The notes: generated by a model not told the origin, from the sequence alone. DNA of 64,000 bases from an uncultured Candidatus Rokubacteria bacterium (GCA_963747235.1 CAVVEU010000008.1:480001-544000); one strand, 5' to 3'. Counted from the stretch's first letter, positions 1-64,000 are shown. Numbers and translations are program-made.

Positions 1-1162
<1,162 letters not shown>

Positions 1163-1167
1163 TCACG

Positions 1168-1196
1168 TTGACCCGCGGGGGTCGCCCTGATAGCAT
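1168..1196 (+). promoter_or_regulatory. sigma-70-like promoter for the histidine kinase (TTGACC-N17-TAGCAT)
   Basis: Hexamers at 1168-1173 and 1191-1196, upstream of ATG 1223. Confidence 0.5.
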
Positions 1197-1222
1197 GCCG
1201 CCGGGTCGCCGGAGCACGTCGC

Positions 1223-2886
1223 ATGTCCCCTAACGAGAGCGAGAGTCGCGTCGCGTTCACCGATCCGGTCCCGGAGACCAGCCCGGCCTGGCCGAGAAGC
1301 TCCCGCGTCTCCTCCTCGCCTATTCGCCGCTCGGCGGGCTCGTGCGGCGCGTCGCGCGCCTGCGCGTGTCGGTCCACGCCAAGCTCCTCGGCGCGTTTCT
1401 CCTGATCGCCCTGCTGCTGATCGCGATGGGGGCCATGAGCCTCCGGTCGATCGCGAGCGTCGCCCGCCAGAGCCGCCTCCTGGATCAGGCGCGGGAGCGG
1501 GTGGACGCCTCGCGCCAGATCGAGCACGCGCTGGGCGTCCAGATGAGCTTCACGCGCAACGCGCTGCTGCTGCGCGACGACGCCACCATCGAGAGCATGT
1601 TCCGCGAGAACAACCGGTTCTACGACACGTTCAACCGTCTCGAGGCGGGCGCCACGCCGGAGCAGCGCGAGACGATCCAGGGCCTGCGCGGGGCGCAGGA
1701 CCGGGTCATGGCCACGGTGGCCCGCATCGCGGCCCTGATCCGCGACGACAAGGCCGACGAGGCGATGGCGCTGCACCTGAACGAAGGCTATCCGCTCTAC
1801 CGGGAGATCGCGACCCTCGTGACGCGGGCGGTCCGGGCCGAGGAGGCGGGCATGGGCCAGCTCCGGGAGGGCGTCGAGACCACGTATCGCCGGGCCCTGC
1901 TGCTCACCGGCGGTTTCGCGGCCGCGTCTATCGTCCTGGCCCTGGGCCTCGGCTTCGTCATCTCGTGGTCCTTCATCCTCCCGGTCCGCCAGGCGGAGGG
2001 ATTCCTCGGCCAGGTCGCCAAGGGCGACTTCAGCGCCAGCATCGACGTGCCGAACCGCGACGAGTTCGGGGCCCTCGCCCGCCAGATGAACGAGATGAGC
2101 CGCGAGCTGCACGAGCTCTACGACGCCCAGCGGCGGGCCGCGCATCAGCTCCGGGTGCTCAACGCGGAGCTCGAGCAGGCCAGCCGGGCCAAGTCCAACT
2201 TCCTCGCCAGCATGAGCCACGAGCTCCGCACGCCGATGAACGCGATCCTGGGCTTCACCGAGATGATCCGCGACGGGCTGTACGGGGAGATCCCGCCCGA
2301 GATCCAGGAGCCGGTGTCGGACATCCACACCTGCGGCAAGCAGCTCCTCGGCCTGATCAACAACGTGCTCGACCTCTCCAAGATCGAGGCCGGGCACATG
2401 GAGCTGGCCCTGGGGGAATACGTGGTCGAGGACATCGTGAGCACCGTGAAGGGCTCGCTGCGCTCGCTGGCGGCGACCAAGGGGCTGGACCTCGTCACCA
2501 CCGTGTCCCCCGACCTGCCCCTCGCGGTGGGCGACGGCAAGCGGATCACGCAGTGCCTGATGAACCTGGCGGGCAACGCGCTCAAGTTCACGCGCGAGGG
2601 GCGCGTGGAGATCCGCGTGGAGCGCGAGGGCGAGCACCTGCGCTTCGCGGTGGCCGACACCGGGATCGGCATCCCCGCCGATCAGATCGACGGCATCTTC
2701 GAGGAGTTCCGACAGGCGGACGCGACGGTGAGCCGGGATTTCGGGGGGACCGGGCTCGGCCTGTCGATCACCCGGAAGCTGGTCGAGCTGCACGGCGGGC
2801 GGATCTGGGTCGAGAGCCTGCCGGGCAAGGGCTCGACGTTCTTCTTCTCGATCCCGGTGCGGGTGGCGAAGGAGGCGGCCGCGTGA
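1223..2886 (+). CDS. Membrane sensor histidine kinase (periplasmic helical sensor, HAMP, HisKA, HATPase)
   Basis: Two TM segments, NRDEFGALA HAMP, MSHELRTP H-box, NALKF, DTGIGI and GGTGLGL motifs. Start is either ATG 1223 with a frameshift near 1290, or GTG 1342. Confidence 0.9.
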
Positions 2887-3251
2887 AGACGGTCCTGTAC
2901 GTCGAGGACAACGAGTTCAACCGCAAGATCGTGCGGCACCTGCTCGGCCGCACGTCGTATCGCCTCCTCGAGGCAGGCGACGGGGAGGCGGGCGTGACGA
3001 CCGCGCGCGAGGCGGTCCCGGACCTGATCATCATGGACATCCAGCTCCCGAAGCTCTCCGGGCTCGAGGCCACCCGGCAGCTCCACGCCGACCCGGTGAC
3101 CGCGCCGATTCCCGTCATCGTCATCACCTCGTTCGCGCTGGCCGGGGACGAGGAGAAGGCGCGGGAGGCGGGCGCCGCCGCCTACCTGGCGAAGCCCTAC
3201 AGCCCGCGCGAGCTGCTCCAGATGATCCGGCAGCTCGCCCCGGAGAGCTGA
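2883..3251 (+). CDS. Single-domain response regulator (DivK/CheY-like)
   Basis: VKTVLYVEDNEFN...PDLIIMDIQLPKLSG...AKPYS; overlaps the kinase stop (GTGA). Confidence 0.92.
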   Translation: MKTVLYVEDNEFNRKIVRHLLGRTSYRLLEAGDGEAGVTTAREAVPDLIIMDIQLPKLSGLEATRQLHADPVTAPIPVIVITSFALAGDEEKAREAGAAAYLAKPYSPRELLQMIRQLAPES

Positions 3252-3267
3252 CGTCGCGCGGTCGACC

Positions 3268-4428
3268 GTGAACGGCGCCGAGGCGAGCCCGTGGCGCGTG
3301 CTCGCGGCCTCGACGGCGCTGAACGCGCCGATCGGCTCGCTCTACGCGTTCAGCGTGTTCCTGCAGCCGCTGGAGGCGCTGCTCGGGCTGACCCGGGCCG
3401 ACCTGGCGTTCGTCTTCGCCCTGGCCGCCGCCGCGTTCGGCGTCGGCATGATGCTGGCGCCGAGCCTCTACCGCGTCGCTTCGACTCCGCTGCTCGTGAC
3501 GGCCTGCGCGCTCACGAACGCGCTGGGGCTGGCGCTGGCCGCGACCGCGGGCGGGCTGACCCAGCTCGCGATCGGCTACGGGGTGCTCTTCGGGCTCGGC
3601 GGCGGCGCGGCCTACATCCTCGTGCAGCAGATGGTGAACCTGGCGGTGACGCGCCGCCAGGGCCTGGTCAACGGCTACATCGTGAGCCTGCTGCCCGCCG
3701 GCGCGATGATCGCGGCCCCGGTGTTCGGCTGGGCGATCCGCGCCTTCGGCGTGCGCGCCACCCTCGGCGGCTTCGCCGCGGTCCTGGCCATCACCGGGTT
3801 CGCCAGCGCGTGGCTGGTGGCCCATGCCGGTGTGGCCGTCTCGGCGGAGACCGGGAGCGTCACGCTGGACGCGGGCGAACGGCGCCGGGCGGTCTTCTGG
3901 CGGCTTTCGATCGTCTTCTTCCTGGCCGCCTCGGCCGGGCTGATGGTGCTGAGCCAGGCCGCGGGCATCATCGCCGCGTACGGCGGCGCGGCCGCGCTCG
4001 CGGTGTACGGCACCACGTTCATCACCGCCACCATCGCGGCCGCGCGCCTGGGCGGCGGGTGGATGGTGGACTGGCTCGCCATCCCCACCGTCGCGGCCGG
4101 CGCCCACGCGGTCGCGCTCGCCGGCAATGTCGCGCTGACCGTGTGGCCCGGGCCGCTGGTGTCCGTCTTCTCGCTGGCCCTGGTGGGGATGGGCTACGGG
4201 GTGATCTCGGGCGTGACCGCGGCCGCGGTCGCCGTCTACTGGCGGCGGGCGGTCTACGGTCGCGTGGCCAGCCGCGTCTACATCGCGTGGGCCGCGGCGG
4301 CCATCGTCCTGCCCATCATCGCGGGCCGCCTCTTCGACCTCACGCAGGGCTACGGCACCGCGGTGCTGATCGCGGCGGGGGCCAATGCGCTCGGCATTCT
4401 CGTGTCGCTCGGGCTGCCGCGGCGCTGA
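3268..4428 (+). CDS. MFS transporter (oxalate/formate antiporter-like)
   Basis: About 12 hydrophobic helices; GSLYAFSVF N-terminal motif. Confidence 0.8.
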   Translation: MNGAEASPWRVLAASTALNAPIGSLYAFSVFLQPLEALLGLTRADLAFVFALAAAAFGVGMMLAPSLYRVASTPLLVTACALTNALGLALAATAGGLTQLAIGYGVLFGLGGGAAYILVQQMVNLAVTRRQGLVNGYIVSLLPAGAMIAAPVFGWAIRAFGVRATLGGFAAVLAITGFASAWLVAHAGVAVSAETGSVTLDAGERRRAVFWRLSIVFFLAASAGLMVLSQAAGIIAAYGGAAALAVYGTTFITATIAAARLGGGWMVDWLAIPTVAAGAHAVALAGNVALTVWPGPLVSVFSLALVGMGYGVISGVTAAAVAVYWRRAVYGRVASRVYIAWAAAAIVLPIIAGRLFDLTQGYGTAVLIAAGANALGILVSLGLPRR

Positions 4429-4443
4429 GGTACTATCACCCCC

Positions 4444-5269
4444 ATGCCGACCACGCCCCGGCCGATCTCGCTCGCGCACCTGACCGTGCTGGACACGACG
4501 CCCCCCGAGCTGATCACGGTGGCGGCCGCCGCGGGCTTCCGGACCGTCGGCATCCGCCTGACCGCGACGCCGAGCGTGGGCGTCCCGCCGTACGACGTGC
4601 TGCACGAAGGCCCGATGCTGCGGGAGACCCTCCTGCGCTTGAAGGACACCGGCGTCTCCGTGCTCGACACCGAGTTCCTCCGCTTCGAGCCGGAGCACCC
4701 GATCGGCGTCCCGGAGGGCTTCCTGGAGGTCTCGGCGCGGCTGGGCGCGAAGCACGTGCTGGTCATGAGCGCCGAGCCGGAGGAGGCGCGCACGCTCGAG
4801 CGCTTCGGCGAGCTCTGCGACCGGGCGGCCCAGTACGGCCTGTCCGTCGGCCTGGAGTTCGCGGTCTACACGGGGGTCCGCACGCTCGCCCACGCCGCGC
4901 AGATGGTCGCCCAGTCGAAGCGGGCGAACGTATCGGTGGTGGTGGACGCGCTCCACTTCAGCCGGTCGGGCGGGCTTCCGGCGCACATCGGGCAGGTGGA
5001 TCGCGGCGCTGTTCCGCTACGCGCAGATCTGCGACGCGTCGGCCGACATGCCCGGGCCCACCGACACGCCGAACCTGATCCGCGAGGCGCGGACCGGGCG
5101 GCTGCTTCCGGGTGAGGGCGTGCTGCCGCTCCGCGAGCTGGTGGCGGCGCTCCCGGCCGGTATTCCCCTGGCGATCGAGGCGCCCTCCCGGGCGACCGCC
5201 GATCTGCCCGCGCTCGAGCGGGCCCAGCGCGCGTACCGGGCGCTGTCCGCCCTGCTGGCGCTGCGCTAG
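4444..5269 (+). CDS. Sugar phosphate isomerase/epimerase (TIM barrel), frameshifted near 5010
   Basis: GLEF, VDALHFSRSG, then in a shifted frame YAQICD...RLLPGEGVLPL...IEAP. Confidence 0.8.
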
Positions 5270-6203
5270 CTGATCTCGACCAGCTCCAGGGCCTCGCGGC
5301 TCGGCCCCTCGATCATCACCGCCCGCGTGTCGCCGAGCGGGTAGGGCTCCTCGAGGAACCGCACGCCCTCGCCGCGCAGCTTGGCGACCCAGGCGTCGAG
5401 ATCGGTGACGCTCAGCGCGATGTGATCGTAGAGCTGGCCGCGCGTGCTCGCGAGCGGCCGGTCACCCTGGCGCACGTACCAGGGCAGGGCCACGTCGCCG
5501 AACACGACCGCGGCCGAGGGCGCCCGGAACATCCCGTCGCGATCCAGCGCCGGCCAGCTCCGATCGGGCCCGCGCGGCACCGTGCAGGTGGACTCGGTCA
5601 CCGGCGCGCGGCTGGCGCGCCCGGCATAGACCGGCGCGTTGAGATGGGTCTGGTACCAGAGCTGCGCGCAGAACGGATCGTCCTGGTAGAGGTGCACGTG
5701 GTTGAAGCGCTCGGCCGGGTGATTGCCCGCGTACTCCACGAGGGCGTCGTCGGGGCCGCGCATGTAGCCGAAGCCGCCGCTGCGGGTCGGCTCGGCGCCG
5801 GCGGCCCGCGCCTCGGCGATCTGCGCCTTCGTGAGCCCGGGCGTGGGTCCCTTGCTCGGCCACGTATCGCTGCTGACGAGGACCGACCCGCCTTCGTCTG
5901 TCGTGTAGAGCGGCAGGAGCTCGAGGTCGGGCCGCGCCTCGAAGGTCCGCGAGGCTGGCCCGCGTGTCCGGCACGTGCCAGCCGAAGTGCCAGATCGCGG
6001 TCTGGGGTGACGTGGCGGGCGGGGTCGCGACCCGGGTGAACAGGACCAGCACGTCGTTCGGCGCCGCGAGCGCCGGCCAGGCCGGCCCAGCGCGTCTTCG
6101 CGGAGGTCGGGAAGTGCCGGACGTAGAACTCGATCGCGGCGTCGGGGTCCACCGAGTTCAGGTGGAGATGGTGGAAGCCCGGGGCGGGAAGCATCTCACC
6201 CAT
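5266..6203 (-). CDS. VOC/glyoxalase-family protein, split by frameshifts
   Basis: FHHLHLNSVDPDAA, WHFGWHV, FNHVHLY, YDHIALSVTDLD...MIEGPSREALELVE spread over three frames. Confidence 0.75.
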
Positions 6204-6833
6204 CCTCGCCGGCCTCCGCGGCCTCGGCCTTGGCCTGCTTCACGAGCTGCTCGATGACTTCATAGGGCTGCGCGCCCACGACGCCGCGGTGGCCCGCGAC
6301 GAAGGTCGGCACGCCGGTGATGCCGTACTGGCGCGAGAGCGCCCAGTCCCGGTCCACCGCGTCCTTGAACGTGCGCTTCTCCAGGACCTCGCGCGGCGCC
6401 CGCGACGGGCAGCCCCACCTCCGCCACGATCTCGAGGAGCACGGCCGGCTCGGAGATGTTGCGCGCGTCCACGAAGTAGGCGCGGAACATCGCGTCGTGG
6501 AAGGCCTCGCCGCCCGGCTGGGTGTCGGCCCACTTGCCCAGCTCCTGGGACAGGCGGCTGTTGTAGGTCATGGTGCGCTCGCCGTAGGGGAGGCCCTCGG
6601 CGTCCATGCGCGCCTTCATCTGCGCGTGCATGGCCTTGCGGTCCACGTTGCGGCCCCGGAAGAGCTCCTCGAGCGACTGGCCTTCCGCCGGGGTCTCCGG
6701 GTGCAGCGGGAAGTGCACCCACTCGATCTTCACGTTGTGCTCGACGCCGGAGCTTCTCAATACGCACGGTACTGAGATAGCACCAGGGTCAGACGTAGTC
6801 GGAGAAGACCTGGAGCGTGATGGGCTTGGTCAT
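6196..6833 (-). CDS. DsbA/FrnE-family thiol:disulfide oxidoreductase, probable selenoprotein (UxxC), with two frameshifts
   Basis: ATG 6833: MTKPITLQVFSDYV-TGA(6791-6789)-PWCYLSTVRIEKL..EHNVKIEWVHFPLHPETP...YNSRLSQELGKWA...GITGVPTFV...VVGAQPYE. A hairpin follows the UGA. Confidence 0.85.
6755..6777 (-). promoter_or_regulatory. Bacterial SECIS-like stem-loop
   Basis: mRNA UCUCAGUAC-CGUGC-GUAUUGAGA: 9-bp stem with one G:U pair, starting 11 nt after the in-frame UGA, with G near the start of the loop. Confidence 0.75.
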
Positions 6834-7797
6834 GTTGCCTCCTTGACGAGCTTCTGCAGGCTTCGCAGGCCGGGCGGAATGCGGCTGGCCCTTGTAGCGA
6901 TTGCCCCAGTTAGTGTACGACACCTCGCCCACGTAGATGTCGCCGCGCGAGTCCACCGCGAGGCCGTGCGGGGAGACGAACTGGCCGGGCTCGAGGCCCG
7001 CGAGGCGGTCGCCGAGGCGCGCCAGCCGCTCGCCCCGATGACTGTAGATGCTGACCCGCGGGCCGATATTCGGGCACGTCGTAGTTGACGGGGAGCGCGC
7101 CGCCGATCTCGCCCACGTAGAAGCGGCCCTGGCCGCCGCGCTCCATGAAGAGGCCCGAGGGGCGGTGCATGTCGTGCCACTGCGTCTCGAACCGGCCGTT
7201 GCCGTCGAAGACCTGGACGCGGTGGTTCTCGCGGTCGGCCACGTAGACCCAGCCGTCGGCGTCACAGCAGATGTTGTGCGGGATATTGAACTGGCCGGGA
7301 TCGGTGCCGGGCTCGCCCCACGACGAGAGCAGGGTGCCGTCCGGCGCGTACTTGTGGATGCGCGCGTTGCCGTAGCCGTCGGAGACGTAGAGATCGCCCC
7401 GCGGCGAGAGCGCGGTGTGCGTGCAGCGATGGAACGGCTCGCCGCTCATGTAGGGCCGGGGCTTGCCGGGGATCCCGATGGTCAGGAGCACCTTGCCGTC
7501 GAGCGTGCAGTGGCGAACCGTGTGATCGCCGTCGTCGGTCAGCCACAGGGTGTCGTCGGGCGCCACGTGGACGCCGTGCGCGCGGTGGAAGACGCCTTCG
7601 CCCCAGGAGCGGAGGAAGTTGCCCTCGCGGTCGAGCACGACCATCGGGTGGGCGCCGCGGTTGAAGGCGTAGACCTGGTCCCGCGCGTCCACGCCGACCG
7701 CGGCCACGTCGGCGTTGAACTCCTGGCCCGGCGGCAGCTTGGCCCAGCGGTCGTCCACCCGGTAGCGATAGGCGCCGGTGCCCAGGATGGCCGGCAT
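6830..7797 (-). CDS. NHL-repeat beta-propeller (peptidyl-alpha-hydroxyglycine alpha-amidating lyase-like), frameshifted
   Basis: VYAFNRGAHP, RAHG, YVSDGYGNARIHKY, PGQFNIPHNI, VYVADRENHRVQVFD and SPHGLAVDSRGDIYVGEV repeats. Confidence 0.85.
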
Positions 7798-8751
7798 CAG
7801 CTGCTCCCGGGCCGCGCGCCTCGAAGATCGCGCGCGGGTTGCCCACGAGCATCTGCTGGATCTGCTCCTCGGCGACGCCCGCCTTGCGGAGCGCGGGCAG
7901 GATGTCGTCGGGGATGTGGTTGTAGTTCCAGAGCGGCCGGGTCCGGCGCTTGTCGTCCTCGGAGAGCATGTCGCTCCAGCAGTTGGCGTCGTGCGAGAGG
8001 ACCATGCGCCCGGCGTAGCCTTCCGCGCACAGGCGGGCGATGACCTCGACCCGCTTGGGCGTCGGCAGGAAGTGCTCGAGGCCGAAGCGGTCCATGCCGA
8101 TCGTGCTGCCCCGGTCCATGAGCCCGCGGAGGTAGCCCAGGTCCTCGCTGTCGCCGCTGTGGCCGATGATGACGCGGCGGAGATCCACGCCCTCCTGGGC
8201 GAAGATGGCCTGCTGCGCCTCGCCGGTCCGGCCCGCGGCCCAGGTGTGGGTCGAGATCGGCACCCCGGTCGCCTTCTGGGCCCGCGCGGAGGCGCGCAGG
8301 ATGTTCTCGATGACCGGGGTCACGCCCGCGGTGTCGGTGGCGCACTTGATGATGGCGGCCTTGACGCCGCTCGTCCCCGATGCCCTGCGGTGATGTCGCG
8401 GACGAAGAGATCGGCCACCGCGTCCACCCCGTGGCCGCTGAAGTACCGCTGCGGCATCCACCAGACGCCGGTGGCCACGATCACGTGGACGCGGGAGCGG
8501 CGGGCCACGTCCAGGATCAGGCCGATGTCGCGGCCCAGGTCCACGGTGGTCAGGTCCACGATCGCGCGGATGCCGCGCGCGTGGAGATCGGCCATCTTCC
8601 GCTCCGCCATCGCGAGGATGCCCGCGCGGTCCCAGAGGTGCGGCCAGTTCTCCTGCACCCCGGGCGAGCGGGTGACGATGTGCTCGTGCATCAGCGTGGC
8701 GCCGAGCTCGGCCGTGGCCACCGGCCCGAGGGCTGTCTCCACCGTGGTCAT
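7797..8751 (-). CDS. Phosphotriesterase-family amidohydrolase, frameshifted near 8385 and near the 3' end
   Basis: [41 protein letters not shown] and LSHD metal-binding motifs. Confidence 0.88.
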
Positions 8752-8762
8752 GCTGAGTTCTC

Positions 8763-9933
8763 CTATCCCGCGACCGCGCGCACGAAGCGCTCGACCTCGG
8801 TCTCGTCGTTGTAGTAGTGGACGCTGGCGCGGACCAGCGCGTCGAAGCCGCGCGCGGGCAGGTCGAGCCGCGAGGAGCGGGCCTGGGTGTGGGTGACGTT
8901 GATGTCCAGGGCCCGGAGGCGCCGGCGCGTGGCCTCCGGCGCCTCGCCCGCCTTGAGAAAGGTCACGATCCCGCACTGCTCGACACCCAGGTCGTGGACG
9001 GTCACGCCCGGCCGCTTCGCCAGCTCCCGCCGCAGCAGGGCGGCGAGCGCCTTGACGCGGGCCTCGATGGCCTCGATGCCCAGCGCCAGCGCGTAGCGCA
9101 CCGCCACCGCGAGGCCGATCTGGCCGGCCACGAAGCGCTCCCAGTTCTCGAAGCGCCGGGCGTCGTCGCGGAGCGTGTAGGTGTCGGCGTCGATCCAGGC
9201 CGCGGCCTCGAGATCGATGAAGGGCGGCTCCAGCGCGCCGATGGTGTCGCGCCGCACGTAGAGGAAGCCGGTGCCGCGCGGGCCGCGCAGGTACTTGCGC
9301 CCGGTGGCCGAGAGCATGTGGCAGCCGATGTGGCGGACGTCCACCGCGAGCTGGCCGACCGACTGGCAGGCGTCGAGCAGGTAGAGGATGCCGTGCCGCG
9401 CCGCGACCCGGCCCACCGCCGCGGCCGGGTTCACGAGCCCGCCCTGGGTCGGGCACGTGGGTGATCGCGATGAGCCGGGTGCGCGGCCGGATCGCGCGCT
9501 CGAGCGCGGCCACGTCGAGCTGCCCGGAGGCGTCGTCGTCCACCACGTCGATCTCGACGCCCGCGCGCCGCTTCATCTGGAGGAACGCGAGGTAGTTGGA
9601 CGCGTACTCGGCCCGCGCGGTGATGATGCGGTCCCCGGCGCGGAAGGGGATCGCGTAGAAGGCCATGTCCCAGGCGCGGGTCGCGTTCTCCACGAACGCG
9701 ATCTCGTCCGGCCCGGCGCCGATCAGCGCGGCGACCGCGTCGTAGACGTCGGCGATCCGGTCCGCGGCCTCCGCGGCGGCCTCGTAGCCGCCGATGGCCG
9801 CCTCGCGCTGCAGGTGGCCGATCACCGCGTCGAGCACCGGGCGCGGGGACAGGGCTGCGCCCGCGTTGTTGAAGTGCAGGACATTGGCGACGCCCGGCGT
9901 GTCGGCTCGGAGGCGCGGCACGTCGAGCGTCAT
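8763..9933 (-). CDS. PLP-dependent aminotransferase class V (C-S/C-Se lyase-like), frameshifted near 9450
   Basis: [38 protein letters not shown] and VRASVHYYN. Lacks the SufS RxGHHC catalytic loop. Confidence 0.85.
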
Positions 9934-10691
9934 CGCGCGCAGACCTCGAGCACCGGCTCCTCCGCGCGTACCGACGCCAGGACGACCGAATGGATCGCGG
10001 GCTCGCGCAGGAGGCACTCGGCCGTCTCGCGCGCCGGGGCCCGATCCGGGAGCGTGTCCACCTTGTTGATCAGGACGATGACGCGGGCGCCGGCGGGCAC
10101 GCCCTTCCGCCCGCCATCGGGATGGGCCAGGACCCGGGCCACGATCGCGGGGGTCACGCGTGCCCCCATCGGCGCGCCGCTGAGCGCGCTGACGAGCTCC
10201 GGCCGGTGCACGTGCTCGGCGTCCAGGGGTGCGCCGAAGACGTCGGCGCCGACCACGGGGACGACGAGGGTCGTCTCCGGCGGGATCACCGGCTCGTAGT
10301 CGGCCGGAGCCTTGAAGGGGCGCATGCGCGAGCCGTCGGCCTCGTTCAGGAGGCACACGTCCGGGAACCAGGCGCGCAGGCGCCGGAAGAGGTCGAGGGA
10401 GACGCCCTCGGCCTTGCCGCTGCCCGCCTCGGTCGGGCCGATGACGAGCACGTGCCCGTGGGCGGCCAGCGCGGCCGCGACGCGCTCCCGCGTCGCGTCG
10501 GCGGCGGGGACGTGGGCGGGCGCCAGCGCGATCTGCGCGCCGAAGATGCGGGTGGTCGTGGTGGTGATCGCGCGCCCGCCGCGGTCCACCATCTCGCGCG
10601 CCAGGCGAAACATGGCGGTGGTCTTCCCGCCGCCGCCCACCAGCGCGACGCTCTCGTCCGCCGTCATCCGGAGCGCGTCCGCCAGCGTCAT
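9930..10691 (-). CDS. yqeC: Selenium cofactor biosynthesis / selenium-dependent hydroxylase accessory protein
   Basis: [59 protein letters not shown] and INKVD are characteristic YqeC motifs. Confidence 0.88.
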
Positions 10692-12877
10692 CGACGCGCG
10701 CGGAAGCGGTCCAGGACATTGCGCAGGATGCGGGAGACATTGTTGTCGTAGCGGTTGTGCGACAGGCTGCCGCAGAAGGTGATGGAGCCCACCGCGAAGA
10801 CCGCGCCGCCGCCGGGCAGCTCGGCATAGGTCATGTCGGCCCGCAGGAGCCGGGCGGGCTTCTCGCCGGTGACCGTCGCCAGGTGCGAGAGCAGCTCCTC
10901 GGGCACCACGATGAAGCTCGGGCCGTGGCCCTCGGAGCTGGCCACCACGATGGCGCCCGCGGGCGTGCCGAGCGCGGGGTCCGCGCGGTCGAGCTCGAAG
11001 CCGGCCGCGCCGCCGCCCGAGAGGCCGAAGTCGCCGATCACCGCGTCCGTGACGCCGTCGAGGATCCAGGCCGCCTTCGGATCGTCCGCGCCGGGCTGGC
11101 GGCGATAGTACGAGCCCTCGAAGAGCCCTTGCCCGGAGAAGCCCACCGCGCCGATCCGCTGCGGCGGGCGCCCGTTGCGGCGCCAGAGGCCGCCGTAGGC
11201 GCCGTCGAGCGCGTGATAGTACTCGCCGGTCTGGGCGTCCCACGCCCGGATGCCGCCCTCGGCGCGCCGCACCTCGATGACGCCGGGCACCGCCGGGCTG
11301 GTGGCGATGCGCCAGTAGAAGCCGTTGCCGCCCAGGTAGACCAGCTTGCCGCCGCCGTCGAGATAGCCCTGGTGGGCGTCGAGCGTGCGCGCGGTGTGGT
11401 ACTCGGGGTGCGAGCCGGTGAGCACGGTCGCGTACGGCGCGAGCAGCGCCGCGCCCTCGGCCTCCACGTCCTCGTCGGTGACGACGTCGTACCGGATGCC
11501 CTGCATCTCGAGCCAGTCGAGCAGGTGGGTGTCCGCCGAGTAGTGGCGCAGGCCCGAGCCGCGCGCGTCGAAGAACGTGAGATAGCGGGGCCGGAACGTC
11601 AGCACGGGGCGCAGGCGCGACGAGTAGCAGATGCCGCTGCCGTCCCGGTGCCGGTTGTACGTGGACCAGCCGTAGTCGGGATGGCTGTCCGGGGTGTGGG
11701 GCGTGGCGCCCCACGCGGCGACCCGCTCGCGGTACGCGGCGTCCGTCGAGCCCCGCGCATGATTCGCGTAGGCCTGGTAGGTGTAGGTGGACGCGATGTA
11801 GAGGACGTCCGCGCTCGGGCGGCCGAGCGGCGGCCGCACGTAGAACGGCAGGTCGTCGGCGTGGCCCTCAGCGGAGAGGCGCATCAGGTAGGCGCCGCTC
11901 GGCAGGTCGTCCGGCACCGTGAGCTCGAAGTCGGTGGCCCATCCCGCGTCGTGGACGTCGTCGTCGTGGAAGTGGATGGCCGCGTACTCGCGCGGGGCGT
12001 GGCGCCAGCACATCTCGCGGCCCGTCCAGCGCGCCCCGGTGACCGCGCGCGTGGGCAGGTTCACGAGCCGCCCGCCGAGGCGATGCGGGCCCACGTCGGC
12101 GACGTCGAGCCCGTCGATGCCCCGGGAGAAATCCCAGCCCGCGATCAGATCCGCGGGCGGGAGCAGGGGATCGAGGACCAGCGTCTCCGGCGCGGCCGTC
12201 GCCGCGGCGAGCAGCAGCGGGTCCTCGATCTTGCCGTTGTAGTGCTCGCGCGCCTCGGGCGCGAGCCGCGCGCCGATCAGCAGCGGCGCCGCCGTGTCGA
12301 GCCGGGCCGCCGGCGGCAGCGGCGCCGACGCTTCCTCCCGGCCGCCGCCGGTGAGCGGAGCGTGGCCGACGCGCAGCGTGCCCGCGGCCGGATCGGCCAC
12401 GAGCCAGATCCGCTGCCACTGCCGCAGCGGAAGCGCCTGGCGGGTGGTCACGGTGATCGGCGCGCCGCCCGGCGCGCCGACGCGCGCGGTCACACCGCCG
12501 GGCCCGAGCGACAGGGCCCAGCCCGCCCGTCCGGTCTCGTCCCAGCGCGAGATCACGCACTGCTCGCGCCGGGCCGCGTAGGTCGGCCAGACCAGGGCGG
12601 TCACGGTGAGTGGCCCCGGCGTGCGCAGGGCCGCCGCCCCATCCACGCGCACGTAGGAGCCCTGGGCGAGCGGCTGGACGCGGGAGGGGCGCTCGATCGA
12701 GAACCGCGCGGCGAGATCCTCGATCTTCACGCCGGGCCCGGCCGGGTTCGGATCGGCGTGGATGACGCGCGCGAGGCTGGCGCGGTACGGCCCCGCCGCC
12801 GCGCTCGAGACCTTGAAGGCGATGCGCTCGCCGGGCGCGGCGGAGAGCCGGTCGCTATAGCCGGTGAGCGGGATCAC
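10688..12877 (-). CDS. N,N-dimethylformamidase beta (large) subunit family protein with N-terminal LamG-like domain
   Basis: [52 protein letters not shown] and [11 protein letters not shown]; 729 aa. Confidence 0.88.
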
Positions 12878-14226
12878 TTACGCGAGGAACTGCTCGCACA
12901 CCTCGAGCCAGGCCTGGGTGGTCAGGGCCAGGGATTCGACGTCGATGCGCTCGTCGTTGCCGTGGAAGCGGCCGGACATCGCCTCCGCGGTCAGCGTGCG
13001 CGAGAAGAGCCCGAAGCCGTAGGCCACCGCGCCCTTCTCGCGGAAGTAGGGCGCGTCGGTGAAGCCCGACGATCATCTTGGGCAGGAGCTTCGCGCCCGG
13101 GTAGTGCGCGTCCACCACGCGGCCCAGCACGTGCCAGAGCGGGGTCCCGGTGGGCGACATGGACGCGGGCTTGGAGAAGAGCTTCTCGACCTCGATCTCC
13201 TCGGCCAGGCCGCCCAGGGCCTTGTCCAGATGCCGGCGCACCTCGTCCTCGTTGTCGCCGGGGACGGTGCGGATGTCCACCTCGACGTCCACCGCGTCCG
13301 GGATCACGTTGGTCTTCACGCCGCCGTGGCAGACATTCGGCGAGAACGTGGTGTGGGTGGCCGACCACGAGAGCTTGGCGAGGGCGGGCGCGAGGCCTTC
13401 GATCGCCTCGTCCACGCGCGAGGGATCGGCGAGGGCTTCCTTCACCGCGGGGTCGAGGTGGAGCGTGTCCACGAAGGCCCGCCACAGCTCGTCGACATAG
13501 GGCGAGGGCCGGTAGTCGGCCAGGCGGCTCACCACCTGCGCGGCCTTGACCAGGGCATTGTTCGCGCCGTAGGGCATCGAGCCGTGGCCGGGCGTGCCCT
13601 TGACGCGCAGGCGGCGCCAGGCCACGCCCTTCTCGCCCACGTGCACGGTGACGTTGAGCTCGTCGCCCTTGGCTCCCGCGGCTCACGGTGCCGCCGTTCT
13701 CGGTCAGGCAGTAGTCCGCCTTGAGCGCGTCCCAGTGCCGCTCGACCACGTGCCCGGCGCCGAGGGTGCCGCCGGCCTCCTCGTCCGCGCAGGCCAGGTA
13801 GACCAGCGTGCCGCGCGGCCGCCAGCCGCGGCCGGCCAGCGTCTTGAGCGCGACGGCCTGCGAGGCGGTGAGGTTCAGCATGTCCACCGCGCCGCGGCCC
13901 CACACCTCGCCGTTGACGAGCTCGCCGCCGAAGGGATCGCGCGTCCAGGTCTTGGGGTTCACCGGCACCACGTCGGTGTGGCCCATGAGGCACAGCGTGG
14001 GCGCCTTCGGGTCGCTGCCCTCGATGCGGGCCACCAGGCTCGCGCGCCCCGGGGCGTGCGCGGGCTCGTAGACCTCGAGGTCGAGGCCGCTGCCCTCGAA
14101 ATAGCTGCGCAGCGTGTCGCTGTTGCGGGTCTCCTGGCCGGAGAGCAGGGTGCCGTCGTTCACGCACTGGTTGCGGATCATCTGCTGCAGCAGCTCCACC
14201 GTCTGTCCGGTCAGGGCATCGCTCAT
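12878..14226 (-). CDS. M20/M25/M40 metallopeptidase, frameshifted near 13675 and 13065
   Basis: LMGHTDVVP, WGRGAVDM, ADEEAGG, GEKG, PGHGSMP, KTNVIP, GFTDA, FHGNDERID. Confidence 0.88.
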
Positions 14227-14237
14227 GGATCGGTATC

Positions 14238-15077
14238 CTAGCCAGCGGGCGCGGTCTTGTCGAGGGGCCGCTCGAAGACCGCCTGGATCGAGACGAGGCG
14301 GTCCTCGTCGCGGTTGCGATGGCCCACGCGGATGATCTCGTCGATGGCGTCGCCCATCACGAGGCGCTGGATGCTGTGCGCGGGAATGCTGGCCGCGGTC
14401 GGCGGGCCCGCGGTCTCCGCGGTCACGTCGTCCCACGCGCGGAGGCGGAAGCCGGCGCCCTCGATCACCGCCTGCATCTCGGCCGGCGTGCGCAGGAAGG
14501 TCGTGGAGGCATCGCGCGCCCACATCACCGGGTAGAGCAGGGGCTCGACCGGGCCGGCCATCGGCTCCTGCAGCGCCAGGAGGCCGCCGGGCCGCAGCAC
14601 CCGGTGGAAGCCCGCGTAGAGGCGCTCCTTGTCCGCGATGCTCATGCCGCTGTTCTGCGTCCACACGAGATCGAAGGTCTCGTCGGGGAAGGGCAGGGCC
14701 AGCGCGTTGCCGATGTGATGGCTCACCCGATCGTCGAGGCGCATCCGCGTGGTCAGCGCCTGCGCGGCGCGCACGTAGGAGGCGGTCAGGTCCACGGTCG
14801 TGACGAGGCAGCCGAACTCCACCGCCAGCGTGCGGGCCGGGCCGCCGAATCCGCCGCCGACGTCGAGCACCTGCATGCCGGGCGCGGCCCCGGCGAGGCG
14901 CGCGAGCCGGTCGGTGGCGGGCTTGCCGCCCCCGTGGAACTGGTCCACCGGCGCCACGGTGTCGGGCGTGAGCGCGTCGAGATCGGCGCCCCGCGCGGTG
15001 AGGGCGGCCAGGATGGCCTCCGCGAGGTTCTCGCGGCCCCAGTAGGTGTCGATCGTCCGCGGGTCGAGCTCGGGCAT
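14238..15077 (-). CDS. Class I SAM-dependent methyltransferase (sarcosine/dimethylglycine MTase-like)
   Basis: DQFHGGG, VLDVGGGFGGPAR, LPFPDETFD, RVLRPGG. Confidence 0.85.
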   Translation of the reverse strand: MPELDPRTIDTYWGRENLAEAILAALTARGADLDALTPDTVAPVDQFHGGGKPATDRLARLAGAAPGMQVLDVGGGFGGPARTLAVEFGCLVTTVDLTASYVRAAQALTTRMRLDDRVSHHIGNALALPFPDETFDLVWTQNSGMSIADKERLYAGFHRVLRPGGLLALQEPMAGPVEPLLYPVMWARDASTTFLRTPAEMQAVIEGAGFRLRAWDDVTAETAGPPTAASIPAHSIQRLVMGDAIDEIIRVGHRNRDEDRLVSIQAVFERPLDKTAPAG

Positions 15078-15078
15078 G

Positions 15079-15915
15079 TCAGGAGGCGAGCGTGGCCATG
15101 CGGTCGAGGAAGGGCAGCGCGTCGTCGAGACGGCGCGGCGCGACCATGGTGACGCGCGCCACGCCCAGGTCCTCCATGCGCCTCACCGCGTCGGGCGTGG
15201 GCGGCTTGAAGGCGAAGACCGAGACGGCGAGCTCGTCCGGCCGGCGGCCCGCGGCCTGGGCCTTCTGCCGGAGATCGGCGATGGCGGCGGGGAGATCGTC
15301 CAGCAGCACGTCGATCGGGATCCAGCCGTCGCAGTACTCCACCACGCGCGCGCGGCCCTGGGCGGTGGCCCCGCCGAACAGGATCGGCGGATGCGGCGTC
15401 TGGACGGGCTTGGGGAACGAGATCGCGCGGTCGAAGTTGACGAACTCGCCGTGAAACGACGCCTCCTCCTGCGTCCAGAGCGCCTTCATGGCCAGCACGC
15501 GCTCGCGCAGGACGCGCCACCGCGCGGCGAACGGCGTGCCGTGATGCTCCATCTCCTCGCGGTTCCAGCCGCCGCCGATGCCGAAGAGCACGCGGCCGCG
15601 GGAGAGCCAGTCGAGCGTGGCGACCGCCTTGGCCAGCACGATGGGGTCGTGCTCGACCACGAGGCAGATGCCGGTGCCGAGCTTGATCGTCCGCGTCGCG
15701 GCCGCGGCGGCCATCAGCGAGACGAACGGATCGGCCATGTGGTAGTACGGCTTGGGCAGCGGCTCGCCGCCCGGGTAGGGCGTCTGCCGGGCGGCCGGGA
15801 TGTGGGTGTGCTCGCCCACCCAGAAGGACTCGAACCCGCGGTCCTCCGCGGCGCGGGCCAGCTCGTCCGGCCGCGCGCCGTACTCCACGTTGTAGCTGAA
15901 GACGCCGAGGTGCAT
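15079..15915 (-). CDS. LLM-class (probably F420-dependent) oxidoreductase
   Basis: GFESFWVGEHTHIP, DPFVSL, LGTGICL, GIGGGWNREE, PKPVQ. Confidence 0.88.
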   Translation of the reverse strand: MHLGVFSYNVEYGARPDELARAAEDRGFESFWVGEHTHIPAARQTPYPGGEPLPKPYYHMADPFVSLMAAAAATRTIKLGTGICLVVEHDPIVLAKAVATLDWLSRGRVLFGIGGGWNREEMEHHGTPFAARWRVLRERVLAMKALWTQEEASFHGEFVNFDRAISFPKPVQTPHPPILFGGATAQGRARVVEYCDGWIPIDVLLDDLPAAIADLRQKAQAAGRRPDELAVSVFAFKPPTPDAVRRMEDLGVARVTMVAPRRLDDALPFLDRMATLAS

Positions 15916-15934
15916 CGCCGGCTCCCGGCCGCGC

Positions 15935-16945
15935 CTACCGGCCCCGCCGCACGCGCCCGGGCGCGTAGACCTCGGGGTTGACCACGTTGATCGGGCGCTC
16001 CTTCAGCAGCAGGCGGGCGATCTCCTCGCCGCAGCGCTTCGGCACCTGGGCCACCGCGGGAGAGGAGAAGTAGGCCGCGTGCGGCGTGAGGATCACGTTG
16101 TCCATGCGGCGGAGCGGGCTGTCCGCGGCGAGCGGCTCCTCCTCGAAGACGTCGAGCGCCGCGCCGGCCAGCTTGCCCTCCTGCAGCGCGCGGACGAGGG
16201 CGCCCTCGTCCACCACCGGCCCGCGCGAGGTATTGACGAGGCACGCGGTGGGCTTCATGCGGCGGAAGAAGGCCTCGTTGATCAGGCCGCGCGTCTCCGC
16301 GTTCAGCAGCGCGTGGACCGAGACGTAGTCCGCCCGCGCGGCCAGCGTGGGCAGGTCCACGCGCTCGACGCCGAGCGTCTTGAAGCGGGCGTCGTCCACG
16401 TAGGGGTCGCAGGCGATCACGCGCGTCTCGAGCGCGGCGATCCGGCGGGCGAAGGCGCTGCCGATATTGCCGAGCCCGACGATGCCCACCGTCTCGCCGT
16501 GGAGCGAGCCGGTGACCGCGCCCGGGACCCGCGAGCTCCACGTGCCGGCGTGCACCTCGCGGTCGAGGGTGACGATCTTGCGGTTCCAGGCCAGCAGCAG
16601 CGCGAGGGCGTGGTTGGCGACCTCGCGGATCCAGATGTCGGGCACGTTGATCACCACCACGCCCAGCTCCGTCGCGGCGGGCACGTCGATGACGTCGTAG
16701 CCCACGCCGGTGCGCATGACCGCCTTGACGCCCTCGAGCGCCTCCATCACGCGGCGGGTGACCGGCGAGGACGAGATGATGAGCGCGTCGGCGTCGCGGG
16801 TGCGCGCGATCACCTCGTCGGCGTCGCCGATGAAGGGCAGCGAGATCATCTGGGCGGGCACGCGATCGAGCGCGGTCTGGCAGTCGGCGTAGTCGCGCTC
16901 GCCGCGGCCCTGGATGACGTACACCTTGAACGGTCGGTCGGCCAC
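15935..16945 (-). CDS. D-2-hydroxyacid dehydrogenase (CtBP-like)
   Basis: RTGVGYDVID, GIVGLGNIG, VNTSRGPVVDE, LDVFEEEP, LTPHAAY; GTG 16945 preceded by GGAGAG. Confidence 0.88.
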   Translation of the reverse strand: MADRPFKVYVIQGRGERDYADCQTALDRVPAQMISLPFIGDADEVIARTRDADALIISSSPVTRRVMEALEGVKAVMRTGVGYDVIDVPAATELGVVVINVPDIWIREVANHALALLLAWNRKIVTLDREVHAGTWSSRVPGAVTGSLHGETVGIVGLGNIGSAFARRIAALETRVIACDPYVDDARFKTLGVERVDLPTLAARADYVSVHALLNAETRGLINEAFFRRMKPTACLVNTSRGPVVDEGALVRALQEGKLAGAALDVFEEEPLAADSPLRRMDNVILTPHAAYFSSPAVAQVPKRCGEEIARLLLKERPINVVNPEVYAPGRVRRGR

Positions 16946-16983
16946 TGGTCTCTCCGTCGGAATGGGGTGTCGGTCAGAATCGG

Positions 16984-17746
16984 TCAGAATTGGCCGTGGC
17001 GGCCGGCGCCGGCCGCGAAGCGCCGCGCGCCCGCCTGGCTCTCGCCGGTGTCGTGCGTGGCCTTGCCCAGCCTGAACTCGTTGGCCATGGCGGCGGGCAG
17101 GGGCAGGCCCGCGCTCTCCCACGCGGAGCGCCGGTCGCTGCGCACGCAGTGCGGCGGGAAGGCCGCGATGTCCCGCGCCAGCGCTTCCGCCTCGTCGCGG
17201 GCCCGGCCGGCCGGGACCACGCGATTGGCGAGCCCGAAGCCGAGGGCCTCCCGGGCGTCCACCGGGCGGCCGGTCAGGATCATGTCGAGCGCGCGCGACA
17301 GGCCGATCAGCTGGCGGCAGTCTGACCGTGCCGCCGTCGAGCAGGGGCACGCCCCAGCGCCGGCAGAAGACCCCGAAGATCGCGGTGTCGCCGGCCACGC
17401 GCAGATCGCACATCAGCGAGAGCTCGAGCCCGCCCGCCACCGCGTGGCCCTCGACGGCGGCGATCGTCGGCTTCGTGAAGGCCATCCGGGTCGGGCCCAT
17501 GGGTCCCGGGCCCTCCGGCGACAGGGTCAACCCGTTCCCGGTCCCCCGCGCCTTGAGATCCGCGCCCGCGCAGAAGGTGCCGCCCGCGCCCCAGAGCACG
17601 GCGACCCGCAGGGCCTCGTCCCGCTCGAACTCCTCGAAGGCCTCGATCAGGGCCCGCGCCGCGGGCCCGTCCACCGCGTTCCGGGCCTCGGGGCGATCCA
17701 TGACGATCGTCGCCACCATGTCGCTTCGCTCGATCCGAATGGCCAT
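16984..17746 (-). CDS. Enoyl-CoA hydratase/crotonase, frameshifted near 17315
   Basis: FCAGADL, AVEGHAVAGGLEL, RRWGVPLLDGG, then MILTGRPVDAREA...GAGRHG. Confidence 0.88.
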
Positions 17747-17869
17747 TGGGTCTCCTCGTGCCGGTCGCGGCCCCGGACGAATCTACCACTTCACCTGGGC
17801 CTCTTTCACAACGGCTCCCGGCCGGGGTCTCACGCGAAAGAAGCGAGACCCATCACCCGGGAGGAAGCC

Positions 17870-18319
17870 ATGAGCGAGAAGGCCACGATGTTGCGGGACG
17901 CGGACCTGGCGTTCGGGGAGCTGCGGGGAGCGATCGACGGGCTGACCGACGAGGACATGCGCCGGGTCTGGCTCGGCACCTGGGGCGTGCGCGAGATCCT
18001 GATCCACATCTCGGGCTGGCACGACGAGATGGCCACCGCGCTCGGCCGGGTCGCGAAGGGGGATGCGCCGTACCCGAAGGGGACGTACGATGACTTCGAT
18101 GCGTGGAACGCGCGATTCGTGGACCAGAAGGCGGGCGTGAAGAGCGCCGACGTGGTGGCCGAGGTGGAGACCTCGCACCGCAAGCTGCTGGCCGCGGCCG
18201 CCGCGCTGCCGGAGGCGCTCTTCGCCGCGGACGGCGCCGCGCGGGGCCCGTTCGACGGGGCCGGCGCCGGGCACTACCGCGAGCACACGGAGCAGATCCG
18301 TCAATGGCGACAGGGCTAG
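17870..18319 (+). CDS. DinB/ClbS-DfsB-like four-helix-bundle protein
   Basis: WGVREILIHISGW...DAWNA...GHYREH; GGAGG RBS. Confidence 0.75.
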   Translation: MSEKATMLRDADLAFGELRGAIDGLTDEDMRRVWLGTWGVREILIHISGWHDEMATALGRVAKGDAPYPKGTYDDFDAWNARFVDQKAGVKSADVVAEVETSHRKLLAAAAALPEALFAADGAARGPFDGAGAGHYREHTEQIRQWRQG

Positions 18320-18890
18320 CAACCGGCTTCGCGCTCTTCGACACCGCGATCGGCGCGTGCGGGATCGCGTGGAACGGGCGCGGGATCGCGGGCGTGCAGC
18401 TTCCGGAAGGGAGTCCGCCCGAGACGCGGGCCCGGCTGCGGCGGCGCTTCCCGGAGGCGCGCGAGGCGCCGCCGCCCGCGCCGGTGCGGCGGGCCATCGA
18501 CGGCGTGATCGCGCTGCTCCGGGGTGAGCCGTGCGAGCTCGACACCGTGACGCTCGACATGGACGGGGTGCCGCCGTTTCATCGGCGGGTGTACGAAGTC
18601 GCGCGCACGATCCCGCCCGGCACGACGCTGTCCTACGGGGAGATCGCGGCCCGCATGGGCGAGCCGGGCGCCGCGCGCGACGTGGGGCAGGCGCTGGGCC
18701 AGAACCCGTTCGCGATCATCGTGCCGTGCCATCGCGTGCTCGCCGCCAATGGCAAGGTCGGCGGCTTCTCCGCGCGCGGGCGGGGTCAGGACCAAGCTCC
18801 GGCTGATCTCGAGCGAGCGGGCCGGGGGACACGGCGCATTGCCCCTCTTCGGGGGCGGCCACGGACGACCGGCCCCCGTCGCGCTAGGCC
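18304..18890 (+). CDS. ogt: Methylated-DNA--protein-cysteine methyltransferase, frameshifted near 18780 (3' end approximate)
   Basis: IPPGTTLSYGEIA...GAARDVGQALGQNPFAIIVPCHRV active-site motif. Confidence 0.88.
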
Positions 18891-18911
18891 GTCGCGTGCT
18901 AGACTCCCGCC

Positions 18912-19781
18912 GTGCACATCGGCGTGGTGTTCCCGCAGGTCGAGATCGGAGTGGATCCGGGCGCGATCCGTGACTACGCCCAGGCGGTCGAGGCGATGGG
19001 CTACACGCACATCCTCACCTTCGACCACGTGCTGGGCGCGAACCCCGAGCGGCCCGGCGGCTGGAAGGGCCCGTACACCTACCGCCACGCCTTCCACGAG
19101 CCCTTCGTGCTCTTCGGGTTCCTCGCCGCGGCCACCCGCCGCGTGGAGCTGGTCACCGGGATCCTGATCCTGCCCCAGCGGCAGACCGCGCTCGTGGCGA
19201 AGCAGGCCGCCGCGGTGGACGTGCTCTCGGGCGGGCGGCTGCGCCTGGGGGTCGGGGTCGGCTGGAACGCGGTGGAGTTCGAGGCCCTCGGCGAGCGCTT
19301 CACGAATCGCGGGGCGCGCATCGAGGAGCAGATCGCGGTGCTGCGCGCGCTCTGGGCCCGCGACCTGGTGACCATCGAGGGCCAGTGGCACCGGGTCACC
19401 GACGCGGGCCTCAATCCCTTGCCGCCGCGGCCGACGATCCCGATCTGGATGGGCGGCGAGAGCGAGCCCGTCGTGCGCCGCGCGGCGCGGCTGGCGGACG
19501 GGTGGATGCCCCATTTCCGCCCGGGGCCCCCGGCGCAGGCCATCGTGGATCGGCTGCACGGCCTGATCCGGGAGGCCGGACGCGACCCCGCGGCGTTCGG
19601 GATCGAGGGGCGCATGACGCTGGCGCAGGTGCCCCCCGACCAGCGGCCGGCCGAGCTCGCGGCATGGCGCGCGATGCGAGGAATCACGCATCTTTGCGTC
19701 CACACGGTGGGACTGGGCTTGAAGACGCCGGCCGAGCACGTGCAGGCCCTCGAGCGCTTCAAGAAGGACCTGCTGACCTAG
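18912..19781 (+). CDS. LLM-class (probably F420-dependent) oxidoreductase
   Basis: FDHVLG, FHEPFVL, LPQRQTALVAKQAA, GVGVGWN. Confidence 0.88.
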   Translation: MHIGVVFPQVEIGVDPGAIRDYAQAVEAMGYTHILTFDHVLGANPERPGGWKGPYTYRHAFHEPFVLFGFLAAATRRVELVTGILILPQRQTALVAKQAAAVDVLSGGRLRLGVGVGWNAVEFEALGERFTNRGARIEEQIAVLRALWARDLVTIEGQWHRVTDAGLNPLPPRPTIPIWMGGESEPVVRRAARLADGWMPHFRPGPPAQAIVDRLHGLIREAGRDPAAFGIEGRMTLAQVPPDQRPAELAAWRAMRGITHLCVHTVGLGLKTPAEHVQALERFKKDLLT

Positions 19782-19788
19782 GGTCCCG

Positions 19789-20421
19789 ATGCGGGGGGTC
19801 GAGCAGATCCCGTGGCTCTACGACGCGCTCTGCGCCCTGTGCGAAGCCACGGGCCTCGCCCGCTGGCGGAGCTGGCTCGTGGCCGGCGCGCGCGGCCGCG
19901 TGCTCGACCTGGGCTGCGGCACCGGGCGTAACCTGCCGCTCCTGCCGGCGGGTACGCATGCCGTGGGCCTGGAGCCGTCGTGGGAGGCGCTCCAGCGTGC
20001 CCGTCGTCGCGCCCCGCGGGTGCCACTGGTGGTCGGAAGCGCGGAGGCCCTCCCGTTCCGCGACGCGGCCTTCGACACGGTCCTGAGCGGCCTCGTCTTC
20101 TGCAGCGTCCCCGATCCACGCCAGGGTTTGCGTGAGGTCCGGCGTGTGCTGCGGCCGGACGGCCAGCTCCGGATGCTCGAGCACGTGCGCGCGACGCGGG
20201 CGTGGAAGGCGCGGCTCCAGGACCTCCTGCAGCCGGCCTGGACGCGGATCACCGGCGGCTGCCATCCGAACCGCGAGACCGAGCGGGCGGTCGAGGCGGG
20301 CGGCTTCCGGATCGATGCCGAGAGTCGGCGGGCGAAGGGCGACATGCGCCGGTTCTCGGCGCGGCCGATTATCGTAGACCGCCACGGGGCGGGGAACCAC
20401 CGGGCCGGTCCCGGGGTTTAG
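19789..20421 (+). CDS. Class I SAM-dependent methyltransferase
   Basis: VLDLGCGTG, AEALPF, LVFCSVPD, RVLRPDG, GGCHPNR. Confidence 0.88.
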   Translation: MRGVEQIPWLYDALCALCEATGLARWRSWLVAGARGRVLDLGCGTGRNLPLLPAGTHAVGLEPSWEALQRARRRAPRVPLVVGSAEALPFRDAAFDTVLSGLVFCSVPDPRQGLREVRRVLRPDGQLRMLEHVRATRAWKARLQDLLQPAWTRITGGCHPNRETERAVEAGGFRIDAESRRAKGDMRRFSARPIIVDRHGAGNHRAGPGV

Positions 20422-20471
20422 TGCCAGACGTACTCCTTGATCCATCACCGTCACCCACCGAGGAGGAAAGC

Positions 20472-20970
20472 ATGACGAGACAACGACTGCTGTCCCTGGC
20501 CATCGGCACGGCACTGGTCTTCACGGCCGCCACCGCGGGCGCGCAGGCGCCGGCGCCACCGCCGGCCTACGGCCCCGGCATCACGCTCGATCAGGCGAAG
20601 AAGGCGATGGCGGGCGCGGAGGCGGAGGCCAAGAAGAACAACTGGCCGGTGGTGATCACCATTCTCGATTCCGGCGGCAACGCTCGTGATGTCCAGCGCC
20701 TGGACGGCGCCCAGTTCGGCAGCGTCGAGGTGTCACGCGACAAGGCGTACTCCGCGGTGGCGTTCCGCCGGCCCACGAAGGCCTTCGAGGACGGGCTCGC
20801 TCAGGGAGGCGCCAATCTGAGGCTGCTCAATCTGACGGGGCGCAAGCCTGCTTGACGGCGGGTGGCCGATCGTCATGGACGGCAAGATCGTCGGGGGAAT
20901 CGGCGTGTCGGGCGTGACCGGGGCGCAGGACGCTCAGATCGGAAAGGCGGGCGTCGACGCCCTGAAGTAG
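20472..20970 (+). CDS. Secreted GlcG/HbpS heme-binding protein, frameshifted near 20840
   Basis: Signal peptide, ITLDQAK, ILDSGG, DKAYSA, then GGxPIVMDGKIVGGIGVSG...QDAQI. Confidence 0.82.
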
Positions 20971-20992
20971 CTTCTCAGCTGTTTCGTGCTCA

Positions 20993-21035
20993 CCCCTCAC
21001 CCTGCCCTCTCCCCATCGGGGAGAGGGTGGGGAGG
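20993..21035. repeat. REP-like palindromic element between convergent genes (possible bidirectional terminator)
   Basis: CCCTCACCCTG-CCCTCTCCCC-ATC-GGGGAGAGGG: perfect 10-bp stem at 21005-21027. Confidence 0.65.
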
Positions 21036-22238
21036 TCAGAACTCGACGGGGAGGGCCTTGAGGCCCCGCAGCGTCGAGGACTCGCGCCACTCGAGCTCGG
21101 GGCCGGCGAGCCGGAGCTTCGGCATCCGCCGCATCAGCGCGCCCAGGGCGAGCTGGCCCTCCACGCGGGCCAGCGGCGCGCCCAGGCAGAAGTGGATCCC
21201 GAACCCGAAGGCGATGTGGCGGTTCTCGCTCCGGCCGATGTCCAGCCGGTCGGGCTCGGGGAAGTGCCGCGGATCCCGGTTGGCCGCGCCGATGGCGGTC
21301 ACCACGAAGGCGCCCGCCGGCAGGGTCTTGCCGCCCACCTCCACCTCCGCGTTGGTGATGCGGGCGGTGCGCTGCACGGGGCTGTCGAAGCGGAGCAGCT
21401 CCTCCACCGCGGAGCCGAGCAGCGCCGGCTGCGCGCGCAGGCGCTCGAGCTCGGCGGGGTGCCGCAGCAGGGCCAGCAGGCCGTTGCCGATCAGGTTGAC
21501 GGTGGTCTCGTGGCCCGCGATGAAGAGCAGCACGCAGGTCGCGAGCAGCTCGCCCTCGGTGAGCCGGTCGCCCTGCTCCTCCGCCGCGATCAGCGAGGAC
21601 AGGAGATCGGCGCGCGGGTGCCGGCGCCGCTCGGGCAGGAGCGCGCGGAAGTATTCCGCGATGCCCCGCCGCCCAACGCGCCCGCGCTCGACCACCGAGT
21701 CGTCCGACGGGATCCCGATGGCGTCGAGGCTCCTGATGATGTCGGAGGACCAGTCCCGCATCTGCTCGTGATCGCCGACCGGCACGCCGAGCATGTCGCA
21801 GATCACGGTGACCGGCAGGGGATAGGCCAGATCGCCGATGACGTCCATGTGGCCGCGCCGCTCGACCTGGTCGAGCAGCCGGTCCACCACGGCCTGGATC
21901 TGCCCGCGCATGCCCTCGATCACCCGCGGGGTGAACGCGCGACTGACGAGCGCGCGCAAGCGCGTGTGATCCGGCGGATCGCGAAAGAGCATGGACCGGG
22001 GCAGGCGGCCGGTCTCGGACTCCTCGCCGTACTGGGCGGACAGGATGGCCTCGAAGCCGTCGCGCCCGAAGCGCGGATCGCGCAGCGACGTCACGCAGTC
22101 GTCGTAGCGCGTGAGGACCCAGAGGCCGAGCGGGCTCAGGTGGACCGGATCGCGCTCGCGCAGGCGCTGGTAGAACGGATACGGGTTGGCGTGGAACTCC
22201 GGCGTGAGCGGATTGAAGAGCGCCTCGTCCGTCGCCAT
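21036..22238 (-). CDS. Cytochrome P450
   Basis: DPPDHTRLR, AGHETT, EELLR, AANRDP and FGFGIHFCLG heme motif. Confidence 0.95.
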   Translation of the reverse strand: MATDEALFNPLTPEFHANPYPFYQRLRERDPVHLSPLGLWVLTRYDDCVTSLRDPRFGRDGFEAILSAQYGEESETGRLPRSMLFRDPPDHTRLRALVSRAFTPRVIEGMRGQIQAVVDRLLDQVERRGHMDVIGDLAYPLPVTVICDMLGVPVGDHEQMRDWSSDIIRSLDAIGIPSDDSVVERGRVGRRGIAEYFRALLPERRRHPRADLLSSLIAAEEQGDRLTEGELLATCVLLFIAGHETTVNLIGNGLLALLRHPAELERLRAQPALLGSAVEELLRFDSPVQRTARITNAEVEVGGKTLPAGAFVVTAIGAANRDPRHFPEPDRLDIGRSENRHIAFGFGIHFCLGAPLARVEGQLALGALMRRMPKLRLAGPELEWRESSTLRGLKALPVEF

Positions 22239-22245
22239 CGCGCGC

Positions 22246-23241
22246 TCAGCTCACCATCGGGTAGGTGCGCTCGATGTTGGCCAGCAGGCCCTGGCGCCAC
22301 GGCCGGTAGTGCTGATAGGCCGCGAACGCGGGCTCGTAGGTGGGCGCCAGGCGCGCGGTCACGCGCTGCTTGACCTCGTCCAGGCTCGCGCCGGTCGCGG
22401 CTTCCTCGCGCACCGCCGTCACCATGTCGTGGATGTAGCCGCGGAAGGTCCGCAGCCAGTCCCGCCCGGCGGGCTCGCCGTGGCCCATGACGAGCGTGTC
22501 CCAGTCGAGCTCGGCGAGCCGATCCAGGGTCGTGACCCAGTCCTCCGGGTAGCCGTCGCCCATGAACGGCGTCCAGCCGATGACCGCGTCGCCGGTGATG
22601 ACCACCTTCTCCTTCGGCAGGTAGACGAAGACGTCCCCCTCGGTGTGCGCCCGGCCCAGGTAGAGGAGCTGGATCTCCCGGTCGCGCCGGTAGAGCGTCA
22701 TCGTCCGCTCGAAGGCCATGGTGGGGAGCGCGGGCTTCATCGCCCGCACCTCGGCGAGATACGACTCGGCGAGGCGGAGGTCGGCCTGGAGCTTCGCGCG
22801 CTGCTCGGCGGTGGCCGCGGCGGCCAGCTCGGCGCGGAGCCGGGCGATCTCCGTGGGCACCTGCCGCACGTGGTCCTGGATGCGCTTGAGGCCCTTCTTG
22901 ACCATCGCCTCGCGGGTGAGCTGGTTGGTGATGATCTCCGCGCCCGGGTAGGCCGCGGGGTAGACCTCGTTGCCGTGCCAGTGGTCCCAGTGGAAGTGGG
23001 TGTTGACCACGTAGCGCACCGGCCGGGGCGTGAGGTCGCGGAGATGGTCCACGATCACCCGCGCCGCGGAGGGCTTGGAGTGGGTGTCCACGATCACCGC
23101 GCCGTCGTCGCTCTCGATGATCGCGGTGTTGGAGTTGACCTTGTAGGCGGGGGCGGCGACCGCGACGTGGACGCCGTCGGCCACCCGGCGGAAGTCGAAG
23201 CGGGCGTCGCCGCCCGGGCCCTCGTGACCGCAACAGTCCAT
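22246..23241 (-). CDS. MBL-fold metallo-hydrolase
   Basis: [25 protein letters not shown]. Confidence 0.88.
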
Positions 23242-23312
23242 GGCGCGCTCTCCTCTCCCGGCGATACTATGCGAACGCGAGAGACGGCTCAAGCAAGCCA
23301 CGGGGAGGTCCC

Positions 23313-24707
<1,395 letters not shown>

Positions 24708-24714
24708 ACGCCCG

Positions 24715-25902
24715 ATGCCAGATCCGCTCCGGTCCATCTTCGCCGTCTTCCTGCGCCTGGGCCTCACGTCCTTCGGCGGCCCGATCGCGCACCTGGGTTA
24801 CTACCGGACCGAGTTCGTCGAGCGGCGGCGGTGGCTGAGCGAGGCGGCCTACGCGGACCTGGTGGCCCTCTGCCAGCTCCTGCCCGGCCCGGCCAGCAGC
24901 CAGGTGAGCTTCGCGGTGGGCCTCTCGCGCGGCGGGCTCGCGGGCGGGCTGGCCGCCTGGCTCGGCTTCACGCTGCCGTCCGCGGTGGCCATGGTCCTCT
25001 TCGCGCGGGGCGCCGCCCGGTTGACCGGCCCGCTCAGCATCGGGATGCTCCACGGGCTGCAGGTGGTGGCGGTGGCGGTGGTCGCGCAGGCGGTGTGGAG
25101 CATGGCGCGAAGCCTCTGTCCGGATCGGCCCCGGGCCACCATCGCGGTCGTCGCCACGCTCATCGTGACCGCCGCCCCCACCGCGATCGGGCAGATCGCC
25201 GCGATCCTCGCGGGCGCCGCGGCCGGCGCGTGGCTCTGCCGCGAGGCGCCCGCGCGCGCCGCGGCCGAGCGATTGTCGGTGCCGGTGCCGCGCGCCCTCG
25301 CGCTCGCCGCCCTCGCGCTGTTCGCGCTGCTGCTGATCGGGCTGCCCATCGCCGCCGCCGTCTCGTCCGCGCCGGCCCTCGCGGTGGCGGACGCGTTCTA
25401 CCGGGCCGGCGCGCTCGTCTTCGGCGGGGGGCACGTGGTGCTGCCGCTGCTGCACGCCTCGGTGGTGGAGCCCGGCTGGGTGAGCGAGGACGCGTTTCTC
25501 TCCGGCTACGGCGCCGCGCAGGCGGTGCCCGGACCGCTCTTCACCTTCGCGGCCTACCTGGGCGCGATCATGACCGAGCCGCCCGCCGGCTGGCCGGGCG
25601 CGGCGCTGTGCCTGGTCGCGATCTTCCTGCCCGGCCTGCTGCTCGTGCTGGGCGTGCTGCCGTTCTGGGTGTCGCTCGGGCGCGCGGCGCTCATGCCCGC
25701 GAGCCTGCGCGGCGTCAATGCCGCGGTGGTCGGCGTGCTGCTGGGCGCGCTCTACGATCCGGTGTGGACCAAGGGCATCGGGGGACCCGCGGACTTCGCG
25801 CTGGCCCTGGTGGCCTTCGCGCTGCTGGTGATCTGGAAGGCGCCCCCGTGGCTGGTGGTGCTGGTCAGCGCGGCGGGGGGCGCGGCCGTCTTCGGCCGCT
25901 GA
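24715..25902 (+). CDS. chrA: Chromate efflux transporter
   Basis: [34 protein letters not shown]. Confidence 0.92.
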
Positions 25903-25908
25903 GCCGCG

Positions 25909-28881
25909 TCAGGCGGTGGGGCTGGGCGCGGTCTCGGCCTCGGCGGCCCGCGTGGGGTCGGTCATCTTGGAGAGGACCTCGCGCAGGGTGGCGAGCCGGA
26001 TCGGCTTCTTCACCACCATGTCCACCCCGTCCGGCTTCTCGCCGGCCGCGTTCATCAGATCGCCGAAGCCGGTGAGCAGGATGATCGGGGTGTCGGGCGC
26101 GATCTCCTTGACCATCGCGGCGAGCTGATCGCCGCCCACTTCCGGCATCGCCCGGTCCGTGATGACGAGCGCGTAGCGGCCCACCTTGAACTTCTCGAAG
26201 GCCTCGCGCCCGTTGACCGCGGTGTCCACCGTGTGGCCGTCGCCCATGAGGTACTCGCTGAGCACGTCGCGGGCGATCGGCTCGTCGTCCACCACCAGGA
26301 CGTGGAGCGGTCCGGAGGAGGGGCCCTGCGCGCGCGGCTGGATCTCGCGGGCGACGCTGGTGTCCGCGGGCAGCAGGACGATGAACGTGGTGCCCTTGCC
26401 CACGGTGGACTCGATGTCCATGGTGCCGCGGTGGCGCTTGACGATGCCGTACACCATGGGCAGGCCGAGGCCGGTGCCGCGCTCGCCCTTGGTGGAGAAG
26501 AAGGGCTCCAGGCAGCGGCGGCGCACGTCCTCGGTCATGCCGGTGCCGGTATCGCTCACCTCGAGGAACACCTGGGGCACCCGCGGGGCCAGCGGCGTCT
26601 CCTCGCTCGCGGAGGCCTCGCGCATGCCGGTGCGGATGCGGATCAGGCCGCCCTCGGGCATGGCGTCGACCGCGTTGAAGATGAGGTTGGCGAGCATCTC
26701 GCGCATCTCGGACTCGCTGCCCAGGATGCGGGGCACCGGCCGCATGTCGGCCTCCACCAGGATCGTGCGGCCGCTGCCGAGCGCCTCGTCGCGCCAGCGG
26801 GGGCGGGTGAGGGCCACCGCCTGCTCGACCATCTGGTTGAGCGAGAGCGGCCGGTAGGTCTCGCCCTCCTCGCGCTTGCGGTAGAACTCGCGCAGGCGGC
26901 TCACCACGCTCGCCGCGTCCTCCACACCGGTCATGATCAGCTTGAGGTAGCGGGTGGACTTGGGCGCGTCCTGGAGGATCTCGGGGTGCTCGAGCAGCAT
27001 CTCCGCGTAGCCGGAGATCGGCACCAGCGCGTTGTTGAAGTCGTGGGCGAGCCCGCTCGCCATCTTGCCGACCGCGTTGAGCCGCTCCTGCTCGATGATG
27101 TGCCGCTGCGTACGGTGCAGCTCGATGGCCACCGCCGCCTGCTTGGCGATGCCGTCGGCGAGGCGCAGGTCGTCCATCGTGAAGGCGTGCGCGTCGCGCA
27201 CCCAGGAGATGGCGAAGATGCCCAGGAGCTCGTCGCTGACCTGGACCGGCTGGATGAGGAGCGACGCCTGGGGCAGGAGCTGGAGCGCGGCCTGGTTGAA
27301 GCGCGGGTCCGTCTTGCTGTTGCTCGAGTGCAGCGCGGTGCGCAGGCGCTTCACGAGGTCGAGCAGCGGGTCGTCCGGGGCCAGCGGCAGGCCCGACAGC
27401 GGCTCGCGCAGGTCGCGCGGCACGTGGTAGCCCGCGAGCGGGATGAAGCGGTCGCCGCCGCCCGTCACGCACCACGCCACGCCGGTGTCGGCGCCGAGAA
27501 TCCGTACCATTTCTCTGGTAGTCCGGCGGACGGCCTCGGGGAGATCGGGGGCCGAGCCGATGGCCTGGCTGACCGCGAGCAGCGTCTCGGTCTGCTGCAG
27601 GCGCTGCTGGATCTCGTCGTAGAGCCGCGCCTTCTCGAGCGCCACCGCGGCCTGGGCGGCCAGCGTGGTGGCGAGGCGGATCTCCTCGTCGGTGAACACG
27701 TGGAGCGTCTTCAAGTGGTCCAGGATGAGCACGCCCGCGGTCCGGCCCTGGTGGATGAGCGGCACCACCAGCGCGGACTTGGCCTGGAAGAGCCCGACCC
27801 AGCCCTGGGGCACGCGCGGGTCGCTGCCCGGGTCGGAGATGACCACCGGCTCCTGGCGCCGTACCGCCTCGAGCAGGAACGAGGGCATCTCCTCGAGCGC
27901 GAGCGCGCGGAGGGTCTCGGCGCCGTCCGCGCCGCGGGCCGCGCCCGCGCGGTCGGCGAGCTGCGAGCTGACCGGGACCATGAGCTGGCCCGACTTGTCG
28001 CGCAGGAAGATCGAGCCGCGGTCCACTCTACAAGCGCGTGCCGCCCCGTGGGCGATGACCTCGAACAGCGCCTTCTGCTCGATCGCCGAGCCGATGGCCT
28101 CGGTCACCTCGAGCATCCGGTCGGTCTCCTCGGCGCGCTGCTTCACCGCCTTGAGCGCGTCGCGGAGCTGCTCGGTGGTGCGCTGCAGCTCCTGGGTGCG
28201 CTGCACCGAGCGCTGCGAGGTCGAGCTGGCCTCGGCCATCGTGCGCCGGTGGCTGCGCCAGGCCGCGGGCAGGAGGATCAGGCAGAGGATCCCGCCGGTG
28301 CCGAGGGCGATGTTCCAGGCGAGCAGGCTCCAGCGCTCGTGGGCCTGGTCCATGCGGAGCGGTGCCTGGGAGAGCTCGACCACGCCGACCACGCGCGCGG
28401 CGCCCGGGCTGTAGACGGGCACGAACAGGTCGGCCACGTTGGGCGAGACGAAGCTCTGGGCTTCCGCGTTCGGCGGGGCCACCGAGGAGAACCGGACCGC
28501 CACGCGGCCGTTGATGGCGTCACGGAGCTCGTGGCCGTCGGAGCGCTGGCCGATGAACCCGGACTGCACGGCCCACACCACCGTGCCCTGCGGGTCCCAG
28601 ACCTTGATGTTGACGACGCCGGGCAGCTCCCGGACGAAGCGCGCGCTCTCCTCGGCCCAGCGCTTGGGGCTGCGCGCGTTCTGGCCCGCGAGCAGCTCGG
28701 GCAGCCCGCTCCGGTCCACCGCGCGCTGGGCGACCGCGGCGGTCTCGGTCCACTCCGGCTCGGAGACGGCCATCTCGAGGAGCCACGACAGGCCGATCCC
28801 GAGCGCGCCGGTGAAGGCCACGATCCCGATGAGCCGCACCACGAGGGTGCGGGCGAGCCCGCGCAGGGTCAACCGAGCCAT
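25909..28881 (-). CDS. Hybrid sensor histidine kinase (TM, two GAF, HisKA, HATPase, receiver)
   Basis: GLAHDFNN, NAVDAM, DTGTG, PFFSTK, GTGLGL; C-terminal VLVVDDE...ITDRAMP. Confidence 0.92.
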   Translation of the reverse strand: MARLTLRGLARTLVVRLIGIVAFTGALGIGLSWLLEMAVSEPEWTETAAVAQRAVDRSGLPELLAGQNARSPKRWAEESARFVRELPGVVNIKVWDPQGTVVWAVQSGFIGQRSDGHELRDAINGRVAVRFSSVAPPNAEAQSFVSPNVADLFVPVYSPGAARVVGVVELSQAPLRMDQAHERWSLLAWNIALGTGGILCLILLPAAWRSHRRTMAEASSTSQRSVQRTQELQRTTEQLRDALKAVKQRAEETDRMLEVTEAIGSAIEQKALFEVIAHGAARACRVDRGSIFLRDKSGQLMVPVSSQLADRAGAARGADGAETLRALALEEMPSFLLEAVRRQEPVVISDPGSDPRVPQGWVGLFQAKSALVVPLIHQGRTAGVLILDHLKTLHVFTDEEIRLATTLAAQAAVALEKARLYDEIQQRLQQTETLLAVSQAIGSAPDLPEAVRRTTREMVRILGADTGVAWCVTGGGDRFIPLAGYHVPRDLREPLSGLPLAPDDPLLDLVKRLRTALHSSNSKTDPRFNQAALQLLPQASLLIQPVQVSDELLGIFAISWVRDAHAFTMDDLRLADGIAKQAAVAIELHRTQRHIIEQERLNAVGKMASGLAHDFNNALVPISGYAEMLLEHPEILQDAPKSTRYLKLIMTGVEDAASVVSRLREFYRKREEGETYRPLSLNQMVEQAVALTRPRWRDEALGSGRTILVEADMRPVPRILGSESEMREMLANLIFNAVDAMPEGGLIRIRTGMREASASEETPLAPRVPQVFLEVSDTGTGMTEDVRRRCLEPFFSTKGERGTGLGLPMVYGIVKRHRGTMDIESTVGKGTTFIVLLPADTSVAREIQPRAQGPSSGPLHVLVVDDEPIARDVLSEYLMGDGHTVDTAVNGREAFEKFKVGRYALVITDRAMPEVGGDQLAAMVKEIAPDTPIILLTGFGDLMNAAGEKPDGVDMVVKKPIRLATLREVLSKMTDPTRAAEAETAPSPTA

Positions 28882-30623
28882 GAGGGACTCCCGTTGCGCT
28901 CGTCGGCGCCGAGGCTTGCGAGGAGCTCGGGCACGCGATCTCCCGAGACCGGTCGCGCGAAGTAGTAGCCCTGGCCCTGGTCGCAGCCGACCGCGCGGAG
29001 CTGGACGAGCTGGTCCTGCGTCTCGATGCCTTCCGCGGTGACCGTGATCCCGAGGCTGTGCGCGAGGCTGGTCACCGCCCGGATGATGGCGGTGTCCTCC
29101 GTTTCGTAGCCGACGCCCTTGACGAGCGATCGATCGATCTTGAGACAGTCCACCGGCAGGCGCTTCAGGTAGGACAGGGAGGCGTAGCCCGTGCCGAAGT
29201 CGTCGATGGCGAGGCGCACGCCTAGGGCTCTGAGGGCCTCGAGCCGGTCGAACATCCGCGGGTCGTCGCGCATCAGGACGGCCTCGCTGATCTCGAGCTG
29301 GAGTCGGCGCGGGTCGAACCCGGTCTCACGCACGATGGTCGCGACTTCGTCGGGAAGCGCGTCCCGCTCGAACTGGCCCGCCGAGAGATTGACGCTGACG
29401 ATCAACGGGGGCACGCCGGAGGACTCCGCCTGCCAGGCCCGCGCCTGGCGGCACGCCTCACGCAGGATCCAGCGGCCCATCGGCAGGATCAGGCCCGTCT
29501 CTTCCGACAGGCCGATGAAGTCGGCGGGAAGCAGCGCGCCGCGCCGGCGGTGGTCCCAGCGGACGAGGGCCTCGACCTCGACGGGACGCATCGTGCCCAG
29601 CGCGATCACGGGCTGGAAGCGCAGGCTCAGCTCCTGGCGCGCGCCCGCGGTGCGGAGATCGGCCTGGAGGTCCAGGCGCTCGCGGGTGGAGACGCTGAGG
29701 CCGGGCTCGTAGAGCTCGTACCGGGCGCGGCCCTCCGCCTTCGCCTGGTACATGGCCAGGTCCGCGTTGTGGAGCACCTCCTCCGGCTGCATGGATCCGC
29801 CGCCGGTGAGGGCGACCCCGATGCTCGCCGAGATCAGGACGTCGCGCCCGTCCACGACGAACGGCCGCTGGATCTCGGCGGAGACCTTCTCCGCCAGAGC
29901 GGTGGCGCCCCGGAGGTCCGAGGCGTCTTCCAGCAGCAGCGCGAACTCGTCGCCGCCCAGGCGCGCGACGGTGTCCTCCGGGCTCAGGCACCCGGCCAGG
30001 CGATGGCCGACCTCCACCAGGAGCCGGTCGCCGACCTCCTGGCCGAGCGTGTCGTTCAGGATCTTGAAGCGGTCGAGGTCGAGGAAGAGGACCGCCAGGT
30101 TGGTGCCGCCCCGCTCCGCCCGGGTCAGGGCATGAGTGAGGCGATCCATGAAGAGGGCGCGGTTGGGCAGCCCGGTCAGGGAATCGCGGAAGGCCTCGCG
30201 GGTGAGCTGGTCCAGCCGGCGCGGGAACTCGTTGATCTCCTGCGACTGCTGCTCGATCGTCGCGAGCATGCGCGCGAAGGAGCTCATGAGGGTGCCGATC
30301 TCGTCTTTACGCGAAGACTCCACCGGCAGCTCCGGGCTCTGCTCGTTGCTGAGCTGCGCGGCCCGCGAGAGCGCGGTGGCGATGTCCCAGACGATGAAGG
30401 CGCCGCCCGCCATGAGGAGCGCAGTGAAGGCGAGCAGCGCGGGAATGCTCACCGAGTCCTTCAGCCCCACGATCGGGCCCAGGAACTCGCGGACCGGGGC
30501 ATGGAACGCGTAGGTCAGGAGGAGCAGGGGGATGACCGAGCACAGGGTGAGGGCGAAGATCACCTTGCGCCGGACCTGCTGTCCGGCGAGCGCCACCTCG
30601 CGATTGATCGAGCCCTTGGTCAT
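28869..30623 (-). CDS. Membrane diguanylate cyclase/phosphodiesterase (GGDEF-EAL)
   Basis: DSLTGLPNR, RLGGDEF, EALVRW, IDDFGTGY, LKIDRS, EGIET, QGYYF. Confidence 0.93.
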   Translation of the reverse strand: MTKGSINREVALAGQQVRRKVIFALTLCSVIPLLLLTYAFHAPVREFLGPIVGLKDSVSIPALLAFTALLMAGGAFIVWDIATALSRAAQLSNEQSPELPVESSRKDEIGTLMSSFARMLATIEQQSQEINEFPRRLDQLTREAFRDSLTGLPNRALFMDRLTHALTRAERGGTNLAVLFLDLDRFKILNDTLGQEVGDRLLVEVGHRLAGCLSPEDTVARLGGDEFALLLEDASDLRGATALAEKVSAEIQRPFVVDGRDVLISASIGVALTGGGSMQPEEVLHNADLAMYQAKAEGRARYELYEPGLSVSTRERLDLQADLRTAGARQELSLRFQPVIALGTMRPVEVEALVRWDHRRRGALLPADFIGLSEETGLILPMGRWILREACRQARAWQAESSGVPPLIVSVNLSAGQFERDALPDEVATIVRETGFDPRRLQLEISEAVLMRDDPRMFDRLEALRALGVRLAIDDFGTGYASLSYLKRLPVDCLKIDRSLVKGVGYETEDTAIIRAVTSLAHSLGITVTAEGIETQDQLVQLRAVGCDQGQGYYFARPVSGDRVPELLASLGADERNGSPSWLG

Positions 30624-30650
30624 GGGTGCCGTCCAGGCGGTGTGAAATCG

Positions 30651-30666
30651 AGCAAGAGCGGTGCCA
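30651..30666 (-). promoter_or_regulatory. sigma-54 (-24/-12) promoter
   Basis: TGGCAC-CGCTC-TTGCT on the minus strand, 28 nt before the GGDEF-EAL ATG. Confidence 0.8.
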
Positions 30667-30680
30667 CGAAAAGGAGAGGC

Positions 30681-30693
30681 TAAGCGGTTGATA
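30681..30693 (-). promoter_or_regulatory. IHF-binding site
   Basis: TATCAA-CCGC-TTA matches WATCAANNNNTTR, just upstream of the -24 element. Confidence 0.6.
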
Positions 30694-30753
30694 ACACGAG
30701 GGTCCGGAGTACGCCGGACCTTAAAAAACGTCCACGCGGACGACGATTTTCGT

Positions 30754-31293
30754 CTACGGCGCCTTCCAGACGGCGTTGCCCTCTCGATCGGAAAGCTGAA
30801 GGCTCGGGCTCAGGGTCGGGCTGGTGGCGACCGTGATCTGGGGCTTGCCCGGGTCGTTGCCGAGCGCCAGGCTCGATCCGGTCGGGGCCGCGACGAGCCA
30901 TCCCCGTTGCCCCCGGGCGGTGACCGAGAGCTGGCCGGTCTCGCCCGCGGCCGCGAGCTGGGCCTGGGCCCCCGCGCGACTGACCGAGAGGGCCGCGGAC
31001 TGCCCGGGCGTGACGGTCAGGTCCGCGGTGGTGGCGCCGTCACGGTCGGTGAGCGACAGGCGCGTGCGGTCGCTCTCGTCCACCGTGAAGACGGCGCGTC
31101 CCCGGCCCTCGCCGTCGGTGATCACGAGCCGGCGGGTCTTCACCTCGTCGGGATTCGTGGTGACGGTGGCCGCGATGGCGCCGAAGAGGCCCACGCCGGC
31201 GAGCGCGGCGACGCCGACGCGGCGCCACCAGCCGACCTCACGCTCGAGACGCTCCAGCCGTGCGTGCAGTCCATCGAGTGACGGCTCCCTCAT
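30754..31293 (-). CDS. Hypothetical membrane-anchored protein (coiled coil, TM, beta-rich repeats)
   Basis: LHARLERLERE, hydrophobic segment, repeated LxLxDxxG units; GGAGG RBS. Confidence 0.65.
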   Translation of the reverse strand: MREPSLDGLHARLERLEREVGWWRRVGVAALAGVGLFGAIAATVTTNPDEVKTRRLVITDGEGRGRAVFTVDESDRTRLSLTDRDGATTADLTVTPGQSAALSVSRAGAQAQLAAAGETGQLSVTARGQRGWLVAAPTGSSLALGNDPGKPQITVATSPTLSPSLQLSDREGNAVWKAP

Positions 31294-31445
31294 CGCGCTT
31301 CCTCCCCCTGCTGGGCCCGGTGGTGTGTGGTGTCGGGGTCGCCGCGCCTTGACCCCCCTCGACCCGGCATGTTACACAAGGGCGGCTTCCGATGACGCCC
31401 TCGCTTCCCGTTGCCGTGCCCGACCGACTCCGAGGAGAACCGACC

Positions 31446-32459
31446 ATGCATCGTTGCCTGGCTCTCGTCGTCGCCCTCTGCCTGGCCGCCGTTCTGGGCG
31501 CGCCGTCCGTCGCCCCCGCGCAACCCGTCATCGTGTGGAAGGCGGGCACGGCGACCGCCGGCGGCAACCCGCTGAATGACACGATGGAGATCTTCTCGAA
31601 GCAGATGGCCGAGCGAAGCCGGGGGCGGGTCAAGGTCGACGTGCACATCGCCAACGCGCTGGCCAAGGGCGAGGCCGCGCATCTGGAAGGCGTGCAGCTC
31701 GGCACCATCGACGTGGCCGCGATCGGCAGCGCGCCGGTGGGCGGCATGTTCGAGCCTTCCTACCAGGCCCTCGACCTGCCGTTCCTCTGGGCCACCCGCG
31801 AGCAGGTGTGGAAGGTCATGGACGGGCCGCTCGGCCAGGAGCTGCTCAAGAAGATGGAGGCCAAGAACCTGAAGGCCTTCTGCTTCGGCGGCGGCTGGGG
31901 CTTCCGCAACATGATGTCCAACAAGCGCGCGATCACGACGCCGGAGGACATGAAGGGGCAGACCATCCGGGTGCAGGAGTCGCCCACCTACGTGGCCATG
32001 ATGAAGGCGATGGGGGCCAACCCGGTGCCCATGCCCTACGTCGAGGTCTACCTGGCCATGAAGCAGGGCACGATCGACGGCATGGAGCTGCCGTCGTTCA
32101 CGATGACGTCGGACAAGTTCCAGGAGGTGACCAAGTACTACTCGCTCACCCGCCACTCCTACCCGCCCATCGCCTGGTTCATGAACCTCAAGAAGTACCA
32201 GGCGCTGGCGCCGGACCTGCAGAAGGCGGTGGACGAGTCGATGCGCGAGGCCTGCCAGAACCACCGCCGCCTCGAGGTCGAGAAGGAAAAGCTCGACTTC
32301 GACATCATGAAGAAGGCGGGCGTGCAGATCAACGAGGTGAAGGACATCAAGGCCTTCCAGGGGCTGATGAAGCCGGCCTACGACTACGTCGAGGGGCAGG
32401 TGGGCAAGGAGTTCATGGCCAAGCTCCGGGCGGCGGTGCAGGCGGCGGCGACCAAGTAG
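31446..32459 (+). CDS. dctP: TRAP transporter substrate-binding protein
   Basis: Signal peptide, GFRNM, KGQTIRVQES, EVYLAMKQGTIDGME. Confidence 0.93.
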   Translation: MHRCLALVVALCLAAVLGAPSVAPAQPVIVWKAGTATAGGNPLNDTMEIFSKQMAERSRGRVKVDVHIANALAKGEAAHLEGVQLGTIDVAAIGSAPVGGMFEPSYQALDLPFLWATREQVWKVMDGPLGQELLKKMEAKNLKAFCFGGGWGFRNMMSNKRAITTPEDMKGQTIRVQESPTYVAMMKAMGANPVPMPYVEVYLAMKQGTIDGMELPSFTMTSDKFQEVTKYYSLTRHSYPPIAWFMNLKKYQALAPDLQKAVDESMREACQNHRRLEVEKEKLDFDIMKKAGVQINEVKDIKAFQGLMKPAYDYVEGQVGKEFMAKLRAAVQAAATK

Positions 32460-32462
32460 TCC

Positions 32463-32939
32463 GTGCTGGCCCGCGCCGGGTCGAACGTCGTCGAGGGCGT
32501 GCTCCTCCTGATGATGGTGCTGCTGTGCGCGGACGTCTTCCTGGGCGTCTTCTCGCGCTACGTGATCCGCAGCACCTTCACGTGGTACGACGAGATCGCC
32601 CGGCTGCTCTTCGTGTGGATCGTGTTCCTGGGGGCGGCGGTGGGCGTGCGGCGCAGCGCCCACTTCCGCCTGCACCTGCTGGTGGACCGTTTCCCGCCCG
32701 CGGCGCGGCGCGTCGCGGACGTCTTCGGCGTGCTCGTCCTGATGGGCTTCGGCCTGGTGCTGATCCAGCAGGGCTGGAAGCTGGTGGAGCTCGGGCAGTT
32801 CCAGCGCACGCCGGTGATGGGCCTCTCCAAGCAGTACGTCTATCTCTCGGTGCCGGTGGGCGGGGCCCTGGTCATTCTCTACAGCCTGCCGCATCTCTGG
32901 CGCGCCGTCCGCGGCGAGGCCGGGTCCGTCGCGGCATGA
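32463..32939 (+). CDS. dctQ: TRAP transporter small permease
   Basis: WYDEIARLLFVWIVFLGAA...HFR; four TM segments. Confidence 0.92.
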   Translation: MLARAGSNVVEGVLLLMMVLLCADVFLGVFSRYVIRSTFTWYDEIARLLFVWIVFLGAAVGVRRSAHFRLHLLVDRFPPAARRVADVFGVLVLMGFGLVLIQQGWKLVELGQFQRTPVMGLSKQYVYLSVPVGGALVILYSLPHLWRAVRGEAGSVAA

Positions 32940-34216
32940 TCGCGCTGATCGCGGTGTCCTTCCTCGTCCTGCTCGCCCTGGGCGTGCCGGTGGCCTTCGT
33001 GATCGGGGTCTCCGGCTTCGTGGGCCTCTGGTGGAGCGGCCAGTATCCGCTCACCGTGGTCGTGAAGCAGATCTTCGAGGGCGTGGATTCGTTCGTGCTG
33101 CTCGCCATCCCCCTCTTCATCCTGGCGGGCGCCCTGATGGAGACCGGGGGCATCGCGGTCCGTCTCGTGCGGCTGGCCCAGGTGCTGGTGGGGTGGATCC
33201 GGGGCGGCCTCTCCATGGCGGTGGTGGTGGCCGAGTACATCTTCTCCGGGATCTCGGGCTCCACGGTGGCCGACGTCTCGGCGATCGGCTCCACCATGAT
33301 CCCGCCCATGCTGCGGGCCGGCTACCGGCCGGAGCAGGCGGTGGCGGTGGTCTCCGCGGCCTCCGCGATGGGCATCCTGGTGCCGCCCTGCATCCTGATG
33401 ATCGTCATCGGCTCGGTCGCCAACGTGTCGGTGGCCGCGCTGTTCGCGGCGGGCTTCGTGCCCGCGGTGGTCATCGCGCTGGCGATCATGGTCTACATCT
33501 GGTTCGACGCCCGCCGCAGCGGCATCGAGGCGCGGGAGCGCATCACCTGGGGCGCGGTGGGCCGCGCGTTCACCGACGCGGTGATCCCGCTCGGGCTGCC
33601 CGCCATCATCTTCGGCGGCATCCTCGGCGGGGTGGTGACGCCGACCGAGGCGGCGGTGCTCGCGGTGGTCTACGCCTTCATCGTGGGCGTCTTCGTGTAC
33701 CGCGAGATCGCCTGGAAGGACCTGCCGCGCATCCTGGTGCACAGCGCGGTGGTGACCGCCGCGGTGTGCTTCCTGCTCGGGACCGCGGCGGTGGTGGCGT
33801 GGGTGCTGGCGGTGGAGCAGATCCCGCAGCTCCTCCTGAAGGCGATGCTGGCGGTGCCGGGCGGGAACATCGTCTTCCTGGTCCTCACCGCGGTGCTCTT
33901 CATCCTGCTGGGCGCGGTGCTCGAGGGCCTGCCCGCGGTGGTCATCCTGCTGCCCACCTTCATGCCGGTGGTGACCAGGCTCGGGATCGACGTCATCCAC
34001 TACAGCACGGTGGTGGTCGCGGCCACCGGCATCGGCCTCTTCCTGCCCCCGATCGGGGTCGGCTTCTTCATCGCGTGCGGGATCGCCAACGTCCCCAGCG
34101 ACCGTGCGACCCCCGCGATGATGCCGTATGTCTACATGATGTGCGTGGGGTTGCTCGTCGTCATCCTCGTCCCATGGTTCACCCTGATTCTCCCGCGGCT
34201 GCTGGGGCTCGCCTGA
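32936..34216 (+). CDS. dctM: TRAP transporter large permease
   Basis: LLAIPLFILAG, ISGSTVAD, ILVPPCI, TPTEAA, LPPIG. Confidence 0.93.
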   Translation: MIALIAVSFLVLLALGVPVAFVIGVSGFVGLWWSGQYPLTVVVKQIFEGVDSFVLLAIPLFILAGALMETGGIAVRLVRLAQVLVGWIRGGLSMAVVVAEYIFSGISGSTVADVSAIGSTMIPPMLRAGYRPEQAVAVVSAASAMGILVPPCILMIVIGSVANVSVAALFAAGFVPAVVIALAIMVYIWFDARRSGIEARERITWGAVGRAFTDAVIPLGLPAIIFGGILGGVVTPTEAAVLAVVYAFIVGVFVYREIAWKDLPRILVHSAVVTAAVCFLLGTAAVVAWVLAVEQIPQLLLKAMLAVPGGNIVFLVLTAVLFILLGAVLEGLPAVVILLPTFMPVVTRLGIDVIHYSTVVVAATGIGLFLPPIGVGFFIACGIANVPSDRATPAMMPYVYMMCVGLLVVILVPWFTLILPRLLGLA

Positions 34217-34304
34217 TCTTGCGACCCGCGCCCGCGCCAGAGTAGGCTAGGGCGGCTCATGGGGCGGGCCCACGCGAGGCCCCCCACCAGACCAGGAGGC
34301 TGAC

Positions 34305-34664
34305 ATGCCCGAGCTGACCCGGCGATACATCGTCATGGCCATGGCAACCGAAGCGCCGTTCGACGTGCACGACCCCGAGGCGCCGTTCGTGCTCAAGCCG
34401 TGGAAGGACCCGGCGGCCCTCCGCGCGCTCGAGGCCTACCGGGACCACTGCTACCCGGAGCTGTCCGGCGACCTCACCGGCTGGATCCAGGCGATCAGGA
34501 CCGGCGCGCGGATCCGCGGGGGGGTGGGCGCTCGGAACGATGCCCATGCGGCCCCGCGGCCCAAGGCCCTTCGGTCCGCGCCGCCCGCGCGCCGGCCGGC
34601 TAAAGCTGTCAAGAAGAAAGTCGCCAAGAAGGCACGGAAAAAGAAGGGGAAACGGAGCAGGTGA
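34305..34664 (+). CDS. Hypothetical protein with Lys/Arg-rich C-terminal tail
   Basis: AGGAGG RBS; typical codon usage; tail AKAVKKKVAKKARKKKGKRSR. Confidence 0.7.
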   Translation: MPELTRRYIVMAMATEAPFDVHDPEAPFVLKPWKDPAALRALEAYRDHCYPELSGDLTGWIQAIRTGARIRGGVGARNDAHAAPRPKALRSAPPARRPAKAVKKKVAKKARKKKGKRSR

Positions 34665-35443
34665 GCTTCGCGGATCTCGAGCGTCTGGCGGATCTCGTCT
34701 CGGCTTCGAACCGTATCGTCGTCTTCACCGGCGCCGGGGTCAGCACCGAGTCCGGGATCCCGGACTTCCGGAGCCCGGGCGGGATCTGGGATCGCTTCGA
34801 TCCCAGCGAGTTCACCTTCCAGAACTTCATGGCGAGCGAGGGCGGCCGGCGCCGCTACTGGGAGCTCGGCCGCACCACCTTCCCGGTGATCCGCCGCGCC
34901 GAGCCCAACCCGGCGCATCACGCGCTGGTGAGCCTCTGGCGGCTCGGGAAGCTCGACTGCGTGATCACGCAGAACATCGACAATCTCCACCAGCGGGCCG
35001 GGCTCCCCGCGGATCGGGTGATCGAGCTGCACGGCAATGCCACCCGCGCCCGGTGCCTCACGTGCGAGCGCGCCTGGGATCGGGCGCGCGTGCAGGAGTG
35101 GCTGGACGCGGGCGTCGCGGTGCCGCTCTGCGATCCGCCGTGTGGCGGCATCATCAAGCCCCGCACCGTCATGTTCGGCGAGGCCATGCCCCGGCGCGAG
35201 ATGGAAGAGGCGGAGCGTCGCGCGCGGGCCGCGGACCTCTTCGTGGTCGTCGGTTCGTCCCTGGTCGTCTACCCCGCCGCGTACATGCCGCTCCACGCCA
35301 AGCACGCGGGCGCCACCCTGGCGATCGTGAACCTGACCGACACCCCGCACGACGGCCAGGCGGACCTGGTGATCCGGGGCAGCGCGGCCGCGGTGCTCGC
35401 CACGGTCACGGCCCCACTCGAGCCGCGGTCGGCCGCGCGGTGA
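34661..35443 (+). CDS. cobB: Sir2-family NAD-dependent protein deacylase
   Basis: TGAGVSTESGIPDFR, TQNIDNLH, ELHG, two Cys pairs, VGSSLVVYP. Confidence 0.92.
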   Translation: MSFADLERLADLVSASNRIVVFTGAGVSTESGIPDFRSPGGIWDRFDPSEFTFQNFMASEGGRRRYWELGRTTFPVIRRAEPNPAHHALVSLWRLGKLDCVITQNIDNLHQRAGLPADRVIELHGNATRARCLTCERAWDRARVQEWLDAGVAVPLCDPPCGGIIKPRTVMFGEAMPRREMEEAERRARAADLFVVVGSSLVVYPAAYMPLHAKHAGATLAIVNLTDTPHDGQADLVIRGSAAAVLATVTAPLEPRSAAR

Positions 35444-36213
35444 CCACGACCGCCGCCCTCGTCGAGCATCTCCTGAAGGGGCGGCTGGGTCGCGCCGCGG
35501 TGAGCCCGGTCGGCGAGCTCGCGCCGGACCTGAATCTCGAGCAGGCCTACGCGCTGCAGCGGCAGCTCGAGCAGGCGCTGGTCGGCCGTGGGGAGCGCGT
35601 GGTGGGCTACAAGGTGGGGTTCACCACCGCCGCGCTCCAGGAACGCCACGGCGTGACCGAGCCGGTGCTGGGCTTCATGCTCGCCTCCGGCGTCTTCGGC
35701 AGCGGCGACGCGGTGCCGCTCGCGCGCTTCTTCGCGGTCGGGGTCGAGGTCGAGATCGCGTTCCTGCTCAAGGCGGACCTGGCCGGTCCCGGCGTCACCC
35801 CCGCGTCCGCTCTGCTGGCGGTGGAGGGCGCCATGCCCTCCTTCGAGCTGATCGACTTCCGGCTGAGCGGCACGCCGCGCGGGATCGACGTCGTCGCCGA
35901 CGGGGTCTACACCAACGCCATCGTGCTCGGCCGCCCGCTCACCCCGGTGACCGGCATCGACCTGGCGCTCGAAGGCGTGGTCTTCGAGCAGGACGGCCAG
36001 ATCGTGGCCACCCAGACCGCGGCCGAGGTGCTGGGCAACCCGCTCGTCTCCCTCGCGTGGGCCGCGAATGCCCTGGGCAAGATGGGCCGCGGCCTCCACG
36101 CGGGCGACATCGTGCTCACCGGCTCGATCTCGAAAGTCCTGCGGCCCACGGCGGGGCAGTCGGTGCGGGCTTCGTTCACGCGGCTTGGGTCTGTGGGCTG
36201 TCGCTTCGCGTGA
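35440..36213 (+). CDS. 2-keto-4-pentenoate hydratase-like (FAH superfamily)
   Basis: AYALQ, GYKVGFT, VEVEIAF, ELID, VLGNP, GDIVLTGS. Confidence 0.87.
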   Translation: MTTTAALVEHLLKGRLGRAAVSPVGELAPDLNLEQAYALQRQLEQALVGRGERVVGYKVGFTTAALQERHGVTEPVLGFMLASGVFGSGDAVPLARFFAVGVEVEIAFLLKADLAGPGVTPASALLAVEGAMPSFELIDFRLSGTPRGIDVVADGVYTNAIVLGRPLTPVTGIDLALEGVVFEQDGQIVATQTAAEVLGNPLVSLAWAANALGKMGRGLHAGDIVLTGSISKVLRPTAGQSVRASFTRLGSVGCRFA

Positions 36214-36245
36214 GCCGGCTGGCGACGCGGAAGCTTCTCTCCATA

Positions 36246-36272
36246 TGCGGGGGCCCAGACATGGCCCCCGCA
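36246..36272. repeat. Intergenic GC hairpin (REP-like element or terminator)
   Basis: TGCGGGGGCC-CAGACAT-GGCCCCCGCA: perfect 10-bp stem. Confidence 0.55.
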
Positions 36273-36364
36273 CTCCCCCAATGGCGGGCACTCGGTCTCC
36301 TGCCGGGCATGCAGCCGGGCTCAACGCGCCGGTTTCTACAGCTCCGGCTCCTGCCGGCCTGAGC

Positions 36365-36971
36365 ATGCCCGCGCGGCCGCTCGACCTCGAGAGCCTGCGC
36401 CGCCTTCTGGACGTTGGGCTTGAGCCGGCGGCCGCGGGTGGCGCTGGACCGGAGCGATCTGGTGTCGGCGGCGGTGCTGGTGCCGGTGACGGATCACGAT
36501 GGGCCCCACGTGCTCTTCACCAAGAAGACGGCGGGCGTGCCGCATCACAAGGGCCAGTTCTCGTTTCCGGGCGGCGTCGTCGAGCAGCGGGACGGCTCGC
36601 GGGTGGAGACCGCGCTGCGCGAGGCGTGGGAGGAGATCCGCCTGCCCGCCGAGGCGGTGGAGGTGCTCGGGCTCCTCGACGACACGGAGACGCGCGCCAC
36701 CAACTTCATCATCACCCCGGTGGTCGGCATCGTCCGGGACCACGTGGACTTCGCCCCGGACGGCCGCGAGATCGAGCGCGTGCTGGAGGTGCCGCTCGCC
36801 ACGCTGCGCGACCCGGCCATCTTCCGCACCGAGATCTGGGAGCGCAACGGCGAGCCGCACCCGGTGCTGTTCTACCAGGTCTCGGCCGACGACGTGATCT
36901 GGGGCGCGACCGCCCGCATCCTGAGCCAGTTCCTCGATCTGCTCGACGAGCCCGGGGCGCCCGCGCGGTGA
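36365..36971 (+). CDS. Nudix CoA pyrophosphatase, frameshifted near 36420
   Basis: AAVLV, HHKGQFSFPGG, TALREAWEEI, VIWGATA. Confidence 0.87.
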
Positions 36972-37753
36972 GCGAGCCGCTGCTGCGTGGTTGACGTGGC
37001 GGAGGGCGTCGCCCGCGTCACGCTCAACCGGCCGGAGGTGCGGAACGCGCTCAACGCGGCCCTGCTCGGCGAGCTCGAATCGGCGTTGCGCCGGCTCGAG
37101 GACGATGAGGCGGCGCGGGTGATCGTCCTGCGCGGGGCGGGGGACCGCGCGTTCTGCGCGGGCGCCGATCTCAAGCACGTCGGCGATCGCGGGACCACGC
37201 TGCAGGCGCGCGAGTCCTTCGGCGGCCTCGCGCGCATCCTCGAGTCCATGGCGCGGATGCGGACGCCGGTCATCGCCCGGGTCCACGGCTACGCGCTGGC
37301 CGGCGGCTGCGGGCTCGCCGCGGGCTGCGGACATCGTGATCGCGTCGGACGACGCCGTCTTCGGCCTGCCCGAGATCAAGGTGGGCCTGCTCCCGCTGAT
37401 CGTGATGGCGCCGATCCTCCGCGCGGTCGGCCGCAAGCGCGGGATGCTCATGATCCTGAGCGGCGCGCCGGTCTCGGCGCGAGAGGCGCTCGAGATGGGC
37501 CTGGTGAGCCGGGTCGTGCCGCGCGCGGAGCTGGACACGGAGGTGGACGCGCTGGCCGCGGACCCTGGCCGGCTACTCGCCGACCGCGCTCGGGCTGGCC
37601 AAGGAGGCCGCCGCCACCGCGCCGGACATGGAGTACGGCGCGGCCCTCCGCTACCTGCGCGAGCTCATCACCCTGGTGGCGCTCTCCGACGACGCCCGCG
37701 AGGGCATCGCCGCCTTCTTCGAGAAGCGCCCCCCGCGTTTCACCGGGCGCTAG
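36968..37753 (+). CDS. Enoyl-CoA hydratase/isomerase, frameshifted
   Basis: LNRPEVRNAL, FCAGADL, GYALAGGCGL, FGLPEIKVG, DAREGIAAFFEKR. Confidence 0.87.
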
Positions 37754-37772
37754 CCATTCCTGCCGGCGCCGG

Positions 37773-37946
37773 GACCCCGGCCTCTGCGCCACCTGCGCGG
37801 AGGCGCGTCGCGTCGTGTCGGCGCGCGGGTCGGAGTTCTGGCGCTGCGCGCGCGCCGCCCGCGACCCGGCGTTTGCGAAGTATCCGCGTCTGCCCGTGCT
37901 ACGCTGTCCGGGATATCAGCCCGGGTCCCCGGAGGTCGAAGCGTGA
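37773..37946 (+). CDS. Small Cys-rich hypothetical protein (start codon not evident)
   Basis: DPGLCATCAEARRVVSARGSEFWRC...KYPRLPVLRCPGY; its stop overlaps the next GTG. Confidence 0.5.
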   Translation, partial: DPGLCATCAEARRVVSARGSEFWRCARAARDPAFAKYPRLPVLRCPGYQPGSPEVEA

Positions 37947-38635
37947 TCAAGATCATGTGGGCGGCCGTGTTGGGTGGTACCGGTCTCGTCCTCGCATGCA
38001 CCGTCGGGGGGCTCACCGCCGGGTCCGCGTGGGCCCAGCCGAAGGAGTTGCCGGCCCAGGTCGTGACGCTCGGCGGGCCCGCGGAGCTCCACAAGAAGGA
38101 CGCCCCCGCCTGGGGCCCCGCCGCGCTCCGCGACGAGCTGGGCGTGGGCGATAGCGTGCGCACGCAGGTGGGCGGGCGGATCACGCTCAAGACCGCCAGC
38201 GGGCAGGCGGTACGGCTCGGCTCACGCTCCCAGGTCGCCATTCTGGCGTCCGAGGTCGAGGCCGGTCCCACGCGGGTTCGCCTGGACAATGGCTGGCTCT
38301 GGGTTGCGGTGTCGCCCAATAGCCCGCCGCCCACCCAGATCGAGGTCCGCGCGGGTCCGGGAGTCGTCACCGTCCGCGGAGCAGGCGTGGGGCTTCGCCG
38401 TGCGGCCGACGGCGGCGTGCTCGTCCAGGTGCATCACGGGAGCGCAGTGTGCGCGGGGCCGGAGAAGCAGTGGGAGCGCACGCTGACCGGGCCGCAGGAG
38501 CTGCTGATTCCGGCGTCCGGCACGCCGGGGGCGCCCGTGCCGCTGACCGTCGACAAGCTCGAGATCACCTGGGTGAAGTGGAACGCGGACCAGGACCTCG
38601 CGGGCGGATACGGCGGCGCGAAGCCCGCGCCGTGA
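37943..38635 (+). CDS. Exported FecR-domain protein
   Basis: Signal peptide, LGVGDSVRT, VRLGSRS, LDNGWLW, VTVRG, VQVHHGS. Confidence 0.75.
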   Translation: MIKIMWAAVLGGTGLVLACTVGGLTAGSAWAQPKELPAQVVTLGGPAELHKKDAPAWGPAALRDELGVGDSVRTQVGGRITLKTASGQAVRLGSRSQVAILASEVEAGPTRVRLDNGWLWVAVSPNSPPPTQIEVRAGPGVVTVRGAGVGLRRAADGGVLVQVHHGSAVCAGPEKQWERTLTGPQELLIPASGTPGAPVPLTVDKLEITWVKWNADQDLAGGYGGAKPAP

Positions 38636-39504
38636 GCCTCGACGCCCTCGTCGTCGGCACCGCGCTGCCCGAGTACCGCGTCAGCGCCACCCCGACCCAC
38701 GATCCGTGGGAGAACAAGATCCACGAGGACGGGCTCGCCCGCGCGTTCGGGTTCCGGGGCGGCCTCGTCCCCGGCGTGACGGTCTACTCCTGGATGACCC
38801 ATCCGGTGGTGGCCGCGCTCGGCGGGGCGTGGCTCGACCACGGCACGTTCTCGGTGCGCTTCGCCAAGCCGGTCTACTTCGGCGAGACGGTGACGGTCCG
38901 GGCCAGCGTCGCGGCCCACTCGAAGGAAGAGGTCACCATCCAGACCCGCGTGGTGAACGAGCAGGACGAGGTGTGCGCGACCGCGACCATGGGCCTGCCC
39001 CTGGGCCCGCTGCTGCCGCTGCCGGACCCGGCGGCGTACCCGGCCGCCGCGCTGCCCGTGGAGCGCCCGCTCGCGAGCCGCGCCTACCTCGAGCAGCGCA
39101 CCGTGCTGGGCACCCCGCAGCTCATCCTCGAGCGCGCGGTGGCGGACGCGTTCCTCGACGAAGGTGAGCGAGAAGCTCTCCATGTACCGCGACGCCGACG
39201 GGCCCGCCCATCCCGGGATCTACCTCGAGCAGGCCAACCGCGCGCTCGACCGGAACGTGCGGGTCAGCCCGTGGATCCACGTGGAGAGCCACGGCCAGCA
39301 CCTGAGCGTGCCGCGCGTGCGCGAGCGGCTCGAGACGCGCGCCAAGGTGAAGAATCTCTTCCAGGGCAAGGGGCACGAGTTCGTGGAGCTGGACCTGCTC
39401 CTGCTGGCCGAGGGCGCCCGCGCGGTGGCCTCGATCCGCCACGTGGCCATCTACCAGCTCCGGACGTCGGCCCCGGACCTCGGCCCCGGACATCGGGTGA
39501 TCGG

Positions 39505-39508
<4 letters not shown>
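38632..39508 (+). CDS. Double hotdog-fold (MaoC-like) protein, frameshifted near 39165
   Basis: ENKIHEDGLARAFGFRGGLVPGV, VRFAKPVY; second half PWIHVES...KGHEFVELD...HVAIY. Confidence 0.7.
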
Positions 39509-40896
<1,388 letters not shown>

Positions 40897-41051
40897 TCCG
40901 CCCTGGCGCCGCCGCTATAGTCGCCGCGCCATAGTTCTGGATCCTCCGCAATACCCGGCTGCTCCCGCGGCTGCTCGCCGGCCGGCGTCCGTACTCCTCC
41001 AAGTAGCGGGAAATAATAAGCAAGCTCCCGCCTGATCCCGCCCCTTTCCAG

Positions 41052-41066
41052 TGGCACCGCCCTTGC
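41052..41066 (+). promoter_or_regulatory. sigma-54 (-24/-12) promoter
   Basis: TGGCAC-CGCCC-TTGC, about 50 nt before ATG 41116. Confidence 0.75.
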
Positions 41067-41115
41067 CCTCTGACGAGCAGGCAGTCGTATCAGCGAGTCG
41101 CGGAGGAGGGTTCAC

Positions 41116-41445
41116 ATGAGCACCGTCGAAGACGTATTGCCCTGGATCTCGAGCCTGGACATGGGGCCGCTTTCACGAGTGTCGTTGACCGGCGCGCTCG
41201 CCGGCCGCGCCGCCGAGCGGCCGACCCCCCGCGCGGTGGAGGCCCGCTCGCGGGTCGGCACCTGCTCGCTCCGCCAGATCGTGGGCGGCGCGGTGGCCGA
41301 TGCGGAGGGCGAGGCGATCCGTCGCGCGCTCACCGCCACGATCGGCAACAAGAGCCAGGCCGCGCGCCTGCTCCGGACCAACTACACGACGCTGCACGCG
41401 AAGATGAAGCGCTACGGCATCTCCGCCGCGGAGTTCCAGGCCTAG
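41116..41445 (+). CDS. Stand-alone Fis-type HTH protein, paralogous to the C-terminus of the upstream activator
   Basis: GGAGGAGG RBS; GNKSQAARLLRTNYTTLHAKMKRY. Confidence 0.8.
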   Translation: MSTVEDVLPWISSLDMGPLSRVSLTGALAGRAAERPTPRAVEARSRVGTCSLRQIVGGAVADAEGEAIRRALTATIGNKSQAARLLRTNYTTLHAKMKRYGISAAEFQA

Positions 41446-41457
41446 GGCCGACCGCCG

Positions 41458-43935
41458 ATGCCGACCCTCGGCTCCAGCGCCACCATCCCGCTCCTGTTCC
41501 TCGCGGGCGTGGTCGCCTCGGTGGGCGTGCACCAGGTTCGCCTCTGGCTCGGGCGCCGGCGTGATGCCCTCCATCTCTGGGTGGCCGCGTGGTGCGCCCT
41601 GACCCTGCTGGTTCTCGCCGGCCACTATCTGCAGACCGTCGCCGAAACGGCCGAGTGGGCCGAGCTGGGCGCCCGCCTGGCCTGGATGAGCTTGCTCTTC
41701 CTGATCGCGGTGATGATCGGACTCAATCACGCGCTCGCCGGCCGGCCGCTGCCCCGGGGGCTGCTGGCGGGCATCATCGGGGCCGACCTCGCCCTGGCCG
41801 CCTTCGTCTGGCTCGGCGACAGCTTCTTCAAGGCCGATGTGTACCTGCGGACCGATCGCCTGGACGCCACCTACTGGGCGCAGGCGGCGAGCCCGTTCAT
41901 GACCGTGCTGGTTCCGTGCCTCTTCGCGGTCTTCGCCTACTGCCTGGCCACGCTGTGGCGCGCCCGGGCCCTGCCGCGCGGCGAGCGTCGAGCGATCCTG
42001 GCCGGCTTCGGGGTCTACGTCGCGCTGGCGATCAACGATCTGCTGCACGCCGCGGGGGTCATCCAGAGCGTGCGCCTGTTCGACTACGCCTTCGTCGGGG
42101 TCGCGGTGGGCCTGCACTACCTGGTGGTCGCGCGGCTTCACCGGCTCTCCGCCGACCTGGAGGGCGCGCTGACGGACCAGACGCGCGAGCTCCAGGCGCG
42201 GCAGGAGGCGCTGGGCGCGCTGCTCCGCGCCGAGCGGGCGGTCCTGACCGAGACGGATCTCAAGTCCATGCTCGAGCAGATCGTGGCCGAGGCATCGCGG
42301 ATCGCGGGCACCCGGTACGTGAAGGTCCTCCTACTGGACGAGGAGCGTCAGATCCTTCGGATCGCCGCGACGGCCGGCGGCGTGGTGCCGGTGGGCCTCG
42401 AGCTGCCGCTCCATGGCAGCTACTCCGGGACGGTGGCCTGCACCGGCGAGGTCTTCTTCTCGGCGGATACCCCGAACGATCCGAACAACTTCCTGGCCGT
42501 GGAGGATCGGGCGGCCGGCATCCTCACCTACCTGGGCCTGCCCATCAAGGCCCGGGACCGGGTGCTCGGCGTGCTCACGCTCAACACCGAGACGCCGCGC
42601 CGCTACGTCGACGAGGAGATCGCCTACCTCGCATCCTTCGCGGACCGGGCCGCGCTGGCCCTCGAGCACGTGCGCCTGCGCGACGATCTCGAGGAGCGGC
42701 TCTACCGGACCGACGCCGTCACGGCCCTGAATCGCCTCATCACGAGCTCGCTGGACCTCGACCGGATCCTGGACGAGATCACGCGCGCGGCCGCCCGCCT
42801 CATGAAGGCGGATCTGGTCGTCGTGTACACCGCCGACGAGGCCCGCCAGGCCCTGGAAGCGCGCGCCATCTCCGATCCCACCCTCTGGGTGGAATACCCG
42901 CACCGGCTGATGCGCTTCGACGAGGGCGCGGTGGGCGAGGCGATCCGCAGCCGGCGCACGATCCACGTGGCGGATCTGGACGCGGATCCGCGTACGCGCG
43001 CCGGCGGCTGGTTCCGGGACCACGGGCTCCGGAGCGGGATCGCGGTGCCGATCCTCCACGGCGACACCGCGATCGGCGTGCTCGCCATCGCGTCCCGGAC
43101 CGTGTTCGCGGGCCGGCCCGAGGACGACACCCTGCTCCAGGGCTTCGTGGACCAGGCCGCCATCGCCATCACCCACGCCCGCCTCTACGCGGCGGGCCAG
43201 GCCCGCATCCAGCGCCTGCACACCGTGACCCGGCTGAACCGGCTCGTCTCGAGCAGTCTCGACCTCGACCACGTGCTCCACGAGATCACGGCCGCGGCGG
43301 CTCAGCTCGCGGGAACGGCGGCGGCCTGCTTCTGGGTCGCGAGCCCGGACACGCGCACCCTGCGGCTGGTGGCGTTCTCCGATCCGCTGATGGCGGCGGA
43401 CTGGCCGGTGCCGAGCCTGCCCTTCGACGTGGGCGTGCTCGGCTGGGTCGCCCGCTACGCCCGCGTGGTCAACGTGCCCGACGTCTTCAGCGACGGCCGC
43501 TTCGTGGCGCTCGACTGGTGGCGGACTCACGGGCTCAAGAGCTTCTTCGGCCTCCCGGTCATGCTGGAGGGGACCCTCCTCGGGGTCCTCGCCCTCAACG
43601 GCCGCGAGCCGTTTCACTTCGACGCCGACGACGAGCGCCTCCTGGACGCCTTCGTGGACCAGGCCGCGGTCGCGATCCGCAATGCCTCCCTGTTCGCGGC
43701 GGAGGGCGCCGCGCGCCGGGCCGCCGAGCAGGCGCTCGCGGAGGTGAAGGCGCTGCGCGGCCTGCTGCCGATCTGTTCCTACTGCAAGAAGGTACGCAAC
43801 GACGGGAACTACTGGGAGCAGATCGAGACCTATGTCAGCCAGCACTCCGAGGCGCAGTTCAGCCACAGCATCTGTCCGGACTGCCGCGAGGGCGTGGTGA
43901 AGGACCAGCTCGATCGCTGGCGGGGAAGCCTGTGA
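41458..43935 (+). CDS. Multi-TM sensor with three GAF domains and a C-terminal Cys/His-rich domain; no kinase domain
   Basis: About seven hydrophobic helices, three GAF repeats (SSLDLD...QAAIAI), ending LLPICSYCKKVR...W...FSHSICPDC. Confidence 0.85.
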   Translation: MPTLGSSATIPLLFLAGVVASVGVHQVRLWLGRRRDALHLWVAAWCALTLLVLAGHYLQTVAETAEWAELGARLAWMSLLFLIAVMIGLNHALAGRPLPRGLLAGIIGADLALAAFVWLGDSFFKADVYLRTDRLDATYWAQAASPFMTVLVPCLFAVFAYCLATLWRARALPRGERRAILAGFGVYVALAINDLLHAAGVIQSVRLFDYAFVGVAVGLHYLVVARLHRLSADLEGALTDQTRELQARQEALGALLRAERAVLTETDLKSMLEQIVAEASRIAGTRYVKVLLLDEERQILRIAATAGGVVPVGLELPLHGSYSGTVACTGEVFFSADTPNDPNNFLAVEDRAAGILTYLGLPIKARDRVLGVLTLNTETPRRYVDEEIAYLASFADRAALALEHVRLRDDLEERLYRTDAVTALNRLITSSLDLDRILDEITRAAARLMKADLVVVYTADEARQALEARAISDPTLWVEYPHRLMRFDEGAVGEAIRSRRTIHVADLDADPRTRAGGWFRDHGLRSGIAVPILHGDTAIGVLAIASRTVFAGRPEDDTLLQGFVDQAAIAITHARLYAAGQARIQRLHTVTRLNRLVSSSLDLDHVLHEITAAAAQLAGTAAACFWVASPDTRTLRLVAFSDPLMAADWPVPSLPFDVGVLGWVARYARVVNVPDVFSDGRFVALDWWRTHGLKSFFGLPVMLEGTLLGVLALNGREPFHFDADDERLLDAFVDQAAVAIRNASLFAAEGAARRAAEQALAEVKALRGLLPICSYCKKVRNDGNYWEQIETYVSQHSEAQFSHSICPDCREGVVKDQLDRWRGSL

Positions 43936-43955
43936 GCCGCGCCGGGCGGGGCAAC

Positions 43956-46427
<2,472 letters not shown>

Positions 46428-46436
46428 CCTCGGGAC

Positions 46437-47399
46437 CTACGGCCACCAGAGATAGAGGAAGCGGGGTCCGCCGCCGCCGAGGGTGGCCGCGAACTGGGCC
46501 AGCGTGCTCTCCGCGGTGGACGGGGGTGGGGTCAGCGAGTAGATGTTGGCGCGGTACTCCTTCGGGCGGTGGTACATGACGACCTTCGCCTCGTCGAGCC
46601 CGGCCCGCTCCTTGGCCAGCGCCACCACGTCCTCGAGATAGCCGATGCGATCCACCAGCCCCATCTTGAGCGCCTGGTCGGCGGTGTAGACGCGGCCGTC
46701 GGCCAGCCCGCGGACCCGGTCCTCCGACATCTTGCGCGACTGCACGATCAGCCCCACGAAGCGCCCGTACATCTCGTCGATGATGCCCTGGAACACCAGG
46801 CGCTCCGGCTCGGTGAGCGAGCGGAAGGGCGAGCCGGCGTCCTTCATCGGACCCGACTTGATCGCGAGCGGCGCCACCCCGATCTTCTCGAGCAGGCCCT
46901 GCGCGTTCACCGTGATCATCACCACCCCGATGCTCCCGGTGATGGTGGTCGGGTTGACCACGATGGTGTCGGCGGCGAGCGCCGCGTAGTAGCCGCCCGA
47001 GGCGCCCACGTCCATGATGACCGCGATCACCGGGACCTTCTTCCGCGCCTTGAAGGCGAGCAGCTCGTGGTAGAGGATGTCGGACGCGGTGATGGTCCCG
47101 CCCGGGCTGTTGATCCGCACGATGAGCGCCTTCACGCGCTCGTCGCGCTCGGCCTTCTGCAGCTCCTCGCGCACCCGGGCCAGCAGCGGGACGCGCGGCG
47201 GCGGCGTGGTGATCGAGAAGCCCGGCACGTCCTCGGAGAGCACCCCCGACAGGTCCAGGAGCAGGATCTTGCTCGTGCCCTTGCCCTCCACCGTCTGCTC
47301 GTCGAGCGGGCGGATCTTGGGCTGGAAATCGAGCGTGACGAGGGAGCAGCCGGACAGGGCGATCAAACCGGCGAGGGCGAGAAGGGCGAGGCGGCGCAT
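46437..47399 (-). CDS. sppA: Signal peptide peptidase (S49), lipoprotein
   Basis: LSGC lipobox, RINSPGG, ASGGYY, TGSIGV, KSGPMKD, DGRVYTA. Confidence 0.92.
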   Translation of the reverse strand: MRRLALLALAGLIALSGCSLVTLDFQPKIRPLDEQTVEGKGTSKILLLDLSGVLSEDVPGFSITTPPPRVPLLARVREELQKAERDERVKALIVRINSPGGTITASDILYHELLAFKARKKVPVIAVIMDVGASGGYYAALAADTIVVNPTTITGSIGVVMITVNAQGLLEKIGVAPLAIKSGPMKDAGSPFRSLTEPERLVFQGIIDEMYGRFVGLIVQSRKMSEDRVRGLADGRVYTADQALKMGLVDRIGYLEDVVALAKERAGLDEAKVVMYHRPKEYRANIYSLTPPPSTAESTLAQFAATLGGGGPRFLYLWWP

Positions 47400-47440
47400 G
47401 GCTGCAGTATACGGCCGCGGCGGCCGCGACGAGCGGAAGG

Positions 47441-48376
47441 TCAGCGGCGGTGATACTCCGGGCAGACCCGCTCGGCCATGCGCGCGAGCTGGTCGAGCAT
47501 GCGATCCGGCGGGCAGAGGGGGCGCAGGATGAACTTGGACGCGCCCGCCTTGACGTATTCTTCCACGCGATCCACCACGCGATCCACCGGGCCGAAGGCG
47601 GTGCACTGCCGCATGGTCGCCTCGTCCACGCGCCCGCGCGGGATATAGGGCTGGGCCATGGCGAGCGCGGCCTCCTCGGTGTCCGCGATGGCGAAGTTGA
47701 TCAGCGTGCCGAAGTGATCCTCGGGCACCTGACGCCCCGCCGCCGCCGCGAGCTCCTGCACCTTCTGGACGCCCGCGCGCAGCTCCTCGGGCGTGATGAA
47801 CGAGGGGATCCAGCCGTCGCCGAGCCGGGCGGTGCGGCGCATGGCCGCCTCGCTCTTGCCGCCGATCCAGATGGGCGGCGGGGTCTGCCACGGCTTGGGG
47901 AAGACCGAGATGCGATCGAGCTTGTAGAACTGGCCGTGCCAGGTCACCTCGTCCTGCGTCCACAGCAGGCGCAGCACGTGGATCGCCTCATCGGTGCGCC
48001 GGCCGCGCTCCGCGAACGCCACGCCGGAGGCCTCGAACTCGCGCGGCAGCTCCACGCCCACGCCGACCGCGGGAAAGAGGCGGCCCTGCGAGAGCCAGTC
48101 GATCGTGGCCATCTCCTTGGCCGCGACGACCGGCGTGCGGTAGGGCAGGACGACCACGCTCGGTCCGAACTTGAGCCGCGTCGTGCGCGCGGCGATCGCG
48201 GCGAGCGTCGTCATCACCTCGGGGACGGGGACCGGGGACGAGAGGCGGTCGGAGAGCCAGATCGAGTCCACGTCGCTCCGCTCGAGCTGATCGCAGAGCG
48301 TCCACAGGAAGGCGGCGCCCTCGCGGCCGGCCGGCCAGGGGCCCGGCATGATGCCGATCCGGTACTTGAGCGCCAT
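47441..48376 (-). CDS. LLM-class flavin-dependent oxidoreductase
   Basis: SIWLSDRL, AKEMATIDWLSQGR, PKPWQ, IWIGG, DGWIP. Confidence 0.87.
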   Translation of the reverse strand: MALKYRIGIMPGPWPAGREGAAFLWTLCDQLERSDVDSIWLSDRLSSPVPVPEVMTTLAAIAARTTRLKFGPSVVVLPYRTPVVAAKEMATIDWLSQGRLFPAVGVGVELPREFEASGVAFAERGRRTDEAIHVLRLLWTQDEVTWHGQFYKLDRISVFPKPWQTPPPIWIGGKSEAAMRRTARLGDGWIPSFITPEELRAGVQKVQELAAAAGRQVPEDHFGTLINFAIADTEEAALAMAQPYIPRGRVDEATMRQCTAFGPVDRVVDRVEEYVKAGASKFILRPLCPPDRMLDQLARMAERVCPEYHRR

Positions 48377-48468
48377 GTTGCGGCATCGTACGCGCCGGTC
48401 CCCGGGCCCGTCAAGGCGCGCGCCCGGCGAAGTTGACAGAACGGCCCCCGACGCGTCAGGGTCAATGC

Positions 48469-49110
48469 ATGAGCGATCGTGATCGGCGGGCGTTTCCCAG
48501 AGCGGCGGCGGCCTGGCCGGCCACGGTGGAGACGGGCGAGGGCCGGGTGGTATCGGGTGAGGTCGTCAACCTGAGCCTGTCGGGGATGAAGGTGCGGTCC
48601 GACTGCGAGGCGGCGGTGGGCAGCATCGTGACGGTGCGGGTGACGCTGCCGGGCGCGGCGGGCCGGATGGAGATGGTGGGCACCGTGGTGCGCCGCGACG
48701 GCGAGAGCATCGGGGTCGCGTTCCTCAAGATGTCCGATTCGCCCGCCGGCAAGATCACGTCGTTCGTCTCCCGCGGGGACACCCGCCGGCGCTTTCCCCG
48801 CGTGCTCGTCTCGCTGCCGATCCGCGTCGAGGGCGGCTCGGAAGGCACCGCGCTGGGGCACACCGTGGACCTGAGCGCGTCCGGCGGCCGCGTGACCACC
48901 GACACCCCGCTGGTGGAGGGCGACGTGGTGGTGCTCGAATTGCCGGAGCGCTCCGGCCTCGACCGCCTGCGCCTGCCCGCCCTCGTCTGGGAGTCGTACG
49001 GGGACGGCGCGGTGCTCGTGTTCGCGAACGTGGGGCCGAAGGAGTTCACGCGGCTCCAGGAATATCTCGCGAGCTGCCAGCCGCGCGGCTCGCGGCCAAG
49101 TTCCGTTTGA
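48469..49110 (+). CDS. Tandem PilZ-domain c-di-GMP receptor
   Basis: RRAFPR...NLSLSG and RRRFPR...DLSASGG (RxxxR plus D/NxSxxG, twice). Confidence 0.85.
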   Translation: MSDRDRRAFPRAAAAWPATVETGEGRVVSGEVVNLSLSGMKVRSDCEAAVGSIVTVRVTLPGAAGRMEMVGTVVRRDGESIGVAFLKMSDSPAGKITSFVSRGDTRRRFPRVLVSLPIRVEGGSEGTALGHTVDLSASGGRVTTDTPLVEGDVVVLELPERSGLDRLRLPALVWESYGDGAVLVFANVGPKEFTRLQEYLASCQPRGSRPSSV

Positions 49111-49148
49111 CAGCCCCGGGAGCGCCGCATAGAATGAACGGCGGTTCA
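49107..49148 (+). promoter_or_regulatory. sigma-70 promoter with an overlapping palindromic TetR operator
   Basis: TTGACA(49107)-N17-TAGAAT(49130); TGAAC-GGCG-GTTCA at 49135-49148. Confidence 0.7.
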
Positions 49149-49157
49149 CCTCCTGCC

Positions 49158-49742
49158 ATGCGCGATCCCGACAAGCCCCAGCAGATCATCGAGGCCGCCG
49201 TTCGGGTCTTCGCCCGCAAGGGCTACTTCAGCTCGCGCGTGTCGGACATCGCGCGCGAGGCCGGGATCGCGGCCGGCACCATCTACCTCTACTTCAAGAC
49301 CAAGGAAGACATCCTCATCACGCTCTTCCGCGAGAAGATGTCGGTCTTCGTCGCGTCCCTGCGGCGCGCGATCGCCGACGAGCCCGACGCGGTGGCCAAG
49401 GTGCGGCGGCTCGTCCACCTGCACTTCGAGATGCTCGAGGGCGATCCGGACCTCGCCGAGGTGGTGCAGGTCGAGCTGCGCCAGGGCCAGAAGTTCTTCC
49501 GCGGGGCCTCGAGCCAGGAGATCGCCGCGTACTTCGCGCTGATCGGCTCGGTGCTCGAGGAAGGTGTGGGCCAGGGCCACTTCAAGTCCGACCTCCCGGT
49601 CAAGGTCGCCACCAAGATGCTGTTCGGCGCCATGGACCAGATGGCCACGTCCTGGGTGCTGGGCAAGCGGGGGTACCGGCTCGTGGACACCGCGCCCGCG
49701 GTGGCCGATCTGTTCCTGCAGGGCGTGGCCGCCCGCCGCTAG
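49158..49742 (+). CDS. TetR-family fatty-acid metabolism regulator (Bacillus FadR/YsiA-like)
   Basis: IIEAAVRVFARKGY...IAREAGIAAGTIYLYFKTKEDIL; VVQVELRQ. Confidence 0.88.
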   Translation: MRDPDKPQQIIEAAVRVFARKGYFSSRVSDIAREAGIAAGTIYLYFKTKEDILITLFREKMSVFVASLRRAIADEPDAVAKVRRLVHLHFEMLEGDPDLAEVVQVELRQGQKFFRGASSQEIAAYFALIGSVLEEGVGQGHFKSDLPVKVATKMLFGAMDQMATSWVLGKRGYRLVDTAPAVADLFLQGVAARR

Positions 49743-49768
49743 CAACCCGCCGAGAGGAGATCCGTCCG

Positions 49769-50542
49769 ATGGCGTACGAGACCCTGATCCTGACCCGCGA
49801 GGAGCGCTTCGCGACCATCACCCTCAACCGGCCGCCCGCCAACGCGATCAGCGAGGCGCTCATGCGCGAGCTGAACGCGGCCCTCTCCGAGCTGGAGGGC
49901 GACGACGGCGTGCGCGCGGTGATCATCACCGGCGCGGGGGACAAGATCTTCTGCGCGGGCGCGGACCTGGGCTCGGCCTTCCAGGGGGCGGACGTCGGCA
50001 CCTTCATCCGCTTCGGCAACAGCGTGGTCCGCCGCATCGAGCGCTTCCCGAAGCCGGTGGTCGCGGCGATCAACGGGCACGCGTTGGGCGGCGGCTGCGA
50101 GATCGCGATGGGCTGCCACATCCGGATCCTGAAGGAGACCGCGCGGATGGGGCAGACCGAGTCCAATCTCGGCATCACCCCCGGCTTCGGCGGCACCCAG
50201 CGCTACCCGCGGCTGATGGGCCGCGGCCTGGCGCTCGAGCACCTGATCCTCGGCACCCAGGTCTCGGCCCAGGAGTGCTACCGCACCGGGCTGGTGAACC
50301 GGCTCGCGAAGGACGGGGAGACGCTCAACGACGCGAAGGCGATGGCCCGCGAGCTGGCCAAGCGGCCGCCGGTCGCCACCCGGCTCATCATCGAGGCGGT
50401 GGACGACGGGCTTCACGCGCCCATCGATACCGCGATCGAGATCGAGGTGCGCGCGTTCCTCCAGACGCTCCGCACCGAGGACGCGGCCGAGGGGATCCAG
50501 GCCTTCTTCCAGAAACGCCCCGCCGACTTCAAGGGCCGCTAG
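49769..50542 (+). CDS. Enoyl-CoA hydratase
   Basis: FCAGADL, NGHALGGGCE, ESNLGITPGFGGTQR. Confidence 0.9.
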   Translation: MAYETLILTREERFATITLNRPPANAISEALMRELNAALSELEGDDGVRAVIITGAGDKIFCAGADLGSAFQGADVGTFIRFGNSVVRRIERFPKPVVAAINGHALGGGCEIAMGCHIRILKETARMGQTESNLGITPGFGGTQRYPRLMGRGLALEHLILGTQVSAQECYRTGLVNRLAKDGETLNDAKAMARELAKRPPVATRLIIEAVDDGLHAPIDTAIEIEVRAFLQTLRTEDAAEGIQAFFQKRPADFKGR

Positions 50543-50544
50543 GC

Positions 50545-51294
50545 GTGGACCTCGGCATCGCGGGCAAGACCGCGCTCGTCACCGGCGGGGCGCGGAGCCT
50601 CGGCAAGCAGGACTGCCTGACCCTGGCCGCGGAGGGCTGCCGGATCATCGTGCTGGATCTCAACGGGGAAGGCGCCGCCGAGGCGGCCCGGGAGATCACC
50701 GAGGCGGGCGGCACCGCCCGCGGCTACGCCGCCGACATCACCGAGCGGGCGGTCCTGACCGAGGTGCTGCGCCGCGCGGAGAGCGAGGTGGGCCCGATCG
50801 ACATCTGCGTGAACAACGCGGGATGGATCTACACGATGGGCCAGCTCAAGGACACCGCGGACGAGGACTGGGACCTCAACCTCCGCATCAACCTGACCGG
50901 CACCTTCAACGTCACCAAGGCGGTGTTCCCCGGCATGCGCGAGCGGCGGTGGGGCCGCGTGATCTGCATGGCCTCGATCGCGGGCCTGATGGGCGGCTTC
51001 GGCCAGGCCGCCTACGCGACGAGCAAGATGGGGGTGATCGGGTTCGCCCGCTCGGTGGCGCTCGAGGGGGCGCGGTACAATGTCACGTCCAACGTGATCG
51101 CGCCCGGCATCGTGGGGCCGAACGCGAATCTGTCGCCGCTGTACGAGCGCATGGTCAAGCGGGTGGCCATGCAGCGGGAGGGGCAGCCCGAGGACATCGC
51201 CGGCGCGATCGCGTTCCTGTGCTCGGAGCGCGCGCGCTACATCACGGGGGCCGTGCTCACCGTCACCGGGGGCATGGACCTCTTCACGTTCTAA
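50545..51294 (+). CDS. SDR oxidoreductase (FabG/PhaB-like 3-oxoacyl reductase)
   Basis: TGGARSLG, NNAG, FGQAAYATSK, NVIAPG. Confidence 0.87.
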   Translation: MDLGIAGKTALVTGGARSLGKQDCLTLAAEGCRIIVLDLNGEGAAEAAREITEAGGTARGYAADITERAVLTEVLRRAESEVGPIDICVNNAGWIYTMGQLKDTADEDWDLNLRINLTGTFNVTKAVFPGMRERRWGRVICMASIAGLMGGFGQAAYATSKMGVIGFARSVALEGARYNVTSNVIAPGIVGPNANLSPLYERMVKRVAMQREGQPEDIAGAIAFLCSERARYITGAVLTVTGGMDLFTF

Positions 51295-51327
51295 ACGTCG
51301 AGCTTCGAGAGGAGAAGGAGACGCGTC

Positions 51328-51648
51328 ATGCCGACAGTCAAGGAGACCTTCGACAACATGGCCTCGCGGTTCCGCGCCGAGAAGGCCGCCGGGGTGAACG
51401 CCACCATCCAGTACGACATCACCGGGGACCAGGGTGGGACGTGGAACGCGGTCATCAAGGACGGCGCCTGCAGTGTCAGCCAGGGCGCGGCCGCGACCCC
51501 GAACCTCACCCTCACGATGTCCTCGCAGGACTGGCTCGACATGACCGGAGGCAAGCTCTCCGGACAGATGGCCTTCATGTCCGGCAAGCTCAAGCTCAAG
51601 GGGGACATGGGCCTCGCCATGAAGGTGGGGAGCCTGTTCCAGGTTTAA
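51328..51648 (+). CDS. SCP2 sterol/lipid-binding domain protein
   Basis: ATIQYDITG...AFMSGKLKLKGDMGLAMK. Confidence 0.9.
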   Translation: MPTVKETFDNMASRFRAEKAAGVNATIQYDITGDQGGTWNAVIKDGACSVSQGAAATPNLTLTMSSQDWLDMTGGKLSGQMAFMSGKLKLKGDMGLAMKVGSLFQV

Positions 51649-51656
51649 GCGCGTCG

Positions 51657-51695
51657 CCCCGGCCCGCTCGGCCCTACCAGGGGAGCGGGCCGGGG
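51657..51695 (+). terminator. Stem-loop after the SCP2 gene
   Basis: CCCCGGCCCGCTC...GAGCGGGCCGGGG: 13-bp stem with a weak U-tract. Confidence 0.55.
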
Positions 51696-51736
51696 TCTTG
51701 ACGCGAAGCGTCACGCAGCGGTACGATGGGAGAGTC

Positions 51737-52837
51737 ATGAAAGACGAGCTCTTCACGATGATGGGAGAGATGCCGGCGATGTCGCCCGCGGTGCTGGCGC
51801 GGATGCAGGAGGAGGCCAACCGTAACCTCCTGCGCATGAAGCACTTCGGCGAGATGGTGATGAACCCCAAGGAGCCGAAGGTCGGGCCCACGCCCCGGCA
51901 GGAGATCTTCCGGACCAACAAGTCGAGGCTCTGGCGGTACGAGTCCCGGCGCACGGTCCGGACCCCGCTGCTCTTCGTCCCCAACCTCGGGATCAGCCGG
52001 CCGTACATCTTCGACCTGATGCCGAAGGGATCGTTCGTCGAGCACATGACGCAGCAAGGCTTCGACTTTTATCTGGTCGACTGGGGGGTGTTCGGCGAGG
52101 AGGACAACGGCCTCACCGTCGAGGACGCGGTGACCAAGATCCTCCCCCGGCTGGCCCGCAAGGCGCTCGAGTCCTCGGGCGCCTCGGAGATGTCGGTGCT
52201 CGGCTACTGCATGGGCGCGCCGCTCTCGGCCAGCTTCGTGGCCACCCACCCGGAGTTCCCGCTCAAGAACTACATCGACATGGCGGGCCCGATCGACTTC
52301 GCCCACGTCGGCCTCTTCGGCAAGTGGCTCGATCCGCGCTACTTCGACGTCGACAAGTACGTGGACACCCTGGGCACCATCCCGGCCGAGATGGTCAAGA
52401 TGGGCTTCAAGCTGCTCAAGCCCACCATGGACACCAGCACGAACCTGAACCTCTGGTGGAACCTCTGGAACCCGGATTACGTCTCGGGCTTCAACGCGCT
52501 CAACAAGTGGGCCAACGAGTACCTCCCGTTCCCCGGCGAGTTCTTCCGCCAGTGGGTGCGGGACTTCTATCAGCAGAACAAGCTGATCAAGGGCGAGCTC
52601 ATGATGGCGGGGCGGCGCGTGGACCTGCGCCAGATCCGGTGCCCGGTGCTCGCGGTCGGCGCCAAGGAGGACAACATCGCGCCGCCCGCGTGCGTGAAGC
52701 CGCTGATCGACGTGGTGAGCACCAGCGACAAGGAGTACGTGGAGCTGCCCGGTGGGCACATCTCGCTGATCGCCGGACGCGGCGCCTCGGTGCATTGCTG
52801 GCCGAAGGTGGCGTCCTGGCTGGCCGCGCGCTCGTAA
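51737..52837 (+). CDS. phaC: Class III poly(3-hydroxyalkanoate) synthase, catalytic subunit
   Basis: VGPTP, TPLLFVP..ISRPYIFDL, VDWG, GYCMG (Cys), EDNIAP (Asp), GGHISL (His); about 366 aa. Confidence 0.9.
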   Translation: MKDELFTMMGEMPAMSPAVLARMQEEANRNLLRMKHFGEMVMNPKEPKVGPTPRQEIFRTNKSRLWRYESRRTVRTPLLFVPNLGISRPYIFDLMPKGSFVEHMTQQGFDFYLVDWGVFGEEDNGLTVEDAVTKILPRLARKALESSGASEMSVLGYCMGAPLSASFVATHPEFPLKNYIDMAGPIDFAHVGLFGKWLDPRYFDVDKYVDTLGTIPAEMVKMGFKLLKPTMDTSTNLNLWWNLWNPDYVSGFNALNKWANEYLPFPGEFFRQWVRDFYQQNKLIKGELMMAGRRVDLRQIRCPVLAVGAKEDNIAPPACVKPLIDVVSTSDKEYVELPGGHISLIAGRGASVHCWPKVASWLAARS

Positions 52838-52858
52838 GGCGGGCCGAGGAGCGTCGTC

Positions 52859-53416
52859 ATGGCCGACAACACCAATCAACAGCTGCTCGACATGTGGAAG
52901 CGCCAGGTGGAAGAGGGCACGCAGGCCTGGCTGCGCATGATGGGGCAGGCGCAGGCCCCGACGGCCGCGCCCGGCATGGCGCCCAACATGACAATGGACC
53001 CGCAGGCCTTCTGGCGGCCGTTCATGGACCAGGGCATGGCCGCGTGGTCGAAGGTCATGACGCAGGGGACGGCGCCCTCGCCGGACCTGATGGCGCAGTG
53101 GAAGCAGTTCCTCGACCAGTGGATCGCCGCGTGGTCCCGCGTGCTCGAGCAGGCGATGGGCACCGACAACTTCGCCCAGCTCATGGGCAAGCAGCTCGAG
53201 GGCTTCCTGAACGTCTCGGCGCCCATCAAGAAGGCGGCCGAGCAGCAGATCGACGCCTCGCTGGCCGGGCTCGGCATTCCCTCGCGCAGCCAGGTCACCG
53301 CGCTGGCCCGGCACGTGGCCCAGGTCGAGGAGAAGATCGACGCGCTCGAGGACAAGGTGGACCGTGTCCTCCGGCGCCTGGACGCGGGCGGGGCGGCCCG
53401 GACGGAGCGGGCATGA
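52859..53416 (+). CDS. phaE: PhaE-like PHA synthase subunit
   Basis: Trp/Gln-rich helical protein; MGTDNFAQLMG, LGIPSRSQVTALA..VAQVEEKID coiled coil; follows phaC. Confidence 0.75.
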   Translation: MADNTNQQLLDMWKRQVEEGTQAWLRMMGQAQAPTAAPGMAPNMTMDPQAFWRPFMDQGMAAWSKVMTQGTAPSPDLMAQWKQFLDQWIAAWSRVLEQAMGTDNFAQLMGKQLEGFLNVSAPIKKAAEQQIDASLAGLGIPSRSQVTALARHVAQVEEKIDALEDKVDRVLRRLDAGGAARTERA

Positions 53417-53997
53417 TCGGGATCACGATCGATGCGATCGCGGTCGGGGACAGCGCCCAGATCACCCGCCGCGTGACGGACGGTGACATCGCGGCGTTCG
53501 TGGACGCGGTCGGCGATCACAACCCGGTGCACGCGGACCGTGAGTACGCGGCCTCCACCGTGTTCAAGGAGCCGATCGCGCCGGGGATCTGGACCGCGGG
53601 GCTCATCTCGGCGGTCATCGGCACGCGGTTGCCCGGCCCCGGGGCGATCTATCTCTCGCAGGATCTCAAGTTCCTCAAGCCGGTGAAGGCGGGCGATTCG
53701 ATCTCGGCCCGCGTCGAGGTCCTCGAGGTCCACCGCGAGCGGAACCGCATCCGACTCCGCACGGTGTGCACCAACCAGCGCGCGGAGGACGTGCTCACCG
53801 GTGAGGCGGTGGTGATGCCCTCACGCACGCCCGTGCAGTACGCGCGCCCGGCGGTGTCCATGAACGCGATGGCGCTCTGGACGCTCCAGCCGCTGGCCTG
53901 GATGGCGCAGGGCGCCGCGATCTGGGGCATGCTCGGCCTCTCCGCGCTCGCGGTCGCCGCGCCCACGCGCCCGCCCTCCCGCCCACTCTCCCAGTAG
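53413..53997 (+). CDS. phaJ: MaoC-family (R)-specific enoyl-CoA hydratase with C-terminal extension
   Basis: GDHNPVHAD, GTRLPGPGAIYLSQDLKFLKPV. Confidence 0.82.
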   Translation: MIGITIDAIAVGDSAQITRRVTDGDIAAFVDAVGDHNPVHADREYAASTVFKEPIAPGIWTAGLISAVIGTRLPGPGAIYLSQDLKFLKPVKAGDSISARVEVLEVHRERNRIRLRTVCTNQRAEDVLTGEAVVMPSRTPVQYARPAVSMNAMALWTLQPLAWMAQGAAIWGMLGLSALAVAAPTRPPSRPLSQ

Positions 53998-54075
53998 TCC
54001 CGCGTCCGACGCGTTGCACGCGCGTCCCGGCCCGCCTTGTGGGGGTCCGGACCCGGTGCTAGACTGATTTTCGTC

Positions 54076-54576
54076 ATGGCGTACGTCATCAAGCGCTACT
54101 CCAATCGCAAGCTGTACGACACGCAGGAGAGCCGCTACGTCACGCTCGAGGAGCTCGAGGAGCTGATCCGGGCCGGCCGGGAGATCTCGGTGGTGGATGT
54201 GTCCACCGGTGAGGATCTCACCTCGGTCACGCTGGCCCAGATCATCCTGGAGAACGAGCGCAATCACCGGGCCGCCCTGCCCACCGTCTTCCTCCACCAG
54301 CTCATCAAGCACGGCGAGGCCTGGCAGGACTTCGTGCAGAAGTCGCTGCGCTCGAGCCTCGAAGGGCTCATGACGAGCCAGCGCGACGCCGACCGGGTGC
54401 TGCGGGAATGGGCATCGCGCGCCGGATGGCTCACCGCCACGGGGCCCGAGCAGCCCGCGAAGGCGGAGAAGCGGGCGGAGCCCGCCGAGGCCGACGCGCT
54501 GCGCGAGGAAGTGACGGTGCTGCGGGAGCAGCTGCGCACGCTCGAAGAGCGGCTCGAGAAGAAGCGCGAGAAGTAA
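54076..54576 (+). CDS. phaR: PHA synthesis regulator (DNA-binding)
   Basis: IKRYSNRKLYDTQESRYVTL...TGEDLT..TLAQII. Confidence 0.9.
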   Translation: MAYVIKRYSNRKLYDTQESRYVTLEELEELIRAGREISVVDVSTGEDLTSVTLAQIILENERNHRAALPTVFLHQLIKHGEAWQDFVQKSLRSSLEGLMTSQRDADRVLREWASRAGWLTATGPEQPAKAEKRAEPAEADALREEVTVLREQLRTLEERLEKKREK

Positions 54577-54580
54577 CCGC

Positions 54581-54614
54581 CCCGGCCGCGGGCCGGACGT
54601 GACCCGCGGCCGGG
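54581..54614. terminator. Hairpin between convergent phaR and phasin genes
   Basis: CCCGGCCGCGGG...CCCGCGGCCGGG: 12-bp stem. Confidence 0.6.
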
Positions 54615-54620
54615 CGCGCG

Positions 54621-55073
54621 TTACGCGATCGGGGTGTAGAGGGTCTGCACCTTCCCGGCGAGCTGGGTGAAGGTGGCCTGGATCTCCTTGCCGGTGTGCT
54701 CCGCGGTCACCTGCATCCGCTCGGCCGACCGGGACATGGCCTGCGCGGTGCCCTCGAAGACCTTGAAGGCCCGCTGCGCGCTCTCCACCGACTCCAGCAC
54801 GCCCTTCTGGTAGAAGTTCATCGGATCGCGCGGCGCGTCCTGCATCTCGTCCTGCCGGCGCTGCACGTACGACTGCCCTTCCTTCACCGCCTCGACCGCG
54901 GACGACTGGAGCTCGGCGTAGAGCCGCACGCCCTCTTTCGCGGTGCTCGCGGACAGATCGACGAGCTCGCGGAGTACCTTCTGGTTGGCGTCCGCCATCA
55001 GGGAGAATGCCTCCACCGTGCGGCTCGTGAGCTGGGCCAGGAAGTCATTCGGCTGCATCGGGTTCGTCGCCAT
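54621..55073 (-). CDS. phaP: Phasin-like PHA granule protein
   Basis: 150-aa all-helical protein rich in Ala/Gln/Glu (MATNPMQPNDF...); AAGGAG RBS; sits beside phaR. Confidence 0.65.
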   Translation of the reverse strand: MATNPMQPNDFLAQLTSRTVEAFSLMADANQKVLRELVDLSASTAKEGVRLYAELQSSAVEAVKEGQSYVQRRQDEMQDAPRDPMNFYQKGVLESVESAQRAFKVFEGTAQAMSRSAERMQVTAEHTGKEIQATFTQLAGKVQTLYTPIA

Positions 55074-55115
55074 CGTTCGCTCCTTGTTGTCGGGGGTTGA
55101 TCTGGGTACAGCACG

Positions 55116-55144
55116 AGAATAACGCGGTGCGTAACGAGGGTCAA
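55116..55144 (-). promoter_or_regulatory. sigma-70 promoter of the phasin gene with a candidate PhaR box in the spacer
   Basis: TTGACC-N17-TATTCT; ACGC-GGT-GCGT at 55122-55132. Confidence 0.55.
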
Positions 55145-55224
55145 GACTTTTGTTGCGTCGCGTCATCCGGTGCATGGTATACGAGTGTCTCCAGCTGGAT
55201 GCACCTCCGTAACCCATCGAAAAC

Positions 55225-56730
55225 ATGACGCTAGCGCGCCTGGCCGAGGACGGCCTCGACAAGTACGGTGAGTACGTCGCCCTCGCGTTCGAGGGGCGGC
55301 AGTACACCAATCTGGACCAGCAGCGCGCCGCCTCCCGGCTCGCGCACGCGCTGCGGCGGCTGGGCGTGGCCCCGGGCGATCGCGTGGTGGTGATGCTCCC
55401 GAATTGCCCCGAGGTGATCCAGAGCTACGGGGCGATCCTCAAGTGCGGCGCGGTCATCGTGCCGGTCATCTTCCTGCTCGGCGACAAGGAGGTGGCCCAC
55501 ATCCTGGCCGACTCCGAGGCCAAGGTGGTGATCACGTCCACCGACATGCTGTGGAAGGTGGAGGGCCAGATAGGCGTGCTGCCCACGCTCCACCACGTGC
55601 TGCTGGCCGACGGCGAAGGGGACGGCCGGACGCGCTCGCTGGCGGCCGAGACCGCGGCCGAGTCGCCGACCTTCACCGCGGTGGACCGCTCGCCGGACGA
55701 CCTCGCGGTGATTCTCTACACCTCCGGGACCACCGGAGTGCCCAAGGGCGTCGCGCTGTCGCACGCCAATCTCGAGTCCAACGCGCGCGCGGCGGCCTCG
55801 CTCAACGAGCTGGGACGGGACGACTGGGCGGTGGCGGTGCTGCCCCTGTCGCACTCCTACGGGCTCACCGTGATGAACGCGGGCCACATCCTCGGCACGC
55901 GCGCGGCGCTGCTGCGCTGGTTCCATCCCGAGGCGGTGCTGGAGACCATCCAGGAGTTCCGGGCGGTCTCGATGTCCGCGGTGCCCACCATGCTCATCTA
56001 CCTCCTCAACTACCCGGACGCGGAGCGATTCGACACCTCGTCCATGCGGGCGTGGGGATCCGGCGCGGCGCCGCTGCCGGTCGAGATCGTCGAGCCCTTC
56101 GAGAAGAAGTTCGGCGGGCGCATCCTCGAGGGCTACGGGCTCACCGAGGCCTCGCCGGTGGTGTCGGCGCACCGCCTCTCGGGGCCGCGCAAGCTCGGCT
56201 CGGTGGGGCGGGCCATCCCCGGCGTGACCATCTCGATCCAGGATGACGACGACCGGGCGCGGCCCGCCGGCGAGATCGGGGAGGTCTGCGTGCAGGGGGC
56301 CAACGTGATGACCGGCTACTACCGCAACGCGGAGGAGACGGCGCGCACGGTGCGCGGCGGGTGGCTCCATACCGGGGACATGGGCCGGCTCGACGCGGAC
56401 GGCTTCCTCTTCATCGTCGAGCGCAAGAAGGACCTGATCATCCGCGGCGGCTTCAACATCTATCCCCGCGAGGTCGAGGAGGCGCTGTACGCCCACCCGC
56501 AGGTGGCGGAGGCGGCGGTGGTCGGCATGAAGGACCCGCTGATGGGCGAGGACGTGGTGGCGTTCGTGGTGCTCAAGGACGGCCCGCGCCCCACCGCCGA
56601 GGAGGTCGCCGCGTTCTGCGAGACCCGCCTGGCCCGCTACAAGTGTCCGAAGCAGGTCCGCTTCGTGGATTCGCTGCCCAAGAGCCCGATCGGGAAAATT
56701 CTACGCAAAGAGCTCCGCACGCAGGTGTGA
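55225..56730 (+). CDS. fadD: Long-chain fatty acid--CoA ligase
   Basis: YTSGTTGVPKG, EGYGLTE, TGDMG, RKKDLIIRGG, GKILR. Confidence 0.88.
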   Translation: MTLARLAEDGLDKYGEYVALAFEGRQYTNLDQQRAASRLAHALRRLGVAPGDRVVVMLPNCPEVIQSYGAILKCGAVIVPVIFLLGDKEVAHILADSEAKVVITSTDMLWKVEGQIGVLPTLHHVLLADGEGDGRTRSLAAETAAESPTFTAVDRSPDDLAVILYTSGTTGVPKGVALSHANLESNARAAASLNELGRDDWAVAVLPLSHSYGLTVMNAGHILGTRAALLRWFHPEAVLETIQEFRAVSMSAVPTMLIYLLNYPDAERFDTSSMRAWGSGAAPLPVEIVEPFEKKFGGRILEGYGLTEASPVVSAHRLSGPRKLGSVGRAIPGVTISIQDDDDRARPAGEIGEVCVQGANVMTGYYRNAEETARTVRGGWLHTGDMGRLDADGFLFIVERKKDLIIRGGFNIYPREVEEALYAHPQVAEAAVVGMKDPLMGEDVVAFVVLKDGPRPTAEEVAAFCETRLARYKCPKQVRFVDSLPKSPIGKILRKELRTQV

Positions 56731-56740
56731 GGAGGCGACC

Positions 56741-58531
56741 ATGGCCAATGGCACTCTCGCGAGCATGTTCTGGAACCGGGTCGAGCGCGACGGAGATCGC
56801 GCGGCCCAGCGGTACAAGGCCGGCGGGACCTGGCACACGCTCAGCTGGCGCCAGGTCGGCGAGGTGGTGCGCGAGGTCGCCACCGGCCTGCTCGCCCTCG
56901 GGCGCCGGAAGGAGGACGCGATCGGCATCCTCTCCGCGAGCCGCGCGGAATGGGTGCAGGCGGACTTCGCGATCTTCTCGGCGGGCTGCCGCACGATCCC
57001 GATCTACCCGACCTACCCGCCCGACCTGATCCAGTACCTCGTCAACGACGCGGGCGTGAAGACCCTCTTCGTCGAGGACCCGGGCCAGCTCGCCAAGGTG
57101 CTCGAGGTGCAGGGGAAGATGGAGGGGCTCGAGCAGATCGTGGTCATGCAGGGCTACGAGGGCGAGGCCTCGCCGCGGATCATGACCTGGGCCGAGCTGC
57201 GCCGGCTGGGGCGTGACAACGTGGAGCGCCTGAAGAGCGATCTCGCCGGGCGGGTGGCCGAGGTCCGGCCCGAGGACATCGCGACCATCGTCTACACCTC
57301 CGGCACCACCGGGCCGCCGAAGGGCGTGGTGCAGACGCACGGCAATCACCTGGCCACCCTCGAGTCGGCGGCCAAGATGGAGACGATCACGTCCGGGGAC
57401 ACCCACCTGCTGTTCCTGCCGCTGGCCCACTCGTTCGCGCGGCTCGAGTCCTTCCTGGGCGTGCATCGCGGGCTCACCACCGCCTTCGCGGAGAACATCG
57501 ACAAGCTGCGCGACAACCTGCCCGAGGTGAAGCCCAACTTCATCTGCAGCGTGCCGCGGGTGTTCGAGAAGGTCTACGCGGGCGTGCTCGCCAAGGCGGA
57601 GGCGGGGTCGCCGATCAAGAAGAAGATCTTCCACTGGGCGGTCGGGGTCGGCCGCGAGGTCTCGCGCTTGAAGCAGGCCAAGAAGCCGATCCCGGGCGGC
57701 CTCGCCTTCAAGTACCGCCTGGCCCACAAGCTCGTGTTCTCGAAGCTCCACGCGGCCCTGGGCGGGCGCCTGCGCTTCGCGGTCTCGGGGGGCGCGCCGC
57801 TCTCCAAGGAGATCGCGGAGTTCTTCCACGCCGCGGGCATCCTGATCCTCGAGGGCTATGGCCTCACCGAGACCTGCCCCTCGCTCACGTTCAACCGGCT
57901 CGAGCACTTCAAGTTCGGCTCGGTGGGGCAGGCGCAGCCCGGCATCGAGGTCAAGATCGCGCCCGACGGCGAGATCCTGGGCCGCGGAGCCAACATCGCC
58001 AAGGGGTACTTCAAGAAGCCGGAGGCCACCGCGGAGGTGTTCCTCGCCGACGGCTGGTTCGCCACCGGCGACATCGGGAAGATCGACGAGGACGGCTTCC
58101 TCTTCATCACCGACCGGAAGAAGGACCTCATCGTGACCGCGGGCGGGATGAACATCGCGCCGCAGAACATCGAGAACCTGCTCAAGGGCGATCCGTTCAT
58201 CAGCCAGGCGATGGTGCACGGCGACAAGCGCCCGTACCCGGTGGCCATCCTCACCCTGAACCCGGAGGAGCTGGTGAAGTTCGCCAAGGACCAGGGGATT
58301 CTCAACACCGATCCCGCGGCCCTCGCCAAGCATCCGAAGGTGGTCGAGCGGGTGAGCCGCATCGTGGAGGCGCGCAACCATGAGCTGCAGTCCTACGCCA
58401 AGGTGAAGAAGTTCGCGATCCTGCCCGGCGACTTCACGGTGGAGAACGGCCTGCTGACGCCCACGCTCAAGGTCAAGCGGCGGATCATCACCGACAAGCA
58501 CCGGGAGCTGCTCGATTCCCTCTACCGATAA
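56741..58531 (+). CDS. Long-chain acyl-CoA synthetase (AMP-forming, FadD15/FAA1 type)
   Basis: YTSGTTGPPKG, VPRVFEK, SGGAPL, EGYGLTE, DRKKDL, LTPTLKVKR. Confidence 0.9.
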   Translation: MANGTLASMFWNRVERDGDRAAQRYKAGGTWHTLSWRQVGEVVREVATGLLALGRRKEDAIGILSASRAEWVQADFAIFSAGCRTIPIYPTYPPDLIQYLVNDAGVKTLFVEDPGQLAKVLEVQGKMEGLEQIVVMQGYEGEASPRIMTWAELRRLGRDNVERLKSDLAGRVAEVRPEDIATIVYTSGTTGPPKGVVQTHGNHLATLESAAKMETITSGDTHLLFLPLAHSFARLESFLGVHRGLTTAFAENIDKLRDNLPEVKPNFICSVPRVFEKVYAGVLAKAEAGSPIKKKIFHWAVGVGREVSRLKQAKKPIPGGLAFKYRLAHKLVFSKLHAALGGRLRFAVSGGAPLSKEIAEFFHAAGILILEGYGLTETCPSLTFNRLEHFKFGSVGQAQPGIEVKIAPDGEILGRGANIAKGYFKKPEATAEVFLADGWFATGDIGKIDEDGFLFITDRKKDLIVTAGGMNIAPQNIENLLKGDPFISQAMVHGDKRPYPVAILTLNPEELVKFAKDQGILNTDPAALAKHPKVVERVSRIVEARNHELQSYAKVKKFAILPGDFTVENGLLTPTLKVKRRIITDKHRELLDSLYR

Positions 58532-58565
58532 TCCGGCCGCGGCCGCCCAGCGCCTCGACGGCCGC

Positions 58566-59297
58566 GTGGCCATCGTCACCGGGGCCAGCCGCGGCCTCGG
58601 GCGCGCGATGGCGGTGGCGCTGGCGCAGGCGGGCGCGGACGTGGCGGTGGCCGCGCGGGCCCGCCCCGATCTGGACGAGACGGCGCGGCTGATCACCGCG
58701 GCCGGGCGGCGGGCCCTCGTGGTGGAGACGGACGTGACCGCGTATCCCCAGGTCGAGACGCTCGTGCGCCGCACCATCGCGGAGCTGGGCGGCCTGCACG
58801 TGGTGGTGAACAACTCCGGCATCGCGCGGGTGGCCCCGGTGGCCCAGATGTCGCCGGAGGACTTCCGCGCCACCCTCGAGGTCAACCTGGTCGGGGTCTT
58901 CAACGGCTGCCGCGCCGCCGCCGCGCACCTGCTGGCGCAGAAGTCGGGCAAGATCATCAATCTCTCGTCGGTGCTGGGGCAGGTGGGCCTGCCCGGCTAC
59001 AGCGCGTACGCGGCGTCCAAGAGCGGGGTCATGGGGTTCACCCGCGCGCTCGCCGCGGAGTGGGCGCGCCACGGCATCCAGGTCAACGCGATCGCGCCGG
59101 GCTGGTTCGTCACCGAGATGAACGCCGACGCGTTCGCGGACGAGCGCACACGCGACCGGCTGCTCCGCGACGTGCCGCTCCGGCGCACCGGCCGCCTCGA
59201 CGAGATCGGCCCGCTCGTGGTCTACCTCGCTTCGGCGGCTTCCGACTTCATGACCGGCCAGACCCTCTTCCTCGATGGTGGCCACTCGGCGGTCTGA
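58566..59297 (+). CDS. SDR oxidoreductase (true start probably slightly upstream)
   Basis: LDGRVAIVTGASRGLG, NNSG, YAASK, NAIAPG. Confidence 0.87.
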   Translation: MAIVTGASRGLGRAMAVALAQAGADVAVAARARPDLDETARLITAAGRRALVVETDVTAYPQVETLVRRTIAELGGLHVVVNNSGIARVAPVAQMSPEDFRATLEVNLVGVFNGCRAAAAHLLAQKSGKIINLSSVLGQVGLPGYSAYAASKSGVMGFTRALAAEWARHGIQVNAIAPGWFVTEMNADAFADERTRDRLLRDVPLRRTGRLDEIGPLVVYLASAASDFMTGQTLFLDGGHSAV

Positions 59298-59755
59298 GGC
59301 CGGGCGCCGCCGCGCGCCCGCGAGCGCCCGCGCTGCACCCGGCGCCGCTCGCCGAGTGCGTCATCTGCGGCCCCGACAGCCGCGGCGGCCTGCGTGTGCG
59401 GTTCCGGCGGCGGGGCGATACGATCGTCGGCTCGTTCACGCCGGGCCGTGCCCATCAGGGCTATCGCGGCCTCATGTCCGGGGGCCTGCTCGCCGCGATC
59501 TTCGACTGCCTGCACTATCGGCTGGCGCTCGTGCGCGGCGTGGTCCTGGCGGTGACCGCGCGGATCGAGGTGGACTATCGCGCGCCGGTTCCCCTCGGCC
59601 GTCCCGTGCGCTTCGAGGCCCGCCTGGTCGCGCGGCGCGGCCGCGTCTTCGACACGCGCGCGGTGGCGCGGCTGGCGGGCGGGATCGTCGCCGCCGAGTC
59701 GCGCGCGATCTACGTGGAAGTTCCGCCGAGCCGCTTGCCCGCCGGCGGGCGCTAG
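59294..59755 (+). CDS. PaaI-family thioesterase (start uncertain)
   Basis: CVICGPDSRGGL, HQGYRGLMSGG, VTARIEVDYRAPVP. Confidence 0.75.
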   Translation: MRPGAAARPRAPALHPAPLAECVICGPDSRGGLRVRFRRRGDTIVGSFTPGRAHQGYRGLMSGGLLAAIFDCLHYRLALVRGVVLAVTARIEVDYRAPVPLGRPVRFEARLVARRGRVFDTRAVARLAGGIVAAESRAIYVEVPPSRLPAGGR

Positions 59756-61515
59756 GCGCCGGCCTCCGGCGGGAGCGACTCCCAGAACCGGCGCTCCGCT
59801 TCCCGCGGCGCGGCCTCCACGCGACACTGCCGGTCGAGGATCATGGTGCGGCGATGGGCCGCGTCGTACGCGGGCCAGTCGGCGATGCCCGCGTGGCCCG
59901 GTCGCCCGGTGCGCGCGAACGCGATCCACGCGTCCTGGATCTGCCCGGCGAGGGCGTGCGCGGCCGGGCCCTTGCCGGTGAACGGGCGGAGGAGCCGGTG
60001 CTCGAGGGTGCCGAAGAGAAAGGGCAGCTCGAGCGCGTGACAGGCGCCGAAGAGCCCGCCCATCGCGGGCGAAGGCCATGTGAACAGATAGGCGTAGGTC
60101 TCCGGCTGATGCGCCGCATGGAGCGCGGCGAGGCGCATCGCGGGGTATCGCATGGTCCGGTCGGACTCGATGGCGAACCACAGGTCGCCCGGGTCGACGC
60201 GCTCGCCGCGCGCGGCCCGCGCGTCCCGGTAGACCGTGATCGCCCGCCGCGCCGCGTCCGCCCCACCGGGGATCGCCTCCGCGCACCGGGCGAGGAGCTC
60301 GCCCTCGTCGAGCGTCGTGGCCTCCGGATCCAGCGGGGCGAAGAGCCGCGCCTCGTCCAGGTTGGTGCCGATCAGCAGCGAGATGCCGCGGGCCTCGCCG
60401 TCGCGGATGGCGGCCAGCGGATCGCGCGGGATGATGTCCCCGTCGATCACGGGCTGGAACGGCAGGCCGCGGGTGCGCAACACCCGGAGCGCGGCCATCT
60501 CCGGCGCGGCCGGCGCCCGCCGCCGGCGCCCGCGGCGGCGGAGCACGTCCAGCAGCCCGCGCGACACCGGGGCCACCCTGCTGCCGAAGCGGCGGCGCGC
60601 GAGGGAGAGGCCGAGGAAGACCGCGCCCGCCACGCGCTGCCCGGACGGGGAGAGCGTGCCGAGGACGTGGTGCTCGCCCAGCATCAGATCCATGAAGAGG
60701 CGGCGCTGGGCCGCGAGGAGGCGCGCGGGGGCGGCGGCGCGCAGCTCCTCGGGCGAGCTCATCGAGAGGTCCGCGAGCACCCGGTCGGCAATGCGCGCGG
60801 CGGTGTCGCGGGGCCAGAGGTAGTTCGCGGCGCCGGATTCCAGGATCGCGCGGTGGAAGAGGCCGCGGGCGCGCGGCACGCCGAGCAGGGTGGCGCAGCT
60901 CATCGCGCCCGCCGACTCGCCGAAGATCGTCACGTTGCCCGGATCGCCGCCGAATGCCGCGATCTCGTCGCGCACCCACTCGAGCGCCGCCACCTGGTCG
61001 AGGAGTCCCTCGTTGCCGGTCGCGGGCAGGCGCTCGCCGAAGCGGTCGCGCAGGCGCAGGAAGCCCAGCGCGCCCAGCCGGTAGTTGATGGTGACGACGA
61101 CCACGTCGCCACGACGGGCCAGGGCCGCGCCGTTGTAGAGCATCTGGGAGCCGGAGCCCAGGATGAAGGCGCCGCCGTGGATCCAGACGAGCACCGGCCG
61201 GCGGCCCCGGTCCGCGGCGGGCGTCCAGACGTTCAGGTAGAGGCAGTCCTCGCCGGTGCGGCTGATGCCCAGGCTCATCAATGGGCCGACGAGCGCGCCG
61301 TTCTGCGCCGCCGACGGCCCGAACCGGGCTGCGTCGCGAACCTCCGACCAGGGCTCGGGCGGCTCGGGAGGCCGGAAGCGGAGCGGGCCGACCGGCGGGC
61401 GCGCGAAGGGGAGGCCGCGGAACACCGCGAGGCCTCCTTCGATGACGCCGCGCACCGGGCCGCGGCGAGTCTCCACCAGGACGTCCCCAGCCTCCCCGCC
61501 TGGTCGCGGGCTCAC
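59752..61515 (-). CDS. Carboxylesterase/lipase (PnbA, type B)
   Basis: EDCLYLNVW, WIHGGAF, NYRLG, FGESAG, GTNLDE, GACHALEL. Confidence 0.92.
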   Translation of the reverse strand: MSPRPGGEAGDVLVETRRGPVRGVIEGGLAVFRGLPFARPPVGPLRFRPPEPPEPWSEVRDAARFGPSAAQNGALVGPLMSLGISRTGEDCLYLNVWTPAADRGRRPVLVWIHGGAFILGSGSQMLYNGAALARRGDVVVVTINYRLGALGFLRLRDRFGERLPATGNEGLLDQVAALEWVRDEIAAFGGDPGNVTIFGESAGAMSCATLLGVPRARGLFHRAILESGAANYLWPRDTAARIADRVLADLSMSSPEELRAAAPARLLAAQRRLFMDLMLGEHHVLGTLSPSGQRVAGAVFLGLSLARRRFGSRVAPVSRGLLDVLRRRGRRRRAPAAPEMAALRVLRTRGLPFQPVIDGDIIPRDPLAAIRDGEARGISLLIGTNLDEARLFAPLDPEATTLDEGELLARCAEAIPGGADAARRAITVYRDARAARGERVDPGDLWFAIESDRTMRYPAMRLAALHAAHQPETYAYLFTWPSPAMGGLFGACHALELPFLFGTLEHRLLRPFTGKGPAAHALAGQIQDAWIAFARTGRPGHAGIADWPAYDAAHRRTMILDRQCRVEAAPREAERRFWESLPPEAGA

Positions 61516-62801
61516 GGCAGCAGGTCCAGCAGCAGATGGATCACGTAGAGGCCGCCACCGGCCAGGCCGCCCACGACCGTGCCGTTCACGCGGATGTACT
61601 GGAGATCGTCGCCCGCGTGCTCCTCGATGAGCCGCACCGCGCCCTCCGGGCCGAGCGCGTGAACGCCCCGCTCGATGAAGTGCGCGATCCGGTCGTGGTA
61701 GCGGTCCACCGCCTCGGTGAGCCGCTCCTTGAGCCAGCGATCGAGCGATTCCCGGAGCGCGGTGTCGTCCGCCAGGGTTTGCCGCGCGCGGTCGAGCCGC
61801 GCGGTGATCCAGCTCACCAGCTCGGACGGCTGGGCGGCCAGGTCCGCGGTCACGATCTTGCGGAGCCCCACCGCCGCGTCCTCGAGCAGGCGCGCCACCG
61901 CCGGGCTCGCCAGCAATTCCTCCTTGGCGGCCTCCACGCGCGCGGCCAGGGCCGGGTCGGTGCGGAGCCGCTCGGGCAGCGCGGCGAGCGTCTCGGTGAG
62001 GCGCCGGCGCAGGGGATCGTCGGGGTCGTCCGCGATCTTCTTCAGCGCCTCGTGGAGCGCGGTGACGATCCGCTCCCGGTCGATGAGCCCGAACGTGCTC
62101 GCCAGGCCCATGAGGATGCGCGGATAGACACCCATCCGAGTGCGATAGTCGGCCAGCACCTCGTCCACCAGATCGCCGACGGTGGCGCGGAAGTCCGGGC
62201 GCTCGAGCGCGTCGATCAGCGCCGTCGCCACCGCCTCGATGAGCCGCTGATCCCAGCCCTGCTTGCGCGCGATCTCGATGCCGGTGGCCAGCAGCGGCGC
62301 GATGGGGTTCGCGCGGGCCAGGCGGGTCAGCCAGAGCGCGGCGTCGCCGGTCGCCGCCGGCGTGACCTGCTCCGTCGCCCAGCGCGCGACCGCGCGGACC
62401 GCCGCCTCGAGGTCGGCCGGCTTGATGCGCTCGGCCCCGCGGGCCAGCAGCTCGGCGATGTCGAAGCGCCCGATCTCGTGGGTGACGTAGTCCTTGGTGA
62501 GCACCCGATCGCCCACCATGCTCCCCACGCGCTGGGCCATGAGCTCCCAGTTGGCCGGGATGATCGCGGTGTGGGGGATGGGCAGGCCCAGCGGATGCCG
62601 GAAGAGCGCGGTGACCGCGAACCAGTCCGCGAGGCCACCCACGATGCCGGCCTCCGCGACGGCCAGGATGAAGCCACCCCACCAGCGGGTGCGCAACGGG
62701 TACGCCGCCACCGCCAGGGCCACCGCCGCCAGCAAGACGAGCAGGGCGAGCCGCCGCTGGCGGGGCGGCCGCCGGGATTCGGAAGCGCCGCGGCCGTCCA
62801 C
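61512..62801 (-). CDS. DUF445-family membrane-anchored protein
   Basis: AEAGIVGGLADWFAVTALFRHPLGLPIPHTAII...DLQYIRVNGTVVGG. Confidence 0.9.
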   Translation of the reverse strand: MDGRGASESRRPPRQRRLALLVLLAAVALAVAAYPLRTRWWGGFILAVAEAGIVGGLADWFAVTALFRHPLGLPIPHTAIIPANWELMAQRVGSMVGDRVLTKDYVTHEIGRFDIAELLARGAERIKPADLEAAVRAVARWATEQVTPAATGDAALWLTRLARANPIAPLLATGIEIARKQGWDQRLIEAVATALIDALERPDFRATVGDLVDEVLADYRTRMGVYPRILMGLASTFGLIDRERIVTALHEALKKIADDPDDPLRRRLTETLAALPERLRTDPALAARVEAAKEELLASPAVARLLEDAAVGLRKIVTADLAAQPSELVSWITARLDRARQTLADDTALRESLDRWLKERLTEAVDRYHDRIAHFIERGVHALGPEGAVRLIEEHAGDDLQYIRVNGTVVGGLAGGGLYVIHLLLDLLP

Positions 62802-62823
62802 GCACGAATGCTATCATTTCCGC

Positions 62824-63837
62824 ATGATCGCGGCCGTCCTTCGGGGTCCTCGCTCGCTCGACATCACGACCGTCGCATCGCCCACGCCGGGCCCGAACGA
62901 CGCGGTCATCCGGGTCACCGCGGCCGGGCTCTGCGGCACCGACTACCGGATCTGGACGGGCGAGCGCCCGGTGCGCTATCCCCTCGTGATGGGGCACGAG
63001 TTCGTCGGCACGGTGGCGGCCATCGGGAGCGCGGTCCGGAACGTGACGGTCGGGCAGGCGGTGGCGGTGGAGCCCAACTACTCCTGCGGGACGTGCGCGC
63101 TCTGCCGCGAGGGCAACCGCAACCTGTGCCTCTCGCGCGTGGCGGTCGGCATCGACGTGGACGGCGGCTTCGCCCAGGAGGCGATCGTGCCCGCCCGCTG
63201 CTGCTGGCCGGCGCCCGACGGCCTCTCCACCGAGCGCCTGCTCATGGCCGAGCCGCTCGCGGTGGTGGTGCGCGCGGTCGGCCGCGCGGCGCCGGTGGCC
63301 GGCGAGACCGCGGCGGTGCTCGGGGTGGGCTCGCTCGGGCTGCTCGCCGTCCAGGTGCTCCGCGCGCGCGGCTGCCGCGTGCTGGCGGTGGCGCGGACCA
63401 CCAAACGGCTTGATCTGGCGCTCGCGCTGGGCGCGGAGGCGGTCGCGCTCTCGGGCGCCGATGACGACACGGCCGCCGCGCGCGCCTTCTCCGGGCGCGA
63501 GGGCGTGGACCTGGTGATCGAGACCGCCGGCACGGCCCTGGCGGTCGAGCAGGCGGTCAACCTGTGCCGCCCCGGCGGGCGCGTGGTGCTCACCGGGTTG
63601 CCGCACGAGGCCACGTCGCTGAACTTCTTCTGGGTCGTTCGCCGCGAGCTCCGGATCATCGGCTCGATGATCTACCAGGACGAGTTCCCGGAGGCGATGC
63701 GCCTCCTCGAGGCGGGCGCGGTGCGGACGGACCGGCTCCTCTCCGGGACCTTCCCGCTGGACCGCATCGGCGACGCCTTCGAGGCGCATCGCTCGCCCGA
63801 CTCGATCAAGGTCGCGGTCATCCCGCCCGCCGGCTAG
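62824..63837 (+). CDS. Zinc-dependent medium-chain alcohol dehydrogenase
   Basis: GLCGTD, GHEF, CxxCxxCx7C, GVGSLG. Confidence 0.92.
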   Translation: MIAAVLRGPRSLDITTVASPTPGPNDAVIRVTAAGLCGTDYRIWTGERPVRYPLVMGHEFVGTVAAIGSAVRNVTVGQAVAVEPNYSCGTCALCREGNRNLCLSRVAVGIDVDGGFAQEAIVPARCCWPAPDGLSTERLLMAEPLAVVVRAVGRAAPVAGETAAVLGVGSLGLLAVQVLRARGCRVLAVARTTKRLDLALALGAEAVALSGADDDTAAARAFSGREGVDLVIETAGTALAVEQAVNLCRPGGRVVLTGLPHEATSLNFFWVVRRELRIIGSMIYQDEFPEAMRLLEAGAVRTDRLLSGTFPLDRIGDAFEAHRSPDSIKVAVIPPAG

Positions 63838-64000
63838 GCGCCGCCTCTTTTCGGCGCCTCGTCTCCTCGTCCTGCATTCTATATTCGCTCGGCTCGCCTT
63901 CGGCTGCGCCTCGCCCTGCATTCCGCGATGAGGCGGGCCGCGAAGCGGCCGGCCGCGGCGCCGCGGCGGAACCCGGGCCGGTGCACCAGCGTGACCGGGA

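Follow-up and report, generated by a model that had tools for sequence, protein, structure and literature searches.

The window analysed here is a stretch of 64,000 nucleotides from an uncultured Candidatus Rokubacteria bacterium (GCA_963747235.1 CAVVEU010000008.1:480001-544000), and it carries on its minus strand a gene for a DsbA/FrnE-like protein in which an in-frame TGA occupies the position of a catalytic residue (Table 1). In a relative in which the region is intact, the gene order on one strand is a phosphotriesterase-family gene, an NHL-repeat gene, the selenoprotein gene, a two-domain glyoxalase/VOC gene and a gene for a 6-phosphogluconate-dehydrogenase-like NAD-binding protein. The ATG of the selenoprotein gene overlaps the stop codon of the upstream NHL-repeat gene (ATGA, 6830-6833), and the two genes are apparently translationally coupled. 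The downstream gene has an intact orthologue of 311 aa at locus L029, which gives a match to PF00903. These neighbours name no substrate for the DsbA/FrnE-like protein.

Table 1. Features of the selenoprotein locus, in coordinates of the window.
Feature	Coordinates	Strand	Remarks
DsbA/FrnE-like selenoprotein gene, start to stop codon	6196..6833	minus	638 nt here, being 636 plus two private extra bases
Shine-Dalgarno-like AAGGAGG	6838..6844	minus	4 nt upstream of the ATG; the GGAGG block aligns in relatives
Start codon ATG	6831..6833	minus	ATG or GTG aligned here in 20/20 loci
In-frame TGA, U15 of the UPWC motif	6789..6791	minus	falls on the first Cys of the FrnE CPWC motif (PDB 5cnw)
TGC, resolving Cys18 of UPWC	6780..6782	minus	TGC in 51/51 aligned genes
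Candidate SECIS hairpin	6755..6777	minus	5' arm UCUCAGUAC (6777-6769), loop CGUGC (6768-6764), 3' arm GUAUUGAGA (6763-6755)
First frameshift, private 1-nt insertion	6746, approximate within CGGCGTC	minus	window alone among 20 aligned loci
Second frameshift, private 1-nt insertion	6394, approximate within GCCGCGCG	minus	window alone among 20 aligned loci
Stop codon TGA of the selenoprotein gene	6196..6198	minus	same stop in 7/19 relatives (L027-L030, L033, L034, L042)
Upstream NHL-repeat protein gene	6830..7797	minus	interrupted in the window by private 1-nt insertions, at about 6881 and 7071
Downstream two-domain glyoxalase/VOC-superfamily gene	5266..6195	minus	split over two frames in the window

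Read from the ATG at 6833, the frame runs through MTKPITLQVFSDYV to the in-frame TGA (6791-6789) and then continues with PWCYLSTVRIEKL, such that FSDYV stands immediately before the TGA and PWCY immediately after it. The open reading frames called in the window with translation table 11 are interrupted at this codon. A preliminary description of this DNA had pointed to the same FSDYV-UGA-PWCY arrangement and to a 9-bp hairpin following it within the gene, and each of these points (coordinates, motif, spacing, hairpin) is confirmed on the minus strand. It had further placed the whole gene between 6196 and 6833. The gene is real and its start and stop are rightly assigned, but two 1-nt insertions had gone unnoticed and the window copy lies in three frames. 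The expected product is a protein of 211 aa with a selenocysteine at position 15 (U15) and a cysteine at position 18 (C18).

Membership in the DsbA group is seen most readily with the nearest intact orthologue, which matches Pfam DSBA (PF01323) with 124.8 bits against a cut-off of 25.6 and over profile positions 1-190 of 191. Among relatives of known structure the best match is FrnE of Deinococcus radiodurans (5cnw; E 1.2e-25 over residues 4-203 against 11-221), and in the alignment U15 falls on the first C of the FrnE CPWC motif and ITGVPTFV on ITGVPFFV. The DSBA domain begins at residue 6 and the active site lies at residue 15; with so early a start of the domain a signal peptide could not be accommodated, and a cytoplasmic location, like that of FrnE, is therefore expected. 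In the nearest intact orthologue C18 is the sole Cys. The best NCBIfam match is to the Rcas_1661 (seleno)lipoprotein family, which was rejected because its 37.8 bits fall far below the cut-off of 190, and among the NCBIfam models none was found to cover the DsbA/FrnE-like selenoprotein family described here.

The TGA predominates in the family, and with its hairpin it is conserved in about a hundred genomes of related soil bacteria. It is present in 20/20 loci when the window is aligned with 19 orthologous loci, and with the TGA read as U the gene is intact in all 19 relatives. Seventeen of these give an open reading frame of 202-216 aa; of the other two, the first carries a run of N at the 3' end and the second has no stop codon upstream of its start. 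Within the phylum the gene was matched in 94 of 251 genomes and, among the matches listed, every one that begins before query residue 15 has the TGA (including the two in genomes flagged as unpublished, G116 and G233). A larger set of 104 non-redundant loci was assembled from the loci of the phylum search and 80 loci from named records, with duplicates removed. The target codon in this set is TGA in 100, TGT in two and TGC in two, and TGA accounts for 98/102 without the two genomes flagged as unpublished, although the genomes compared are kin and such counts overstate independence. A distant homologue that was filtered out of the 104-locus count (L084) likewise has TGA. The records of named relatives bear the titles Candidatus Rokubacteria, Rokuibacteriota or Methylomirabilota, and those of a more distant group Alpha- or Betaproteobacteria, some of the record titles being plainly inconsistent. 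Both flanks of the codon are conserved, with FSDYV upstream and PWCYLST downstream.

The genome encodes the components expected of an organism that inserts selenocysteine. A tRNA-Sec gene at C14:45388-45481 scores 69.3 bits (cut-off 47) and is reported by ARAGORN as SeC with anticodon tca, and selA (578 bits) and selB (365 bits) are clustered with this selC gene on contig C14. A selD gene was also found, both copies of which are split over frames, and the matches to selC, selA, selB and selD are all above their cut-offs. The same contig encodes FdhA, the commonest bacterial selenoprotein; it is full length (1122 bits) and has one in-frame TGA (...ARV-U-HS...) followed by a hairpin. TGA is also the commonest stop codon of the genome, ending 779 of 1331 long open reading frames, and the genetic code is therefore the standard one.

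A spacer of 11 nt (6788-6778) separates the UGA from the hairpin. The 61-nt RNA around the UGA site folds with -27 kcal/mol (z = -3.98), and none of 200 shuffles folds as well. The bacterial SECIS model quoted in PMC13188914 specifies an apical loop of 3-9 nt, an upper stem of 4-16 bp, a minimum free energy of -7.5 kcal/mol or lower, a G within the first two loop positions and a distance from UGA to loop of 16-37 nt. With a 5-nt loop (CGUGC, in which G at position 2 is followed by U), a stem of 9 bp, a UGA-to-loop distance of 20 nt and -9.4 kcal/mol, the window hairpin satisfies this model. Of 3000 in-frame Cys codons of the genome taken as controls, however, 462 (15%) pass the same constraints; 243 have a hairpin that equals or exceeds this stability (-9.4 kcal/mol), and 43 a contiguous stem of at least 9 bp. 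In this GC-rich genome the hairpin by itself could have arisen by chance, and the bSECIS model is permissive and weak as a single feature. We give weight to the hairpin because it is conserved, not because of its folding energy.

The hairpin is built from codons that are rarely used in this genome. Over the 1331 long coding-like open reading frames, the share of TAT among Tyr codons is 11.8%, and AGT, CGT and ATT account for 1.6%, 6.1% and 2.9% of the Ser, Arg and Ile codons, respectively, which agrees with the low usage of UAU, AGU, CGU and AUU noted in the preliminary description. In the aligned genes these codons are fixed within the hairpin: TAT in 47/51, AGT in 50/51, CGT in 51/51 and ATT in 50/50. 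Synonymous change is suppressed throughout this part of the gene, the mean synonymous-codon entropy in the 51 aligned genes being 0.15 over codons 9-26 compared to 0.73 elsewhere. Values as low as this are seen in only two of 145 runs of 16 consecutive columns, and in runs starting past codon 26 the entropy never falls below 0.596.

A more informative relationship is seen when forms with TGA are compared with forms that have a Cys codon instead. The 37-nt element that extends from the UGA to the end of the stem has 97.5% identity to the reference across 92 distinct TGA forms, with a minimum of 86.5%; outside the element the same forms have 79.8% identity, and third positions at identical residues have 70.5%. 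The four Cys forms (two with TGT and two with TGC) have 74-76% nucleotide identity overall and are no more diverged than the TGA forms, but their element has just 65-81% identity, retains 3, 3, 3 and 6 of the nine pairs, and no longer folds. Among the TGA forms all nine pairs are kept in 62, eight in 33, seven in four and three in one (L085, which has a different hairpin). Since the element is conserved in TGA forms and decayed in equally diverged Cys forms, the constraint goes with the TGA, and this pattern of conservation indicates that the hairpin is under selection.

Base pairing within the hairpin was counted over 97 sequences (86 distinct rows). Of all cells, 94.8% are paired, compared to 24-53% with the 3' partner slid. 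Covariation is found at one pair, at alignment columns 30/40, where U-A is replaced by C-G in six distinct rows and no row is half changed. Six of the nine pairs are invariant, and so uninformative either way, and the two outermost pairs are open in 29 and 11 of the 86 distinct rows. As judged from this alignment, conservation of the core is limited to the seven inner pairs (6757-6775) instead of all nine, and covariation is thin, with one pair of nine covarying and 178 of 500 shuffles having at least as many pairs with both sides changed. The apical loop occurs as CGUGC, GGUUC, GGUCC, GGUGC or CGGGC, with G and then U or G at positions 2-3 in every variant, in agreement with the published bacterial SECIS consensus. 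L084 and L085 are the most distant of the TGA-bearing homologues (31-37% identity) and have a different sequence after the TGA. Folds of 71 nt from these two do not surpass shuffled sequences (z -0.07 for L084 and +0.27 for L085; z is -0.53 for L045), and a hairpin that qualifies under the bSECIS model can still be drawn in both L084 and L085.

The public protein records of this family reflect how the TGA has been handled by gene callers. Among the matches listed in the protein collection, close homologues are mostly 180-194 aa long, or 85-89% of the query, and the four homologue records that were examined open at M/V-RIEKL, which corresponds to a GTG inside the hairpin. The active site is lost from these records because the calls start after the TGA, and the truncation that had been suggested for standard gene callers is thus plainly seen. 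Two homologue records translate the TGA codon as Gly. One full-length record has a Cys with flanks of the Sec type and may represent a U shown as C, and one public record is a true Cys form.

Past about codon 28 a straight translation of the window copy from 6833 becomes Arg-rich nonsense, and 6196-6833 is not an open frame even if the TGA is read as U. The Pfam DSBA profile matches this copy in three frames, at profile positions 1-24, 28-137 and 155-190, because of the two insertions that are private to the window (at about 6746 and 6394). As given, the sequence could be that of a real pseudogene, a member of a genuine selenoprotein family inactivated by the two insertions, and a gene that spans three frames through two insertions seen in none of the other 19 aligned loci is what such a reading would predict. 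The damage is not confined to this gene, however: over 3.6 kb the window has five private indels of 1-2 nt (at 7799, 7071, 6881, 6746 and 6394), of which two fall in the NHL-repeat gene and one in the gene beyond it. The few-contig assembly G013 also has five private indels, whereas eleven many-contig assemblies have 0-1 each. Comparison of the window with G013, its nearest relative, gives about 65 indels in 26.7 kb whose length is not divisible by three, and both selD copies of the genome are split too; rpoB gives a single match in one frame, over profile positions 3-868 of 1238. There is no other sign of decay in the selenoprotein gene, its three protein pieces having 88-92% identity to the nearest orthologue and its SECIS being intact. 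A pseudogene is thus improbable, and from the pattern of indels the two frameshifts are very likely to be indel errors of a long-read assembly and not gene decay.

The TGA itself could be a true stop, the product being a truncated DsbA-like protein that begins at the downstream GTG (V-RIEKL...) and leaves the 14 upstream codons outside. Nearly all of the public calls among the matches listed are in keeping with this, as is the frequency of TGA as the stop codon of this genome. Such a product would be without the whole redox motif, though, and the 14 preceding codons are in frame behind a Shine-Dalgarno sequence and a conserved ATG or GTG, and evolve as coding sequence, with FSDYV conserved and synonymous variation in codons 2-8. 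The natural Cys forms read straight through the position, and a true stop leaves the fixation of rare codons past the TGA unexplained; we regard it as highly improbable. An explanation in which the TGA encodes a different amino acid under an alternative code (Trp or Gly), or is a sequencing error for TGC or TGT, is scarcely credible. It can draw on the two public records that give Gly (DYVGPWC) and on the error-prone nature of the assembly, but an error cannot recur in 100 independent assemblies, and an alternative code is at odds with the 779 long coding-like reading frames that end in TGA and with the use of TGA as the stop of the selenoprotein gene itself, in the window and in 7/19 relatives. 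In the alignment to FrnE the codon is also matched by a catalytic Cys rather than by Trp or Gly, and the genome has tRNA-Sec, selA and selB.

The interpretation that we favour is that the locus encodes a FrnE/DsbA-like selenoprotein with selenocysteine at U15 and that the frameshifts of the window copy most probably reflect assembly errors, a reading that, taken as a whole, is very probable on the comparisons presented here. That the UGA is read as selenocysteine, as had been proposed, is well supported by sequence comparison: the selenocysteine genes sought in the genome (selC, selA, selB and selD) are all present, TGA-bearing homologues make up 100 of the 104 non-redundant loci, the element is conserved with the TGA, and U is paired with Cys both in the alignment to FrnE and in the four natural Cys forms. 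The protein would be a cytoplasmic thiol-disulfide oxidoreductase of FrnE/DsbA type in which the attacking residue of the active site (U15-P-W-C18) is predicted to be selenocysteine. By analogy with E. coli, the hairpin 11 nt past the UGA would present its apical loop (xGUxx) to SelB with GTP and Sec-tRNA(Sec), and the UGA would be decoded during translation as selenocysteine instead of stop. The selenocysteine and Cys18 would then be expected to cycle between a selenol/thiol form and a selenenylsulfide.

The SECIS is conserved nearly letter for letter, even at stem bases that would be free to covary, across lineages in which the proteins are only 61-72% identical, from Rokubacteria/Methylomirabilota to metagenome-assembled genomes labelled Alpha- and Betaproteobacteria. 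This near-identity may reflect either transfer of the gene together with its SECIS or sequence-specific recognition. As a tentative and rather speculative scenario, the gene and its built-in SECIS may persist and travel as a unit, either through horizontal cassette transfer among soil phyla or with SelB reading the sequence of the stem, and the protein may be a core selenoprotein of Rokubacteria.

The main value of these observations lies in annotation. A redox enzyme that is found in 94/251 of the phylum genomes searched enters the public records systematically stripped of its catalytic residue. For SECIS prediction in GC-rich genomes, in which folding energy alone is uninformative, the locus further serves as a clean natural control; what is decisive for the SECIS at this locus is the loss of the hairpin in Cys forms together with the suppression of synonymous change.

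Among relatives of solved structure the closest is FrnE (PDB 5cnw, 5cp1), a cytoplasmic DsbA-like thiol-disulfide oxidoreductase that shares the conserved GVP (cis-Pro) loop and the lack of a signal peptide. Periplasmic DsbA of the E. coli type differs in having an N-terminal signal peptide, for which there is no room in the protein described here. FrnE has CPWC where this protein has UPWC, and it is longer, with 260 aa and an extended C-terminal tail compared to 202-216 aa in the orthologues described here, of which the intact one ends in an acidic, Ala-rich tail. The tail of FrnE presumably carries a second Cys pair, CX4C. Such a FrnE-type pair is absent here, since the nearest intact orthologue has no Cys besides C18.

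With the formate dehydrogenase genes fdhF and fdnG of E. coli the locus shares a hairpin that lies in the gene directly 3' of the UGA, and the genome shares the selC/selA/selB/selD set. The E. coli SECIS sequences are unrelated to the hairpin described here, and the role suggested for SelB is by analogy. Among the titles listed in literature searches, none was found on selenocysteine in Rokubacteria and none on a bacterial FrnE selenoprotein.

DsbA-like selenoproteins with a UxxC motif are themselves already known, as the preliminary description had stated. They were first reported (as COG2761) from the Sargasso Sea metagenome in 2005, as a set of nine sequences with predicted SECIS elements (Zhang, Fomenko and Gladyshev; PMC1088965). 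A later report names members in Anaeromyxobacter dehalogenans, Desulfovibrio desulfuricans and Desulfotomaculum reducens (PMC1794560), and a 2026 review has an entry that reads 'DsbA-like protein form 1, PF01323, UxxC' (PMC13188914). As described there, form 1 shares with the present family the PF01323 domain, a UxxC motif with selenocysteine as its first residue and a bacterial SECIS just 3' of the UGA; in both cases a G is positioned early in a small apical loop, and Cys-containing homologues, described as widespread for form 1, are found here also. The members described here come from metagenome-assembled genomes of Candidatus Rokubacteria/Methylomirabilota and from others labelled Alpha- and Betaproteobacteria, and they are likened to the published form 1 by these shared features. 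The gene adds a new member, in Candidatus Rokubacteria/Methylomirabilota, to a group of selenoproteins in print since 2005, rather than a new kind of biology.

The selenoprotein gene for the DsbA-like protein lies in a conserved cluster of genes that are all transcribed in the same direction, and its start codon overlaps the stop codon of the NHL-repeat gene (ATGA). The upstream neighbour is different in the relatives belonging to family f4.

Locations of the gene cluster, the selD copies and the formate dehydrogenase gene (C8 and C27 are contigs of the source genome)
Feature	Location	Strand	Remark
Phosphotriesterase-family, NHL-repeat, Sec-DsbA-like, two-domain VOC/glyoxalase genes, in this order	window 5266-8461	minus	
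selD copy	C27:46033-46945		
selD copy	C8:303114-303868		
Formate dehydrogenase alpha subunit, full-length	C8:590703-593795		~47 kb past window end; 1122 bits

Four loci (L160, L162, L163 and L174), in MAGs labelled Burkholderiales/Betaproteobacteria, carry naturally occurring Cys versions of this orthologue. The residues following the motif are altered in three of these (YLASARVARL; L160, L162 and L174), and in L163 they are nearly unchanged, with common codons replacing the rare ones and the stem gone. TGA is also found at the motif in two distant homologues with 31-37% identity from another family of the same class, L084 in genome G046 and L085 in genome G048 (SDYL-U-PWC and SDYL-U-PYC). The downstream sequences of these two are unrelated. 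Each allows a qualifying hairpin to be drawn, but their folds are no better than those of shuffled sequences. In the public homologue records P0008 and P0018 the codon for Sec is rendered as Gly (DYVGPWC); a gene caller apparently applied a genetic code with TGA=Gly to the contigs concerned.

Single-nucleotide indels are numerous in the assembly, examples within positions 1-26670 of the window being those at 5003, 7071, 7799, 8372, 9450 and 13068. Comparison of the window with the nearest relative reveals 65 indels that are not multiples of three over 26.7 kb, and each of the two selD copies is broken across two or three frames. Frameshifts should be reckoned with in any ORF-based reading of the window.

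Codon 191 of the formate dehydrogenase alpha subunit gene is a TGA in frame (...ARV-U-HS...), the only one in this gene, and 11 nt 3' of it a hairpin begins. This is a second selenoprotein gene of the source genome, and one of the canonical type.
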